Source: a virus (Duplodnaviria > Caudoviricetes). From it: DNA of 64,000 bases. Position 1 is the first letter of the stretch. Each line of letters starts with the position of its first letter. Shown in pieces: positions 1 to 64,000 of the stretch. Under the pieces are notes generated by a model that worked only from the letters and a program-made list of their open reading frames with translations, did not search any database and was not told where the DNA came from. Location of the stretch: the IMG/VR virus record IMGVR_UViG_3300037067_012889, positions 1 through 64,000 of that record; one strand, given 5' to 3'. The position numbers and the translations under genes are program-made.

Positions 1-1
1 A

Positions 2-283
2 GGGAATCAGAGATGCTACTTAGGTGAAACATTTCACATGGGGTTGAAAAGATTGACGCTGCAGCTGCAACATGGTCAGATTTTATCAGAGGACCAGTCG
101 GCTACGCATCAAACAACACCCAGACGAGTTATAAAATTCGTTTCTAGAGTATTCCAATCACATGCAGATGGTTATATTAACCTAACACCGCGTATTATAC
201 CACTACCTTATCAACACCCAAGAGCATCTGGCTTGGGAATGGCTCAACAATTCTGGAGTAAACCGGGTGGGCCTAAGTGGTAA
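2..283 (+). CDS. hypothetical protein, 5'-truncated by window edge
   Basis: The frame of ORF 38..283 is open back to base 2; its stop abuts the convergent gene at 284. Confidence 0.5.
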   Translation, partial: GNQRCYLGETFHMGLKRLTLQLQHGQILSEDQSATHQTTPRRVIKFVSRVFQSHADGYINLTPRIIPLPYQHPRASGLGMAQQFWSKPGGPKW

Positions 284-1633
284 TTAGGCTTCAAGATCTA
301 CTGCAACGCCGTGTGCTATTAGTTGAACCCCGATTGTTTGTTGATAGTTCTTAATATCTTTAGGTGTGCATTTCAAGAATTTCGCCATACGATTCTTGTG
401 CGGTATTCCTTGATTTACGCGTGGCGTGTCTGGGAATTCTTGGACAAATTCTTGATAAATAGGTCCAACCCCATATAACAGTTGAAAGACAGCCTTGCAA
501 TCACCATCCGGTAAGCACTTCTGGACGTGAGCAATTATCTCACGCATTTCGATGCCATGTACATTATCTTCAGTCATGTGCTGGTCCTCTAATTGCGATA
601 TTACATCGACAGAATCACCGTCATCGCTACGGTGACCGACGACATTATTCACAATTTGAACTTCTGAATTGACAGATGCCGAAAATTCCGCATACGGAGC
701 TTGCCCTTGCATGTCGCGTACTACGATATAATTGGGGTCGATAGCAACTTCGCCACCGAGAGCAACTAGGTGCTCCTTAATTTCCCAAAAACGTGGATAG
801 AAATCGGATGGCGACAGCAACAATGGATCACACGCAATAGCATAGCAGGCGGTATCTAATGGGAATGATTTATTGCGTTCTGGACATCCATTGTATACGT
901 GAAAAGCTTTAATATCGGTGAGTAGCAGATTAATTGCGTCTGCTGCAATTTTGTCAGCCGGGCCGATCAATATCTCTATACGCTTTTGGTGTTTAGTTAT
1001 CGGATTTTCTAATAATATTTGTCTGAAATAATTCCATATAAACGAGCCAAAAAATTTCTTCAACTGTTCTGGGTCGTTTAATATTCTCTCGGGGTCTTCT
1101 ACTTTTTCAGCACCACGAATTGCTGTTATACAGCTTTTAATAAGTGGCGGACGTTTGCATTCTCTCTGCAAACGATTAACAACAAAGAGATATTCGCTCT
1201 GGGTGAGCGGATCATTCATAGCGAAAATGCTTTCGCATGGATCTGATATCAAACACCCATCACAGACAGGACAGAAATCGAAGCACCTGTTAAATGGAGT
1301 TGGGCGACCGCTTTGGCTAAAGAATGAAGTACTATGGCACAAGGAACATTCGAACTTATAATCAGTATGATACAGTAGATGTACAAGACCACGCCAAACC
1401 GCAATTTGAAATTCTTCTTGTGCTGCGTTTTGGTTGTCGTGATAATCGGCAGCGATCGTTGATCCTAGCTGATAAATGAATTCTTGACGATGACCGGCAA
1501 GCACTTCGTGGTTGCCGACAATGACCATCAATTCGTCGATTCTCGCCCGTTCTTCCTTCGTCAGATTCTTCATCGTGACGTTTGCGAGTGACCCACGCAA
1601 GAAGACCTCCGAGAGTTGTCTTACTTTGGACAT
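284..1633 (-). CDS. sigma-factor-like protein with Cys-rich insertion
   Basis: Region-2-like helices (AAQEEFQIAVWRGL ... KKFFGSFIWNYFRQIL) are split by CxxC pairs; C-terminal region-4-like HTH (VQKCLPDGDCKAVFQLL ... MAKFLKCTPKDIKNY). Confidence 0.5.
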   Translation of the reverse strand: MSKVRQLSEVFLRGSLANVTMKNLTKEERARIDELMVIVGNHEVLAGHRQEFIYQLGSTIAADYHDNQNAAQEEFQIAVWRGLVHLLYHTDYKFECSLCHSTSFFSQSGRPTPFNRCFDFCPVCDGCLISDPCESIFAMNDPLTQSEYLFVVNRLQRECKRPPLIKSCITAIRGAEKVEDPERILNDPEQLKKFFGSFIWNYFRQILLENPITKHQKRIEILIGPADKIAADAINLLLTDIKAFHVYNGCPERNKSFPLDTACYAIACDPLLLSPSDFYPRFWEIKEHLVALGGEVAIDPNYIVVRDMQGQAPYAEFSASVNSEVQIVNNVVGHRSDDGDSVDVISQLEDQHMTEDNVHGIEMREIIAHVQKCLPDGDCKAVFQLLYGVGPIYQEFVQEFPDTPRVNQGIPHKNRMAKFLKCTPKDIKNYQQTIGVQLIAHGVAVDLEA

Positions 1634-1686
1634 ACAAACATTCCTTCGTGTGTATTAGAAAGTCAAGAAAAGAAAGGGAATTCGCA

Positions 1687-2331
1687 ATGGCTAAATATTG
1701 TGATACACAGGTTCTCGAACGTAACTGGTTTGAATGGTTAGTTTCTAGTAATACACCAAGCATTGAACATCTGCGCATCAAAAAAGTATTATGGACTCTC
1801 ATAATAGGCATACTACCGGATAGTAAAATACAAGATCCTTGTTTCGCAACACGATTGCATTACATTATTTCTGACGATATTATTTTCTGCACAACAGACG
1901 ATATTGTGACGTGGGTCATGCCTGGCAATTTGAACGTGGAGCAGCTCAAGGCACAAGGATATTATCTTGAACCTACGATGACAGAGAGTTGGCAAGCCAT
2001 GCTGCAAGACATTGCAAAGATGTGTAATGGTGTTGCAAGCAAATTCAACCAACAATCTGCAGAAGAAACAAACAACCTCGCAAGCGAAGCTCTTGTTCAA
2101 GTGATAAGTAAGATTGCTCGTGGGAGGCTTAGATATACCCCTGGAAGAGCCCCCGTATTCAATCTTTTGACAACAACAATCCATCGTTGTATATATAGTA
2201 TTCTGAGTAAAGATACGAGGCAGAAAAAGAATTTCGCCGCCTTTGCGGATCATTTAGCCGTCGAAGAAGCTGGCGCGGTGCGAACAAGCTATAGTAGAAC
2301 ACATCAAAAAGCTCGTGTCAAGATCGATTAA
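1687..2331 (+). CDS. T4 gp55-like phage sigma factor (region 2 only)
   Basis: DIAKMCNGVASKF, NLASEALVQVISKI and YTPGRAPVFNLLTTTIHRCIYSILSKDTRQKK follow the gp55/sigma region-2 pattern; start chosen after purine-rich AAAGGGA. Confidence 0.6.
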   Translation: MAKYCDTQVLERNWFEWLVSSNTPSIEHLRIKKVLWTLIIGILPDSKIQDPCFATRLHYIISDDIIFCTTDDIVTWVMPGNLNVEQLKAQGYYLEPTMTESWQAMLQDIAKMCNGVASKFNQQSAEETNNLASEALVQVISKIARGRLRYTPGRAPVFNLLTTTIHRCIYSILSKDTRQKKNFAAFADHLAVEEAGAVRTSYSRTHQKARVKID

Positions 2332-2336
2332 CGAGC

Positions 2337-2352
2337 TTCCGGTATACCGGAA
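2337..2352. promoter_or_regulatory. perfect 16-bp palindrome TTCCGGTATACCGGAA
   Basis: Seen directly in the gap between the sigma-like gene and 2364. Confidence 0.5.
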
Positions 2353-2363
2353 AATATTATTTT

Positions 2364-3320
2364 ATGATTTTAAATCTACGAGTACGGCCGATAAATAACG
2401 CTAAACGTGAAATAATATTACCACGTGCAGCGAGAACTGTAATCAAGCAACAGCCCGCTGTTACTAAGGTATTGCGTGCAGCGATGCGTCCAAAGCCGGT
2501 GACACCGGTAAAGATGACACCTGCGGTCAATCGTCGAATGCCGGTTATGCCAAAGAGGGGTATCGCCGGAGCAGCTAAGCCGGTAGTTGCCAATTCGAAA
2601 CCCAAAAAACCGATCACGAAAATAATTACTCGTGATCCGCCAGAAGGTAGCACGAAAAAACTACGCGAGCTGCATAATACTTGTGTTGGTCGCATATTGG
2701 TTATCATCGGCAATGGCCCGAGTGTTTTGGAAGTCGATACAGCACGATTATCCGAAAATCCGCGTGTCGATGTTATGTCGATAAATAAACCAGACCTTCG
2801 AGTATGGCCCACAAAATACTGGTTGTTCTGTGATATTTCGCAGCTAAAAAGGCATAACGAGCTATGGGCTAGATATAATGGCTACATATTCAACTCAACC
2901 ATGATTAATGAATCTAGACCGGGAACAATCTTTGTAAAAAACATCCCTGGTTTTGGATTTAGTACCGACTTGGCAAGCGGATTCAATATCGGAAGATCGA
3001 GCGTCTATGCAGCAATGCAAGTAGCATTATGGTTAGGATATGATAAGATATATATTTTCGGTATTGATATGGGTGCTGTCACTGTCGATGGTAAAGAAAT
3101 GCTACACTTCTACGGTGTTAACTTAGATTGCACAGCAGATAGCCGTAAAAAAAGGTTCGCCGAAGAAGCCAAATATTACGAAGACGCAGCACGAACATTA
3201 CCTGAGGAAATTAGGAAAAGATTCTATTTTTGCAGTTCATATAATCGATTTAAATTCCTGGATTATTACAATAGGTTGGATCACCACGCAGCTCTAAAAA
3301 TGATTTGTGACAATGTGTAA
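2364..3320 (+). CDS. MAF/DUF115-like or sialyltransferase-related glycosyltransferase-fold protein with basic N-terminal extension
   Basis: IIGNGPS and ALWLGYDKIYIFGID motifs; about 95 aa K/R/P-rich leader. Confidence 0.65.
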   Translation: MILNLRVRPINNAKREIILPRAARTVIKQQPAVTKVLRAAMRPKPVTPVKMTPAVNRRMPVMPKRGIAGAAKPVVANSKPKKPITKIITRDPPEGSTKKLRELHNTCVGRILVIIGNGPSVLEVDTARLSENPRVDVMSINKPDLRVWPTKYWLFCDISQLKRHNELWARYNGYIFNSTMINESRPGTIFVKNIPGFGFSTDLASGFNIGRSSVYAAMQVALWLGYDKIYIFGIDMGAVTVDGKEMLHFYGVNLDCTADSRKKRFAEEAKYYEDAARTLPEEIRKRFYFCSSYNRFKFLDYYNRLDHHAALKMICDNV

Positions 3321-3327
3321 ATAAATT

Positions 3328-3975
3328 ATGCTAACTCAAAACCTGACTTGTCCATATTGTAGTTCAGAATTTTCAGCAGCTGTATGGGTTGATGGTAAAT
3401 GTGATAAATGTGGTGGCAATTACTATTGGTCGATGGAATTCAATAAAGATCTGACCGATGGTTGGCATGTCATAGAATGGGACAAAAAGAAGTCGATTTA
3501 TATCGCCTCTACATTATCAAATTGGGAACGTGTCAGGGCATTCGTTAGATGTTTTAAGAGGTTAGATATTCCTATAGCATTCGATTGGACGACATATGGA
3601 GAAGAAATCTTCTCTATAAGGGCACCACGTGATTTAGATCCAATATCGTTACGTCAGAAAGCTTTTTGTGAATATAATGGCGTATCGTCGGCGTCATATG
3701 TGTTTGTAATAGAACCAAGCGGACGTGGGACAAATTTCGAATTTGGTATAGCATATCAACGATTTAAAGCCACAAATAACCCAATAATTACAATCCTAGA
3801 CGAAACAGAGACGACAACGCCAGTTAGTTTTCATTATTTGCCAGGTATCAAAAGAACAAAACATGTTAAAAATGCCATTATTGACATTCTGAAACATTTC
3901 GACATTTACATCAAAGATACAGATATCGAAATGCTTGTCCATGATTTGGAGAATTATGATGTTGGATCAGAATAA
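3328..3975 (+). CDS. zinc ribbon fused to nucleoside 2-deoxyribosyltransferase / dNMP N-glycosidase-like domain
   Basis: CPYC...CDKC at the N-terminus; IYIAS and GRGTNFEFGIAY (catalytic-Glu motif GTxxExGxA). Confidence 0.65.
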   Translation: MLTQNLTCPYCSSEFSAAVWVDGKCDKCGGNYYWSMEFNKDLTDGWHVIEWDKKKSIYIASTLSNWERVRAFVRCFKRLDIPIAFDWTTYGEEIFSIRAPRDLDPISLRQKAFCEYNGVSSASYVFVIEPSGRGTNFEFGIAYQRFKATNNPIITILDETETTTPVSFHYLPGIKRTKHVKNAIIDILKHFDIYIKDTDIEMLVHDLENYDVGSE

Positions 3976-4149
3976 AATGCCGTCGAAACCGATCATACCA
4001 GACGGCACTAAGCAACAGAAGACGTTTGCTGGTCCTCATGGTGGTGGAATAGCTTACAATCAGTTATCGGTTGGCAATGATTTCGTCGTCCATAATGCTA
4101 TTCCTGGACACACCCAAAAGCAGAACGTTGAAATCTCAAAACAGAAATA

Positions 4150-4506
4150 ATGCTTATCGAAGAGCTATTGGCCGTTCGTAATCAAATTGCCTCAGCGGCA
4201 CAGGAAGTTTACGATGCTTGGGATCAGGACGAAGATGGAATCGATATCGAAGTAGGTGGCGGAGGTATTTGTGATGAAGTGCAATCTGCCATATCTGACG
4301 TAATAGCATCTAATATAGAATGTGATATAGAAGATGGTGGTTGGGAAGGCGACGATCACGCCAATCTTATCATATCCAGAGGCAACGAGAGATATTTAGT
4401 CGACATCCCGGCACGAGTATACGAGACGGGCGGTGGGATGAACTGGCGCAAAATACCAGATGTCAATATCACAACAGACGACATTATTATCGTTTCTGTT
4501 GATTAA
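4150..4506 (+). CDS. acidic hypothetical protein
   Basis: 118-aa ORF, TAATG-coupled to the upstream ORF. Confidence 0.65.
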   Translation: MLIEELLAVRNQIASAAQEVYDAWDQDEDGIDIEVGGGGICDEVQSAISDVIASNIECDIEDGGWEGDDHANLIISRGNERYLVDIPARVYETGGGMNWRKIPDVNITTDDIIIVSVD

Positions 4507-4529
4507 TTACGTCGTTATTATTGTTCTTG

Positions 4530-4561
4530 AATTGACGTAATGTATTTAAATGACGTCAATT
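4530..4561 (+). promoter_or_regulatory. GTATTTAA promoter-like motif flanked by inverted repeat AATTGACGT/ACGTCAATT
   Basis: Motif at 4542-4549; 9-bp arms at 4530-4538 and 4553-4561, upstream of 4569. Confidence 0.55.
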
Positions 4562-4568
4562 AACAAAA

Positions 4569-5270
4569 ATGGACATAACAATGCTCTATTACATAAGCCA
4601 AAAACTTGAATTAGACATCATGCAGGCGAGCGAGTTAAACGAAGCTATGGAATTAGCTCACGTTTATAGGATGAATGCAGTAGTAGTTCATCCAGACTTA
4701 GTCGCAGATGCATCAATGCAACGAGTTAGAAGACAAGCCAAGTATAAAATTTTAACTACTGTAGATTGGCCGAAGGGTGATAAAGCCGGTGTCAGTAAAT
4801 TCCATAGCATGTCAATCAATGCACTGTCGTGCGACGGATTCGAGATAGCACTCGGTATATTACCACAAGGTATGGCAAAAGCAGAGTCATTGGCAATAAC
4901 CAATTTCATTAGGACAAATCTGCCGCAAGCTACTGAAATCAGATATGTGTTAGGGTGCTTGTCTAGAGAACAAGCTGATGTCGATAATCTATGTATGGGA
5001 ATTAGAGAAACACCGGCTCCGAACTTATTGCGCACAGACATTAATTTACGTTGTGCACAAGCTAAAGCTAATATTTCTGCACATAATACGTCGTTGGCCG
5101 CAATTCTAGCATGTATTAATCGGCCAATTAAGCTGTGCGGTAATATAAACTCCGCTAAGATAATAGCTTCATGCAAGGCTGCTAGATATGGTGTAAGCCT
5201 TAAGCAAGCTCAAACTATAATAAAAGAATTAAAAGAGAATCCAAGTAAGATCGAAAAAATCTTCAAATGA
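4569..5270 (+). CDS. deoxyribose-phosphate aldolase (DeoC)-like TIM barrel, degenerate active site
   Basis: AVVVHP, TTVDWPKG, IKLCGNI and RYGVS occur in DeoC order; the Schiff-base KTSTG motif appears as RTDIN. Confidence 0.65.
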   Translation: MDITMLYYISQKLELDIMQASELNEAMELAHVYRMNAVVVHPDLVADASMQRVRRQAKYKILTTVDWPKGDKAGVSKFHSMSINALSCDGFEIALGILPQGMAKAESLAITNFIRTNLPQATEIRYVLGCLSREQADVDNLCMGIRETPAPNLLRTDINLRCAQAKANISAHNTSLAAILACINRPIKLCGNINSAKIIASCKAARYGVSLKQAQTIIKELKENPSKIEKIFK

Positions 5271-5479
5271 CTAATAGCACCGTCAAAGTTGGTATGTTGG
5301 TGCGCATCTACAATCAAGAACACATTTGGCACGGTGAAATAGGTATCATTCGTGCAACCAAGAGTGGATTTAGCAGAATTGAGCTATTAGGACAATTAGT
5401 ATGGATGCCTAATCATTGGTTGGTTGAGACTGAAGAAGATCGACCTATGGCTCAGGGGACGAGAGATGATCGAATTTGA
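5267..5479 (+). CDS. small SH3/KOW-like beta-barrel protein
   Basis: VKVGMLVRI...WHGEIGII pattern; ATGA overlap with upstream gene. Confidence 0.5.
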   Translation: MTNSTVKVGMLVRIYNQEHIWHGEIGIIRATKSGFSRIELLGQLVWMPNHWLVETEEDRPMAQGTRDDRI

Positions 5480-5804
5480 TATTATCGATGAATTGGGAGA
5501 TAGCGCCGAGCTATTGACAAAATCAGACGTTTGGCTTACAGCAGTAGAAACGAAACTAAGCCAAAGTCTAACGAATCTGTTACACGATTTAGAACAAATT
5601 CAAACAGCAATCAGGATTAAACAGAGACTCCAACAGAATAACAGAGTTGCTATAAGGCGACAAGTACGAAATGGTAGAATGTCTGATGAAGTTATCGAAA
5701 TCTTGCCGCTACCAAGAGCAATACAATTAGCAAATAAAACTGATCGAGATCAGATTAATATATGGGCTGCAGACGGCTATGATGTTCAGGCTGTTATGAG
5801 CTAA
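5466..5804 (+). CDS. hypothetical protein
   Basis: ORF with SD-like GGAC/GAGAG before the ATG. Confidence 0.55.
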   Translation: MIEFDIIDELGDSAELLTKSDVWLTAVETKLSQSLTNLLHDLEQIQTAIRIKQRLQQNNRVAIRRQVRNGRMSDEVIEILPLPRAIQLANKTDRDQINIWAADGYDVQAVMS

Positions 5805-5830
5805 TCGGTAGATTTAGAACAATCAACAAG

Positions 5831-6346
5831 ATGAATCATGTAGGGTATGCTGAGATGGCATATGAGACGCACGATGTGGCATTAATCTGTCTTAACGGAC
5901 ATATTATTAACAGTTCATCTGAGCGTTGTCCAGCTAGAAATTCTTCATTTTGCACTATATGCGGTAAACCAACTATATCAAAGTGCCTATATTGTAATAC
6001 AAACATACGTGGCAGCACGACATACCATGGTAATGTAATTAAGAAACCGCGTCCCATCGGTGTCGCACCAGCCTATTGTGAACACTGCGGAGGAATCATG
6101 CCATGGACAGAAGGTAAATTAGAATCAGCCAAAGAAGCTATAGGCTGGTGCGAAGAGCTAGATGACAAAATAAAGGGTGAGTTGATCAAATCTCTGCCAG
6201 ATATTGCAAAGCAAACACCACGCACTAACTTAGCAGTTGCTCAATTTCAGAGAGCATTAAGAATTGTATTAGATTGTAAAGATTTACTAAAGACACTAAT
6301 CACAGATATAGCAGCGAAGGTCATAGCTGATAAAATCATATCGTAA
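5831..6346 (+). CDS. DUF2321-like zinc-binding protein
   Basis: ICLNGH, FCTICG..TISKC..C..NIRG, YCEHCG..MPWT, TPRT pattern. Confidence 0.75.
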   Translation: MNHVGYAEMAYETHDVALICLNGHIINSSSERCPARNSSFCTICGKPTISKCLYCNTNIRGSTTYHGNVIKKPRPIGVAPAYCEHCGGIMPWTEGKLESAKEAIGWCEELDDKIKGELIKSLPDIAKQTPRTNLAVAQFQRALRIVLDCKDLLKTLITDIAAKVIADKIIS

Positions 6347-7214
6347 TTTTATGTCTCGACTTACCAGACGATGCGTTTAATCTATCCAATTCACTTAACA
6401 ATATCTTAATCTTATCCCCAGTGTCTGAATCTAATCTATTGGTTCCAGGTGGCAATGAATGACGTAACATGGCTATTTTTAAAGCGATTTCTGCTTGCTC
6501 CCTTTTAAGTTGCAAATATGGTATGATTTTCGGCAATATCTCACGCTGTTTATCGGCCATCAGCCTAATGGCCCTAAGTGGCCTTTTATTACCTTTTCCG
6601 CCACCAGAACGTAAAGATCCAACTCCAAGCTGACCTCCCAAATAATCTATCGTTAGCAAATGCGCTAATGAGATTTTATATATTGGTTTTATGGAATGAC
6701 CACCAAGACCAAAACGTCCATTAATGATGGTCCCATCACCATCGGTCATACCGGCCAACCACGGCCAACTAAATATGTGTTCTCTAGGTTCTACATCATT
6801 TATTGCTTTCTTGCCGACTTGATTTAGCTGTCGAACTTTTTTGTAATATGAATGCCATAATTGTGATTCAGCTTCGGAATAAAAAGAATTCTGACCATTT
6901 TTGATATTCAGTGCTGCGAGAGCTAACTTAGCTTGTGGTTGTTTAGTATAAAGATATGGTATTAACTTCGGAAGCAGCAATCGCAATTGGCTACCAGTTA
7001 TTCGGACTGACAATTTTGATGGACGCGGTTGATAATGGCATTTAAGTATTTCACAAACCTTTGGTATGATGATGCTGTCTGTCGTTAGGATTTTGAGATA
7101 ACATCTTCGTATTTTACAACAATGACGTTTTCTTTCGGCCTTAGCATAAGTAAGTATAAAAGAGCCTTCCGCATCAATTACACCACACAACCATTGTATT
7201 TCGTGGTCAAACAT
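6336..7214 (-). mobile_element. free-standing double-motif LAGLIDADG homing endonuclease
   Basis: WLCGVIDAEGSF and WLAGMTDGDGTI; repeated PYLxxKxxQA; start 7214 (MFDHE) follows a minus-strand GTATTTAA at 7229-7236. Confidence 0.9.
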
Positions 7215-7254
7215 ATTATATGTTTGACTTAAATACACAATCAGGATTAAGCAC

Positions 7255-8472
7255 ATGAAAAGCCCATTTCATAAAAACAACACAGGCGGAATGGTAGTAG
7301 TTACGACAGATGGTGGTGCTGGCTCATCTGGTAAAGGTTCCCTCAATTCTTGGCTAGCCGACAAATATCCATTCCACCTGGCCACAAACAACTGGTGCAC
7401 GAATGCTGGCCACTATACCGAACTCGATAATGGGACAAGGATACTCGTCCAACATATACCATCAGCATTTATCAATAAAAACACACAGCTCTACATCAAT
7501 GCTGGTGCGGCGATCGATTTGAAGACGCTTTTTAATGAAGTCTCTAACTTGGAATCTTTGGGATTTCCAATCCGTGATCGTCTTACTATCCACCCGCTCG
7601 CCAATGTAATTACCGAAGAAAATAAACAATATGAACGTGAAACTATCAAGACCGGTAGCACGTTCAAAGGATGTGGTGCTGCTATCGCAGCGAAGGCTAT
7701 GCGATTGCCTCGACAGAAACTCGCCAGAGATTACGAAGAGTTACACGAGTTCTGCACGATTGCCGATTTAACAACAGAGTTGAATCGCCGCATAGCAAAA
7801 CAAGGTATGCGAGTTCTTGTTGAAGGATCACAAGGTGTCGATCTTGATCTTAACTTCGCCGAATATCCATATTGCACATCGCGACAAACACATCCGACAC
7901 AATTGGTCGCTGATGCTGGTCTTCCTGGTAGAGCCATCACGAACGTCGTTATTAATTTGCGCACGAATCCAATACGCATCAGTAATGAATCGGCCGCTAC
8001 TGGTGAACAGTGCTACACAGGCAATTATTGGGAAGCAAGAGAGATTGGATGGGAGGAAGTCGCAAAGCAGGCCGGATATGATAATTTCGATGAATTTGTC
8101 GAAGAGTACAGATATGCAATGATGACATCTGTCACCAAAAAAGTTAGACGAATCTTCGAATTCCCGACTGAGAGAGCCAAATATGTTAATGCTCTTGCTG
8201 GCGGTCTTCTCGAAGAAGGCAATGTTCTTTATAGCCTCAATTTCATCAATTTTGTCGATAGAACCGTCAAAGGCAAGACGACATACGAAGAGGTCTTCAC
8301 GCCCAAGGTCATTAATTGGTTGCGAATGCATCTGCAACCGGTGCTAGAAAACAATGGCAGGTATGTTGATCGTGTGAACGAAAGCTGTGGTGATTCGTCG
8401 GACATGTCGCAATTCTTCGGATTACACTGGGTCAGAACCGGACCGAAGCACAGCCAAATAGTCGAGCTATGA
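7255..8472 (+). CDS. purZ: N6-succino-2-amino-2'-deoxyadenylate synthase (PurZ)-like; adenylosuccinate synthetase family
   Basis: DGGAGSSGKG (Ser at the PurA catalytic Asp), NAGH, GSTFKGCG, VEGSQG, YPYCTSR, TSVTKKVRRIF, LNFINF (instead of PurA TKLD). Confidence 0.8.
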   Translation: MKSPFHKNNTGGMVVVTTDGGAGSSGKGSLNSWLADKYPFHLATNNWCTNAGHYTELDNGTRILVQHIPSAFINKNTQLYINAGAAIDLKTLFNEVSNLESLGFPIRDRLTIHPLANVITEENKQYERETIKTGSTFKGCGAAIAAKAMRLPRQKLARDYEELHEFCTIADLTTELNRRIAKQGMRVLVEGSQGVDLDLNFAEYPYCTSRQTHPTQLVADAGLPGRAITNVVINLRTNPIRISNESAATGEQCYTGNYWEAREIGWEEVAKQAGYDNFDEFVEEYRYAMMTSVTKKVRRIFEFPTERAKYVNALAGGLLEEGNVLYSLNFINFVDRTVKGKTTYEEVFTPKVINWLRMHLQPVLENNGRYVDRVNESCGDSSDMSQFFGLHWVRTGPKHSQIVEL

Positions 8473-9281
8473 GCGTTAAACTAGCTGCTTATATGGACGA
8501 GGTTTTCGATGATCCAGACAAGGCTGGTTGGTTATTAATATCAAAGAAAATCACTAATGTCTGCCTTCGTCGTGCTTGGTGTCGCGACATATCAAGTATG
8601 CCAGATAATGCTATAGGTATACTTGATAACACGCTAACTAAATACGGTTTGTCGCCAGTAATGTTATCTACCGACATAGGTTGTGTAGATCCTGAGAAAC
8701 TGGCTGCCGAAGAACAAAAATTTATCAGAGCTTTACAAATATGCAAATTTTTGAAATGCAAGGCGATTCGTGTCGGTCTTGGCACTACATCGACAAATAA
8801 AAATGCCAGTGAATATGTCCAAAAATGGTTATCGCTCACTTCAAAGCTAAGCATATCATATGACATGTTGTTGCTATTCGAGCCAGAAAGTACAAGCTAT
8901 TATAACCAGCCAGCATCAATCGCGGTCTTCCTAAGCAAATTCAGAAGATGGCAATTGCTACTAGATCCAGCACTACTTGTAATCAGATCAAAAATCAATC
9001 CGTTCGTAAAGTATTGGTCTTTATTGAAATCGCGAACAAGTTTTATCGATATTCATGATTTCAAGAGTGGGAATTCTGCGAAACCAGCTGGATTGGGTGA
9101 TGCACAGCTAGATATTCTGATTGCGGATGCTCTGGTCAACAACTTCACAGGGTGGTTTTGTTTAGAACCGGGTCTTGGTCGCCGATATGGCGATGCGATG
9201 ACCAAAGATAAGACATTCTTATGCGCCCTTGACGCATTTCAAGCACTACTACAAAGAGTACAGTTACCAAAAATTTTATAG
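8469..9281 (+). CDS. sugar phosphate isomerase/epimerase-like (xylose isomerase/AP endonuclease 2 TIM barrel)
   Basis: LAAYMDE, LLFEPE, LLDPA, IHD, PAGLGD and CLEP motifs; ATGA overlap with purZ. Confidence 0.75.
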   Translation: MSVKLAAYMDEVFDDPDKAGWLLISKKITNVCLRRAWCRDISSMPDNAIGILDNTLTKYGLSPVMLSTDIGCVDPEKLAAEEQKFIRALQICKFLKCKAIRVGLGTTSTNKNASEYVQKWLSLTSKLSISYDMLLLFEPESTSYYNQPASIAVFLSKFRRWQLLLDPALLVIRSKINPFVKYWSLLKSRTSFIDIHDFKSGNSAKPAGLGDAQLDILIADALVNNFTGWFCLEPGLGRRYGDAMTKDKTFLCALDAFQALLQRVQLPKIL

Positions 9282-9289
9282 GTAGGTGA

Positions 9290-9511
9290 ATGATGGCAAT
9301 CAATATTTCCGAAGCAATGGTTCAGATGCGTAAAGCTGGCCCACGCGGTATTAGAGCTATACCAATGGCCGGACAAGATGTCAATTCTGGAACATATAAA
9401 ATAGAAATCTTCCGTGGTGTCGGACAATGGGATAGCATATTAGAGGGGCTTCCTAAAGCCACAGCCGATAGTCTTATCAGCCAAGCTACAAGTCGAGTCA
9501 TAATGGAGTAA
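9290..9511 (+). CDS. hypothetical protein
   Basis: ORF with AGGT SD. Confidence 0.65.
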   Translation: MMAINISEAMVQMRKAGPRGIRAIPMAGQDVNSGTYKIEIFRGVGQWDSILEGLPKATADSLISQATSRVIME

Positions 9512-9524
9512 ATCGGTCCAAGCT

Positions 9525-9881
9525 ATGACTAGTTTACTTGATACGAGATTAGTCTGGCTGCGCGAAAAGCTAGCTAAGAATACAAATATCCCAAATTGCA
9601 GTGCTGAACTAATAGGTGTCTATGATCCGATTTCAAGAATCATCACAATATCACTCGTTTTAACTATTGACGGCACCGAATATAGAGTTATTAGGTGCCA
9701 TAAGCCTGTTGTATTACGGCAGACAAGTGACGAGATAACAGAGCTACGCATTCTACATCGCAACATGATTGCCCATATGGTGCAAACATATGGCGACATA
9801 GAATGGTCTGTAATCGTAAGAAAATTCTTGAAGTGGTCGACAAACCCAACGCATAAAGCCGTTATGCAGCAATGGGTTTAA
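9525..9881 (+). CDS. hypothetical protein
   Basis: Co-oriented ORF filling the operon. Confidence 0.55.
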   Translation: MTSLLDTRLVWLREKLAKNTNIPNCSAELIGVYDPISRIITISLVLTIDGTEYRVIRCHKPVVLRQTSDEITELRILHRNMIAHMVQTYGDIEWSVIVRKFLKWSTNPTHKAVMQQWV

Positions 9882-9936
9882 TTGTATTCCTGTGAAACGT
9901 CCGTCGCCAGAGTACCTTATATGGGATCCAAGGTGA

Positions 9937-10584
9937 TTACAGGATAATTCCAAAGAACTTTTCGTCGCCTCTGTTATATCTGCAATGATAGACCTCACCG
10001 TACTTCGATGCTATCTCTACGGCCGTATGTCTTCTGAGCGTTTTTATTCCCAGCGACACTCTACACACCACAATTCCCAGTGGCTCAACCTTGTCGTTTG
10101 CTAGGTTTATGCTTACATTCGATTTCAGCTTGATGCTCACTTCGAAGAAGCCATCCTTCTCGCATTTCTTATACCAGACTAGGCTATATCCATCTTCATA
10201 ACCTTCTTTTTCAAACTCACTTGCTCGTCCTTTTCGTGCAACAAGTTTCGAGCCACACTTACCGCACCACACCTGCTGGTGTGTACTATATGCCATGCAA
10301 CGGTTACAAATGACATAGGTATATATTTCTTCATTTCTCGAACTTGGACGGTAAAATGCTACTTTAACCAGTTGCTTTTTATTTTCTTCGGATAGCCCCC
10401 TAACCTCGTCCACCCTGTAGGCCGCACCAACATGTCCGTATTTAGAGACACATTTCGTCGCCTCCTCTTCGGATGTCGCAGTCACAGATAACTCTACCCT
10501 ACATAGACCCCTCAAATTAAGGGCTTCTATGTTGGCGTCGTCAAGGCGTACAACAATATCATATTCAATATATTCGGGCATCAT
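9937..10584 (-). CDS. hypothetical protein with duplicated domain flanking a zinc finger
   Basis: GLCRVELSV..VSKYGHV and GIVVCRVSLGI..ASKYGEV repeats around CNRC/CGKC; GGAG SD. Confidence 0.65.
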   Translation of the reverse strand: MMPEYIEYDIVVRLDDANIEALNLRGLCRVELSVTATSEEEATKCVSKYGHVGAAYRVDEVRGLSEENKKQLVKVAFYRPSSRNEEIYTYVICNRCMAYSTHQQVWCGKCGSKLVARKGRASEFEKEGYEDGYSLVWYKKCEKDGFFEVSIKLKSNVSINLANDKVEPLGIVVCRVSLGIKTLRRHTAVEIASKYGEVYHCRYNRGDEKFFGIIL

Positions 10585-10661
10585 TGCTCCGTAGTATCGC
10601 TGTAGTTATAGCATGACGAGCGACTACAGTTAATTAAGATACGGAGCAGCTCTGAAGTACA

Positions 10662-10925
10662 TTACCACTTCTGAGCATTCTTAGCAAAGACTGCTTGCTT
10701 CTTTGTTGCCTTCGAAGCCTTGCTACCGGGCTTTAAAACCTGATTAGCATAGCCAGCAACGCTTTTCCCAGCTTTATCAGCTTTGGCTGTGAATTTTCCT
10801 CTATTGGCTGGCTTGATTGTACCAGTCTTCTTTTCTGATACCACTGGTACTTGGTTGATGGTTATCTTCGGCTGTGCAGCCGCTCCGATAAAGCCGGATC
10901 CGAGTAAAACTGTCGGTGTGTTCAT
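10662..10925 (-). CDS. small basic phage protein
   Basis: IKPANRGKFT...KKQAVFAKNAQKW; AAGG SD. Confidence 0.65.
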   Translation of the reverse strand: MNTPTVLLGSGFIGAAAQPKITINQVPVVSEKKTGTIKPANRGKFTAKADKAGKSVAGYANQVLKPGSKASKATKKQAVFAKNAQKW

Positions 10926-10926
10926 G

Positions 10927-11880
10927 TTATACCTTCTCACCAGGTTTCAATACAGGTTTTGGAGCATACTTTTGTTTGAATTCTTCAAAATCTTCTGGAT
11001 ATGGACGTCTCGGAAGATTCTCTATCTTAAGCCTTATACCCAGCTTCTTTGCATAATCACGCACTTTGCGTGCCCAATATTTTTCATCTTTATTGCTCTT
11101 GGAAGATTCGGCCATGCATTTATTTATAAACATAGCCAATTCATAGACGCGTTTGAATTGTAGTGGTTTTTTCTCTTTGACCGTTTTTGTTGCCTGATTT
11201 TTATTAGAAGATCTTAGTTTACGATCAACATTTATCACATCTATATTATGTGATAACATAGATATGGCCGTTGTGGCAATTCTTGCATTGTTACTAGCAC
11301 GTATCAATTGCACGCCCTTATGGACGCGTTTTTTCGGATCTAGCATATCTAATGCAGTCGATATATGCTGACCTATACCCTCCATAGCATATTCACGTCT
11401 AGTTTTTCTCCTTTTTCTCGGTCTTGGAGACGCCCCGCTAAATAGTTGCGCAAATAATTTGTCAGTATCTGCTTCGTTGTTGCCAGTACGTTTGGCATAT
11501 AATTCGGCCATCCTGGCTTCTGTATCTTCAAGATCTCTATTAATCATAGGGCCGATTTTTGCCCTGGCTTTTACAATTAGTTCTGCGCGTTCTCTTGGTG
11601 TTGCTTTTCCTCCGTGCTTCTTATTTATCGCATCTGCCGCAGACTTCCACCATTTCTCTGCTTCCGGAGAATCGTCTAATAATGATACGTCTAACTCCTT
11701 AGCTGCATTGACATAATTCAACATTCCGAGCTGTTCAACGACCTTGTCATGGCCAGCTACCCATGTTTGAAATTTTGTTATCCCAGTGGCAACTAAATCA
11801 GAAAGAATCCCTTCGATAATTAGGTATTCTCTATTCAGTTCCAGTGCTTCGTCAAGACGATTTATATTTTCCAGTTTCAT
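10927..11880 (-). CDS. hypothetical protein, possibly virion-associated
   Basis: 317-aa ORF with Glu-rich MKLxx leader. Confidence 0.7.
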   Translation of the reverse strand: MKLENINRLDEALELNREYLIIEGILSDLVATGITKFQTWVAGHDKVVEQLGMLNYVNAAKELDVSLLDDSPEAEKWWKSAADAINKKHGGKATPRERAELIVKARAKIGPMINRDLEDTEARMAELYAKRTGNNEADTDKLFAQLFSGASPRPRKRRKTRREYAMEGIGQHISTALDMLDPKKRVHKGVQLIRASNNARIATTAISMLSHNIDVINVDRKLRSSNKNQATKTVKEKKPLQFKRVYELAMFINKCMAESSKSNKDEKYWARKVRDYAKKLGIRLKIENLPRRPYPEDFEEFKQKYAPKPVLKPGEKV

Positions 11881-11985
11881 TGATCATCTACACTACTAAA
11901 GAGTAATGCTATATAATACGGGAAAAATATTATTGTGGCAAAACAGTCCATGTGATAAAATTTGGCAGCGACGTATTTAATAATT

Positions 11986-12387
11986 ATGACAAAAACCCCG
12001 CGTCTATTAAAGGTTCCATTCTACGTCATCGCATACAGTGCTAATAGATTATTCTCTGTAAGTGATGATAAGAATATATTTATCTTGCCAGTTTTTTCGG
12101 ATGCTGAGATAGCTGAGAAATATCGACAATACTTCGCAAGAACATTCAAACTAAAATTGCAACTTTGTGTTGTGGAGAAAGCGGAAAAAGGTCTCAGCTT
12201 AATTCAATGTGCGTCAATATCGTGTCCGTCGCTTAGATATGTTGCGATAAATCCATTACCACCGAGGATGGGTACAGCACAGACGGAACTGAAGACAATC
12301 CAGACATTAATTAGGTCTCTTCAAAATCAATATCAAAAGGTGCGTAATCATCAGACTCCTCGTAAGAAGGAGGATTCTGAGGTATAG
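11986..12387 (+). CDS. hypothetical protein
   Basis: ATG 5 nt after GTATTTAA (11973-11980). Confidence 0.6.
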   Translation: MTKTPRLLKVPFYVIAYSANRLFSVSDDKNIFILPVFSDAEIAEKYRQYFARTFKLKLQLCVVEKAEKGLSLIQCASISCPSLRYVAINPLPPRMGTAQTELKTIQTLIRSLQNQYQKVRNHQTPRKKEDSEV

Positions 12388-12458
12388 GAGATGGTTGAGG
12401 ACTGTAAGACTCATGAATAGGTATCACCTCTTCATCATCTATATTAGGATTATTATTC

Positions 12459-12701
12459 ATGTCAAATGCTCCCTACCCGCCATACGCTCCGGTTCTGAAA
12501 AAAGTTCCTATAGTTGGCGGTTTTGATCGCACATGTGTCGTCATAGAATTATGTACAAATGGGCCATTATCACCGGCACGAATAGCACAAATCGAAGACC
12601 AGATCGAACTCGTATTAGATAAGTTCAACGACATTTACAAATCAGATGTCATTGGACCACACAGATTTACGACTCAACTAAAAACGGCTTTACAATTATA
12701 G
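12459..12701 (+). CDS. hypothetical protein
   Basis: ORF with AGGA SD. Confidence 0.55.
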   Translation: MSNAPYPPYAPVLKKVPIVGGFDRTCVVIELCTNGPLSPARIAQIEDQIELVLDKFNDIYKSDVIGPHRFTTQLKTALQL

Positions 12702-12742
12702 TTATAATATTTTATAGTATTTAATCTACGAGAAGGAATAGC

Positions 12743-13420
12743 ATGCAGATACGATTACTGACGTCTGACGGAGGAGTTTCGGCCGATCTTTATGAAGTAG
12801 TTGGTCCTGCCGATAGGAAAAATTGCATTTATGTATCAGATAGCAATGGCAAACAACTACGTATTCACAAAGAACGGATACTACCAGCCGACGCACTTGG
12901 GAAAATAGTTGCAGTCAGAAATGGCGACAAACTAAAAACTATGTGCCCAACTTGTTCGAGAGTGTTGGTCGTTGAAAAAGACTTCGCAGAATGCCCAGTA
13001 CACGGCAAGCTAGCCATAACAAGCAACGAACTAAATAACCTGGACGGTAAGTCCACAGAACAACAGGAAGAAAGACAAATGCCAAAAACAGACACGGCCA
13101 CTATGGTTGATTTTGCGGTTGTCGCACAATACGGCGTTGAAGTATGGACCAAGCAGCAGCTGAAATTCAGCGATCCCCATACAGACGTCCAATCACATGT
13201 TTTGCTTGGAGACAACCCTCCTCGCAAATTGTGCTTCAACACTTATAACGGAGCATTAGGAAAGAAGAAAGCTGGTGCCGAAGAAGCTTTCTTCGCACAA
13301 CTGCAGTCTTTTAAAGATGGTACAGCGTCCACTCCATCAGGCACGTCTGTGTATCCATTAAAGGGCACTTTAGACGACGCACGCAAGAAGCTTGAAAAGG
13401 CTGGATACGTCAAAAAGTAA
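12743..13420 (+). CDS. zinc-ribbon-containing hypothetical protein
   Basis: CPTC...CPVH; AAGGA SD; GTATTTAA at 12717-12724. Confidence 0.7.
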   Translation: MQIRLLTSDGGVSADLYEVVGPADRKNCIYVSDSNGKQLRIHKERILPADALGKIVAVRNGDKLKTMCPTCSRVLVVEKDFAECPVHGKLAITSNELNNLDGKSTEQQEERQMPKTDTATMVDFAVVAQYGVEVWTKQQLKFSDPHTDVQSHVLLGDNPPRKLCFNTYNGALGKKKAGAEEAFFAQLQSFKDGTASTPSGTSVYPLKGTLDDARKKLEKAGYVKK

Positions 13421-13472
13421 TACGTTGTGCTCGCAAGATCTAGCTATAAATCTACTACAGGAGGATATAGAG

Positions 13473-13700
13473 ATGCTAGTATTATCTCGCAAAAGAGACG
13501 AAGTTATCATGATTGGCGACGATATTAGTATAATCGTCGTCGATATACAGGGCGATAAGGTGCGGTTAGGAGTTGAAGCACCACATGAAATCCCAGTGCA
13601 TCGCCAAGAAGTTTATGATGCAATCCATCGCGAAGATGAAGAAATAAAGAAATCTAAAAAAGCGGCAGATGCGTTAGATGCATCAGATGAAGCAGAGTAA
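13473..13700 (+). CDS. csrA: carbon storage regulator CsrA
   Basis: MLVLSRKRDEVIMIGDDI...VRLGVEAPHEIPVHRQEVY; AGGAGG SD. Confidence 0.95.
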   Translation: MLVLSRKRDEVIMIGDDISIIVVDIQGDKVRLGVEAPHEIPVHRQEVYDAIHREDEEIKKSKKAADALDASDEAE

Positions 13701-14068
13701 TGGATGACAACGTCATCAAACGCCGCATCACGGCACGTGAAAAAGCACGTGCCGTGATTTCTCTATTGGTAGAAGAAGCTTCAAGTATCACACTAGATAC
13801 TATCGCTCTTGAAGCTTTTTGGGACGAGGTGAGGAAATCGCTACCACCTGTCCAAAATACATATTGTTCATCTGATCAGCCAATGACAGATGAGCAAGCT
13901 CGTATATTTGGATCATCTTTAATGCCATTCGGCGAATTCAAAGGAAAGGCAGTCAATACTATACCTTTTGATAGACTCGAATGGTATAGCGATTCTAAAT
14001 TTCAAAAACAATTAATTCGCTATTTAAACAACCCGGCAATTAAAGCGGAGAGAGACGAATGGGAATGA
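13700..14068 (+). CDS. DUF3820-like (MPFGKYKG motif) protein
   Basis: MPFGEFKGKAVNTIP..LEW. Confidence 0.65.
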   Translation: MDDNVIKRRITAREKARAVISLLVEEASSITLDTIALEAFWDEVRKSLPPVQNTYCSSDQPMTDEQARIFGSSLMPFGEFKGKAVNTIPFDRLEWYSDSKFQKQLIRYLNNPAIKAERDEWE

Positions 14069-14259
14069 TCATACCAAGTCCGCCCGTGCGTGGTCCGGGT
14101 CAAACTGATGAAGAATGGCACGAATTTTTAAGAAAATATCGTACTGAGGTAGTCGATCCAATCGGCATACATATCAAAACACAAGCGTCTTTCGGTCTTA
14201 TGGGCCTCATTAGTACCGCAATCATAACGATAATTATGTTGTACTTACTTGGCAGATAA
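14059..14259 (+). CDS. small membrane protein
   Basis: C-terminal hydrophobic helix. Confidence 0.5.
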   Translation: MGMIIPSPPVRGPGQTDEEWHEFLRKYRTEVVDPIGIHIKTQASFGLMGLISTAIITIIMLYLLGR

Positions 14260-14261
14260 AC

Positions 14262-14897
14262 ATGATCCATGTCCTGGGCGATAGTCACGTTTGTTTTTTT
14301 AATGGATGCAATGGCATTACTGATCCATATCCATATGTCCATAGTAATCCTCCGTTCATGACGTATCGATTAGGCGCTCCAATAGCCTATAATCTTGGCA
14401 AGTTTGGTACAATGTATCGGGCCAAAGAAAAGTTGGCAGAGATTTTGCCAAAGATTCCCGCTACAGATAGATTGCTTTTCAGCTTCGGAGAAATCGACTG
14501 TAGGTATCATATCAAAAACCAATCAATAAAAAAGGGTATAGATGTAGAGATCGTTGTAGCAGACTGTATCAGTCGATATATCAATGCTATACAACAATTA
14601 AATGTCCTTGGACATCGAGTTGGCGTGTGGGGGCCAATTGCATCGACACATTTAGAGGAAAAAGATGCGTCTTCGGATTGTTGGATAAAAGGTGATCACC
14701 TAGAAAGAAACAGAATAACAAAGCTATTTAATTCACATTTAAAGATAAAATGTTTAGAAGCTGGCATAATGTTTTTTAGCATTTTGTCTGATTTGATTCT
14801 TGCAGACGGGACCACAGATAGTCAATATTACGCAGATCCCATGCATTTATCACAAACAGCAATGTCGTTAGCAAAATCAGCATTGGAGATAGAATGA
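14262..14897 (+). CDS. SGNH/GDSL hydrolase-family protein
   Basis: LGDSH, FGEID.R.H and D.MH motifs. Confidence 0.85.
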   Translation: MIHVLGDSHVCFFNGCNGITDPYPYVHSNPPFMTYRLGAPIAYNLGKFGTMYRAKEKLAEILPKIPATDRLLFSFGEIDCRYHIKNQSIKKGIDVEIVVADCISRYINAIQQLNVLGHRVGVWGPIASTHLEEKDASSDCWIKGDHLERNRITKLFNSHLKIKCLEAGIMFFSILSDLILADGTTDSQYYADPMHLSQTAMSLAKSALEIE

Positions 14898-15457
14898 TAC
14901 ACCACGCAGGTTTATTCCAGAAATACAGAAATGACAGAAACGTCTTTGTCGAGACGGGTACATATTACGGGCTTGGTGTACAACTAGCTATAAATGCTGG
15001 TTATCGACATGTATCCAGCGTCGAATTATCGCCAGCACTATTTAAAAATGCTGTCGATATGTATAAAAATGAACCACGAGTTCGTATCTATCATGGAACA
15101 TCTGAGTCTCAATTATGGGATATGATTAAAGATGTTAATGAAGAAATAGTGTTCTGGCTAGATGCACATCGTGCCGATGGCATCATGGGACCAGAAGCCA
15201 GCCCGATACTTAAAGAGTTAGCGATAATTAAACGCCATCCAATAAAAACACATGTCATCGTGATCGATGATGTCAGAGACATGGGGACAGAACATTTTGG
15301 GATGGTGACGCAACAACAAGTTATTGAATCGGCGATGTCAATTAACCCTGAATACTCTATAGTATATGAAGACGGATCCATTAATGAACATCAAATCTTC
15401 AAAAATGACATTCTAGTCTTTTACAAGACACGCCAATTTTCCCAAACAAACTCATAG
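14894..15457 (+). CDS. class I SAM-dependent methyltransferase-like protein
   Basis: FVETGTYYG, SVELS, FWLDAH, VIDD. Confidence 0.8.
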   Translation: MIHHAGLFQKYRNDRNVFVETGTYYGLGVQLAINAGYRHVSSVELSPALFKNAVDMYKNEPRVRIYHGTSESQLWDMIKDVNEEIVFWLDAHRADGIMGPEASPILKELAIIKRHPIKTHVIVIDDVRDMGTEHFGMVTQQQVIESAMSINPEYSIVYEDGSINEHQIFKNDILVFYKTRQFSQTNS

Positions 15458-16053
15458 TCATATGTCAGATGATGAGTTTCTGACAAACGCGATTTAATAT
15501 TATCTCTTCTTCTCACAGCGTCATCAACAAATTGATGAAATTGTACTTGAATATCATCAACATGATTTGTTAATCCTGCATCTATCATGTGATCTAACAA
15601 ATCATATTCTGCACCTTCAATATTTATTTTCATCAGTCTTACGCGGCCGGACGCTGTTCTCAACTGGTCGTATACAGAATCTTGGTCACATATGGCGCGG
15701 AAGATATTTTCTACAGACACTATTTCAACTTTATCTTGACGTCCTGAATGTACAAATAAACTTGAGCTGTCTTGATTGACAGAAATGTCACAATATGTAT
15801 GCTTTGGGCCTATACCACTGTTATATATAATAGCATTCGTGTCGGCCAATGCCAACTGTGTTATATTGAAGTATTCTCTTATCGGTTCAAATGCCAATAT
15901 TCTACACTTATAGCGATCATAAATCCGTCGACTCCAACTGCCATGATATGCACCACAGTCTATAACAAGATCTTCTGGTTTTATGTCATAATCTAGTCTT
16001 AATGTCTCATCACCACGATCTGCGGACCAACGATCAAAATCTGGCATTTTCAA
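15421..16053 (-). CDS. FkbM-family methyltransferase
   Basis: IDCGAYHG, AFEP, KINIEGAEY, QVQFH. Confidence 0.9.
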   Translation of the reverse strand: MKMPDFDRWSADRGDETLRLDYDIKPEDLVIDCGAYHGSWSRRIYDRYKCRILAFEPIREYFNITQLALADTNAIIYNSGIGPKHTYCDISVNQDSSSLFVHSGRQDKVEIVSVENIFRAICDQDSVYDQLRTASGRVRLMKINIEGAEYDLLDHMIDAGLTNHVDDIQVQFHQFVDDAVRRRDNIKSRLSETHHLTYDYEFVWENWRVL

Positions 16054-16784
16054 TCTTTCAAATGTAAATCTGTAATTCGGCTACCACAATTACGACTATC
16101 GACCATTCTAGGCCAATTGCCTTCAACAAAATCGATATCTTGCATGCCGACTCGATCTTCGACCATGGGGCTAAATACTCTACCACTGCCCAAAACAGCG
16201 GCCCACCAACTAAAAGAAGAATTGGCACGCAGCAATATCTGTGCATTCATCAACAATGCAAAATCTTCCATAAAAGAAAGGCCAAATGACAACAAATCTT
16301 GCGATATTGTGCGTCTTCCTTCTTGGACCCAATTAACATTATTAACATCTAAGTTGTAATTTTTACATGCCGCAATGTAAGACGCCTCGCTAACTAAACA
16401 AAATATGTTACCGAGACCGACATAGTCGCCACGGCGCACATGGGCTGCAATAGGCAAATGGGTCGTAAATCTGTGCTTCCACTCGCTTCGTAATTGAAAC
16501 CATGTCCTTAATTTAGATCTAGACATAAAATTTATCGCTTCTTGAAATTGGAAATAACCATTAAGTATTATGTTCGTTCTGCCATTTGGGATTTCATCAA
16601 AGCCAGAATATGGTAAGTCGAGACTAAGTGATTTATTGGATAAAACAAATATTTTTTGTCCTATCCAGTCAGGGGTTAGCAGAGTTGCTCCATATGTTTC
16701 GGCATAAGCACGCGCAAATGCATATTGAAAAAGTTGGTTTCCGAATCCACCAATAAATTTTATACCGACGACGGAGTTTGTCAT
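16050..16784 (-). CDS. alpha-1,2-fucosyltransferase-like (GT11)
   Basis: GGFGNQLFQY, GYFQ, HVRRGDY, ANSSFSWWAA. Confidence 0.9.
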   Translation of the reverse strand: MTNSVVGIKFIGGFGNQLFQYAFARAYAETYGATLLTPDWIGQKIFVLSNKSLSLDLPYSGFDEIPNGRTNIILNGYFQFQEAINFMSRSKLRTWFQLRSEWKHRFTTHLPIAAHVRRGDYVGLGNIFCLVSEASYIAACKNYNLDVNNVNWVQEGRRTISQDLLSFGLSFMEDFALLMNAQILLRANSSFSWWAAVLGSGRVFSPMVEDRVGMQDIDFVEGNWPRMVDSRNCGSRITDLHLKD

Positions 16785-17610
16785 GCTTCAAATAGGGTTA
16801 TGTGATATTAATTTTGCGCACGTCTTTTCATCGAGTGGATGGAACTTGCCAAAACATTTTGAATGGTGTAGGACGACTCAACATAAGATTTGTTTTTTTA
16901 CCGATTATTGTCTACACGCGGCCACATCATCAAAATCGAAGCGAAAAATTGCATGGCTACTTGAGCCGCCAGCAGTTTACTCAGAGAGTTATGATTATGT
17001 CCGAAAACACATTGGCATTTTTGACTATGTCCTGACATACGATCGAACATTGATAGATAACAGCAAGGTATTGTATTATCCGTGCGGTGGCTGTTGGATA
17101 CCCGACATAGGAGATCAAAGAAGTCTACCATGTGCTGTAAACATCCACGAAAAGCGGCTTTTAGCTTCGATCATAGTATCAGATAAAAATCAAACTGACG
17201 GTCATCAATTACGGCACGCTATTGCTAAACGATATCAACAGTTATCTGCATTCGGTCCGAGCTATAAACATTTAGAATATAAAGAGAATGCTTTAATAGA
17301 TTTTATGTTTTCAATTGTTGTCGAGAATTCACGTTTCGATGACTACTTTACTGAAAAATTGATTGATTGTTTTGCAGTCGGTACTATCCCGATTTACTGG
17401 GGCACTAAAAATGTTGGCCAACACTTTAATACAAACGGCATGTTGACATTCAATGATCTGGACGATCTTGACAAAATAATGTCGCAGCTTACACCAGATC
17501 TATACTACAGTCGCCTACAACATATACAAGATAATTTTCAAAGGCATCGTCAATATCGCGTAGCAGAGGACTGGATATTCGAAAATTATCCTTATTTATT
17601 TAGTACGTGA
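16783..17610 (+). CDS. alpha-1,3-fucosyltransferase-like (GT10)
   Basis: FSIVVENS..DDYFTEKLIDCF..GTIPIYWG. Confidence 0.9.
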   Translation: MLQIGLCDINFAHVFSSSGWNLPKHFEWCRTTQHKICFFTDYCLHAATSSKSKRKIAWLLEPPAVYSESYDYVRKHIGIFDYVLTYDRTLIDNSKVLYYPCGGCWIPDIGDQRSLPCAVNIHEKRLLASIIVSDKNQTDGHQLRHAIAKRYQQLSAFGPSYKHLEYKENALIDFMFSIVVENSRFDDYFTEKLIDCFAVGTIPIYWGTKNVGQHFNTNGMLTFNDLDDLDKIMSQLTPDLYYSRLQHIQDNFQRHRQYRVAEDWIFENYPYLFST

Positions 17611-18212
17611 TCTACATTTTGTCTAAAATGAAAATCGGTCTTACATCCCAATATATCTGAAAAACCAGGAGATTGATAAAATAGCATCGGATATAATCCA
17701 TACGCTTTGATATGACTGAATTGTCTTGAATAAACGACGTCAATAGGTAAATTATTACCAATATGTACCTTTACACACTCTATCAGAGGTCGTAAATACT
17801 TGCCATTAACAGCATATGCGTGTGTCGTCAATGCATCGTTCAATAACAATACATGCGGCGCAACACGTGGTGGAGGTAAATTGGCCTCCGGATTTAAATT
17901 AAATCCTAGATATATCATATCCCAATCAGTAGGTATTTGTTTACTAGCAGCCAACCAATTTGGCATCCAATCAGCATAAAGTTCTGCATCATCTTCAAGA
18001 ACAAGAATATTATTAGCATTCTCGTCTAGTGCTTTTTGTAATATGGCGAGATGTGATTCGTAGCACCCAATCCACCCAGGATTCTTGTCGATAGCTGAAA
18101 ACCTCTTAGCTTTTGTAATATCGGCACGTTCTAGTTGCTTTTGTATGGCTATCCATCTATCTGGGCGTTTATCCAAATTTAGTATGTAAATATGGTCGAA
18201 AAATTTTTGCAT
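17592..18212 (-). CDS. glycosyltransferase family 25
   Basis: YILNLDKRPDR, GCYESH, LEDD, THAYAV; start moved to MQKFF. Confidence 0.9.
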   Translation of the reverse strand: MQKFFDHIYILNLDKRPDRWIAIQKQLERADITKAKRFSAIDKNPGWIGCYESHLAILQKALDENANNILVLEDDAELYADWMPNWLAASKQIPTDWDMIYLGFNLNPEANLPPPRVAPHVLLLNDALTTHAYAVNGKYLRPLIECVKVHIGNNLPIDVVYSRQFSHIKAYGLYPMLFYQSPGFSDILGCKTDFHFRQNVDHVLNK

Positions 18213-18235
18213 AGTATTAAGAGATTTCTTGTACC

Positions 18236-18838
18236 ATGATTGACAAACTCTCTGCCAAGACAAAATTTCCATTGATAATTACCGCCTATACCATATCAAG
18301 TCATCTCGGTGATTATTATAAACGATGCGTAATAAGGTTGATACGTAGTTGCATTAAATTCAACTTGTCACACCTTGTTCTTCCATTAGAACCTCAGGAC
18401 AGCTGGGATGCCGGGTGTGCCACAAAAATAGTCGTAATCCAGCAGATGCTAAAACAATTACAAAGACCATTATTGTGGTTAGATGCAGATGCCGAAATTT
18501 TCGTATACCCGAGTATGTTTGAAGATATCGGCTGTGAGATGGCATTATCATCAATCTGTGGTCATTGGCTGACTGGTACATTATATTTCACACCAAGTGC
18601 ACTGCCATTCATAGAAACATGGAAACAATGGACGGGACCAGTTGTTGATGAAGTCGCATTGATGAAATTATATAAGTCCTCGCCACATAGTCGACCGAGT
18701 ATGATAATGTTGCCAGAATCGTATAATACTGCGATATACGCATCATATGACACAAGTAAAGTCGTAATAGGGCACCACATGCGACCAGATGTAGCACCAA
18801 GTCGTGGAGTAGTGGCGAACCCGATCCCAGAATTATGA
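18236..18838 (+). CDS. nucleotide-diphospho-sugar transferase
   Basis: LLWLDADA (DxD), GTLYF, DE, LPESYN. Confidence 0.8.
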   Translation: MIDKLSAKTKFPLIITAYTISSHLGDYYKRCVIRLIRSCIKFNLSHLVLPLEPQDSWDAGCATKIVVIQQMLKQLQRPLLWLDADAEIFVYPSMFEDIGCEMALSSICGHWLTGTLYFTPSALPFIETWKQWTGPVVDEVALMKLYKSSPHSRPSMIMLPESYNTAIYASYDTSKVVIGHHMRPDVAPSRGVVANPIPEL

Positions 18839-19548
18839 ATAATGTCGCTTTTTTAATACCAATATTACTAGAATGTTCAGAGCGTGAGCGAAATCTTATC
18901 GACCAATTACATTATCTACTATCATTTAATGCACATATCTACTTATACGAATGTGACATATCACCAAAAGTCCCTAATATTGTAGACACTAGCCACATAC
19001 AATATAAATTTATAGAATGTGACATATTCCACCGCACGCATTTATTGAATATGATGGCGCGTGATGCTGCAGAATTCTCAGTAATTGTACTTCATGATGT
19101 TGATGTTTTTATCGGCATACAACAATTTATCGATGCTAACGAAAGCATTTTAAACAATTCATTCGATTTCTGTTATCCATACACTGTCTGGCGATGGATA
19201 GCCAGATATACAGGTAATTCAGATAAAGAAATTGGAGAAGAATTACATGGGTCTACTGGCGGTAGCATATTATGCAATAGATCATCATTTATTAAGGCAG
19301 GGATGGAGAATGAGAATTGCATTTCTTGGGGAATGGAAGATATAGAACGATTTGGTCGGTGGTTTACACTCGGATACAAAATAGGTAGAATAGACGGAGA
19401 TCTCTATCATGCTTCGCATCCTAGGAATATGAATTCTGGTATAGAGAACCCGTACTACGAACACAACAAAGAAGAATCAAATAAAGTGAATGCTATGAGC
19501 CAGCAAGAACTTGAACAATATATTAAAAGTTGGCCATGGTGTAATTAA
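18835..19548 (+). CDS. galactosyltransferase-like (GT7 C-terminal/GT2)
   Basis: HDVD, GGS, GMENE..ISWGMED, LYH..H. Confidence 0.85.
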   Translation: MNNVAFLIPILLECSERERNLIDQLHYLLSFNAHIYLYECDISPKVPNIVDTSHIQYKFIECDIFHRTHLLNMMARDAAEFSVIVLHDVDVFIGIQQFIDANESILNNSFDFCYPYTVWRWIARYTGNSDKEIGEELHGSTGGSILCNRSSFIKAGMENENCISWGMEDIERFGRWFTLGYKIGRIDGDLYHASHPRNMNSGIENPYYEHNKEESNKVNAMSQQELEQYIKSWPWCN

Positions 19549-19811
19549 TTGCTGACTTGTTTCCAATAAGCAACCACGACCGGCTTAGAACTCACAATTA
19601 TCTTACGCATCAACAAGTTACTTGTTGTGTTATAATAATACCAATTACGATGTGTAGCGGCATCTGGCTCAAATGGTGTCATTTCGACAACAGTACCACC
19701 ATTTAATTCAATACCATGACGATTGGCATTCCCTGATACGGTTATAGTCCCGCGCCGAATCATAAGATCTTCAAGAAATGCATTTGTAGTTCTAAGTGGT
19801 TCTACCATCAT
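19545..19811 (-). CDS. hypothetical protein
   Basis: GAGG SD. Confidence 0.6.
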   Translation of the reverse strand: MMVEPLRTTNAFLEDLMIRRGTITVSGNANRHGIELNGGTVVEMTPFEPDAATHRNWYYYNTTSNLLMRKIIVSSKPVVVAYWKQVSN

Positions 19812-19861
19812 TACCTCATCACTTTATCTTTTAACAAAATATATTCTATAGGAGAACAACC

Positions 19862-20584
19862 TTGAATAATCAAAAAATGATTGCATCATTAATATCCGAA
19901 ACAATAGATATATCGCCTCAGCAGCTGTTACACCAATTTATTTCAAACAACGAATATATCTACTATGAATCATTTCGCGCATTTTGCGAAAGACAAGGCG
20001 TAATTGTAGAGCATTGTGAATTCTTAGACTTACTAAATGCCGACCAGCTATATATGTTCAACGAACATTCAGATGAAGCTGGGCAGTATTGGGCTCCGGC
20101 TATAGTTGAGGGCTATGTCCTGAACGCAACACCGGGAGATTTCGGCGATGACCAAATAGAAGGAATTACAAAACCAGCTTTTGGAGATGGTGCCGAACAA
20201 CAACCGTTAGAATTCGATCCATTATCGAATGATCAAATAGGATCTGGTGCATCTGAATCAGAGCCAGATGAATCCGAATTAGAGCCAGAAGCGGACCAGG
20301 ATTTACCAGACTTTGACACAAGAATGCGCCATAGGCCGAGTAGGAGTGTGAAAGAACTTGAAAGCTATGAGCCAGATGGCAATCTTATAGAGCAAGACAA
20401 TGGCCCGTTAATATCAAAGCTATACGGTTTAGTCGATACTTGGCAAAATGGTGGTATCAACCAGCAGACGTTCGAGTCAGAATTAAACAAAATTGCTGCA
20501 GAACCAACTCTTCGAAACAGCAGTGTCGATGTGTGGCCGATGGTACAAAGGATATTAGCTGCTAAATCGCAGCGAGGATTATAA
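19862..20584 (+). CDS. acidic hypothetical protein
   Basis: AGGAG SD with TTG start; IASLISE motif. Confidence 0.65.
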   Translation: MNNQKMIASLISETIDISPQQLLHQFISNNEYIYYESFRAFCERQGVIVEHCEFLDLLNADQLYMFNEHSDEAGQYWAPAIVEGYVLNATPGDFGDDQIEGITKPAFGDGAEQQPLEFDPLSNDQIGSGASESEPDESELEPEADQDLPDFDTRMRHRPSRSVKELESYEPDGNLIEQDNGPLISKLYGLVDTWQNGGINQQTFESELNKIAAEPTLRNSSVDVWPMVQRILAAKSQRGL

Positions 20585-21466
20585 CTATTTTTTATCGATC
20601 CTGTTTTCAATATTATTCATATCATCATGATAACGTGAATCTGTACGATCCATTCTATTGTCGAATGTATGCAATTGATCAATTAGCATATCTTGTTTGG
20701 CTTGCAACTTAGCATCATTTTCAGATGACTTAACAGCATGCTCTAATCGCCAACTACGTAATTCTTTAAGAATTTCCAATATTCTGTTATCATAATCTTC
20801 ATAATTTTTACGGTCAAGTTTTATCTCTATTTGCAGCTTATCATCCAATCCCTGTATTTTGGAATCGGTAGTTTGTTGCATCAATGTCATTTCACGCTGC
20901 AGCGTAGTATCAAGCTTAGCTAAATGACTACTAGTTTCGGACGCGAAAGCATCTGATTTGCCTTTTTCGTATTGATTTGCAAACATTCGTTCCGTAACAA
21001 CAGCCGTGTCGTTTTGTAACCGAACTATGTTGGCGGCCTGGCCACTAAACAACATGCTGACTACAGCACCGGCCATACCTAAGACGGTCAAACCCATAGC
21101 TACAAACGCAAAAATGCTTTGCCATTGTGGCTTTGCATTTGTGGTTAGGCGATCGGTGACTGTGTTAAGCTGATCATTGAACCCATCACGCATTTTAGTA
21201 AGTGTATCGCCAATCATCTCTCGGAAACTTCCGAGTTCTCTGCCCATTGTACTGATATTGGCAGATACTTCCTGGATGTCGCGAGTCAATGATTCTACAA
21301 CACCCTCTAGACGTCCAACACGAGTGTCCATCCGATGATCTGGTTCTGTGGCTTGCATTTTCTCTGCCGGAAATACCACATCTTTAAACGGGCAATCGTC
21401 GTGCTTATTCACAGGTGCCATACCAAACCCCATTAAAGTTAGTGTTAGCCAGAGGATACTACACAC
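20585..21466 (-). CDS. coiled-coil membrane protein
   Basis: Heptad-rich regions flank one TM helix (IFAFVAMGLTVLGMAGAVVSMLF); start uncertain. Confidence 0.7.
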   Translation of the reverse strand: MCSILWLTLTLMGFGMAPVNKHDDCPFKDVVFPAEKMQATEPDHRMDTRVGRLEGVVESLTRDIQEVSANISTMGRELGSFREMIGDTLTKMRDGFNDQLNTVTDRLTTNAKPQWQSIFAFVAMGLTVLGMAGAVVSMLFSGQAANIVRLQNDTAVVTERMFANQYEKGKSDAFASETSSHLAKLDTTLQREMTLMQQTTDSKIQGLDDKLQIEIKLDRKNYEDYDNRILEILKELRSWRLEHAVKSSENDAKLQAKQDMLIDQLHTFDNRMDRTDSRYHDDMNNIENRIDKK

Positions 21467-21847
21467 TATAAAATTTTAATGGAGCATTATTTTATAATGG
21501 CCCAGAATGAAGTACTTCTAATTAGGTATGCACTACTTGTAGAGTATGTTGAAAACTACTACGATACGCAAAGGTCCAGGATTGTGAGTAACGATTCTGG
21601 ACCCGCTGCATACCATTCATTTTCAACAATTAATAGTGCTAGATCTTCGATGTCGATCGATGTTGCTACGACGAAGCCTGTCTTAGATCTGAGCATCATT
21701 TTAGCAGAATCATCCTTAAACATGCCAAATGAGCCTATCAGCTGATCATTGCAGCTACATATCTCAACTTCGCTACCACGTGGTACACGATCGACGTTGC
21801 GTTTAATAACCCAAAATTGTGTGTCCGACCTGATGAGCGTCCTGTTT

Positions 21848-22072
21848 TCACGCATGTGCTCGCCCTTCAAATGTATGCCCGCATCCACACGTTTGATAGC
21901 ACATGTAAAGATATCCCTTGCACTCAGGACATCGTCTCTTATATGGGCCAGGAGACGGAAAAATATTAACGCCATTGATGCTTCTGAAAAATATATGGCC
22001 ACAGCCACATTCTTTAACAGAGCTACTCATTGACACACCACAGTCAGGGCAAGTTTTATATCCCGTAGGCAT
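21848..22072 (-). CDS. double zinc-ribbon protein
   Basis: Two CPxC...CxCGH units. Confidence 0.7.
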   Translation of the reverse strand: MPTGYKTCPDCGVSMSSSVKECGCGHIFFRSINGVNIFPSPGPYKRRCPECKGYLYMCYQTCGCGHTFEGRAHA

Positions 22073-22318
22073 ATCGCATCACATTACGATTATTTAACCG
22101 GATCTGGGCTATCTACACCAATCCGCTCGACCATGAATGAAAATGGCGCATCGTCCGTACTATGCACATAAACGATACCGATTTTCTTGACTTTCCGACG
22201 CTTCTCAAGTTCCGCAAGCGTTTCTGTCCGTTTCTTCCACTTAGCAAGATATTTCTGCTTCTTGCTTGGCTTCGACTTCATAATACTTGGTTGTGTCTTT
22301 ACTTGTTTTGACTTCTTG

Positions 22319-23236
22319 TTACTCATCACCAATCCTTGAGACTTTTGTGATTACTTCTTTGTGAACGATACAGCCTTTTCTATATCGTATTAATGGTATC
22401 GCTCTGCCCTTGCCGGTCCAATACAACGCAAGAGGACTAGGTCCACGCACATGCGGTATCGTTTCGATTTTCCTGCCGACATTCCAGCCGACCTTACCGC
22501 GACGAACGGCGCGATCGATTATGGCTTGATCTGGATTACGTTCATATTTTGCTTTGTCCTTATCGAGTACATCCGGCTCGATAATAGCCGGGTCGTTCTC
22601 AAGCAGACACAATGTACATACCAGCTTAATAATCTCTGCTTTTGTCGATGATGGAATTCTTATACCAAAGTTAGAGCTTGGGTCTTCATGTAGCATGTTA
22701 CTAGCATCTTCAACAGTCATGCCATCTTGTATTGGCATATTAAGATATGTCAACACAGGAAAATCCTTTAGAACTGGCTCTGTTGCAAGACCGCATGATC
22801 CGAGTGTTTCGCCAAAATCGACCCAAATTGAAATACCTTTGTACTCTTGAGCATTCGATTGCAACGTAACCGGGCCGCAGAGCAGAGAGCGAATCACATA
22901 ATGTGATTCGCCAATATCAAACGACACTTTGTGATCGGTCTTTGGGAAGCATATGGCGAATGTCCGTAGGCGTGATGGCAATTTAATCAATCCAGCATCG
23001 ATGGAGAGATTCAGTTTCAGGAGCATCGGGATAATGGTTGGGTATACCCGATAGTACGGGTATCTATCAATTTCCCACCACCCCTCTAGCAGTTGTTGTC
23101 GCACTGCCGCCGCATCTCGTAATATACTGGCGGAAAACCCCAAAGATTTGACATAAAAATCCGTTATGTCAATCTTCTGGTCGGGATGTAGCCGGTTGAT
23201 ATTGGATCTATACGTATTGTATTGCCAGAATTGCAT
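22319..23236 (-). CDS. conserved-looking phage hypothetical protein
   Basis: C-terminal PHVR...LYWTGKG motif; start MQFWQ with GAGGA SD, downstream of TGCTATAAT at 23252-23260. Confidence 0.7.
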   Translation of the reverse strand: MQFWQYNTYRSNINRLHPDQKIDITDFYVKSLGFSASILRDAAAVRQQLLEGWWEIDRYPYYRVYPTIIPMLLKLNLSIDAGLIKLPSRLRTFAICFPKTDHKVSFDIGESHYVIRSLLCGPVTLQSNAQEYKGISIWVDFGETLGSCGLATEPVLKDFPVLTYLNMPIQDGMTVEDASNMLHEDPSSNFGIRIPSSTKAEIIKLVCTLCLLENDPAIIEPDVLDKDKAKYERNPDQAIIDRAVRRGKVGWNVGRKIETIPHVRGPSPLALYWTGKGRAIPLIRYRKGCIVHKEVITKVSRIGDE

Positions 23237-23413
23237 ATTTTCCTCTGTCATATTATAGCACCAATTAATTAATTCGTTAACTAGTGCTACTAACGTATTT
23301 AACCTCCGGATACGTTTCTGATATATCTCCGATGTTTTCTTTTTACTCGGTGTTGTGTTGAGACGTTTGCCAAAGAAGACTAAGAGAAATACAAAGGGCG
23401 CAAAGGAGCATAT

Positions 23414-23665
23414 ATGCAATCGTTTAGCAATGCCGAATTTATGCAATGGGCAAAAGACAAGAAACTATCGTTCATTTCACAGAATAGCTGGTCGTCGGCA
23501 GCCGGTATATTACCTCCGGATGAAGCAGTCCTTAATAAAGCAGTTGCCTCACACGTAAACCTCTATGAAAACGTTAAGAAAGAAATATTCTTAGCTATTT
23601 TCATCGTACCAGAAGGTAGTGATCCGTTAGTATTAGTATTTAAGCATCTGGCTGTCTTGAAATAA
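23414..23665 (+). CDS. hypothetical protein
   Basis: AAGGAG SD. Confidence 0.6.
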   Translation: MQSFSNAEFMQWAKDKKLSFISQNSWSSAAGILPPDEAVLNKAVASHVNLYENVKKEIFLAIFIVPEGSDPLVLVFKHLAVLK

Positions 23666-24091
23666 TCCTATAGATTATTATTTCGAATGATCTCAGAGTC
23701 ACACAAAACGGCGATTCGTCAACAGTGGGCTATCTCCGACAAAGCAAACGATTTAAATGTATTTGAATTCAGACAATTCCTACTTGCTCTAGATGATGCT
23801 GAGACAAATAAAGAGCTTGAAGAATTAAAAAGTCGGTGGTCAAAATTAGGCCAAAACCAAACTTGTCTAAGTATAATTGGAAGATAAGCGTACATCCGCA
23901 GCAGTGTAATACCAAACCGTTCTATGCGATAGCCGAACGGTCTAAAGGTAGCGAAAAATGGATTGTCAACGGAGAAGGCAAGACGCCGCAAGAAGCAATA
24001 AATAATCTAATGATTCGTCTGAATACCAGCGAATTCAACAAATAGCCTTCAGTGAAACTTTAACCCATAACTTCATTATCGGAGATTTAAC

Positions 24092-24289
24092 ATGCCCGTA
24101 AACAAAACATGTGTCATGCTTGATGAAGAAGACGAAGAATTAGACGACGATGAGTATGACGACGACGACGAAGACGAAGACTGGGATGATGACGACGACG
24201 AAGACGAAGAAGAAGACAATAACGACTGGGATGACGACGATGACGATGATTGGGACGATGATGACGATTTTGACGACGATGACGAATAG
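24092..24289 (+). CDS. poly-Asp/Glu micro-protein
   Basis: GGAG SD; about 55-aa D/E tract with spaced W/Y/F; mixed GAT/GAC codons. Confidence 0.7.
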   Translation: MPVNKTCVMLDEEDEELDDDEYDDDDEDEDWDDDDDEDEEEDNNDWDDDDDDDWDDDDDFDDDDE

Positions 24290-24300
24290 TTAAGAATCCC

Positions 24301-24531
24301 ATGAGACGTCGGCAAAAAGAAATAATGGCGATGCAGCGCCAGGCTAAAATCTGGACTGCATCGCTTCATAGAGTTGACGATTATACTGGTAAATTCGAAA
24401 AGACTATCGGTAGGTTTAGAAAGAAGCACGCACAAGATTGCGGACACACTAATTGTTCTAGATGCGCCCGAGACACAACTAAGTACCAATTACTAAAAAG
24501 AATACATATCAGAGAAATCAATCTAGATTGA
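24301..24531 (+). CDS. basic hypothetical protein with Cys motif
   Basis: HAQDCGHTNCSRC. Confidence 0.55.
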   Translation: MRRRQKEIMAMQRQAKIWTASLHRVDDYTGKFEKTIGRFRKKHAQDCGHTNCSRCARDTTKYQLLKRIHIREINLD

Positions 24532-24820
24532 TTATACGCTCTTGCGAGCACGTGTTATTCTTGTGCAGATAATAGTTATATCCCTGTGGCGGCTCTGGTC
24601 GCAATTGCTTCATCTTTATTGGATCTGGCCATCCTGGCGGTTTAGCGTATCCATCGCCACCACAATCAGGACAAACAATTGTTCGCCAGAAAGCCCACCA
24701 TGGAGCATTGGGATCTTTTATGCAACCAAGCCCAGCGGAGCGAGTAGAAGAACCACAAGTGGAACAGAAATTAACTCCCATACCATATAAAATACAAAGA
24801 TAGCCTCACGCTGCCTTCGC

Positions 24821-25561
24821 TTAACGTCGCTTCTTGAGATATTCAGAAATCTCTTGGGCCAATCTCTTTTGATAAGCTTCGGCAGTGAAAACGCCCTTTG
24901 GTACACTCTTCTGTATCGATCGGTTTAGTGGTTTCAACTTACCTTCACAGATATGGAGGATTGCACCGGTAACACTCGGTTCTGCAACCGCGTCCCATGT
25001 GACAAATCGATAGCCCTCGGTGACATAATATGTCTCTTGACCACCTTGATCACGGACATCCATATCACCAATACCACGTGAAGAGATACCGATACGTCCA
25101 CGCTTAATTAGCGTTTTCAACTGCTGACCATATGGTAATTCGTCAACAATTTCGGCTTCACCATAAACATTCTTGCCTTCCATCCATATTTTGGTCAGAA
25201 GATGGGAAATTCTATCTAGATGAATCTTGGCATCAGAAGGATGATCAAATTCGCCCCAAACAGATCTATTTGATAAGTCTTCTTGGATGGCTTCGACGGC
25301 TTCACGGACAACAGGTCGTGGATAAACACGGCCGTTAGCGTTCAGATCGTCTGCAACCTGGAAAATACCAGTCACACGAGTCACCGGAGCTCCGCCAAGA
25401 ACACCCTCACCAATTACTTGCTTTGTGTCGAGAATTTTTAAAGGCCAAACATCTTGCAGCAACTGCATTCCTTCTGGCATAAAACCGGTCTGGGCAACAA
25501 GACCACGGTTAAAGCTAGTTTTCGGATTGTAACGACCAGTTTGTGTTCTCGTCAGCAGCAT
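24821..25561 (-). CDS. prohead core protease (T4 gp21-like, peptidase S77)
   Basis: NANGRVYP, GEFDHP, SH, GISSRGIG, WDAVAEPS; GGAG SD before MLLTR. Confidence 0.93.
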   Translation of the reverse strand: MLLTRTQTGRYNPKTSFNRGLVAQTGFMPEGMQLLQDVWPLKILDTKQVIGEGVLGGAPVTRVTGIFQVADDLNANGRVYPRPVVREAVEAIQEDLSNRSVWGEFDHPSDAKIHLDRISHLLTKIWMEGKNVYGEAEIVDELPYGQQLKTLIKRGRIGISSRGIGDMDVRDQGGQETYYVTEGYRFVTWDAVAEPSVTGAILHICEGKLKPLNRSIQKSVPKGVFTAEAYQKRLAQEISEYLKKRR

Positions 25562-25686
25562 GCTAGTACTCCCAGATATAGTATCATTACTATATATCTT
25601 TGATAAACACATATGAAAATGAATAGCCCATAGAATTTGTCATCACAGACTGACACCACCAAATATACTGTAAGCAGAGGTGTGAA

Positions 25687-26088
25687 ATGGGACAAGATAG
25701 AAAACAAAACGAACTTAATCGATATAATGCTATAGCACAGAAGAATGCTTGGTCATTCCAAGATGTTTCTCTTGAAGAACTACCAGATTCTACAAGGAAA
25801 TATGTCGAGACTTTTCTAGTGCATCTCGGAGTGTCCTTCAAGTTACATAAGCCGGTAATAGGGAATACTTACGTCTTTGGTATTGATAACGATCTTGTGC
25901 GTTTCTTGATTCATAATGCTGCCTCTGGCGAGCATATGTGGGGCAATAAAGACTTTGATAATATCGACAACAACACCGCCTTGGCCCATTTAATGGGCTC
26001 AAAATACGGCGGCGAAGAGATAGTGCATAAGCTATTTAATAAAATAGATACGGCGATAGACAGGGCAGATAATTTCAAGAATAATTAG
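25687..26088 (+). CDS. hypothetical protein
   Basis: GAGG SD. Confidence 0.6.
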   Translation: MGQDRKQNELNRYNAIAQKNAWSFQDVSLEELPDSTRKYVETFLVHLGVSFKLHKPVIGNTYVFGIDNDLVRFLIHNAASGEHMWGNKDFDNIDNNTALAHLMGSKYGGEEIVHKLFNKIDTAIDRADNFKNN

Positions 26089-26093
26089 AAACA

Positions 26094-26348
26094 TTATCGT
26101 TTTACATTTCGCGCAGATAAAATATCAGCTGAGATGCCTTCGAGGGTTTTAAAAGCATCAATACCGTGTATAGTCATCAAATCATTAATAGCTTCGAGAG
26201 ACACTTCCCATCCGACTGGCTGTTCGTCCCCACAACATGTTGGCCATGTATTAGCGAACGCAACACGTATTTTATCGAGATGGCAAACCACAGTATTGCC
26301 GTACAGTATGCATGACATTATTTCATCTATATTGGTAAGCATCAACAT
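26094..26348 (-). CDS. hypothetical protein
   Basis: Preceded by minus-strand GTATTTAA (26355-26362). Confidence 0.55.
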   Translation of the reverse strand: MLMLTNIDEIMSCILYGNTVVCHLDKIRVAFANTWPTCCGDEQPVGWEVSLEAINDLMTIHGIDAFKTLEGISADILSARNVKR

Positions 26349-26549
26349 AACATATTAAATACATATAGGAGCTTGATATGTCGAAGTGGACACCCGAAAC
26401 AGAAGAAATGTGGCGGAATAGACTAAGAGAAATGAATAGCGAAAGCCAACCTTTTCGTTCTTTTATCAGATGTATGGTAGATGAAGAAATAGTAGAAGCA
26501 TTCTCGTCATCTCTTGACGAAATTGATCGTCTAAGACAACAACTATCTT

Positions 26550-26774
26550 TTACTTCGTCGTCGTTGTAGTTGTTGTCTTGAATCTCACAATCATATCTTG
26601 TATGAAAACCACACCGATAGATATGATCGATACGATCCAAACAGCAGACAAACCAAACGCCTTCAAAGCATTCCTAATTGGTTCATTTGGATTTGCTGCT
26701 TTCGTCGTGGCATAAAAAGGGGCCGCAGACGCCACCCAGCCACCTAGGTACGCAGCGATTAAAAATTCGATCAT
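26550..26774 (-). CDS. small two-TM membrane protein
   Basis: Two hydrophobic segments; GAGG SD. Confidence 0.6.
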   Translation of the reverse strand: MIEFLIAAYLGGWVASAAPFYATTKAANPNEPIRNALKAFGLSAVWIVSIISIGVVFIQDMIVRFKTTTTTTTK

Positions 26775-26828
26775 AGTACCACCTCTTTCTTTCTATCTTA
26801 TCTTTTATTTACGAGAGTATGTATATTT

Positions 26829-27632
26829 ATGCAAAAATTTCCACCGGTCATTAGAATTGAAACTACTAATGCGTGCAATGCACATTGTATAATGTGCCCG
26901 CATATAAATATGGTTCGGCCCACGCATATTATGCCGGACGAATTATTTGAGAAGATAATCGATGAATGCTCGCATAATAGACTATCAGAAATGCATTTGC
27001 ATAACTTTGGAGAACCGTTGTTGGATTCCGGATTAGAAGATAAGATAAAACTGGCTAAAAAGAAGTGCAAGGTGCACACCAAGATCTTCACGAATGGATC
27101 GCTTCTAACTACAGACAGAGTGCAGAAATTGTTAGACAGTGGCATCGACGAAATAAAGATAAGCGTTGATGGATCAACTCCAGAAGAATATGAGAGAACA
27201 AGACCGCCGTTAAAATGGCTGGAAATATCTGATAATATAAAAAATCTAATTAAGATACGCGACTTATTAAGACTAAAGACTAAAATTTATGTTACTTGTT
27301 GTACCGACCACAGTGCAGCATTACTATTAGACTTCCCGACTAAATTTGCACTTGGTCCGAAACATAATTGGGGCGGGCAGTATGGTAATGATGCAAAGGG
27401 CAAGTTCATAAAATGCAACAGATTATGGAGAACATTTACGATTTTAGTCGATGGATCGGTAGCACAATGTCATGCAGATATACATGGAAGATATACTCTT
27501 GGCAATGTCTATCAACAGACAATAAGAGATGTATGGAATAGTCAAGAATATAATGCTATTCGGAAATTGCACGAAGAATCACAACAATCGAAACTGGGGT
27601 TGTGCTGCAATTGTTCACAGTGTAGAAGATGA
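26829..27632 (+). CDS. radical SAM protein with SPASM/Twitch domain
   Basis: CNAHCIMC, GEPLL, FTNG, ISVDG; C-terminal C..LW...DGSVAQC...GN...C..C. Confidence 0.92.
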   Translation: MQKFPPVIRIETTNACNAHCIMCPHINMVRPTHIMPDELFEKIIDECSHNRLSEMHLHNFGEPLLDSGLEDKIKLAKKKCKVHTKIFTNGSLLTTDRVQKLLDSGIDEIKISVDGSTPEEYERTRPPLKWLEISDNIKNLIKIRDLLRLKTKIYVTCCTDHSAALLLDFPTKFALGPKHNWGGQYGNDAKGKFIKCNRLWRTFTILVDGSVAQCHADIHGRYTLGNVYQQTIRDVWNSQEYNAIRKLHEESQQSKLGLCCNCSQCRR

Positions 27633-27652
27633 TTATATCAACCCAGCAAGTT

Positions 27653-28099
27653 TCATAGTCCTGCTACCTTTAATTTGAATTCTGGTTTACCAAACTTCTC
27701 ATGCATACCGCTTTCCCTATTACCTGTGAAAAATCGAATGCTTGGATGTCGCCTCGCTACTTGAGAGAGTAGTTTCCTTAGATTGGCGTATCCAGGTATT
27801 GGACTATCACTATCAGATCGATGAGGGCCTTTTCCGATCCAATCGATCCACGCTATCCCAGTTCTGTCATTGATTATTAATTCTATTCTGACATCGATGC
27901 CAAATTTCAGACCAAGTCTATTAGTCGATTCTAAGAACGCAAGATATGTGATAAATTCAAGCTTATCACCTTTACGTGCGCCGACTTCTCTATTTAGATA
28001 AAAATTATTTGGCGATATCTCTTTATATGATTCAATAACGTCGATCTGCCAATTTGCAGATGTGTTGTGATGGGATTCTGATAATAACAATAATCGCAT
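27653..28099 (-). CDS. hypothetical protein
   Basis: MRLLLLSES leader. Confidence 0.6.
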   Translation of the reverse strand: MRLLLLSESHHNTSANWQIDVIESYKEISPNNFYLNREVGARKGDKLEFITYLAFLESTNRLGLKFGIDVRIELIINDRTGIAWIDWIGKGPHRSDSDSPIPGYANLRKLLSQVARRHPSIRFFTGNRESGMHEKFGKPEFKLKVAGL

Positions 28100-28112
28100 A
28101 TGCTAGATTTGA

Positions 28113-28568
28113 TTATCCCGTAGCAGATTTTAGACATTCTTCTATTTCTCGATTGCGTGCGAAATGCGATTCTACCCAACCGGTACCCCTGATAGAATGC
28201 CTTTTAGCAGCAACCGCCGACGAAGACCAACTATCTCGTTCCCCAAGTAACCAATAAAGACCTTTAGTGTTTTCAATAGTATAGATGCTTTTGCCCTGAT
28301 AACTCATTCCGGTCCGTTCAGCAACAGGAAGATCTTTTAAACTTGTTTTCGGCTTCTCTTTGTCTTTCGGTTGCTGTAACGTCACGTAGGCTCTGAGTTT
28401 GACGATCTCAGTGGCCGCTTTGTGCAGAAGACTAAATAGTATACAAGATTCGCAAACATGGCCTACTTCTGGATCACATTTACAATTGCGACTATCTGAA
28501 AATAATCGCTCAGCTATTTCTCGTAAATCGCTTGGCAATGTCTGAACATTACTATTTGGATCTGTCAT
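28113..28568 (-). CDS. hypothetical protein with Cys motif
   Basis: CKC..GHVCESC; ATGA coupling. Confidence 0.6.
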   Translation of the reverse strand: MTDPNSNVQTLPSDLREIAERLFSDSRNCKCDPEVGHVCESCILFSLLHKAATEIVKLRAYVTLQQPKDKEKPKTSLKDLPVAERTGMSYQGKSIYTIENTKGLYWLLGERDSWSSSAVAAKRHSIRGTGWVESHFARNREIEECLKSATG

Positions 28569-28838
28569 ATGTCAGATACCTCCGCGTGATGTTTTAAAGC
28601 GTTTCTGATACCATCTAAAAAGCTTTCATCGACCTCGCCCCACGTTTCTTCAACTCTCCAACCATCATCCCATTGTTGATCGTTACGCAGTTTTATTATT
28701 TGCCCTTGTATAGCAAATTTTTTCGGAATATAAGAAACAATAACGCGATCACCCTTACGCAGCCTGCATTGGCGATATGGTTCGTTTTTATTCTTAACAG
28801 ATGTCGCAGTTATCGGTCTAGTCAATGGTTTCATTGGA

Positions 28839-29333
28839 TTATTGTTCTGCTGGCATAACAAAAGGCTTTAATGGGGCAGTAGCGACATTAGTTATCGCAG
28901 CTTTCGCAATTAAACACCTAGAAATGAACTCGTTATCTTCTTCTGTTAGATTCCATCCTTGTGTTGAGATCGATGGTTCAATTGACTCTGGATCGCATAC
29001 TATTGGATTCTTAGCCCTACAATCAGGGCATACAATACGTGCTGGTTTTTTCACGATGCCATCAGCTTCAACAATGCCGCCTTGTAATAAAAGCTTACCG
29101 CACCCATCGCACTTCGGACACGCCCTTTCAGCAAAACTGAGGAGCATCTCAATTGCGACAACTGCTTCGTCGATGAAGCGTGATTCTTCGGTAGATGTCC
29201 AGTTCTGACCTTCTTCATGCCCGTCATGGCATTCACAAGCTGGCTCAAGCATACCACATTGTGTGCAAGTATGCTTAGCGTCAGACCACGATTTCAGGCG
29301 CTCTAATAGATGTGCGAAGTCAATCACAATCAA
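28839..29333 (-). CDS. zinc-finger hypothetical protein
   Basis: Several CxxC pairs; coupled to the rarA stop. Confidence 0.6.
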   Translation of the reverse strand: MIVIDFAHLLERLKSWSDAKHTCTQCGMLEPACECHDGHEEGQNWTSTEESRFIDEAVVAIEMLLSFAERACPKCDGCGKLLLQGGIVEADGIVKKPARIVCPDCRAKNPIVCDPESIEPSISTQGWNLTEEDNEFISRCLIAKAAITNVATAPLKPFVMPAEQ

Positions 29334-30466
29334 CTCCAGTCTTCTGGCTTAAAGTATTTCCTGTCGATACCGATATATTCACTTTGATTAGCACCATCGC
29401 AATAAGAGCCGTGCCCAAGCATCGCAGCACCTGGATAATGGCAATCTTTTAACGATTTTGGTACTTCGATATTCACACCATGTCTCACATCATTAACGGC
29501 AGCACGAATCGCATCATGTGAAGTTTTATCGCGTTTGCTCGTTGCAATTAAGCACACTGCCTGTGCCATCACCAAGTCGCATTCTGGTCGTCCAATCTCA
29601 CATGCGGCAGTATAAGCAGCGTGTGCGACAGCGGTACAAATCGGGTTTGAGTAAGCATCCTCGGCGGCACACACTAACAATCTACGTGCTATGTATCTAG
29701 GATCTTCGCCCGATTCAAGCCATTTTGACAGCCAATAAATTGCGGCATCAACATCACTTGCTTGTATGCTGCCCTGAAAAGCACTGGCATAATCATATTT
29801 GTCGCTTTCTGATCGTCTATAGTATTTTGATGGTGCTATCTTTTTGACGTTATTTAAATTTATACTTGGGTTGAAATTGTATGCTGCTTGTAAAATTGCC
29901 AATGCTTTTCTGGCATCTCCACAAGAGACTCTAGCCATATATAGAATAGCTTCCTTGTTTGTTACTATTGAATCATCTGATTTCTTAAGATGTTTAATCC
30001 CATTAACAATCAGCTTGATCAAGTCAATCTCTTGCAGTGGTTCTAAAGCGAAAATTTGGCATCTCGATAACAACGATGCACGCATTGTTAGAAATGGATT
30101 GTCGGCACTAGCGCCAATGAAGCGAATGCGAGATGTCTCAAGATATGGCAATAATACATCTGCCTGGCTGGCAGTTAATCTGTAGCAGTCATCGACAAAA
30201 ACTATTGTCTCTTTGTCAGTGTCGAGAACTTTCCGTAGTTCTTTGACCGTAAATGTTGTGGCATTAAACTTATGGATTATATGCTGTTGTTCGATAACAT
30301 TGACTATACTTGTTTTACCAATGCCTGGTACCCCATACAAAATAAAACTGCCAAATGTGTTCGCCTCAATCGATTCTCTGAACGCAGATCCAGGCATAAC
30401 GAGATGTTGCTGGCCGATTACTTCGTCGAAAGTCTTTGGGCGAAGTTGTAGAGCTAGTGGTTGCAT
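29330..30466 (-). CDS. rarA: replication-associated recombination protein A (RarA/MgsA)
   Basis: PLA..LRP..FDEVIGQ, GVPGIGKT, NPF..LLSRC, SAFQGSIQASD.DAA.YWL, DPRYIARRL...AAED, VP..LKD.HY. Confidence 0.95.
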   Translation of the reverse strand: MQPLALQLRPKTFDEVIGQQHLVMPGSAFRESIEANTFGSFILYGVPGIGKTSIVNVIEQQHIIHKFNATTFTVKELRKVLDTDKETIVFVDDCYRLTASQADVLLPYLETSRIRFIGASADNPFLTMRASLLSRCQIFALEPLQEIDLIKLIVNGIKHLKKSDDSIVTNKEAILYMARVSCGDARKALAILQAAYNFNPSINLNNVKKIAPSKYYRRSESDKYDYASAFQGSIQASDVDAAIYWLSKWLESGEDPRYIARRLLVCAAEDAYSNPICTAVAHAAYTAACEIGRPECDLVMAQAVCLIATSKRDKTSHDAIRAAVNDVRHGVNIEVPKSLKDCHYPGAAMLGHGSYCDGANQSEYIGIDRKYFKPEDWS

Positions 30467-30533
30467 TGTAAACCTATCTGCCTATGGCACGCATTTGCAC
30501 GTATTGGTTAAATACATTATTCAAACATAGTAT

Positions 30534-30947
30534 ATGAAATTATCGATACTACATTCGCCGCGTCCGATTTGTGAAGCCGAAGAAAAGAAGCATTGGGGAT
30601 TCCACTTGATGCTTGATTTGAGTGGTTGTAATGATAATATCAAAAATGGCAAAAAGTTAAAAGAATTTGTAAAGGATTTAGTTGAAGCTATCGACATGAT
30701 TGCTGTCGGCAAACCAACAATGAAGAGATTCGGCAGAGATGGGTTAATGGGGTATTCGATAGTTCAGTTAATAGAGACGTCTAGTATAACATTCCATCTG
30801 ATAGAAGAGACGATGACGGCCTACCTCGACGTATTCTCTTGTAAGGATTTCGATCAGCAGACAGTTGTTGATATGGTCCAAGAAAGATTCGAGCCAGAAC
30901 ATATAAAGAAGAAATTTATCTATCGCGATGCACCAAAAGCTGAATAA
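30534..30947 (+). CDS. speD: S-adenosylmethionine decarboxylase proenzyme (phage type)
   Basis: WGFHLMLDLSGC, QLIETSSITFH, YLDVFSCK. Confidence 0.9.
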   Translation: MKLSILHSPRPICEAEEKKHWGFHLMLDLSGCNDNIKNGKKLKEFVKDLVEAIDMIAVGKPTMKRFGRDGLMGYSIVQLIETSSITFHLIEETMTAYLDVFSCKDFDQQTVVDMVQERFEPEHIKKKFIYRDAPKAE

Positions 30948-31750
30948 GATAATTCAATAAACCGTTTAATTATTTCTGCATTCGCTTTGACGCGCATATC
31001 AAAATCGATTCTACCGCCAGTCTCCGTTGTTGCGGTAAATGGTATTCCTGACTGGTGCATATAGGATTCATATGACCCATCGATATCATTAAACACTAGA
31101 CCAGGCTCTTCGACAACATCGTCAACTTTTTGGTGTTTGAGTTGACCTTCTTCCTCGTCGTTTAATGCACCAACTGTGGTATCTAGCATACCAGTAGAGG
31201 TATCGTGATATTCAGAACAACACGTTCTCATACTTTCAGAGAACTGTGATGGCTTATCTGAATGCTCATATGTAAAAATGTGGAACGTCTTTTTATCAGG
31301 ATCCTCGTGTAGTGAAATGAATCCGTCGCTCGCTAAACTTTTGAGAAGTTTATCATGTTGTAATAGTATTTTGCCTTCGTCTGACACCGGGCGGCTTCCG
31401 TCGAAGCCCCTGTTTGGATTGTGTCCAGCACGACCATCACGATTGTTCTTATCAAATCCAACAGGATTAACTAGTGGTATAAACGATAGATTGATGTTTG
31501 TCGTATAACTATTTAAAAATTGTAAGACGCCAAATGGCCCTGCTTGCTCGTTTCCATGAAAACCTGAGGCAATTAACAAATTTGGCCTTGGTTTCTTTTC
31601 TTTCTGTGTTAATAGTATTATGGGTTTGCCAGCGACAGTACCCAATACCTGTTTAGTGTATCCTCTAACTGACTTCAAGCCAGCAAGAATCTGATTGGTT
31701 GTGTGATGGCCAGCCAGGGCTTCTTCAAGTAATTTATAAAATGTGTACAT
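30920..31750 (-). CDS. M14-like metallo-carboxypeptidase / succinylglutamate desuccinylase family
   Basis: GFHGNE, NP.G, NPNR.F, ISLHED, TTET. Confidence 0.85.
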   Translation of the reverse strand: MYTFYKLLEEALAGHHTTNQILAGLKSVRGYTKQVLGTVAGKPIILLTQKEKKPRPNLLIASGFHGNEQAGPFGVLQFLNSYTTNINLSFIPLVNPVGFDKNNRDGRAGHNPNRGFDGSRPVSDEGKILLQHDKLLKSLASDGFISLHEDPDKKTFHIFTYEHSDKPSQFSESMRTCCSEYHDTSTGMLDTTVGALNDEEEGQLKHQKVDDVVEEPGLVFNDIDGSYESYMHQSGIPFTATTETGGRIDFDMRVKANAEIIKRFIELSYSAFGASR

Positions 31751-31818
31751 ATTATAGTTTTGAATACTCAGAATTATTGGTTGTCTAAAGCGTATTTCAA
31801 ATATGTAAGGCCACGGTT

Positions 31819-31850
31819 TCCCGCCACGGTCCATCTAGACCATGGCGGGA
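31819..31850. promoter_or_regulatory. GC-rich hairpin in a divergent intergenic region
   Basis: TCCCGCCA...TGGCGGGA with inner GGTC/GACC. Confidence 0.45.
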
Positions 31851-31881
31851 CCGGTTTCGTTATAATAATAAGGAATCACTA

Positions 31882-32070
31882 ATGTTATCAGACGCCTATA
31901 TCACAGCAACCTGTGATAGCTGTGGAGAACGGCAGGAATTAGAACTTACAGCAACAGCTCGCGGATGGGATGAACGTAATATTGCCGGGAAATTAAAAGA
32001 ATATGATTGGTTAGTAGACGGAGACAGACATATCTGCCCCGACTGCCAAAGCAATGAGAATAAGAGTTAG
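31882..32070 (+). CDS. small zinc-finger protein
   Basis: CDSC...CPDC; AAGGA SD. Confidence 0.65.
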   Translation: MLSDAYITATCDSCGERQELELTATARGWDERNIAGKLKEYDWLVDGDRHICPDCQSNENKS

Positions 32071-32122
32071 TCTTTTATTGTGATCTCGTTATTATAGTGA
32101 AAACTAAAATAAAGGATAACAT

Positions 32123-32695
32123 ATGCAATTGGATAATTTATCTGGGACGACTACAGAATCTGACGACACCACATTAATTCCATTTCCGGAATTGCGCCAG
32201 GTATACCATTATGATTGCGTAGCATGCGCGTTGACATGCATACTCGCCGCTAACAATATTAATGTTCGCGAAGATGAAGTTATTAGAATCGCCGGAACTA
32301 CAGAAAAGGATGGGACAGATCCACCGGGCGTGTTCAAAGTCTTGGAGCATTTTGAATTAAAATATCGTGCTGGTTCGATGGTTCTACAAGATATCAAATC
32401 AGCAATTAAAAATGGGCACCCGGTCCTTCTAATGCTACAGGCATATCGTGATAATCCCACCATACCATATCAAGATTGTTGGGATGACGGCCATGGCGTA
32501 GTTTGTATTGGATACGGAGATGAGAAATTCATCTTCGAAGATCCAGCCAGCTATACTCGTACATGGCTAAGTGAAAATGAACTGCTAACTCGATGGCACG
32601 ATACTGACGTAAATGGCACACGTCTTATGTCATGGGGATGCGAAATATTACAAAGGCCACAATTTGAATCTGGAAAAGTCGTCAGGATGGAATAA
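32123..32695 (+). CDS. C39-family cysteine peptidase
   Basis: RQ....DC.ACAL, GHGVV.IG, EDPA. Confidence 0.85.
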   Translation: MQLDNLSGTTTESDDTTLIPFPELRQVYHYDCVACALTCILAANNINVREDEVIRIAGTTEKDGTDPPGVFKVLEHFELKYRAGSMVLQDIKSAIKNGHPVLLMLQAYRDNPTIPYQDCWDDGHGVVCIGYGDEKFIFEDPASYTRTWLSENELLTRWHDTDVNGTRLMSWGCEILQRPQFESGKVVRME

Positions 32696-33114
32696 TGCAA
32701 CTTAATGGTTTACAAGGGACGATCATAGAATCGATAAGAAATCTCGAAGTATACCATGGCGGCTCTCCTGCTAAGGGCAAGTTAGTTACCTATTATACTA
32801 CATCGGAAAAGATGGCACAAAGCTATGTCGAGATGTTCAATGATAGGTTCGGTAACACTGGAAGGGTCCACAGATCGACAATTACTATAAGTAATCCAGC
32901 TCCACCGGAAATCATCGATCTGGAAGCGAAAAAGGTTGGTGTGAATATTGATGACTATACCCCGGCAAGCGTCTTTGATTCCAATCTACAAGGGTATAAT
33001 GAGGTTGCTAGGCTGGTAATAACCCTCAAAAAGCGGGGTTATGATGGTGCAATACTAAAAGATATAGGATATGGTATAGGTATTGTAGAGGATGTCTACA
33101 TTGTCCTTAGTTAA
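32695..33114 (+). CDS. ADP-ribosyltransferase-fold (ART-PolyVal-like) protein
   Basis: VYHGG, YYTTS..MA.SY and GYDGAI motifs. Confidence 0.6.
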   Translation: MQLNGLQGTIIESIRNLEVYHGGSPAKGKLVTYYTTSEKMAQSYVEMFNDRFGNTGRVHRSTITISNPAPPEIIDLEAKKVGVNIDDYTPASVFDSNLQGYNEVARLVITLKKRGYDGAILKDIGYGIGIVEDVYIVLS

Positions 33115-33194
33115 TGATTGATTTCTTTTGTGCTAGAACAGTCTAACCATTTGGTGCCACAGTAGTATCACTATCCTTTCTACCGGAGGTCGTC

Positions 33195-33536
33195 ATGAGA
33201 ACGTTATTAGCATGTTTGGTGCTGCTTCTCACAACCAGTGTAGCCAATGCGGCTTGGCAAGAAAAGGTGTTTGATGAAAAGTACCAAATAAAGGTATATC
33301 CCGCACCTACTTGGGAAGTATGTGACCACGGGAGCCTCCATCTCGTTCAACCGGCTCCATATTGGGAAGAACGAACCAGGACAGTGCGTCAATGGTACTG
33401 GGTAGCAGATCCACAACCCATATATGTGCATCCACAGGTCTACTCAACATCTCCAATCTACGTATGTCCACAGACTATCTGCGTGTGCCCGCAAACCTAT
33501 GTGTGTCCGCAACCAACATATTTTTATAGTTGGTGA
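33195..33536 (+). CDS. exported small protein with xxVCPQ repeats
   Basis: Signal peptide ending ANA-A; GGAGG SD; C-terminal IYVCPQ/ICVCPQ/TYVCPQ. Confidence 0.7.
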   Translation: MRTLLACLVLLLTTSVANAAWQEKVFDEKYQIKVYPAPTWEVCDHGSLHLVQPAPYWEERTRTVRQWYWVADPQPIYVHPQVYSTSPIYVCPQTICVCPQTYVCPQPTYFYSW

Positions 33537-34401
33537 TGTGTTCAGAATGTCGGAAATAGTATTTAATTCTCCGGAGAAGGAGAATAATATGCCGACACCT
33601 GAACCGACGCCCGAGCAAAAAAGTATGATAGAGCAATCGCGGGAAGCGTTCAAAAAGGGCGAATACATATTGCTCAAGGACTACATTTCTGAATTACGTG
33701 AAAAAGCGATCCTTAAACGGATAACAATAGTAACGGCTCAACAAAAGAGTAAGTGCGAATTGGCCATAGATATAATGACCAACGGGCCTGTTGTTGCCGT
33801 ATCAGTCCTTGAACATGGCGGATATAACATAACAGTCAAGTCAGGAGTGGCATTGATATCGACCGTCTATAATGGAATGTCATTGGCTGACGCGATTATA
33901 TCGGCTAGTACAGATTATGAACTTAAATCAGAATAACATTCACATCACACAATGCTGCTGTTCGAACCATCATTGTGTAGCGGCTGCAGCGTGGGAAGAA
34001 CCTCACTACACATTAGAAACGATGGTGGCTGTGTTCAAAAACAGCATCGCTACCGCTATCAATAACAGACTAATCAATCCATGGTGCGGCATTTGCCACA
34101 ATGACACGTTCATCTACATTGACGAAGTAGTCACATCTAGTTTTGAGGACGCGGTACAGCGTGCGTTAGAAATCCAGGCCGAAAGTTTCAAAGCGAAGCG
34201 GGAATTAGACATATTAAGGAACTGACCTGGATGACAGTCAGAGATTTACGAGAACTATTGTTACTGTGGCGAGAAGCAAACAAGCGTCTAGATTTGATCG
34301 AAAGCATCCATATGTCCGGTGGTGATGCTTTCGATTTAGAATGCAAGCTCGATGAAAGATTGGGTCGCGTTCTAGAATTGCTCAAGAAGGAATCTTGATA
34401 T

Positions 34402-34665
34402 ATGCCCGGTCCAATAAGCGACTCATATGATCCGGTTTGGGGAACGGCCAGTAATGCCAGTGAAGTTCGTGATGGAATACACGAAATGGACGTCGTGTTG
34501 ACGCATATGATAAAAACCCTCGCTCACAGCGAAGAGGCACCACGTTATATTCTGAATGAAATCAGAAGAAAAGACCATACTAAGATCCAGGTCGAATTAA
34601 CAGAACGTCAAATGCGAATATTACGCTACGCTTGCCGTGTAGCACTCGACGAAGAGGACATATGA
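34402..34665 (+). CDS. hypothetical protein
   Basis: AAGGA SD. Confidence 0.6.
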   Translation: MPGPISDSYDPVWGTASNASEVRDGIHEMDVVLTHMIKTLAHSEEAPRYILNEIRRKDHTKIQVELTERQMRILRYACRVALDEEDI

Positions 34666-35162
34666 TCATGTTCAAAGTTATGCAGTTTGAACCGAAGACG
34701 CTGCGATGGTGGTACTCGCAGCGTTCTAAGATCGATATGAACCCTTCCTACCAATGGCGTGGTCGCTCTTGGTCACAAACAGACAAAGCACTTCTGATAG
34801 ATTCAGTCCTTAATGAATACGACCTACCGAAGTTCTATCTTATCGACTTCACTTTCGGCCATACTAAACTGAATGTGAAAGGTATACCCTATGCCATTAT
34901 CGACGGCAAACAACGTTTTGAGACTCTATTCGACTTCTTCGATGGAAAACTTGTTCTAGGGAATGACTTTGTATTCCAACAGAACCGCTCATTAAAGCTA
35001 TCTGGGCTTGGATTTGCGGACCTAAGAAAGAGCTACCCCGAAGTCGCAGATATTTTCGATAGCCACAACCTGTCTGTCATGCGCGTTGTGACCGACGACA
35101 AAGACAAGATTGGTGAATTGTTCACCCGACTGAATCATGGTGAGCCGCACGTCTTAGTTTAA
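34662..35162 (+). CDS. DUF262 (GmrSD N-terminal, ParB-like) stand-alone domain
   Basis: PSYQWR..WS, LIDSVL..Y.LP, IIDGKQR, LFTRLN. Confidence 0.85.
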   Translation: MIMFKVMQFEPKTLRWWYSQRSKIDMNPSYQWRGRSWSQTDKALLIDSVLNEYDLPKFYLIDFTFGHTKLNVKGIPYAIIDGKQRFETLFDFFDGKLVLGNDFVFQQNRSLKLSGLGFADLRKSYPEVADIFDSHNLSVMRVVTDDKDKIGELFTRLNHGEPHVLV

Positions 35163-35184
35163 TGAAAGATTGGGTCGAATTTTG

Positions 35185-35646
35185 ATGTATGACTGTGGTG
35201 AAACAGAATGTTTCGGGCAACCAATCAATGGAAAGCTTCTTGTCGTAGGAAAATCGGCTGCTGGTGATTTTACCAGTTGCAGACCATGGGCATGCATATC
35301 AATCGGATGCGAACCGGGCGATTGGCCAAAAATCAACAAATGTCAACTCATAGATTGTCTGCAAATCGCATTTGCCGATATCGATCAGGCCGATAAAGAT
35401 AAAATCCTGTTCAGCGAAGAACACGCTCGACAAATTTGGGAGTTTGTCGAGCGTACTTGGGACAAGGTTGATTTATTGTTGATTCATTGCCTTGCTGGGG
35501 CATGTCGATCACCAGCTGTTGCCGCTGCTATCGCAAAGGTTAAGTATGGCGATGATAGTCTTTATTTCAAATTCTATGCACCAAATATGCTTGTCTATCG
35601 TATAATGATAGAATGCGCATTCACCAAGGGACTTATTAATGTCTGA
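35185..35646 (+). CDS. protein tyrosine / dual-specificity phosphatase-like
   Basis: IHCLAGACRS (HCx5R). Confidence 0.85.
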   Translation: MYDCGETECFGQPINGKLLVVGKSAAGDFTSCRPWACISIGCEPGDWPKINKCQLIDCLQIAFADIDQADKDKILFSEEHARQIWEFVERTWDKVDLLLIHCLAGACRSPAVAAAIAKVKYGDDSLYFKFYAPNMLVYRIMIECAFTKGLINV

Positions 35647-35986
35647 TTATCTTCATATCGCTAGCGATGATGACAACGACGATTCACAATCAGATCTGAA
35701 AGAAGAATTCACCAAGGAAGATCTAACTCCCGGTACGCTAGACAATCCGAAGAAATTTGGTCTTTTTGATATTAAGACCAAAACATGGATGGGCTCAACC
35801 GTCGCTCCCCTCACATTCGGAAAGCATATAGTTGCGCAAATCTCTGCGCAGCTACTTTGTGAGAGGATGGAAGTACCGCTAGGACGAATCGTAGTTAAAC
35901 CATATATCGACGCTAGAAAAAAGGTCGAAGATATTCATCTAAACGTCTCTTTTGAAGACGCCTGGGAGAGGTTGACAAAAGAATAA
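35639..35986 (+). CDS. hypothetical protein
   Basis: Coupled ORF. Confidence 0.6.
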   Translation: MSDYLHIASDDDNDDSQSDLKEEFTKEDLTPGTLDNPKKFGLFDIKTKTWMGSTVAPLTFGKHIVAQISAQLLCERMEVPLGRIVVKPYIDARKKVEDIHLNVSFEDAWERLTKE

Positions 35987-35988
35987 TA

Positions 35989-36732
35989 ATGTTACCGCAT
36001 ATTATCCCATATAACAAAGCGAACGTCGCAAAAGATCAGCCATGGCTATCTGACGTCGATCCGAATTACTTGGATATGCTAGATATATTCGGATATAACA
36101 CAGACATAGAACCATGTGTTCTGCAAGATCTGATTACTAGAGCAGATGAAGGCGATCAATACGCCTATCAGCAGATCTACCCTCTTTCGCATTTCATATT
36201 AACCACAGATTATCGTATCGTCCAAGAACCAAACGTATTGCGGTGGGGAGTTTTCTTGGAAAAAGCTGAACACCGTTCGATAGACATCACGACAATATCT
36301 GTCGGACGAGACCATAAGCACGGCACTCCATCGTTTAAGACTGAATATGTTTGTGTCTCAACCGTCTTTATTGGTGCTAGTGAAAATGAACTATTTGAAA
36401 CGAGGATTTTCGGCGGTCCACTAGATGGTGCATGCTGGCGTCACAAAACTCTTATCGATTCCAAAACAAAGCATTGGAAAATTGTCCAGACTGTCCGTAG
36501 TTTGAATCGACACATGAAGCGTCATGGGAAATCATTCAGAAAAGATTGGCTGAGATTGCAAAAAGTACATCGGCTTGCGAGTATTCGTGGTTTCGGATGG
36601 CTTAGTAAGCATGTAGATGTTCTGGAAAATCTATATATCAGACTCGGACGTGTGCCTGGCCGTCCGCAAGTCCCGCAACCAAACATTATGCGCACAATGA
36701 TCCAAATATTCATACCAAGGGAATCATTATGA
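35989..36732 (+). CDS. hypothetical protein
   Basis: VSTVFIG...LFETRIFGG motif typical of phage hypotheticals. Confidence 0.65.
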   Translation: MLPHIIPYNKANVAKDQPWLSDVDPNYLDMLDIFGYNTDIEPCVLQDLITRADEGDQYAYQQIYPLSHFILTTDYRIVQEPNVLRWGVFLEKAEHRSIDITTISVGRDHKHGTPSFKTEYVCVSTVFIGASENELFETRIFGGPLDGACWRHKTLIDSKTKHWKIVQTVRSLNRHMKRHGKSFRKDWLRLQKVHRLASIRGFGWLSKHVDVLENLYIRLGRVPGRPQVPQPNIMRTMIQIFIPRESL

Positions 36733-37115
36733 GTTTTCCGCCACGTTTCCTACATAGTCACGATCATCTTCAACAAAATCCGGATCATGAGCACGTTGTA
36801 GTTGATCGCGAAGATTGGATTGAAGCACGGAAAGCTTTAGGGCTTCCATCGCAATTAACTGAGGAAGATTGGAACGAATACGATTTTTGCGTCTTCTTAA
36901 TTGATGGGACAGTCATTAATCAAGAGATTACAGATGCATTGTTTGTGGCTGGGTGCGACGATGGAACAATCGCCACTTCAGGCACTCGTGCCTGGATCAG
37001 ATTCACAAGGAAAGCCGAGTCGCTCAGAGCTGCTATCAAATCGGCAGTCCACGATATAGAGAAAGCCAAATGTGTCGTTGTAGCCCATGTTGAAATTGAG
37101 ACTAATACATTATGA
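36729..37115 (+). CDS. conserved hypothetical protein (AGCDD motif)
   Basis: LFVAGCDDGT...FTRKAESL..AI.SA..D. Confidence 0.65.
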   Translation: MSFPPRFLHSHDHLQQNPDHEHVVVDREDWIEARKALGLPSQLTEEDWNEYDFCVFLIDGTVINQEITDALFVAGCDDGTIATSGTRAWIRFTRKAESLRAAIKSAVHDIEKAKCVVVAHVEIETNTL

Positions 37116-37729
37116 TCTACTTCACTTCCGACATGCACATACGACACGGAAACGTGTTAAAGCATATGCCGCTCAGGGCCGCTGCTTTCGGCAACATAGA
37201 TACTATGGGCGAGCACTTTATCGATGAGTGCAATCGCGTCGTGAAGCCGAATGATGAATTACGTATACTTGGTGATTGGATTTGGGGTGCCAGTTGGTAT
37301 GGACATTACCGTGCGAAGTTCAAGGTACGCAAAATTCATGTAGTAGGTGGCAATCATGATTATCGATCTATTTCAAAGTATGTCTCGTCGTACAAAGAGA
37401 TCGATTACACTAAAATCGATGGCATCAGGTTTCACTTATCACATTATCCGATATTCTCTTGGCGTGGCCGTGAAAGGCCGAAGTCGATACATCTATATGG
37501 ACATTCTCACGGCAGGAGCGAAGCATTCTTGAACGAGCATTTTCCAGGAAGAAGAGCAATGGATATCGGAATAGATAACGCATTCACACTGCTTGGAGAA
37601 TGGCGACCATTTTCGCTCGATGAAATATTATCTATATTAAAGATCACCCGATGCCCAATTTGTAATAAAATCGATCCGAGGCACGATAAAACGTGCCCAA
37701 ATTTTGTCAGTATACAGCGTGGTATTTAA
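37112..37729 (+). CDS. calcineurin-like metallophosphoesterase
   Basis: SDMH, LGD, GNHD, SHYP, GHSH. Confidence 0.9.
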   Translation: MIYFTSDMHIRHGNVLKHMPLRAAAFGNIDTMGEHFIDECNRVVKPNDELRILGDWIWGASWYGHYRAKFKVRKIHVVGGNHDYRSISKYVSSYKEIDYTKIDGIRFHLSHYPIFSWRGRERPKSIHLYGHSHGRSEAFLNEHFPGRRAMDIGIDNAFTLLGEWRPFSLDEILSILKITRCPICNKIDPRHDKTCPNFVSIQRGI

Positions 37730-37740
37730 AAGGAACACAT

Positions 37741-37813
37741 GGGCCAGAAGCATAATGGTTTATGCAAGACACTCATAATGTCGGGATTGCAGGTTCGAGT
37801 CCTGCCTGGCCTA
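37741..37813 (+). tRNA. tRNA with CAT anticodon (Ile2 or Met)
   Basis: Acceptor GGGCCAG/CTGGCCT, anticodon loop CTCATAA, T loop TTCGAGT; no CCA. Confidence 0.88.
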
Positions 37814-37835
37814 CTCAAGCCCACTTTGGGCTTGA
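37814..37835 (+). other. hairpin directly 3' of the tRNA
   Basis: CTCAAGCCC-ACTT-T-GGGCTTGAG. Confidence 0.55.
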
Positions 37836-37903
37836 GGCGGTTAATTGGTACGCTTGACGTGCAAAGGGAAAACTCTTAACCGCCTATTTTTACAATCAAG
37901 ATT

Positions 37904-38077
37904 ATGCTTTGCGAAGATTGTCATCAAGAGATTGCGCCAGAGCGTTTGGAATATCTTCCAAATACTAAATATTGTGTAAAATGTGCTGTAAACCATCCAC
38001 CGCCTACACCAGATCCAAATATTTTGTGTGCAAAGGCTAGTGCATCGTGTTCTAATGGATTTGCTCCGAAGGACTAA
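37904..38077 (+). CDS. TraR/DksA-type C4 zinc-finger protein (57 aa, absent from ORF track)
   Basis: Hand translation: MLCEDCHQEIAPERLEYLPNTKYCVKC... Confidence 0.8.
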   Translation: MLCEDCHQEIAPERLEYLPNTKYCVKCAVNHPPPTPDPNILCAKASASCSNGFAPKD

Positions 38078-38078
38078 T

Positions 38079-38438
38079 GTGGAATATACTACACTAAAAG
38101 TTCGAAAGGACGATGTAAAAGCCGTTCGTGAATTTCTGGCGGAACGAAGGAGACAGCGTGCACATGACAAAGCAGTTAAACGTTACCTTGCTAAAGCCTA
38201 TAAATTTCTAAACGCCAATAATGACAGAAGACTAGCCTACGTCAAAAGAAGGCCAAAAACAGAATTTCATTGGTGTCATATTATGGACCAAGAATTAGCG
38301 ATGTGGGCATCACTCGCAAGGCTCGTCAAAAAGGATGAATATATCGACATGTGTGCCAGACGAGGATTTGGCCCAGCACAACGGCGATTTCTAGAAGAGG
38401 GACTGGAATCAATCGGATTAAAAGGTTGGACATCTTAA
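38079..38438 (+). CDS. hypothetical protein
   Basis: GTG start after AAGGA within ORF 38028..38438. Confidence 0.55.
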   Translation: MEYTTLKVRKDDVKAVREFLAERRRQRAHDKAVKRYLAKAYKFLNANNDRRLAYVKRRPKTEFHWCHIMDQELAMWASLARLVKKDEYIDMCARRGFGPAQRRFLEEGLESIGLKGWTS

Positions 38439-38601
38439 TGCCAGAAACCACAGAAACTCAATTCAAATGCCCAAACTGTGGATTCGTTGGATCTCTTGAA
38501 CATTTTGATGTATGTGGTGCTGATGATGGCAAGATGTTCTGTACACAATGCTCGTTGGAAGATGAGATGATAGAATTAGACGAAAACGGAAATCAAGTGC
38601 C

Positions 38602-38859
38602 TTGATGAACGAGAAACGCATTGCCAAAGAAAAATTAAAACCAAAGAAAAGACCAGAAACTGTCTGGTGTAGTTTTAACTTCTATGACAATCAAGAGGCA
38701 AAACCATTACAAGTGGGCGGCAAACGCCCCAATCACGTACGCTGTCCCAAATGTGGCAGAAGGTTAACCCCACAAACAGTTACTCATACCGGTTGTGGTG
38801 AACCCTTTGAACCATCATATCTTATACCGAAACACAAAATACCATATTCGAAACGATAG
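38602..38859 (+). CDS. basic zinc-finger hypothetical protein
   Basis: CPKCG, PKHK. Confidence 0.55.
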   Translation: MMNEKRIAKEKLKPKKRPETVWCSFNFYDNQEAKPLQVGGKRPNHVRCPKCGRRLTPQTVTHTGCGEPFEPSYLIPKHKIPYSKR

Positions 38860-38930
38860 CCGGTGTAGCTCAGTGGTAGAGCAGCTGATCTGTAATCAGC
38901 TGGTCGTGGGTTCGACTCCCTCCACCGGCT
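38859..38930 (+). tRNA. tRNA-Thr(TGT)
   Basis: Acceptor GCCGGTG/CACCGGC, anticodon stem GCTGA/TCAGC with loop TCTGTAA, T loop TTCGACT. Confidence 0.85.
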
Positions 38931-38960
38931 CTGTGCAGCATATTAACTAGATAGTCTTCT

Positions 38961-38971
38961 CGTGCTATAAA
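38961..38971 (+). promoter_or_regulatory. extended -10 promoter (CGTGCTATAAA), likely leaderless transcript for 38977
   Basis: TGn-TATAAA 5 nt before the ATG; motif recurs across the window. Confidence 0.65.
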
Positions 38972-39133
38972 ATAATATGACAATGATATATAAGAAAATG
39001 TCTGGTACAGAAGCTAACCAGCTAATTGATTGGGCTGAAAAACACAACGTAGATTGGGATATATGGAATGCTGGTCAAACACTTTCCAATCACAATATCC
39101 AATGGGAAGTTGGTTTGAATAGATGGCCAGAAG

Positions 39134-39180
39134 AAACCATCACAAAACCATCACAAAACCATCACAAAACCATCACAAAA
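39134..39180 (+). repeat. 4 x 11-bp tandem repeat AAACCATCACA
   Basis: Four perfect copies in the 3' end of ORF 38977..39192. Confidence 0.95.
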
Positions 39181-39422
39181 AGTCTAACATAACCATGCCA
39201 GAATATACGCTACACTCGCTATTCGACCCAGACTCGATGTGCTCAGATCCTCGCAATTTTGTCGATACGCCAACAAAAGATGGCCGGATGATTCGCACTA
39301 CATGCAGGGTGTGCGGATCATTTGTCGGATATAGACCGGTAGAAGTCATCAAAAAGACAAGAAAGCGTGTAGGAAAAACTACAAAAATGTTGGCGATCAT
39401 ATAGTCAATGTGCCATGCCAAC

Positions 39423-39496
39423 GCTCCCGTAGCTCAGTGGACAGTAGCAGCGAGCTTCTACCTCGCAGGTCGTCCGTTCGAATCGGACCGGGAGTA
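39423..39496 (+). tRNA. tRNA-Arg(TCT)
   Basis: Acceptor GCTCCCG/CGGGAGT, anticodon stem GCGAG/CTCGC with loop CTTCTAC, T loop TTCGAAT. Confidence 0.9.
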
Positions 39497-39533
39497 CTTG
39501 ATTAGACAGTAGTGTTCTAATCAAAATTATGTA

Positions 39534-40034
39534 ATGAAAAGCACATTTTTGATTTGTACACATTGTGGAAAGAAATTCATCAGCAACAAAGACCGTATAC
39601 CGAAAACACCATTTTGTTCTCAGAAATGCAGAATAATATGGCAGCAATCGCTAAGACGGCAACAAATAACTCATGGAGCCACGTCGCGATGTGCTAAATG
39701 CGGTGATACCAAACCAATAATAGAGTTCAATTCGAAAGGGAAAAGGATACAATCATATTGTAGGACTTGTTTGAGCACTTACCAGATGAGGCGATGGAAT
39801 AAGAAGAAACTATTAGCTATCGAATACCTGGGAGGAGTTTGCAAGTCTTGCGGGAAAGGCGGTCATCCGGCGACATTCACATTTCATCACCGGGACAATA
39901 AAGAATTCGAGTGGGCGAAGCTTAAACAGAAATCATGGGATAAGATTCAAAAAGAGCTTGACAAATGCGATTTACTGCATGGCGACTGTCATGTTATGTT
40001 GCATATTAAGCCGGAATTATGGAACGACCTTTAG
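39534..40034 (+). mobile_element. HNH-type homing endonuclease with zinc fingers
   Basis: CTHCG..FCSQKC, CAKC..CRTC, YLGGVCKSCG...FHH...KCDLL..DCH..LH. Confidence 0.8.
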
Positions 40035-40121
40035 GATCGGTGGCCGAGTGGTTATAAGGCGGTGGTCTTGAAAATCACTGTAGGTGAAAATCTACCGGGG
40101 GTTCGAATCCCTCCCGATCCG
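40034..40121 (+). tRNA. tRNA-Ser(TGA)
   Basis: Acceptor GGATCGG/CCGATCC, anticodon loop CTTGAAA, long variable arm, T loop TTCGAAT. Confidence 0.92.
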
Positions 40122-40808
40122 CTACGAATTTCACTGAGTATGTGAGAAAAGGATGGCTAATAGAAATCCACTGACAGATCCACGACGAGGAGATATTATC
40201 TCGGCCAATAATTGCGATATTGGCCGAGAAGTAAATCATGGCGACAACTTCAGGGTTGACTATAGCCCATGGAAGGGTGGAGGAGCAGAATATCACCCTG
40301 ATGGTACATGCTCACTTGAAACTTGGCGTCGTTGGTGTCGCGAGCACAAGGCAGCGGTAGTGAAGAAAGGTGAGTGAAATGGCTGATGCTCCGAAAACAC
40401 GCTTCAAAGTATTTTTTGATCGTATTGATACTCCCCATCACGAAGAAGCGATGAATAAGCTATTAGAGCGTGTTAACAATTGGGAGCTAGAAGGAAACAG
40501 GACTATTGTTGCATGGGAGTGGCGTCATATGTCCGAATCCGGGCTTCCAAGTCGCACCTATGTCGAAGTCGAAGTCATATATCGAGAAACATAAATGAAA
40601 CTTTCGCAAGCAATTAGGGAATTAACACAGATACAAAGCCGAGTTGGTGATATTGAATTCAAAATCATTATTCGAGGCGAGATCATAGAGCGAGACACAG
40701 AACAATGTTTCGCCACAGAAAATTTCCACATTGTAGCGGTCGCCAAGGATTTTTGTCCACCGGATTTGTTTGTCACGCCATTGCATTTAGATGCACTAGG
40801 AGAATTAA

Positions 40809-41207
40809 ATGATCAGTGTAGTGGACGAATTAGTTAATGCTCTCAAAGCCCAACATGTCGAAAGCACTGAATCTGGCGAATCAGATGATGCCATTGTACA
40901 AATCGCCAAAGAGCATGCTGAATGGATGGCTGCTAACAATAATCTGACGCACGACGGATTCGAAGATCGACAAGCAAAGGCTATTAGCGAGGTTTCTGAT
41001 GTCAGAAATTTTGCCGAAGTTGTTGCGATGAATGGCGAAGAGACAGCACAAGATGCCGCAGCCAGCATGGTTCAACAATGGCTACACAGCCGTCCGCACA
41101 GACTCATTATTAATGGCCACCATGATTTGTATGGGTACGCTATGGCCAAAAATGACTCCGGCAAATGGTACGCTTGTGGATTTTTGTGCGATGCGTTACC
41201 GGGATAA
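40809..41207 (+). CDS. CAP/SCP domain protein
   Basis: A..HA.WMA, LTH, AEVVA, WLHS.PH...I, WYAC. Confidence 0.85.
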   Translation: MISVVDELVNALKAQHVESTESGESDDAIVQIAKEHAEWMAANNNLTHDGFEDRQAKAISEVSDVRNFAEVVAMNGEETAQDAAASMVQQWLHSRPHRLIINGHHDLYGYAMAKNDSGKWYACGFLCDALPG

Positions 41208-41503
41208 GTGATATGGCTAAAAAATCAAAGACAAAGAAAACGACACCAAAGCTTCCATTTCTTGCGCCGCTGGAACAGAAGTTTTCATTCGACACCGAAG
41301 CAGTACTACTTATGGCGGCACTTGGCTTTGTCATAAGAAATGCGGTGCAAGACTCTGCTGTTGAGATGTCTAAAGATAAGATGTGCATCTCAAAATCCAC
41401 AGTGACTAAAGCCATCGAAGCTGTTGGTCTCGGTGACTGGATAGCGAAAATCGAAGAAAAAGTCGATATGAAATGCCATTGAGAGAATCAGACAGGGCTA
41501 AGC

Positions 41504-42388
41504 ATGAGCATAACAGTATCGATAATCGGCAGGAATGAAGAAGACAATATCAGTCGTTGTATCAAATCTGTATTGCCTATTGCCGATTTAGTTGTCTATG
41601 CCGACACTGGCAGCACAGATTCTACTGTAGGAATTGTAGAGTCTTTAGCTAATAAAACACATAAAATTACGATACGCCATATTACATTCGACGATTTCGC
41701 ACAAGCACGTAATGAAGCGAAGAAAGGCGTTCCTGGCGACTGGATCCTACAAATCGATGCCGACGAAACGCTAAACAATGCATCAAAATTGCATACACTT
41801 TGTGGGCCAGATGAGTTCAAAGAGGCATACCTATTTTCACAAGAGCATCTGATACTCGGCGGCAATAAGACGTCTGTCGTAATGCGCCTATTCAAAAACC
41901 GCGAGCATTATCAATATGTCGGCTGCATTCACGAGATGCCAGAAAACATCCAGGTCACTGGACCAGATAAAGCCATTGAGCCTTTTGCATTCATTCAAGG
42001 TATCTATTTTGCTCATTATGGCTGCGTCGATGAACAGTTACGACGCGCGAAAGTCTCAAATCGCAATCTCGAACTACTTATTAAAGATCTGCGTGTAAAT
42101 CCAGATAGATCATATAATAAGTATCTCATGATTCGAGATTACCTCAACATCTATAAATGGCGAACAGCGGCAAATGGCTTTCGATGCACATACAATTCAA
42201 TTGAACATCAACTACTTTGTGCAATTATCAGAGATCACGACCAATACAAGGATATCGTATTACCACGATATCAAGAGCTAGCTAGTGAAGTGTGTGCTAC
42301 GGCATATTCCCTATTAGCACAACAGGAAATGCAACTTATCGAGACTGATCTGCAACCGACTGCTCTATTATCTTTAGGATTGTCGTAA
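41504..42388 (+). CDS. glycosyltransferase family 2
   Basis: RNEE, DTGSTD, DFAQARN, IDADE, IHE, HYG. Confidence 0.9.
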   Translation: MSITVSIIGRNEEDNISRCIKSVLPIADLVVYADTGSTDSTVGIVESLANKTHKITIRHITFDDFAQARNEAKKGVPGDWILQIDADETLNNASKLHTLCGPDEFKEAYLFSQEHLILGGNKTSVVMRLFKNREHYQYVGCIHEMPENIQVTGPDKAIEPFAFIQGIYFAHYGCVDEQLRRAKVSNRNLELLIKDLRVNPDRSYNKYLMIRDYLNIYKWRTAANGFRCTYNSIEHQLLCAIIRDHDQYKDIVLPRYQELASEVCATAYSLLAQQEMQLIETDLQPTALLSLGLS

Positions 42389-43035
42389 TGCCGCCACCAA
42401 GAGTTACATGCTGCATTTGTGGGCAAGAAGTCAACAAAGCACAGACATTATATATCGGCGACGGTAAGAGAGCATGTCGTACACACGACGGAACAGTAGA
42501 GAAGAACAAGCTTGAAATCGATAAACTGAAACGAGAGAAAGAAGCTGAAATCAAGAAAGCTGCACAGAAAAAACAAAGAAAAGAATTTACTGCAAAACCA
42601 AAATGTGTTCTGTGTGGTCAAGTTGGAATGCTGCAAGAAGATTGGTATACTCGATTGATGATCGAGATGAAGAAATATGAACTAACGCACGGAAAACATA
42701 TTAATCCTTTCTCGGATGAAATAAAAAGAGCAGCCAATGTTCTTATTGGCATTCCTTGTCTTTTCTATGTAATGTGGCGTGGCAAAAACACACACATCAA
42801 GATACCTTTTGATGCGTACGAATTCGTCAAAATGCAACAGATGATGAATCCTGTCGCAGATCCTGTATTGCTAATCTGCCAAAACTGCGTCACCGAAAAG
42901 GGATTTACCACTTATTCGCAAGAACGCCAAGATAGTATGGGTGAGTTGTTTTTACATGCCGCCCAACTAATTCATGCTGTTGTGGTACCAGAGATTGAGA
43001 AAGCAGCGATACGTGAAATAACAGAGTCGAACTAG
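42388..43035 (+). CDS. zinc-finger hypothetical protein
   Basis: CCIC..C.TH, CVLC, CQNC. Confidence 0.65.
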   Translation: MPPPRVTCCICGQEVNKAQTLYIGDGKRACRTHDGTVEKNKLEIDKLKREKEAEIKKAAQKKQRKEFTAKPKCVLCGQVGMLQEDWYTRLMIEMKKYELTHGKHINPFSDEIKRAANVLIGIPCLFYVMWRGKNTHIKIPFDAYEFVKMQQMMNPVADPVLLICQNCVTEKGFTTYSQERQDSMGELFLHAAQLIHAVVVPEIEKAAIREITESN

Positions 43036-43043
43036 GTGCGGAT

Positions 43044-43787
43044 ATGAGAATCAAGTCGGACTTTCACGATTATTATGATTGTATTCAACGCTTTGGTCAG
43101 GATCGAAGTCTTCTATATGTTCGTAAGAAAGTTGATTTTCCACTTGAAACTGAATTAAAATCAAGAACGATACCATTTCTCGTTCCAGCGCTTGGATATG
43201 GATGCGGATATATTAGAGCTGGTGATCTGCCGAATAGCATGAGATTCTATGTTGTTGGCGTTGCCGGAAAGATATGGCCGGTATTCAAGCTTTCCTGGGA
43301 TTACGCTGAGAACGCAATGCCTTTCGAGACGTTCTGTTATAGTCTCGCAGACATTGATAAAATTATCGCAACTCGGTGCAATAAGAAAGCACAAGAAACA
43401 TTTCATGAAGTATCGCTCGGTCGCAAAAGCAGATATAGCATGAAAGTCAGACACGACGATTTTACCAATTTTTTCGATAAATGGCAAGAGAGGATTCAAC
43501 AAGAGCGAACAATGACCATGATGGGTATGCTTTTTCAGCAGTATCCAGTTTGGAATCTCGAAGCACGACGAAATAATTGGTATGTTTGTTATAATTGCCC
43601 ACTAAAGAATTTCAAATTCTTCAAAGTAATGGATCCAGCAACAGTATTTCAAGAAATCTCAATGTTCTTAGGAGGCATAGCAATACCGCAAAAAACAATC
43701 CCGGTCCCTTCTGATAAGGACATGGTCAGTATTAAAGGGTTTGACAAATTCAGCTTTCGCAAGGATAAGAAGAACAAGAAGAAATGA
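43044..43787 (+). CDS. conserved-looking phage hypothetical protein
   Basis: MRIKSDFHDYYD ... DP..VFQEISMFL ... KGFD..SFR. Confidence 0.75.
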   Translation: MRIKSDFHDYYDCIQRFGQDRSLLYVRKKVDFPLETELKSRTIPFLVPALGYGCGYIRAGDLPNSMRFYVVGVAGKIWPVFKLSWDYAENAMPFETFCYSLADIDKIIATRCNKKAQETFHEVSLGRKSRYSMKVRHDDFTNFFDKWQERIQQERTMTMMGMLFQQYPVWNLEARRNNWYVCYNCPLKNFKFFKVMDPATVFQEISMFLGGIAIPQKTIPVPSDKDMVSIKGFDKFSFRKDKKNKKK

Positions 43788-44152
43788 AAATCACAGAAAA
43801 GAATTTGCCAATTGCTCTTGCTTTATATCTGACACGCAGCGACGTAGAACAACACCTATGGAATAAGACAGCGACTTGGCGATTCATTAGTGGTGTCGAT
43901 AAACGACATCCACAACGAACAGCCGTCTGCACCTTTGCCGATGCCGTAGCAGCGTTCTTACTCAATGAAATCGGTGATTACTTCGGCGATTGGGTACCTT
44001 GTTCGATGGAACAAATCCCAAATTGCAATAACGGAAGAATAGTTGAAGTATTCGACACGGACATCAAACACCGAACCATCAATATCCTATCTAAGGAAGA
44101 ACTAGACATAATGGTCGCGGATGGGTTCGATCCCATCGGCTATAAGAAATAA
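43784..44152 (+). CDS. hypothetical protein
   Basis: ATGA-coupled ORF. Confidence 0.6.
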   Translation: MKITEKNLPIALALYLTRSDVEQHLWNKTATWRFISGVDKRHPQRTAVCTFADAVAAFLLNEIGDYFGDWVPCSMEQIPNCNNGRIVEVFDTDIKHRTINILSKEELDIMVADGFDPIGYKK

Positions 44153-44153
44153 C

Positions 44154-45158
44154 ATGAATTTAGATCAACTAAAAGCAATATTGGCGTCTCCAAAAACAGC
44201 TATGGACTTGTTTGGCGATGACCCAGACAAGACTTATCGTGAATGGGCTTTGATTTGCCATCCGGACCGTTTTGTAACTAGCACAGATGATGTAAAGGAA
44301 TACGCCAAAAATGTTTTCACGCTGCTTGAAAAACGCCGTGAAGAATTAAAGACGCCACCTACGATTTGGAAGTCCCCGGATTTCGAATATCATCTTGGAC
44401 CACAGATCGGAAGCGGCGAAGTTTCAAAGGTCTATCTCGCCACACAGAAGAAAGGCGGCGACTCAAAGCCGGTCGTTCTTAAAGTCGCTCACGTTAAAGA
44501 GGCGAACGAATACATCGAGAAAGAGGCCAAGATTCTCGCCGATATACGTGTTCAAGCCGGTGATCGGAAATATAGCGAATATGTGGCCAAACCGATCGAG
44601 CTTTTCACGCACGACGAGCTTCGAATTGCTGTCCAGCAGCACTATGATGGATACTACACCGTCAACGAGTACATGACGAAATATCCAAATGGCGTGGGCG
44701 GCAGGCATGTTGCGTGGATGTTCAATCGGACACTCACAATTCTCGGTTTCATACACGCTATCAATTACATGCATTGTGCCCCGATGCCGATGCATTTGCT
44801 GTTCAACAATGTCAATCGTGGCTGCAAGTTGATAAGTTGGGCTAGCTGCTGTCGTATGGAGCAGAAGCTTTCAGTCGTGCCGTTGTCCCACAAAACATGG
44901 TATCCGAAGCTGGAAATCACAAAACAGTACCCAGCAACACCAAGCCTTGATATCTATTTGGCGTCGAAAACGATGTTGGAAATGTGCAAACAACACAAGC
45001 CGGGCGAAGTTCCGTCGAAATTGATTGTGTTTTTGGAATCGTGCGTTAATCCGAAGCCACTACAAAGACCACAAGACGCTTGGAAATTATTAGACGAATG
45101 GAAACATCTGCTTAAGTTGGTCTATGGACCTCCACGATATGACGCTTTACCAATGTAA
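44154..45158 (+). CDS. J-domain (HPD) fused to protein-kinase-fold domain, probable pseudokinase
   Basis: YREWALICHPDRF; IGSGEVSKVY, VVLK, EKEAKIL; catalytic loop HCAPMPMH and ISW in place of HRD/DFG; DIY. Confidence 0.85.
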   Translation: MNLDQLKAILASPKTAMDLFGDDPDKTYREWALICHPDRFVTSTDDVKEYAKNVFTLLEKRREELKTPPTIWKSPDFEYHLGPQIGSGEVSKVYLATQKKGGDSKPVVLKVAHVKEANEYIEKEAKILADIRVQAGDRKYSEYVAKPIELFTHDELRIAVQQHYDGYYTVNEYMTKYPNGVGGRHVAWMFNRTLTILGFIHAINYMHCAPMPMHLLFNNVNRGCKLISWASCCRMEQKLSVVPLSHKTWYPKLEITKQYPATPSLDIYLASKTMLEMCKQHKPGEVPSKLIVFLESCVNPKPLQRPQDAWKLLDEWKHLLKLVYGPPRYDALPM

Positions 45159-45194
45159 CTAATCCGTGTTCCCCTAACCTATGGAGTGATTACT

Positions 45195-46175
45195 ATGGGT
45201 GGTACTAGATGGTCTGACGACCATTACAAAGATCGTGTTACAATGCGGGCCGCAACCGGCAAGCCTACTTTCGCCTATGATAGTGCGATGAGATCGGCAC
45301 CAGTCAGTGCCCGCAAAGTCCACGACAGCCTCAACCCGTTCGGCGTGAAATTCCGCGAAAGCCGCGACAGCGATGCCCATCCGACAAGCTTGGCTATCGG
45401 CGTTCTCTTCGACGAAACCGGCTCCATGGCACGAGTTCCGGTACAGTTCCAGACCGCATTGCCACAATTGATGGGTCTCCTGATGCGGAAGGGTGTCGTC
45501 GAGCATCCGCAAATCTTGATTGGTGCCTTCGGAGACGCCAGTGGTGGCGGCGAGCGTGCTCCGCTGCAAGTCGGTCAATTCGAATCCGGCATCGAGATCG
45601 AAGACTGCTTGACCAACATCTATCTGGAAGGCCAGGGCGGCGGTCAGAACACCGAGAGCTACGAGTTGGCTATGTACTTCATGGCTCGACATACGGCACT
45701 CGACTGCTTCGAGAAGCGGAACAAGAAGGGCTACCTCTTCTTGACCGGCGACGAGTTGTATTATCCGCAGGTGAAGGCCGAAGAAGTCAAGCGGCTTATC
45801 GGTGACACCCTGCAGGAGAACATCCCCGTCGAGACGATTATGGAAGAATTGCAGACGATGTATGACGTCTACTTCCTGATTCCACGTGGCACCAGCCATT
45901 ATGACGCGCCGTGGCTGCTGGAAGGCTGGCAGAAGCTTCTCGGGCAGCAAGTCTTGCGACTCGACGACCCCGATGCCATCAGCGAAGTCGTCGCGAGCAC
46001 GATCAGCCTCGCCGAGGGCTATGATCTCGATTCGGTTGGCCGTGGCCTTGATGAAGCCGGTGTTTCCAAGGACCGGCGTGCCTCAATCACCAAGGCCCTC
46101 GTGCCCTTGGCTGATTCGGCTGGTCGTAAGATCGTTAAAGGTTCCGTTTCTGGAACCGGGTTGGCGAAGATCTGA
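45195..46175 (+). CDS. vWA (MIDAS) domain protein
   Basis: FDETGSM, GQFE, GGGQ..ESY, FLTGDE; visibly GC-rich codon usage. Confidence 0.9.
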   Translation: MGGTRWSDDHYKDRVTMRAATGKPTFAYDSAMRSAPVSARKVHDSLNPFGVKFRESRDSDAHPTSLAIGVLFDETGSMARVPVQFQTALPQLMGLLMRKGVVEHPQILIGAFGDASGGGERAPLQVGQFESGIEIEDCLTNIYLEGQGGGQNTESYELAMYFMARHTALDCFEKRNKKGYLFLTGDELYYPQVKAEEVKRLIGDTLQENIPVETIMEELQTMYDVYFLIPRGTSHYDAPWLLEGWQKLLGQQVLRLDDPDAISEVVASTISLAEGYDLDSVGRGLDEAGVSKDRRASITKALVPLADSAGRKIVKGSVSGTGLAKI

Positions 46176-46194
46176 AGTAGATGAATATTACTTC

Positions 46195-46226
46195 ACGGGA
46201 GTGCCAATCAAAGTTGGCACTCCCGT
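46195..46226 (+). terminator. 13-bp stem-loop after the vWA gene (terminator or mRNA stabiliser)
   Basis: ACGGGAGTGCCAA / TTGGCACTCCCGT; no long U tract. Confidence 0.6.
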
Positions 46227-46252
46227 TCCATATAAAAGTAAGGATACGATAA

Positions 46253-47458
46253 GTGAGACGTGCTGTAATAACTGTCGGTCTTGGGTTTGGTGATGAAGCC
46301 AAGGGGGCCACATGTGATTATTTATGCAGAAGGCTTAAAGCCGATCTTGTCGTTCGCTATTGTGGTGGGTGCCAGGCTGCACACAATGTAGTATTGCCGG
46401 ATGGAACACACCACACTTTTAGCCAATTTGGTTCTGGAACTTTTTCTGGTGTCTCGACCTATCTAGGACCAGATGTGATTATTTCACCATTGGCAATGGT
46501 GAATGAAGCTAATCATCTAATTGACATCGGACTACGGAATCCGTGGGCCAGTTTGCGTGTTGATGAGCGATGCCTAATAGCAACACCATATCATCAATCT
46601 CTAAACAGATTCAGAGAACGAAATAGAGGTAATGAGTGTCACGGCTCTTGCGGTATGGGAGTTGGCGCGACACGAGAGCATGCTATATATTATAATGACG
46701 ATGCACTTAGAGTACAAGACTTAGCATCTTATAGTAATACTATAACAAAACTGAGAAAAATACAACAATGGGTCCATGAATCTGCAGGGCATCCAATAAC
46801 AGATCATATGGATTCATATAGCGTTTATGATCGTCTACATGATGCATCTTCTAAAATGCCTATCGTCAGAGAGATGCCAAGATTCAAAATGGCTATATTC
46901 GAGGGTGCTCAAGGTATTCTTCTTGACGAAAATCATGGTTGCCATCCCTATACTACTTGGTCAACAGTCACGCTAAAACACGCCATCGAATTGCTTCGAA
47001 ATACAGACATAGAAGTTAATGTTATGGGGTGTATTAGATCGTACATGACGCGGCATGGAGCTGGTCCGCTATCACTAGAGAACCCAAATTTGATCGGTGC
47101 CGCCGACGCTAGTAATCCGCCAAATGAATGGCAAGGACGTATGCGATATGCTCCGCTTGACTTAAATATTTTAAGTCACTCGAAAGAAGTTTTAGGTGGA
47201 AAGCTTCATAATGTTTCATTGAGTTGTTTAGATCATATCGACGGTTCAATTCCTGTAGTTGATAAAGATATCGAGCATGTAAGCTCAGTAGAGCTTATTA
47301 AAAAAATTGAAAGAGTATTAGCACCGGTCGCTATTACGGGGCGTGGGCCATGTTATACCGATCGCTGCATGGGGAGCTTGTCGTGGCATTCTTTAGAAGA
47401 AACAATCGAGGTGAATGATGGCCAAAGATTTACGGTCTGCAATAGCACAAGCACGTGA
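46253..47458 (+). CDS. adenylosuccinate synthetase-like paralogue (divergent PurA)
   Basis: GFGDEAKG, VRY.GG.QAAH, HGSCGMG, FEGAQG, HPYTT.S, Y.TRHGAGP, SCLD; aspartate loop reads NEWQGRMR. Confidence 0.9.
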   Translation: MRRAVITVGLGFGDEAKGATCDYLCRRLKADLVVRYCGGCQAAHNVVLPDGTHHTFSQFGSGTFSGVSTYLGPDVIISPLAMVNEANHLIDIGLRNPWASLRVDERCLIATPYHQSLNRFRERNRGNECHGSCGMGVGATREHAIYYNDDALRVQDLASYSNTITKLRKIQQWVHESAGHPITDHMDSYSVYDRLHDASSKMPIVREMPRFKMAIFEGAQGILLDENHGCHPYTTWSTVTLKHAIELLRNTDIEVNVMGCIRSYMTRHGAGPLSLENPNLIGAADASNPPNEWQGRMRYAPLDLNILSHSKEVLGGKLHNVSLSCLDHIDGSIPVVDKDIEHVSSVELIKKIERVLAPVAITGRGPCYTDRCMGSLSWHSLEETIEVNDGQRFTVCNSTST

Positions 47459-47646
47459 TGTATGGCTCGATTCAGACGAAGGGCGTCGATGTTGTGAAGG
47501 AACTGCAACAGGTACATATCTCCGAAATCGAATTGAAACTGCATTTGTCGCAGGTGCTACGATAAGAGAGAGCCAAATCGAAGCTAAAATTGTCGAAGCA
47601 CAGGCGAATTTGGCCGCAGCTGTCGAAGCATTAAAAGTCATCTAAA

Positions 47647-47820
47647 ATGCGAAGTCTCAGATACGAGCAACATTGTAAGGATGCTAAGACGGCAATAGAT
47701 GCCTTATTTGCTGATCGTTCAGTAGAACAACATCAGACGCTTTGTGCATTACAAGATTTACAAGACCACATCTGTATCCTGATCGACGCTATCAAATCCG
47801 ATCTGAATAGCAAAGACTAG
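47647..47820 (+). CDS. small helical hypothetical protein (57 aa, not in track)
   Basis: Hand translation MRSLRYEQHCKDAK...DLNSKD. Confidence 0.55.
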   Translation: MRSLRYEQHCKDAKTAIDALFADRSVEQHQTLCALQDLQDHICILIDAIKSDLNSKD

Positions 47821-47822
47821 AT

Positions 47823-48126
47823 ATGAGACTTCGAACAGCCATCAAAATTCAGAGGATGTATGAAGAACCCATAACTAAATGGCCGATTACGATATAAGGG
47901 TATTAGATGGCCATATAACATAAAGCAATATACAAAATCTGCTACTATTTGCAAGCGGCATCTGATGGATAGTAGGGTCCCATATATTCCATCAAATCGC
48001 GAACTTGAAGAACGAGCCGAAATACAAATATGTTTATTAGCAGACCTGCTTATCGATGAACCAGAATGCGAAGAATTTAAAGAACAGGCATTGCTGGAAC
48101 TTGAACGCGGCAGAATTAAAAAATGA
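47823..48126 (+). pseudogene. frameshifted hypothetical gene
   Basis: Frame stops at 47897; the +1 frame is open from about 47875 to 48126. Confidence 0.45.
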
Positions 48127-48160
48127 TGAGATTCGTGCTAACATAACATGGAGGACAATT

Positions 48161-48583
48161 ATGCTATTAGAACAAGCTTTTCCAAAAGGCACCAGGGGCG
48201 CAGAGCGTGGGAAATATTTTCCGCCAAAAGGAACTCTCGGCGATGATTTTTATGCCCTAAAGGACAGTGGGTGTATTCAGGCTGAGAATGATTCGCTCAA
48301 AAGCATGTTCAGTGTGGTGATGAGCATGACCCTGCGCAATCCGTGCAACGGCTGCCCAGTCTGGGATAGGAAAGGACCAGGATGCGTAGCTTTTCAGAAG
48401 CACCACTCAGCCTATCTTCATTGGAAGAAAGAGCATGATGCTGAAATCGCCTACAACACGACTCCCCAAAATGCCCCGAGTGGACACAAGTTCGAAGGCA
48501 TGAATATGAAGAAAATCGCTAGCGAGCTTGGTATTAGCCTAGGAGAAGCACGACGCCGCAAATCGGCGGGCACATTGTTCTAA
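48161..48583 (+). CDS. Cys-motif protein with C-terminal HTH
   Basis: GGAGG SD; PCNGCP; MKKIASELGISLGEARRRK. Confidence 0.65.
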   Translation: MLLEQAFPKGTRGAERGKYFPPKGTLGDDFYALKDSGCIQAENDSLKSMFSVVMSMTLRNPCNGCPVWDRKGPGCVAFQKHHSAYLHWKKEHDAEIAYNTTPQNAPSGHKFEGMNMKKIASELGISLGEARRRKSAGTLF

Positions 48584-48651
48584 TCGTAGAGGAACAAATG
48601 GAGCCAAGCGAAATCAAGCAAGGCGTAACCACCATATAGGAATAGAAAGAA

Positions 48652-49005
48652 ATGAACGAGTTGCTCATCATTGCCGTATTTGGCGATTCTTTCGCAACAA
48701 GATTCATGCAAGATGCCGATGTGTTCGAACATTTCAAGATTATTGCAAAGCCCGTACATTTAAAACTGACCTTAAAGCCGGGCTGCACAAAAATCAAAGC
48801 TTTGGTCGATACGCGAGATCTACTGGAAGAGAACGGCCAACGTGTCGCAGCCGTATTCATCCCAAATGATCCAGAGGGAGCGTGGAGAGATGATAAGATT
48901 CTCTCCATAAGTGATGGCACAAAATGGTGCACACTCAACGATTGCCTTGATGCTTATGGTTTCGTGCAGCCAGAAGCCATATTACAAGAGAAAGCTGAAA
49001 AATGA
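48652..49005 (+). CDS. hypothetical protein
   Basis: Co-oriented ORF. Confidence 0.55.
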   Translation: MNELLIIAVFGDSFATRFMQDADVFEHFKIIAKPVHLKLTLKPGCTKIKALVDTRDLLEENGQRVAAVFIPNDPEGAWRDDKILSISDGTKWCTLNDCLDAYGFVQPEAILQEKAEK

Positions 49006-49164
49006 GCTTCAAGAAAGCAGTAACGTTCCCACGTGAATTGCGAGAGAAAGCCAAAAAAGAAAAATTGGCCCTCGTCTGTATCTCTGTCCCAGGTATGGAG
49101 TATGTCGGTGCACTTCCGGACGAATTGGCATCTAAACTCATCAACTGGACGACCGAGAACATCT

Positions 49165-49956
49165 TCAAGAGAGACCACAAATCGAAAGCATAACCTCGTT
49201 TAATTCGCTCTTCGATATCGATCTCTGACCAACAGTATTGTTGTGGTCCCATTTAAAACGATTCAATCCAGCTATAACTGAATCGATGCGTTTCTCATCT
49301 TCTAACTTTATATAATAGTGTGCAGTCGACGCCACTGACAATTCTTTACTTGCCTTGCCCGCATACATACCTACTCTTCTTACACAGAAATGTGCTTCAT
49401 TTCTCCTCACATAGGAGAATCCGACCGGTGCGGCACGATGTTGTTTTGGTCTGGGAACATTTTTATTTTCCCAGATTTGAAACACTACGGGCACTTCTTG
49501 TACTTTTCCATCTAATGTAGCGTTCTTTAACGGAACGTCTATCTGTTTCACCAGATGGTAATTCTTAGGCACTCTCGCCTGTATGCTGTCCTTCTTATAT
49601 GACAATGGCAAGATGAATGCGATAGTATCAGCTATTTCAGCACATTTCTTGATAAATGCGAGAGCTAATGATCCATTTGTACCAAAAGGTGGATTACCTA
49701 TACATAATATGTCTTTGCGATCTACTGGTCCGACGTAGCCTAGTCGTAAGAAGTTATATTTTACTATCGACGAATGTTTTGGGTCTATGTCGAAGGCAAC
49801 ACATCCTGGTATTTGGCAAGAAAATGAGCCATCTCCAGCCGATGGCTCAATCACTAATTTAAATCTGGATGTATCGACTTCATCGATTAACTTCTTTGCT
49901 ATATCTGGAATAGTAAAAAATGTACATTGGCTGCTTTTTCTTATATGAATTCCCAT
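49165..49956 (-). CDS. DNA amino-methyltransferase (N6-adenine type, NPPF)
   Basis: FFT, IEPSAGDGSF (motif I), IGNPPFG (motif IV), AFILP. Confidence 0.9.
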   Translation of the reverse strand: MGIHIRKSSQCTFFTIPDIAKKLIDEVDTSRFKLVIEPSAGDGSFSCQIPGCVAFDIDPKHSSIVKYNFLRLGYVGPVDRKDILCIGNPPFGTNGSLALAFIKKCAEIADTIAFILPLSYKKDSIQARVPKNYHLVKQIDVPLKNATLDGKVQEVPVVFQIWENKNVPRPKQHRAAPVGFSYVRRNEAHFCVRRVGMYAGKASKELSVASTAHYYIKLEDEKRIDSVIAGLNRFKWDHNNTVGQRSISKSELNEVMLSICGLS

Positions 49957-49982
49957 GTATTTAAAATACCATAGGAGTAATT

Positions 49983-50357
49983 ATGAAACATACAGAGACA
50001 CCATGGGAAGTCCGGAAGGCTAAGACTAATAGTAGATTTTCTGAAAGTTGGCGTGAAATCTATGCTGGCCGCATACCAGTTGTATGCGCCACCTCATATG
50101 ATTCTAGTAGAGATGGAACCATCTGCGGTGTTCATATCAACGATTACGATGCTGAATTTATTGCATGCGCATGCAATAATCACGAAGAGCTATTACGAGT
50201 CTGTGAAATGTTAGTCCGCGACATAGAGGCAGATCCGATGGCCGCAGCTTATTTTGATTTGCGACACATCGAGGCCGCACAAGTTATATTGACTAAAGTG
50301 AAGAAATGCGAGCTTCAGATTCCACACCAAACAAGCTCAGCATCTGCTACATCATAG
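49983..50357 (+). CDS. phage hypothetical protein (HTxxPW / AEFIA..CN motif)
   Basis: MKHTETPW...DAEFIACACN; AGGAG SD; GTATTTAA at 49957-49964. Confidence 0.7.
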   Translation: MKHTETPWEVRKAKTNSRFSESWREIYAGRIPVVCATSYDSSRDGTICGVHINDYDAEFIACACNNHEELLRVCEMLVRDIEADPMAAAYFDLRHIEAAQVILTKVKKCELQIPHQTSSASATS

Positions 50358-51465
50358 ACAAGCTGAAGCACGCGATTCAACTCTGCGATAGTTTTACTCT
50401 CTGTAACACGCGGTGCAAGTCTTGTAAGTGGCCAAGCCTTAGAAATTTCGGCGGCGATCAAATCTTTCACATCCTGAGGGCATTCTTCCTCGTAATGTGA
50501 CAAGTCATGGTTCTCATTGCACTTCTCAAGGACTTTGGCTAACTCAATCCTATATCGCCAATTTGTCATCGGTCAAAACCTTGTGTTAATCTTGTCTATG
50601 TCGGCTCGATAGCCAGGCAGTTCGCCAGCTAATGCTCTAAGGATCTTACCGACCTTCATATCTTGGTCGCTATCCCAATAATCAAAAGCCTCTGCGGCAA
50701 TCTTCCGAATTGATAGTAATTCCTCACATTCAGTCGGAATATCAATCGTATATAGAAACTGGCGAAAATCATCGATCGTCAAATCGCGTCGTTCAACGAT
50801 CTGTGCAATTACAATCTCTGGTAATTTCATGTTCGGTGCCTGCCACGTTCTAGTACTGGGCGTCGATTCTTGCGCTCTTCTTGTTTTGCCAATTCTTTAG
50901 CACGAGCAGAATTTCCGCTCATCTTATTGTCAGAGATTACCTGATCTATAGTCTCCCACATAAATTCTCGTTCACATTCGCCGAGAGGCCATTCTTTATC
51001 TCCAACACGCAACACTACATCGATAGTCATATGATTTGAAGAAATAACAATGTCGAATTTATTGGTTACACCATATGCTTTCAACATTCGTCTTTTGCAT
51101 TCGGCGAATGATGAGAGACCTATTCCATTCGTCATGGTGATATATGCCATATCATTTACAACGGCATTAATATGACAATATAATATCGCTCCACAGATAG
51201 GGCGAACTTCCACACAGACAGAATGAGTTTCTTTGACATTATCTTGATCACATTCAGTCTCAGTGTCGCTTTCAACGCTGTCTTCATCGTCGATAAAATC
51301 CATTACAACTCCGCAAGAAAATTTACAGTGGTAAATATGATGGCTCAGGAGCACATCATGCACAGGCTCAAACGATTATTGTGTTTTAGAAAACGTAAAA
51401 AGGCCATATGTTTTCGGTGGCGTATTGGCCCGGTTGAAACATCACCGAAAAATGGAGAAGTTACG

Positions 51466-51846
51466 ATGAGTATTGTCCTTAAAGACACCCAGAGAGTTTC
51501 CATTAGTGTATCGCCGGTTGATGCAAAGGGGAACCCAGCAAAAGTGGACGGAGCACCTTCTTGGGCAGTAGTTGGCCCCGCAATCGTCACACTTGTGCCA
51601 TCCGACGACGGGTTGACATGTGTCGCAACAACAACCGGTGATTTGGGCACAACCCAAATCACGGTGTCGGCAGACGCCGATGTTGGCGAAGGTGTGCAAA
51701 CCATCTCTGGCCTACTGGACGTCGAAGTTGTTGGTGGTGTTGCCGTCAGTTTGAGTGTTGCTGCTGGCGTTCCTGAGGAAATTCCTACCACGCCAGAAAC
51801 CACTACGACGCCAGCACCAGTTGCGACCGATGCACCGGCTGCGTAG
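51466..51846 (+). CDS. Ig-like domain protein, possible virion decoration
   Basis: Beta-rich VSPVDAKGNPA..PSW..GTTQITVSAD; P/T/A tail; GGAG SD. Confidence 0.7.
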   Translation: MSIVLKDTQRVSISVSPVDAKGNPAKVDGAPSWAVVGPAIVTLVPSDDGLTCVATTTGDLGTTQITVSADADVGEGVQTISGLLDVEVVGGVAVSLSVAAGVPEEIPTTPETTTTPAPVATDAPAA

Positions 51847-51869
51847 TTTCATTGCTATTTGATTATCGT

Positions 51870-51905
51870 GCCGCCCTGCCAGCTTAGCTGGCAGGGCGGC
51901 TATTT
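51870..51905 (+). terminator. 14-bp GC stem-loop terminator
   Basis: GCCGCCCTGCCAGC-TTA-GCTGGCAGGGCGGC followed by TATTT. Confidence 0.75.
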
Positions 51906-51997
51906 AGAACGTACGTGGCAGTGGTACTACATTTCGCCGTTTGTACTGCTGATCTGGTAAATCTCGTGGTGGTATATCATCTCGAATGATATAGAAT

Positions 51998-52750
51998 TTA
52001 TTGTTCATCTTTGTCGTGTGATCTCTTCTGATCTTCCATGTTTCTGATTGCGTTGTCTGAACAAGCAACAATATCAAGTGGACCTATCCACATAGGCTCT
52101 CTCGATACTGACAATTTGTCCATTACAATATCCCTCGGATCCAACAATCCAATTCTGCCCTTCGATCCAGATGGGAGTCGAATCGATAGTGCAGTGATCA
52201 TGTTGTCATGACAAAAGCTCGCTGCAATCTTTTGTTCTTCTGCCGACAGATTATCAAATTCCGACATGTCTATCAGACCGTTTGGTGATCTTGACTGCAG
52301 CATTGGCCGCGATCCGAATCGCAGCGGTTGAAATAAAATTACTTTATCACCAGATGAAAGATCTTCGCGCTCTATCAGATTGCGGAGTTTGAATCTTTTG
52401 ACGCTCTCGCTAAGATTAGGCATCAAGACAATGCTATATCTATCATCAGTAACGGCCCAATCTAGTGTGAACCATTTATCGGGCCGATTGTCGGACCATT
52501 CATAAAGATCACGATAAACTTCCGCAGCATCCGGTATCAAAAAGACCGGTGCAAAAGGCGAGCTACCTTCAACAGAACTATCAGATACCCAGATACAGCT
52601 GGCTGCCTCTGCGATAACAGAGGCGTCAGAGACAATTTGATATATGTCAGTGATCTGTTTTTTAGATGGGTCATTAATTATAGATTTATCTGTCCGCCTA
52701 CAGCACATTGGGAAATATGATACAATAATTTGCATACTAGACTCTTGCAT
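51998..52750 (-). CDS. hypothetical protein
   Basis: 250-aa ORF in a minus-strand run. Confidence 0.65.
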   Translation of the reverse strand: MQESSMQIIVSYFPMCCRRTDKSIINDPSKKQITDIYQIVSDASVIAEAASCIWVSDSSVEGSSPFAPVFLIPDAAEVYRDLYEWSDNRPDKWFTLDWAVTDDRYSIVLMPNLSESVKRFKLRNLIEREDLSSGDKVILFQPLRFGSRPMLQSRSPNGLIDMSEFDNLSAEEQKIAASFCHDNMITALSIRLPSGSKGRIGLLDPRDIVMDKLSVSREPMWIGPLDIVACSDNAIRNMEDQKRSHDKDEQ

Positions 52751-53441
52751 AACTCACCATCGGCCTTGTCTCAGGTATGGTTCAAGTGCTTTCAATTCTA
52801 CAATATGGCCTTCTATCGCATCCAATGCCTTATCACACGCAATACCATTTCTAAAATTATACATATGTCCTTCCATAGACATAAGAATCACGACATGCTG
52901 ATCAAATGGGTTTTCTTGCTTCCAATGCTCTCGCCAGTTCTTTTCACACATCATCTATTAACCCAGTGTGTACGATATTGACGTTTGATTGTATCAAACT
53001 TCCAAACTTTATACTGCGATTTTCTGCAAAGAGTGCATGCTCTTACCTGTGGAACAATTTTATTATTGCCGCATGCAGGCCCTTCAACTATTGTCCGCCA
53101 TTTATGTTGGCACATAGTAACTCTGGTCGCCATTTATATTGTTTTAGCACGAACGACGAACACGCTTAGCCCAGGCGACCATTATTATTATTCGCTTTGT
53201 TTGCCTAAAGTATCGACTGGCACATATTCGGAAAATCCAAACAAACTGCGCCATGATACTAGATATAATTTACCCCAATTCCGGCGAAAGAAGCATCGCC
53301 ACGGAACTCCACCACCAAGTGTTAGGCGTTTTTTCCAAAATGGGACCCATTGCTGTCTAAGAAGACACCATCGATAAAAGCCATATGGGCTTCGTTTTAG
53401 CCATCTGAGCTTAAACGGGCACCCATAAATAGTCAGATGCA

Positions 53442-53914
53442 TTATGGTACTTCCTCGACAGCGATCGCCTGATCACTGTCTAGATACCACCCCTGAATAT
53501 CTTCCATAGTAGTAAGATTTTCTGGTATTTCGCTGTCGAGTGCCTTCGCCGCTTCTTCTGGCGAACTAGCCATATCAACAAACTTGATTTTGACTTCTTG
53601 CGTAAAAAGATTCGCTATCGCTACTGCAAAACGGCTCATAGTGTTCCCTCCTGTCCACAGACTTCATCCCACTCTTTTTTGATGGCCTCTAATTCTTCTG
53701 ACGTTATAGATTCTGGATCAAAATGAAAATCATTGTGGTTCTGATCCATCACGGAGTAGCCGTGCTCTATCGAGAATAGCTCGCCGAAAAAATCAAAAAC
53801 AACAACTGCACCATATTCTTCATAGTCGCTCCATGAATTTTCATAGACGACTTCGAGATTCTCAAAGCCACTAGGACAATCGTCTTCAAGACACTCCAAC
53901 AAAGTCATATTCAA
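53442..53914 (-). CDS. two small acidic hypothetical proteins (53636..53914 and 53442..53639)
   Basis: ATGA-coupled; TGCTATAA on the minus strand at 53943-53950. Confidence 0.6.
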
Positions 53915-53956
53915 CTTTTCAATTATTGTTCCCGCCTATCGGTTATAGCATAGAGG

Positions 53957-54346
53957 TTAATCTGAGTTAACCTCTTCCGTTGTCCCGAGTAATTTCAACT
54001 GATTTTTCGTAAGTTTAGACGCCTTCCTAAGCATAACTTTACCACTAGCAATGGCACGAATATATGCCATACCATCGATTCCGAGGAATACTTTCCCGTT
54101 AATAAACGTATCTTGGACCCTGACTGTTGGTAAAAACCCTTTACCGTCAAAGCTTTCAACGTGGCAAATTGCCAAACCGTCCTCATTCTTTGCACGTAAA
54201 AAATCTTCAGCATGTATGACAACACAACACTCAGTCGGAATTTCACCTCTCGTATCCAGATCACTGCGCCACACTTGTCGCATTTTCGAATTCATGATGA
54301 CTCTCTGTGACTTTGTATAATACCTATGCTCAGATACTGATGTCAT
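53957..54346 (-). CDS. hypothetical protein
   Basis: 129-aa ORF. Confidence 0.55.
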   Translation of the reverse strand: MTSVSEHRYYTKSQRVIMNSKMRQVWRSDLDTRGEIPTECCVVIHAEDFLRAKNEDGLAICHVESFDGKGFLPTVRVQDTFINGKVFLGIDGMAYIRAIASGKVMLRKASKLTKNQLKLLGTTEEVNSD

Positions 54347-54357
54347 ATTGGTATTTA

Positions 54358-54437
54358 AATTAAAAAGTCATCGGTGTCGTGCTAAAACCAATCAGACAAT
54401 TAAAAAATCGTCGGTGTCGTGCTAAAACCAGTCAGAT
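54358..54437 (+). repeat. 2 x 40-bp tandem repeat, each containing CGTGCTAAAAC promoter-like motif
   Basis: Period 40; TCGGTGTCGTGCTAAAACCA is identical in both copies. Confidence 0.9.
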
Positions 54438-54461
54438 AAGCATTATAGGAGATATTGAGAA

Positions 54462-55178
54462 ATGTGCGAACCCTGCCACAGCATTGTACAATATCCAGAT
54501 CACGATGACGACGATCGATCGTCTGGGACGCCGACCGAACAGCGCGTTTCCAAGATGAAACTTGGGGAATGGCTTCGGAAAATTGGCCAATGGCTCCATT
54601 TGTCCAAAATGGGCGAAGGCCATACCGAAGCTGTTCAGAAGATGAGCCATCAATCGGAACTCTTCCTCCCAGCGGCCCAACTCTACCTCCCAACTCCAAC
54701 CCTCTACGAAGTGAATTGGTGGGAGCGCACATTGCACATCGACGGTGCATTCCGTGGCGGATTCAATGGAATTGGAAGAAATGGCCTCGCGAGGTACTCT
54801 GCCGAAAATATGGCTGCTCGTAGAGGAGTCAACCAACTTCTCGAACAAGAGGCCAAAAAAGCGGCGCAACAATATGCGAATGCTGTCTCTATCGGCAGTA
54901 TGACTGCATTGCGCAGGTTTCTCACAACATCTATGGAAAAGAGTGTAATGCCGTGGAGGTACATTGAGCTGTTTAAGGAAATGCTTAATGCAGCCGGTCA
55001 AAACAAGTTCCTTCAAAAAATCGGGTCACTTACAATGCGACGTGGCCGTATCGAAACGAGGAATGCCAAAAATGCTACTAAAGTTATGATGTGGTTCACT
55101 CGGAAGCGCGAGTTCCTTATCCCCGAATGGGCAGACGACAAGCGTCTGTGGGTGCCAAACAAGTCCGTCATGGAATAG
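54462..55178 (+). CDS. basic hypothetical protein
   Basis: AGGAG SD; alternative start at 54555. Confidence 0.7.
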   Translation: MCEPCHSIVQYPDHDDDDRSSGTPTEQRVSKMKLGEWLRKIGQWLHLSKMGEGHTEAVQKMSHQSELFLPAAQLYLPTPTLYEVNWWERTLHIDGAFRGGFNGIGRNGLARYSAENMAARRGVNQLLEQEAKKAAQQYANAVSIGSMTALRRFLTTSMEKSVMPWRYIELFKEMLNAAGQNKFLQKIGSLTMRRGRIETRNAKNATKVMMWFTRKREFLIPEWADDKRLWVPNKSVME

Positions 55179-55426
55179 GACGCCGGGTCATAGCCTTAGT
55201 CTGGTACGCACCCGTCGCTTTACAGCCCATTCCACTAATGGTTGTCAAGAAAGGAGCAAATACAACTCGGTTGCCACTTGGAAAATAGTGGCCGTCGTGA
55301 CCGACCAGAAAAGGTCTGTGGGATTGCCCATATAGGTAGTTCTAGTTTCTAGACCGTGATAATAAGTCTAGAATTATTATCACACCAGTCGAACAAGCTT
55401 GAACCCTATCATCTGGTGGTGTCTTA
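55176..55426 (+). ncRNA. candidate multi-helix structured ncRNA
   Basis: Closing helix 55176-55184/55418-55426 encloses at least six hairpins and an 8-nt loop-pairing element. Confidence 0.55.
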
Positions 55427-55459
55427 AATATTAAAATTAAATGAAGAACGAAAAATGTG

Positions 55460-55496
55460 GGCAGCGGGGAGTAGAACATCACTACTCCCCGCTGCC
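55460..55496. terminator. 15-bp perfect stem-loop
   Basis: GGCAGCGGGGAGTAG / CTACTCCCCGCTGCC. Confidence 0.7.
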
Positions 55497-55674
55497 GTAT
55501 TTGAAATGTATGGTTATATTGGTCGACCCCTGTGCTCATGGTCCGCATATCTGGTGGCCAGCCAACATGTGGTGTTATCTTGGTTCCTATATCGATTTCC
55601 TCCGATTAGAGAAGACGCATATTATAGCTAGACGAAATGTCTATTACTTTTCTAAAATAGAAAATTGCTAAGAT

Positions 55675-56475
55675 ATGTATACGACAACTCCGCGTTTGAT
55701 TGCATATCGTGGTATGTCCAAGACAGTTAGAGATTGGGCGATTTTTCTCGGCATACCAGAGACCACTATTCGTGGCAGAATAGCAAGGGGATTGCGGAAT
55801 CCAAGTGAGATTCTGAGTGCGACCTATGCAGCAAACTATGACCATTTAGCACGAACTATTACCTATAATGGTAAAACTCAGTCAGTACAAAAGTGGGCAC
55901 AGGAGCTCGATTTACCGGCAGTCACAATTCATAGGCGAATCAAAATAGGCATTACAAACCCAGAAACACTGCTTTGTACAGACAGACTCGCCAGCAAAAG
56001 GGAAACGATAGAGTACGAAGGCCAATTATGTTTAATTAAAGAATTAGCGGCCACTCGCGGGATTTCAACTACACAGCTACGTAAGCGACTAAAGCATGTC
56101 TCTGTCGAAGAAGCCCTGTCACCGTCATATACTTATCCTGTACGCAATTACCCAGCAACAAGATATACTTGTAATGGCGAAACATTAACGATGCGTGAGT
56201 GGGCAAAAAAGCTCGGATGTACTAGACAATGCATCCATTTACGTCTAAAATCATATCCGCCAGAAATTGCATTAGATCCGATAAAATGGGCGAAATATCC
56301 CATGCATATTGGTCATAGTGGTGGAAAAGTAGCGAAAAGATATGCTTGTAATGGTAAGTCGTTAACCATTCGAGAGTGGGCAAAAAAGCTTGGATATCGA
56401 GAATGCACAATATACGAGCGCTTAAAGAAATATCCAATAGAAATCGCACTAAAGAAACGCAAATGGCTCCGATAG
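55675..56475 (+). CDS. tandem HTH-repeat DNA-binding protein (homing-endonuclease-type accessory repeats, no nuclease domain seen)
   Basis: Five repeats of (Y/C)xGxxxTxxEWAxxLGxxxxTIxxRL. Confidence 0.75.
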   Translation: MYTTTPRLIAYRGMSKTVRDWAIFLGIPETTIRGRIARGLRNPSEILSATYAANYDHLARTITYNGKTQSVQKWAQELDLPAVTIHRRIKIGITNPETLLCTDRLASKRETIEYEGQLCLIKELAATRGISTTQLRKRLKHVSVEEALSPSYTYPVRNYPATRYTCNGETLTMREWAKKLGCTRQCIHLRLKSYPPEIALDPIKWAKYPMHIGHSGGKVAKRYACNGKSLTIREWAKKLGYRECTIYERLKKYPIEIALKKRKWLR

Positions 56476-56876
56476 GTGAATGCGTTTTCTGCGGCTATTG
56501 CTGTAAGAAGGCTCCCTGTGGCTGGGGAGCGTTGGCTAAAGATGGTTCGTGTGCAAAACTCATTCCACACCCGATACTGCCATGTCGATTTATCTGTGGC
56601 ATCTATGACGAAATCATCGGTAAGCCTACATCCGAAATCAGCCCTGCGTTTGGTGCTGGCTGCTGTTGCGGCCTGAATTCTCTTCGTAGGCATATCATAT
56701 TTATCAATAAAATAATATGCAATGGATGACACATATTGCTATCGGTGCGGAGACAAGGTAATACCAAACGTAGACGCCATATTAGATTATGGTGATAATT
56801 ACCTATGTGCTATATGCCACTACATCGAATTTGATGTCTTCCCGACAGGAATGACACCAACCGATTATCCAGAAAA

Positions 56877-59800
56877 CTACCACTCTTCATCGTCGTCATC
56901 TTCGCCGCCGATAGCGGGCACGTAATTAATTACGACTTCCTTGATTTTCTCGTAGTATTCGACTTCATTTGCCGTGCCATCATATCCATATGCACGTGCA
57001 CTGGAAAGCAATTTGTCGATTGTCCATCCATCGATATCGACGCCACGCTCGATGACATATTCAGAGATGACCCTGACCCAGCTAGGCCAAAGATTGCTTG
57101 GGACTTTTAAATCTTCCTTATAATCTTCCCATAATTCGCCATCGTCATCGATGTATTCTTCGAGGAATTTTATGTGTTGCTCTTCGTACCAGACTACTTT
57201 AATCGCTTCGTATACTTTATTTTCAATAGCACGAATTGGTTTCATCAATCTGCGCTTTTCTGTCCTAATCTTTTCAACCTTGCACTCTTCAATAGCAGCC
57301 AATGCCACGTTCTCATCAAAAACGATAAGCGCGTTATTTTTCCATTGCGGATTATTCAGATCCACTGAACGTCCGCTACAACACGATAGTTTGAAGCTCA
57401 AACCATCTTTTTTACACCACCTGATGTTGACGGTAGAATATTCAGGACCTTCAACACATCTGGTTAATAATTTTTTCGCCAGTGCTGCGTGATATTGCAA
57501 GAAATAGAGAGTAAGCCTTTCTTTCTCTTCTACTGTAATAGCAAGCGGCTTCATCCATATTCGACGTCCGTCTTTGCGTCTCCAATCAGTGAACGCCGAA
57601 CGATCATCTGCATCTGGTGCAATTGCTTTTTCCAATTCGGCCAACGCATATTCTGCGGCTTGCTTCCGCTCCATGTCGGTCAGATGTTCCTGTGGTCGTG
57701 CCCCGATGAGCCACTCACTCCATCGTGCGTGATTCCATATCAGCTGCCAGCTTTCATGACGCTTATCGACGACGGTCCATTCTTTCACAGACACCATGCG
57801 TACAAACACACCACAATCAAAATGGATGATGTTGGTGCCATCAGTTGATGCCAGCACGGACCCAAGTTGAGTATCGGCACACAACTTCCAAACTTCCTCC
57901 CTGGCCCAAATGTTTTCAGCATTCTCGCACCGTAACACTACGTAGCTCCGATCGGGTCGATAGAAGACGGCCATCGTTTTGTCGTCGCAAAGTTTGCCGA
58001 CAGCCTGCTCATGTGCTTCCGTCAAAGCTCCGTCATTTAGTAGCTTCCGACGACCGAATTCAACAACGATCATTCTCAATGCTTTCGAATCGTCAGACGT
58101 TAATGCACGGTGTTCTCGCGTCTTGAATTTCCACCATTTTATCAATGCATCAATGCTTCTCTCCGCCCTCGCAAATGAAACGTCGTGCTTTTTAGCAATT
58201 TCGCTAACAAGCAATTGGCGAAATGGTGCTTCTTCGGCTGCTTCTCTCTTTTTAATCGCCAATGCCGCCTTTAATAGCGGTATCATACTGAGATAGCGAT
58301 GACGATTCGTTCGCGACCTGATATAGAACTCAATGTCGGAGGCAGTAACGCTGTCGATATTGATGATGAAGTCGTCAGTTAAACAGATGCGATAACTCAC
58401 ACGTGGTCTATTAGCGTCCGCATAGTCAGATTGGTATAAGAATTTAAAGCTTCTTTCATCAATCTTTCTATCGAGAACATATATCTCATGGTCGTTCGGC
58501 CAGCTGGCCCATCTATTGCTCTTTCGGTCTTCCAAGCCATGCTGCCGAGAGTAAAAACTGTCGAACTCGCCAATGATTCTGCATCCTACTTCCAACTCAT
58601 TGTTCACATTGGCGAGCCAATCTTTATAACTCGGCCTTCCATTTCCAAGCAAGTTCTCAGCGTCATACAGTAACGTTATGTACTTCTGGCCATCCAGATT
58701 ACAGACGTTGATTTGCTCATTGATCGGCAATGGATGAAACACTTTTGTGCGATCGAGCAGACCCTGGATCAGAATCAATGCCGTATAAAATCGGCGTTTC
58801 TTCGCTTCGGCCCTGTCCATAGCCTGCATATACTTTGCAGACCCTGGGATTAATGGTTCTCGCTTCTGCTCGCGCGTATCCCAATCCGTGTGCGTTTCGT
58901 AGAAGAAGTGTTCGAACTCGTCTTTTCGTGGCAAAAACACTTCATCGACCCATAGCGTCGTATAGATTCGATATAAGTTGTCGCCATTACGAATAAGAAT
59001 GTAAAGGCACTTGTTCAGACGATTCAATTCACCGTTGACAAGCGGATTGTCGTCGTAAAACTTATCATTACGCCGAGGCTTGATTGCCACGACGCCTTTA
59101 GTTTCAGGCAACACCTGTTGCAGGTGAGATGGCTCACATATCCATCGATCGAATTCGGATATTTCTTTGAAATCGACACCGCCACGCTTGGCCATGTCTT
59201 CTGCAGCCGCACTTTCTTCATCCATGAATAACACTTGCTGCCTGATGACTATTTTCTCGTCATCGGGTGCTGGCTCACCTTTCGCCAATCGGATGATCTC
59301 TTCGTCCTGCCCCAAGTAAGCATTGATCATATAGATTGCTTCTTGGGCCATTTCGATTTGTCGAGTTAGAGCATCCGTTTTCGCTCTCAGGATCAATTCT
59401 TGCTCTTTAATCAGCGTCTGCAGAGCAGAATGCCGTTTTGCAATTTGATTCTTCGTAACAGCAAAAACGGTTTTTACTCTTTTCAGATTCTTAGCAGCCG
59501 TTGTTGGATTCGCACGGCTCGCCATTGCGATTAGATCTGTCCCGGTCGGCTGTTGTGATTCGACCGGATGTGCATCGTCAGCTAGCAATTTCGGTGTTGA
59601 AGCCGATTCGATAAGGTTGTCCTGACGATCGCCGACAGCATGCAGACTCGACATTAGGGCGACGAGTTCTCTTTGTCGTTCCTCGACCCCATCTGGGGCA
59701 TATTCGAAGTGGTCTAGAAATACTTCGAGCGTGAACGTCCAAGTACTGTCGCCCTTAATGAGCGTTACTTCGTCTCCTTGGACACCCGAAAGATACCACA

Positions 59801-59882
59801 GGCTACCGACTTCACATCGGCTACCATCACGATCCTCGGATTCATCGATACATTCAGTAAGTTTGTAATATCCTTGTTCCAT
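56877..59882 (-). CDS. large hypothetical protein (1001 aa) with N-terminal coiled coil
   Basis: Uninterrupted ORF; TGCTATAAC 5 nt upstream of the ATG. Confidence 0.85.
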   Translation of the reverse strand: MEQGYYKLTECIDESEDRDGSRCEVGSLWYLSGVQGDEVTLIKGDSTWTFTLEVFLDHFEYAPDGVEERQRELVALMSSLHAVGDRQDNLIESASTPKLLADDAHPVESQQPTGTDLIAMASRANPTTAAKNLKRVKTVFAVTKNQIAKRHSALQTLIKEQELILRAKTDALTRQIEMAQEAIYMINAYLGQDEEIIRLAKGEPAPDDEKIVIRQQVLFMDEESAAAEDMAKRGGVDFKEISEFDRWICEPSHLQQVLPETKGVVAIKPRRNDKFYDDNPLVNGELNRLNKCLYILIRNGDNLYRIYTTLWVDEVFLPRKDEFEHFFYETHTDWDTREQKREPLIPGSAKYMQAMDRAEAKKRRFYTALILIQGLLDRTKVFHPLPINEQINVCNLDGQKYITLLYDAENLLGNGRPSYKDWLANVNNELEVGCRIIGEFDSFYSRQHGLEDRKSNRWASWPNDHEIYVLDRKIDERSFKFLYQSDYADANRPRVSYRICLTDDFIINIDSVTASDIEFYIRSRTNRHRYLSMIPLLKAALAIKKREAAEEAPFRQLLVSEIAKKHDVSFARAERSIDALIKWWKFKTREHRALTSDDSKALRMIVVEFGRRKLLNDGALTEAHEQAVGKLCDDKTMAVFYRPDRSYVVLRCENAENIWAREEVWKLCADTQLGSVLASTDGTNIIHFDCGVFVRMVSVKEWTVVDKRHESWQLIWNHARWSEWLIGARPQEHLTDMERKQAAEYALAELEKAIAPDADDRSAFTDWRRKDGRRIWMKPLAITVEEKERLTLYFLQYHAALAKKLLTRCVEGPEYSTVNIRWCKKDGLSFKLSCCSGRSVDLNNPQWKNNALIVFDENVALAAIEECKVEKIRTEKRRLMKPIRAIENKVYEAIKVVWYEEQHIKFLEEYIDDDGELWEDYKEDLKVPSNLWPSWVRVISEYVIERGVDIDGWTIDKLLSSARAYGYDGTANEVEYYEKIKEVVINYVPAIGGEDDDDEEW

Positions 59883-59957
59883 GATTAGTTATAGCATCAT
59901 AAAACATCTTTATTAATTATGGCAACAAATTGTGCTATAAATGTTTGGGAGATAATA

Positions 59958-60170
59958 ATGGAAATACCTGGCGTCCTGGAAATCGATCACGAACGTGGTG
60001 TCGTTTACTTCCACACCGATGATAGCAAAGCATTGAAAGTATATGGTGCTACGACTATCTTACGTATCTGTGGTCTTGGTAAAATACCCAAGAAGGCCAT
60101 GGATGTTACTCTACGGCCAAAAGAACAACTTAACACAGATGTCTGTGCAATCGTTGCGTATTCTACCTAA
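59958..60170 (+). CDS. hypothetical protein
   Basis: GGAG SD after TGTGCTATAA (59931-59940). Confidence 0.6.
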   Translation: MEIPGVLEIDHERGVVYFHTDDSKALKVYGATTILRICGLGKIPKKAMDVTLRPKEQLNTDVCAIVAYST

Positions 60171-60568
60171 CTATGCTCTTCCAAGAATCGATCAATGATC
60201 TTGGCAATGCTGCTGTCGTCGATTACTTGCGTTCGATACGCCGTCAACAATGATGTCAAATCTATTTCATCAGCCAGCTCTTTAGTCTCTTCTAAACTGA
60301 CATATTCTCCCGACTCACCAGCGGGGACATTGTCCATTAACGGTCCAATTATCCTCCTCGCCCCGGTTATTCCTATAGTGATCCAGAGTGAACCTTCCGT
60401 AAGTCCTTCTATGAAAATTGCATTGTCTCGAATGTGTGGTGGAAAATCGTCTCGATTTTTACAACCGATGAACGACAATAATAACTCTACATTGCCATTC
60501 TCAGTCGGCATGAGAATGGCAATGGAATTTTTAGAAGTGACGCCATTAATTCTGTTTGGTTTGTCCAT
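60167..60568 (-). CDS. hypothetical protein
   Basis: Preceded by minus-strand TGCTATAA (60575-60582) and GTATTTAA (60604-60611). Confidence 0.65.
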   Translation of the reverse strand: MDKPNRINGVTSKNSIAILMPTENGNVELLLSFIGCKNRDDFPPHIRDNAIFIEGLTEGSLWITIGITGARRIIGPLMDNVPAGESGEYVSLEETKELADEIDLTSLLTAYRTQVIDDSSIAKIIDRFLEEHS

Positions 60569-60638
60569 AGTATGTTATAGCACAACAGAAGAAGGCTGTT
60601 AACTTAAATACCTAATCGTGCTATAACGAGGTAGAACA

Positions 60639-60800
60639 ATGATCGCGACATGTCGATGCTGTGCTGGACATGAATTTGTGAGCCGCGTGATCGAGGATTC
60701 ACCAGAAATTAACGTAATGGAAGTAGCAACCGAGACATGTCCAGTCTGTGACACGGATTCGTTTGAGATTGTGAATATCGAATATGATGACGCTGACTAA
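60639..60800 (+). CDS. small acidic zinc-ribbon protein (53 aa, not in track)
   Basis: MIATCRCC..H...CPVC; GAGG SD; CGTGCTATAA at 60617-60626. Confidence 0.6.
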   Translation: MIATCRCCAGHEFVSRVIEDSPEINVMEVATETCPVCDTDSFEIVNIEYDDAD

Positions 60801-61143
60801 GAACATGGGAATTATCAGACATATCTGTCGATCAATTTTTTACAGCATTAGGAATGCACTTTTCTATCGCAGTGAATGGATGCCTGCCAATAGGAATCCC
60901 AATTCCTATGCACGGAAGCACATTAACGACGCTATTTCTAGCAATTCAAAGGAACAGATATTTCTCTTCGCTACGAATTATATGTTGATGGGTATCGGTT
61001 TGATTGTGACTGAAAAACCCGGCAATCATCTGGCCTGGATTTATCTGACTAAACGCCAAAAAGAGGTTATGAATAAAGTCCGAAGCGTAGGTGGTTACAA
61101 TATTGATTTGTTATAATTCAAAAATACTCCAAGGAGAATTATC

Positions 61144-61572
61144 ATGAATTATAACCTTGACGAAGCCAAGGATCTCACTACCACTTCTGACATGAACCCC
61201 ACTAAATGGCTTTACGAGCACTATGAAGATCTGAAAGGAATGGATGCTTCCGAACTTGGTCCTTTTCTCCTTCGCAGCATTCCACAGATGGGTGCATTTA
61301 GCCCACAAGCCGTTAAGAAGTTTACGATTGCCGTCCGACAGCTTACTTCACGAGACGACACAGTGGGTCTTCTGACCTATATCACGAATTTCATGATGAA
61401 GGGCATTGACCCGAGTCTAGGCGTCGTCCATGCCGGTCATTACCGCGAAGAAATTCAGATTATTGCTAATGTAATTACCGAGGATGTAAATGAGAAGATT
61501 TCTCCCAGATTCTTCGAATTGAAGAAAATGGTCGAAACCGACACAGGTTTGCGCCTCGTGCTGCGTCGTTAA
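61144..61572 (+). CDS. hypothetical protein
   Basis: AAGGAG SD; IIANVITED motif. Confidence 0.7.
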   Translation: MNYNLDEAKDLTTTSDMNPTKWLYEHYEDLKGMDASELGPFLLRSIPQMGAFSPQAVKKFTIAVRQLTSRDDTVGLLTYITNFMMKGIDPSLGVVHAGHYREEIQIIANVITEDVNEKISPRFFELKKMVETDTGLRLVLRR

Positions 61573-61602
61573 TGGCTATTTTTTCTCGTGCTATAATATA
61601 GT

Positions 61603-62082
61603 ATGAGAGAACAACTAATATCCGAGATAGAACATGCCATTTCAAAGCTTGATGACAGACCCGGATTATGTCTCTATTATGCTAAAGAGACAATAGCCAT
61701 CTTGGCCCGCCACGGCTACAAGGCTATCATCCAAGCTGGATCGCTACAATGGCCCTGCTTGCGTCCAGAGGACGACGACGGCATCATCTCAACGCACTTC
61801 GCTTATATGTGGAGTCCTGGCGATCCAATCAGTGCCCTCTCTGTAGCTCTAGGAAATCTCCCAGAAATACATTGCTGGGTTGGATTGTTAGAAGAGCAGG
61901 AAATAGTCGATTTCAGTATCAGGCATCTAAAGAAAGCGGCAGCCGTACATGGCGTAAGGTGGACGGCTGCCGACCCGCCTCCATATCTCTGGTGTCCGGT
62001 GAACGAGATACCCGACGATGTCCGGTACATCCCAAATAGGGAAGCATCTATGTATGCTTCTATTCTGCTAAAGCGATTATAA
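61603..62082 (+). CDS. hypothetical protein with possible Cys-His-Asp (transglutaminase-like) triad
   Basis: CLYYA, QAGS, HCWV, IVDFS; leaderless arrangement after TGCTATAAT (61589-61597). Confidence 0.6.
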   Translation: MREQLISEIEHAISKLDDRPGLCLYYAKETIAILARHGYKAIIQAGSLQWPCLRPEDDDGIISTHFAYMWSPGDPISALSVALGNLPEIHCWVGLLEEQEIVDFSIRHLKKAAAVHGVRWTAADPPPYLWCPVNEIPDDVRYIPNREASMYASILLKRL

Positions 62083-62103
62083 CCATTCTAAGCAGAGATA
62101 AAC

Positions 62104-62742
62104 ATGTCTTATAAAATCTTTGGGTTATATCCAGAGGATTACAACTTAATCCATTCGATTGATTTATCGGTACTGACCGATCTGATTCCGCACATCGATC
62201 TACGACCGGATCAGAAAGAATGTGATGCCCCTTTGCGGCTGAAAATACCGGATGAGCTTGAAAAGGCAATCAGACGTGTAACGAAGATGAAGACAAAGAG
62301 AACCGATCACAAATATCTCTACGTCCTGTTAACCGCAGCACGTTGTTATCGTGCTAAATATCCGATACCAGACGATTGGAAAGAGCCAGATTGCGGCAGT
62401 TATGCGAAAGCTGAACGCGACCGACGCCAAGAAGAAGAAACAGACTTAAATAGGAATAAGATTGTCCTGCGGCTACCACCAAAAGACAGAGAATTGTTAC
62501 TAAATCTTGGTCGTGGTCGCCAAGACATTATTACCCGCCATGCGGCCCTTTGCGAATTGGTGCCGATTGTTAAGAGCCTTGACGACACTGGTGCATTTGA
62601 AACAATCAAAAAACACAATAGAAAGTCGTATAGAGTCGACATCCCAAATGAACTTGAAGCGGCAATTGCACAAAGAGTATCTGATAGTACAGCATTCTTG
62701 ACTATTCTGCTTACTGCCGCTAAATTCTATTATTATGGCTAA
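62104..62742 (+). CDS. internally duplicated ribbon-helix-helix-like protein
   Basis: LRLKIPDELEKAI...VLLTAARCY and YRVDIPNELEAAI...ILLTAAKFY. Confidence 0.6.
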   Translation: MSYKIFGLYPEDYNLIHSIDLSVLTDLIPHIDLRPDQKECDAPLRLKIPDELEKAIRRVTKMKTKRTDHKYLYVLLTAARCYRAKYPIPDDWKEPDCGSYAKAERDRRQEEETDLNRNKIVLRLPPKDRELLLNLGRGRQDIITRHAALCELVPIVKSLDDTGAFETIKKHNRKSYRVDIPNELEAAIAQRVSDSTAFLTILLTAAKFYYYG

Positions 62743-62745
62743 GAG

Positions 62746-63036
62746 TTGCCAATCGGAGCAAAAATGCAATCTGACCAAAATGCAGAACTGTCACCACGAC
62801 GTTTAACAGCCAACTGGTCTGACGATTCCTTGTTTTTCACCCATGTCTGGCGTGATGAAACAAGCATGTTTGACGATCATCCAAGCGTCCGATGGGAAGG
62901 CGGCGGCGAGTATTATAGCCGCGAATTCAAATGCCGCGTACCGAAAGCATTTGAAAACTGTGATGAATTGATTGACATGTTCATCGAATGGATGACCGAC
63001 AACGCTACCGAAACAAAAGGTTTCTGGGTCAATTAG
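62746..63036 (+). CDS. hypothetical protein
   Basis: Last ORF before the non-coding block. Confidence 0.5.
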   Translation: MPIGAKMQSDQNAELSPRRLTANWSDDSLFFTHVWRDETSMFDDHPSVRWEGGGEYYSREFKCRVPKAFENCDELIDMFIEWMTDNATETKGFWVN

Positions 63037-63442
63037 TTGGCGAATAATATCTAAATGAATTTACGTGAAACGTATTCTTCCATATCGTTGTATCTGTACG
63101 TGCACTAAAGTCATTCATTGGCCCACCATATAACTGAGAAGCTGGCCGACGTGGAACGGAAACATTTTACCAATACGCGAAGCGTACGGCGGTATATGGT
63201 AAAATCGATTATCACATTGGCACACCACCTCTACGTGGTATACTCGGCCTTTCATGTGCGGAAAATTTATTCGAGCGGAAATTCGATATCGGGTCCTCCT
63301 GTATATTATTCATTTTTTCGCCGGGAACATAACTTAATTTGGTATCCTGGGCATTGAATATCGGCCCTGGAGGTGGGATGAGCTTGGCAACTTCCTATTT
63401 TCCAACTTCCCCATTTTCCCAGCTTCCCTCTCCTGCCAGCTC

Positions 63443-63538
63443 TAAACGGTCATACTTAAATGGTTATACTTAAATGGTTTATGACTGGTTATGTGACTGA
63501 AAGAAATACCACGGTTATATGACTGAAAGAAATACCAC
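63443..63538. repeat. 14-bp (about 2.7 copies) and 26-bp (2 copies) tandem repeats
   Basis: TAAA(C/T)GGT(C/T)ATACT from 63443; GGTTAT(G/A)TGACTGAAAGAAATACCAC at 63487-63512 and 63513-63538. Confidence 0.9.
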
Positions 63539-63843
63539 CTAACAGTAGTATATAGCCTTCACATATGCGGAAAATATATTCGATACAGAGAAAGACCTGG
63601 CCCCGGTCCACCAAATACGGTATCTTTGGGGCATAGTTACCCCACTATATGGGTAGAGTATACATACATTCCATTATAGGGGAGTATATCCCTTCGGGCG
63701 GCTGCATATCGCGACGAGGCCGATCGTTTAACTGGAAACAGGCACCTGCGTCGTGCTATAACGGTGTGGCGGGGGAGGGTGACGCGAGACCGGGTTTTCT
63801 GGTCCGGCTCTCCGAGACCTGCCAACACACAGGAATCCGTACC

Positions 63844-64000
63844 ATGACGAAGAAAGAACTCCAAGCCATTACCGACAGCATCGTGGCCGCCGTGTTGCTC
63901 AAGGGCACCGAAGGCAAGGACGACGCGTACGTACCAACCCCGTCCGAAGAGGACCAAGCCCGCACCCTGGTCGGCATGACGATTCGAGCCAACCGCCAGA
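63844..64000 (+). CDS. hypothetical early-type protein, 3'-truncated by window edge
   Basis: MTKKELQAITDSIVAAVLL... open to the end; AGGA SD; CGTGCTATAA at 63752-63761; GC-rich codons. Confidence 0.65.
   Translation, partial: MTKKELQAITDSIVAAVLLKGTEGKDDAYVPTPSEEDQARTLVGMTIRANRQ

Follow-up and report, generated by a model that had tools for sequence, protein, structure and literature searches.

What is encoded behind gene 54462–55178 of a 364-kb uncultured phage genome, where the window, the 64,000-nt stretch of this genome that was analysed, has a gap between genes? A first-pass annotation, made from the letters alone, had proposed a multi-domain structured RNA on the plus strand that matches no known family and is tied to the gene in front of it. 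The analysis presented here bears out these points and redraws much of the fold. The gap encodes a genuine folded RNA, which is almost certainly functional and represents an uncatalogued family of structured non-coding RNAs from uncultured giant phages.

The region 55176–55426 contains no credible open reading frame. On the plus strand, it folds at -81.8 kcal/mol, against -64.5 +/- 4.5 kcal/mol for 200 dinucleotide shuffles (z = -3.85), none of which matched its energy, while the minus strand gives z = -3.19. That the RNA lies on the plus strand, the same as the gene, is confirmed by sequence comparison, since the G-U pairs occur there and all motif and model matches behind the gene fall on the gene's strand.

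Covariation was assessed in a comparison set of eight close relatives (alignment A2, nine clade members) and about 30 distant ones, found behind homologs of the gene. In A2, 96.7% of the cells pair, as opposed to 26–48% in slid controls, and 13 pairs have changed on both sides. The core alignment A7 (22 sequences), which was fitted to the model's structure and therefore favours pairing, reaches 86.2% paired cells versus 32–43% in slid controls and a covariation score of 0.656 versus at most 0.148, with 14 of its 15 pairs changed on both sides. RNAalifold, run on an unfitted MAFFT alignment, chose the pseudoknot described below unaided (CG 11 / UA 2, CG 7 / UA 6 and GC 7 / AU 6 at its three pairs), and every helix of the core covaries across relatives. 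Expanded copies from the window's clade are invisible to the compact-core model R1, so their homology rests on alignment and on the shared core motif.

In relatives, the core spans only about 75 nt and consists of a closing helix (P1), a 4-bp hairpin (P2), an H-type pseudoknot, and two hairpins (P3 and P4) in between (Table 1). The pseudoknot arises through pairing of the P2 loop (G-RYYRG-nAAA) with CYRR directly 5' of the P1 3' strand. The three helices P1, pseudoknot and P2 stack into a rod, with P3 and P4 as side branches. About ten conserved unpaired nucleotides surround the knot, with CA before P2, G after the P2 5' strand, AAA before and UU after the P2 3' strand, and AAU before the 3' strand of the knot. 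The helices themselves vary widely. P1 measures 4–9 bp in distant loci and occupies the same position with unrelated sequence; P2 occurs in eleven different 4-bp versions, all paired; in P3, five of five modelled pairs have changed on both sides across the family; and P4 is a plain, covarying 4–5-bp hairpin in distant loci. The knot likewise appears as GCCAG/CUGG, ACUGG/CCAGU, GCUGG/CCAGC, AUCGG/CCGAU, GUCAG/CUGAC, GCUAG/CUAG(U) and GCGAA/UUCGC.

Table 1. Features of the gene–RNA locus; positions are those of the window.
Feature	Start	End	Strand	Basis
Two tandem promoter-like units (TTAA, 15 nt, GTGCTAAAA) in a 40-nt direct repeat	54360	54427	+	Sequence
Gene for 238-aa basic orphan protein, N-terminus MCEPxHSIVQ	54462	55178	+	ORF
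Whole structured RNA, ~240 nt, start 4 nt past the stop codon	55179	55425	+	z = -3.85; clade pairing 96.7%
P0 hairpin, GCCGGG (55182–87) with UCUGGU (55200–05)	55182	55205	+	Compensatory U-A to C-G and U-G to G-U changes
P1 5' strand GCACC, partner 55418–55422	55208	55212	+	GCACC/GGUGC kept in clade
Hairpin GGUUGU/ACAACU, 16-nt loop, insert into J1/2	55240	55267	+	100% paired in clade
11-bp hairpin with UGGAAAAU loop, insert into J1/2	55268	55297	+	99% paired; three pairs changed on both sides
P2 hairpin, GACC (55299–302) with GGUC (55313–16), loop G, ACCAG, AAAA	55299	55316	+	Covariation
Pseudoknot 5' strand, ACCAG in P2 loop	55304	55308	+	Covaries with 3' strand
P3 hairpin UGUGGG/CCCAUA, loop AUUG	55317	55332	+	Covariation
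P4, AUAGG (55332–36) with CCUAU (55405–09)	55332	55409	+	Covaries in distant loci
Pseudoknot 3' strand CUGGU, conserved (A/C)AU before it	55413	55417	+	Locus comparison
P1 3' strand GGUGU	55418	55422	+	Clade and distant-locus comparison
15-bp G+C-rich hairpin, putative two-way terminator	55460	55496	.	Sequence

The window's clade expands this core to the ~240-nt form with three hairpins in the 5' half, one preceding P1 and the other two in J1/2, and with a branched domain in P4. The loop of P0 carries inserts of variable length in relatives, amounting to hairpins of 15–50 nt in L010, L012 and L013. In the hairpin at 55240–55267, only the closing pair varies (G-U, A-U or G-C), and the AAGGAG in its loop is invariant within the clade; a small ORF started from this loop was considered and dropped, as it has no conserved start codon or frame. 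The loop of the neighbouring hairpin at 55268–55297 is a GAAA tetraloop in L016, which also lacks the insert that P4 encloses in the rest of the clade. This insert includes the hairpin at 55356–83, in which five pairs have changed on both sides in the clade alignment, while its 8-nt loop, GUCUAGAA with the palindrome UCUAGA, is invariant in the clade. Across loci, insertions are confined to loops and J1/2, which ranges from 5 to 140 nt in length. J1/2 and the P4 loop are insertion-tolerant sites onto which the window's clade grafted additional hairpins.

How does this structure compare with the fold drawn in the first-pass annotation? All complementary segments listed there are present in the DNA at the positions given, and four elements of the global fold persist in relatives. 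GACC/GGTC corresponds to P2 and TGTGGG/CCCATA to P3; GTGATAATAA/TTATTATCAC with its GTCTAGAA loop is kept in close relatives; and of CGGTT-GCCACT/AGTGGC-GACCG, the inner GCCACT/AGTGGC survives as the hairpin at 55268–55297, whereas the outer CGGTT/GACCG is not kept and clashes with P2. Its closing helix, its pseudoknot partner and two further helices have to be given up. In place of the 9-bp closing helix TAGGACGCC/GGTGTCTTA, which is not kept, relatives pair GCACC (55208–12) with GGUGY (55418–22). Relatives do not keep GGGT/ACCC either, nor ACCAG/CTGGT at 55384–88, CUGG at 55413–16 being paired instead with the P2-loop ACCAG at 55304–08. Finally, the pseudoknot proposed between the loop GTCTAGAA and TTCTAGAC lacks its partner (55347–54) in relatives, and the two segments are complementary for the sole reason that UCUAGA is palindromic.

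The RNA matches no catalogued family. At gathering thresholds, Rfam 15 finds only four tRNAs in the window, all of them elsewhere, and permissive Rfam scans of the region and its compact relatives (100–500 nt) return chance matches of 8–23 bits against cut-offs of 40–100; neither the region nor the compact relatives match a riboswitch or ribozyme model. There is no DNA similarity to GenBank phages, and a literature search yielded no description of the RNA. ARAGORN and the Rfam tRNA, tmRNA and TLS models make no call, and no conserved CCA follows P1. The suggestion of a CsrA sponge finds no footing either: the many loop GGA motifs of CsrB and RsmZ are absent, the single conserved AAGGAG loop is restricted to the window's clade and is not part of the compact core, and the only CsrB match, worth 8 bits, is in L053 and falls outside its RNA copies. 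A group I intron with a homing-endonuclease ORF was also considered and rejected, given that the upstream protein is full length (190–260 aa) in all relatives, that no Intron_gpI match is found and that the helix-turn-helix (HTH) ORF further downstream is absent from L002 although the RNA is present. In the window, this ORF (55675–56475) resembles the DNA-binding region of HNH endonucleases.

The RNA and the 54462 gene family are linked in evolution. Of the 46 loci with enough downstream sequence, about 40 have the RNA behind a gene of this family, without exception on the gene's strand, and among these RNA-bearing loci protein identity falls to 27–35%. Very distant phages, whose neighbouring genes are otherwise different, retain both the adjacency and the strand. 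A scan of IMG/VR with the core pattern gave 16 matches, of which only two are genuine, both behind a gene of this family. The window's 364-kb genome has one copy. On the whole records of five relatives, the compact-core model detects no further copy; as it scores compact copies only, it re-found the known copy in one of the five. Five or six lineages (L007, L020, L030, L053, L079 and probably L054) have two to three copies in tandem, which fits an RNA product required in amount, and in L007, L030 and L078 the motif and the 3' end of the coding sequence overlap. No recognizable copy lies behind the gene in L080, L081 and L082, the most divergent family members, or in L032/L055, so the protein can exist without an adjacent RNA unless the RNA has diverged past detection in these loci.

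The flanking signals point to a common transcript. The GTGCTAAAA elements of the two tandem promoter-like units lie at positions 54379 and 54419, and the box GTGCTAYAA is enriched genome-wide (50 matches versus 26.5 expected). These units are likely the start of a gene-plus-RNA transcript. Because the stretch from the gene to the RNA has no promoter box, the RNA is most likely made as the 3' tail of the gene's transcript from the boxes at 54360–54427. The 15-bp hairpin, which had been noted to follow the RNA and does so at 55460–55496, likely ends this transcript. A long perfect hairpin is found 18–116 nt 3' of the RNA in 25 of 34 loci, with stems of at least 12 bp in 21 and a T-rich tail on 18 of the 25. 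The usual order is gene, RNA, hairpin and then more genes on the same strand.

The upstream protein belongs to a sharply bounded family of 190–260 aa from uncultured large phages, with 31 close clusters and 204 clusters at 50% identity. Its invariant residues are C2, P4, S7, G53, H54, W86, D94 and Y167. The proteins are basic, with a median pI of 9.0 for the family and 10.5 for its C-terminal domain, and a pI of 9.6 for the window's protein and 10.5 for its C-terminal half. Pfam, PHROG, NCBIfam, PADLOC and PDB sequence profiles return chance matches only, no Pfam family recurs over 135 members, and PADLOC models of any kind give 0 matches on six members. A tblastn search against GenBank phages gives no match, and a language-model search for look-alikes no usable one. 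AlphaFold2 predicts a confident fold from 135 sequences (pLDDT 88, pTM 0.87), after an earlier model from 28 sequences (pLDDT 64). Both models were compared with the PDB by Foldseek and with the wide set of VIA-align, the first model alone with ESM Atlas shapes and the second alone with BFVD. In these searches, which mainly ranked the C-terminal domain, the best Foldseek E-value is 0.065 and the best Z-score 6.2, and the rows comprise generic helical bundles and weak ferredoxin-like folds (Cas2, IS200 TnpA, PII-like). Neither profile nor structure searches reveal a recognizable RNA-binding domain or any known fold. A reading as HUH nuclease or single-stranded-DNA binder was dropped, as its sole basis is Foldseek rows with E-values of 0.4–1.3 and rmsd values of 8–14 A.

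What, then, does the RNA do? Most likely, it is a putative partner or target of the basic protein encoded in front of it, which resembles nucleic-acid binders and may recognize the knotted core. The RNA could be trimmed from the mRNA and then form a stable RNA–protein particle with the protein; alternatively, it might serve the protein as a site, located before the terminator, for its own feedback or for control of read-through. We consider a functional coupling of RNA and protein probable, and direct binding a close call that leans slightly towards the negative. Adjacency of gene and RNA could by itself stem from a shared transcript instead of physical contact. For the explanation as a whole, the RNA family together with its coupling to the protein, the chances seem to us evenly balanced. 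A bolder proposal, which we regard as unlikely, is that the MCEP protein and the knotted RNA constitute a new phage ribonucleoprotein, or that the core is a new class of ribozyme or aptamer. In the ribonucleoprotein variant, a metal-independent RNase-like protein with an RRM/ferredoxin-type N-domain would excise its own RNA and remain attached to it in the manner of Cas6 or ToxN, and the resulting particle would go on to act on a target of host or phage origin.

Several rival explanations must be weighed. The RNA might be a purely cis-acting 3'-UTR element, whose knot, bound by the protein as in HutP and the hut mRNA or acting alone, sets passage through the terminator 40–60 nt further on or protects the 3' end of the mRNA without giving rise to a trans-acting RNA. 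The regular order of gene, RNA, hairpin and further same-strand genes, the missing promoter box of the RNA in the window and its overlap with the coding sequence in some loci agree with this, and the hut system similarly combines a regulator gene, an RNA target, a terminator hairpin and downstream genes. However, no competing terminator/anti-terminator pairing is seen between the 3' strands of the RNA and the terminator stem, which are 35–60 nt apart, tandem copies in five or six lineages would be unusual for an attenuator, and tRNA genes rather than a clean terminator come next in L021 and L059. The HutP site consists of UAG repeats that overlap the terminator, whereas a covarying knot precedes the hairpin by 35–60 nt here, and the protein has no detectable relationship to HutP. 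We think a purely cis-acting element unlikely as well. Less likely again is a stand-alone stable small RNA, such as a decoy that occupies a host RNase, a defence protein or an enzyme that handles tRNAs, which would share the transcript and leave the protein untouched. Its four-helix core is roughly cloverleaf-sized with a stem built by the pseudoknot, it is kept while protein identity falls to 27–35%, and tRNA or tRNA-like genes lie next to it in L021, L059 and L077 and elsewhere in the L007 and L033 loci. In these respects it recalls TYMV TLS-type tRNA-like structures, which also have four helices of about tRNA-arm size and a terminal stem coaxially extended by a loop-to-3'-strand pseudoknot, but it has no CCA end and no T-loop or D-loop signatures, and its J1/2 spans 5–140 nt. 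The RNA never occurs apart from the 54462 gene family in the collections searched, and adjacency and strand persist in very distant phages despite differing neighbours.

About as improbable as a free-standing RNA is a small-molecule aptamer or self-cleaving ribozyme, whose association with the gene would go no further than regulation or processing. The conserved unpaired nucleotides cluster at the junction of P2 and the knot, where they might form a pocket or active site, and the size and modular inserts are reminiscent of riboswitch aptamers and small ribozymes. Knots of the preQ1 and SAM-II type have an A-rich strand beside a G-C helix, as seen here, and in preQ1-II and SAM-II/V the loop of a short G-C hairpin likewise pairs with a 3' strand and the long loop also tolerates hairpins. 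Yet the RNA follows its gene instead of preceding it, its conserved nucleotides are different ones, no Rfam riboswitch or ribozyme model matches even when 100–500 nt are scanned, and neither a consistent expression platform nor sequestration of a Shine-Dalgarno sequence or terminator is seen; its helix order is also unlike those of pistol, HDV-like, hammerhead and twister ribozymes. Least convincing of all, and very improbable in our opinion, is a type III toxin–antitoxin-like pair, in which the protein would be an RNase-type toxin held in check by the knotted RNA, after perhaps releasing that RNA from the transcript by its own cleavage. In type III systems, the antitoxin is a pseudoknotted RNA encoded beside its toxin, often as tandem repeats. 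ToxI (of ToxIN), CptI and TenpI are likewise on the same strand as a single protein gene, in a phage-related setting, and tandem copies in some lineages and invariant His, Ser and Tyr residues in the protein are in keeping with such a pair. Against it, the order is reversed, as the RNA lies behind the protein gene whereas antitoxin repeats precede the toxin gene, with a terminator in between; mostly one copy is present per locus; and the unit, with its closing helix and two extra hairpins, measures 75–240 nt instead of 34–36 nt. PADLOC gives no match, and no ToxN-like chain is among the Foldseek and VIA-align matches listed, which mainly concern the C-terminal domain.

As a putative partner or target of the protein encoded in front of it, the RNA invites comparison with other unannotated structured RNAs of phages and mobile elements, such as ROOL, GOLLD and the omega RNAs of IscB/TnpB, some of which are encoded where a partner gene ends. 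It has no sequence or model match to any of these and is much smaller than both ROOL and GOLLD; unlike IscB/TnpB, its partner does not belong to the RuvC/HNH nucleases, and the RNA shows no variable, guide-like end. Uncultured giant phages contain many orphan genes and very few described non-coding RNAs. Here, they yield a cleanly bounded RNA family with strong covariation, a knotted core small enough for structural work, and one candidate protein partner with a confident predicted fold that has no known match in searches mainly of its C-terminal domain. Should the pair turn out to be a ribonucleoprotein, a ribozyme or an aptamer, a new class would join the few on record, and even a role limited to stabilizing the 3' UTR would leave a useful annotation for phage genomes encoding about 200 protein clusters.

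Some minor observations concern the surroundings of the RNA. Among 36 loci scanned, tRNA genes adjoin it just in L021 and L059, in addition to the tRNA-like gene in L077, and a link to tRNA clusters was dropped. A link to RNA repair was likewise discarded: L077 has an RNA ligase gene close to the module and L078 has RtcB there, but the window's genome has neither. Lastly, a run labelled RNA-Seq, whose RNA nature is a guess and whose contigs are not evidence of expression, contains one 238-nt contig that matches 55231–55467 with 100% identity.

The RNA downstream of gene 54462-55178 represents a conserved, strand-specific, pseudoknotted RNA family, found at the 3' end of a single family of orphan genes in uncultured giant phages. 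No Rfam family matches this pseudoknotted RNA, and within 55176-55426 Rfam returned nothing, whether gathering thresholds were applied or E values as high as 10 were allowed, in agreement with the first-pass annotation, which recognized no family there. The comparison with shuffled sequence, on which that annotation had let its proposal depend, favors the native plus strand: 55176-55426 folds at -81.8 kcal/mol versus -64.5 +/- 4.5 for the shuffles (z = -3.85), and none of 200 shuffles folds as well; the minus strand yields z = -3.19.

The conserved part of this RNA is seen at loci of only 27-40% protein identity, where a much smaller element occupies the same position behind the gene. From 5' to 3', this core comprises the P1 5' strand, a joiner of variable length (J1/2, 5-140 nt), P2, UU, the P3 and P4 hairpins, AAU, the 3' strand of a pseudoknot and the P1 3' strand. 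P2 is a 4-bp stem, commonly ACCC/GGGU, which occurs in eleven versions, all paired; its loop consists of G, RYYRG and 2-5 further nt ending in A. The 3' knot strand is a tetramer or pentamer complementary to RYYRG, and the two strands covary (GCCAG/CUGG, ACUGG/CCAGU, GCUGG/CCAGC, AUCGG/CCGAU, GUCAG/CUGAC, GCUAG/CUAG(U), GCGAA/UUCGC). Given 13 compact copies aligned simply with MAFFT, RNAalifold selected the same pseudoknot, with CG in 11 and UA in 2 copies at one knot pair, CG in 7 and UA in 6 at another, and GC in 7 and AU in 6 at a third. P1 is a 4-9-bp helix, lying 0-7 nt after the knot, whose sequence is unrelated between lineages. The 3' strand of the knot is shared with P1 and its 5' strand with P2, a topology which suggests that these three helices can stack as one rod, from which P3 and P4 would project.

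A covariance model of the compact core (R1), searched at an E threshold of 0.02, retrieved 22 copies with E values no higher than 0.013, every one on the gene's strand. In their alignment, whose pairing figures are to be read with the caveat that it is fitted to R1, 86.2% of cells are paired versus 32-43% in slid controls, covariation is scored at 0.656 versus at most 0.148, and 14 of 15 pairs show changes on both sides. Some loci carry repeats or inserts: in a 278-kb phage (L078, 8644-8722, +), whose neighborhood there has a J-domain/kinase gene in common with the window's 44-kb region, ~65 nt are inserted in the P2 loop after the knot strand; at L034 (3190-3260, +), GAAGACAT/GAAGACAC is repeated eight times in tandem immediately after the stop codon; and at L005 (3333-3390, +), a hairpin-forming tandem repeat of six TACTTTG units adjoins the RNA locus.

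Core helices, clade-specific additions and flanking elements of the window copy
Feature	Position	Strand	Remark
Two stacked promoter-like boxes, TTAA-15 nt-GTGCTAAAA	54360-54427	+	ahead of gene 54462, one per copy of a 40-nt tandem duplication (54360-54439)
Upstream gene	54462-55178	+	238 aa
P0 hairpin	55182-55205	+	clade-specific addition
P1	55208-12 with 55418-22	+	core
Hairpin with invariant AAGGAG loop	55240-67	+	clade-specific addition
11-bp hairpin, UGGAAAAU loop (GAAA in L016)	55268-97	+	clade-specific addition
P2	55299-302 with 55313-16	+	core
Knot	55304-08 with 55413-17	+	core
P3	55317-22 with 55327-32	+	core
P4	55332-36 with 55405-09	+	core
Branched insert in P4	includes hairpin 55356-83, loop GUCUAGAA	+	clade-specific addition
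G+C-rich hairpin, 15 bp	55460-55496		RNA lies between gene 54462-55178 and this hairpin

The complementary segments listed in the first-pass annotation are all present where it placed them, and several of its pairings are superseded by the conserved fold. Its closing helix (55176-84/55418-26) takes the 3' strand of P1, and the 5' strand is complementary in no relative; this helix is either window-specific or due to chance. Its ACCAG/CTGGT helix used the second ACCAG (55384-88), the true partner being the ACCAG in the P2 loop, and the complementarity behind its loop pseudoknot arises only from the self-complementary UCUAGA. The collection of homologs that it recommended did reveal covarying pairs, both in distant compact copies and among the close relatives of the window (L002, L004, L009-L013, L016 and L017; protein identity of at least 54%). 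In these, the stretch behind the gene is 76-88% identical in nucleotides, above the 54-66% of the protein, and differences cluster in hairpin loops; the first hairpin holds inserts of 15-50 nt in L010, L012 and L013, and L016 is without one entire sub-domain. RNAalifold predicted 61 pairs on this alignment, 19 with compensatory changes. With the pseudoknot included, 96.7% of cells are paired versus 26-48% after sliding the 3' partners, and 13 pairs change on both sides versus 1-4 in slid controls. In the 55356-55383 hairpin, the 8-nt loop, which contains the palindrome UCUAGA, does not vary among the eight clade members that have the hairpin, while the stem covaries; such a loop could suit loop-loop kissing of two RNA molecules.

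In a collection of 5.8 billion proteins, 31 clusters lie close to the upstream protein, all of 174-249 aa (most 197-249) and none with a Pfam domain. When 1.84 billion representatives were searched with a profile, 204 clusters matched; 197 of these score below 1e-10, and the matches do not trail off into other families. Among the matches listed, most measure 180-260 aa; the range is 134-318, and the shortest ones are fragments. Over 135 members, C2, P4, S7, G53, H54, W86, D94 and Y167 are invariant and no Pfam family recurs; PADLOC, NCBIfam and PHROG gave no match. The family is basic (median pI 9.0; 9.6 in the window, 10.5 in its C-terminal half). AlphaFold2, run with 135 sequences, models an alpha/beta N-terminal and a helical C-terminal domain (pLDDT 88, pTM 0.87), for which Foldseek against PDB and BFVD found nothing below E = 0.065 and VIA-align against 48,161 chains nothing above Z 5.2; no structural relative was convincing, the weak matches having ferredoxin-like folds or being generic helical bundles. 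The protein was not found in cultured GenBank phages, and among 185,579 species genomes it occurs on one MAG contig only, together with two copies of the RNA.

Protein-alignment scans yielded 6 loci in IMG/VR and 52 in JGI metagenomes. By a hand tally combining a custom motif scan, R1 matches and inspection by eye, the RNA is present in ~40 of the 46 loci where the sequence continues for at least ~200 nt past the gene, L035 and L045 being ambiguous; no recognizable copy follows the gene in L032/L055 or in the three most divergent members examined (L080-L082). The RNA is doubled or tripled in tandem in L007, L020, L030, L053 and L079, and probably also multiplied in L054, and the gene's last codons overlap with the motif in L007, L030 and L078. 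The window's own 364-kb genome (363,885 bp in IMG/VR, the window being its first 64 kb; a gene-dense giant phage) holds exactly one copy, and R1, a compact-only model that re-found the known copy in one of five relatives, detected no extra compact copies in their whole records. Across all of IMG/VR, the commonest core pattern has 16 matches, of which the two genuine motifs both lie behind the upstream gene family; most of the other fourteen fall in coding-looking sequence. One of these, on a 4-kb contig without the protein (L076, 454-500, -), is a partial look-alike of P1, P2 and knot (CCC-G-AUCAG-UAA-GGG ... CUGAUC, 9-bp closing helix) lacking P3 and P4 (R1 E 0.2), which could be a reduced variant or have arisen by chance. 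At 25 of 34 loci the RNA is followed, after 18-116 nt, by a long perfect hairpin; its stem measures 12 bp, the longest scanned, at 21 loci, and 18 of the 25 hairpins have T-rich tails.

We infer that the RNA acts together with the upstream basic protein, because their adjacency is exclusive and very old, tandem amplification is tolerated, the protein is positively charged, and the RNA lies behind the gene on the same strand without a promoter box in between; GTGCTAYAA, a box that recurs in the genome and is enriched in the window (50 matches versus 26.5 expected), is missing between gene and RNA. The pair would either form a stable particle or act ahead of the hairpin as a switch for feedback or read-through. 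This reading is chiefly weakened by the most divergent proteins, which have no recognizable RNA. Its rivals are an element acting only in cis, an aptamer or ribozyme, a decoy RNA unrelated to the protein, and a pair resembling type III toxin-antitoxin systems. In working mode, the RNA most resembles protein-partnered RNAs of phages and mobile elements, type III antitoxins, omega RNAs and the HutP site among them, and in topology H-type pseudoknot aptamers and pseudoknot-stemmed tRNA-like structures; the testable defining features of these groups were not found in it. We rate it as a new RNA family of a general kind already known, although it could represent a new ribonucleoprotein, ribozyme or aptamer class.

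Four tRNA genes lie at 37.7-40.1 kb of the window, and tRNA genes adjoin the RNA only now and then. At L077, a 69-nt tRNA-Ala-like gene (8832-8900, +) follows the RNA and a hairpin; it aligns to both ends of the Rfam tmRNA model (31 bits, below cut-off) and may be a stand-alone tRNA-like domain. Directly 3' of the window's hairpin, a small conserved ORF (55510-55671, +; ~53 aa, MVILVDPCAHGPHIWWPANMW...) has a clear homolog in L002, likewise after the hairpin. The ORF at 55675-56475 (+; 266 aa) comprises about five helix-turn-helix modules in tandem; its similarity to PHROG 3377 'HNH endonuclease' (E 5e-27) is to the DNA-binding part, and it has no nuclease domain. Since it is missing at the equivalent site in L002, it looks like an inserted or decayed remnant of a free-standing homing endonuclease.
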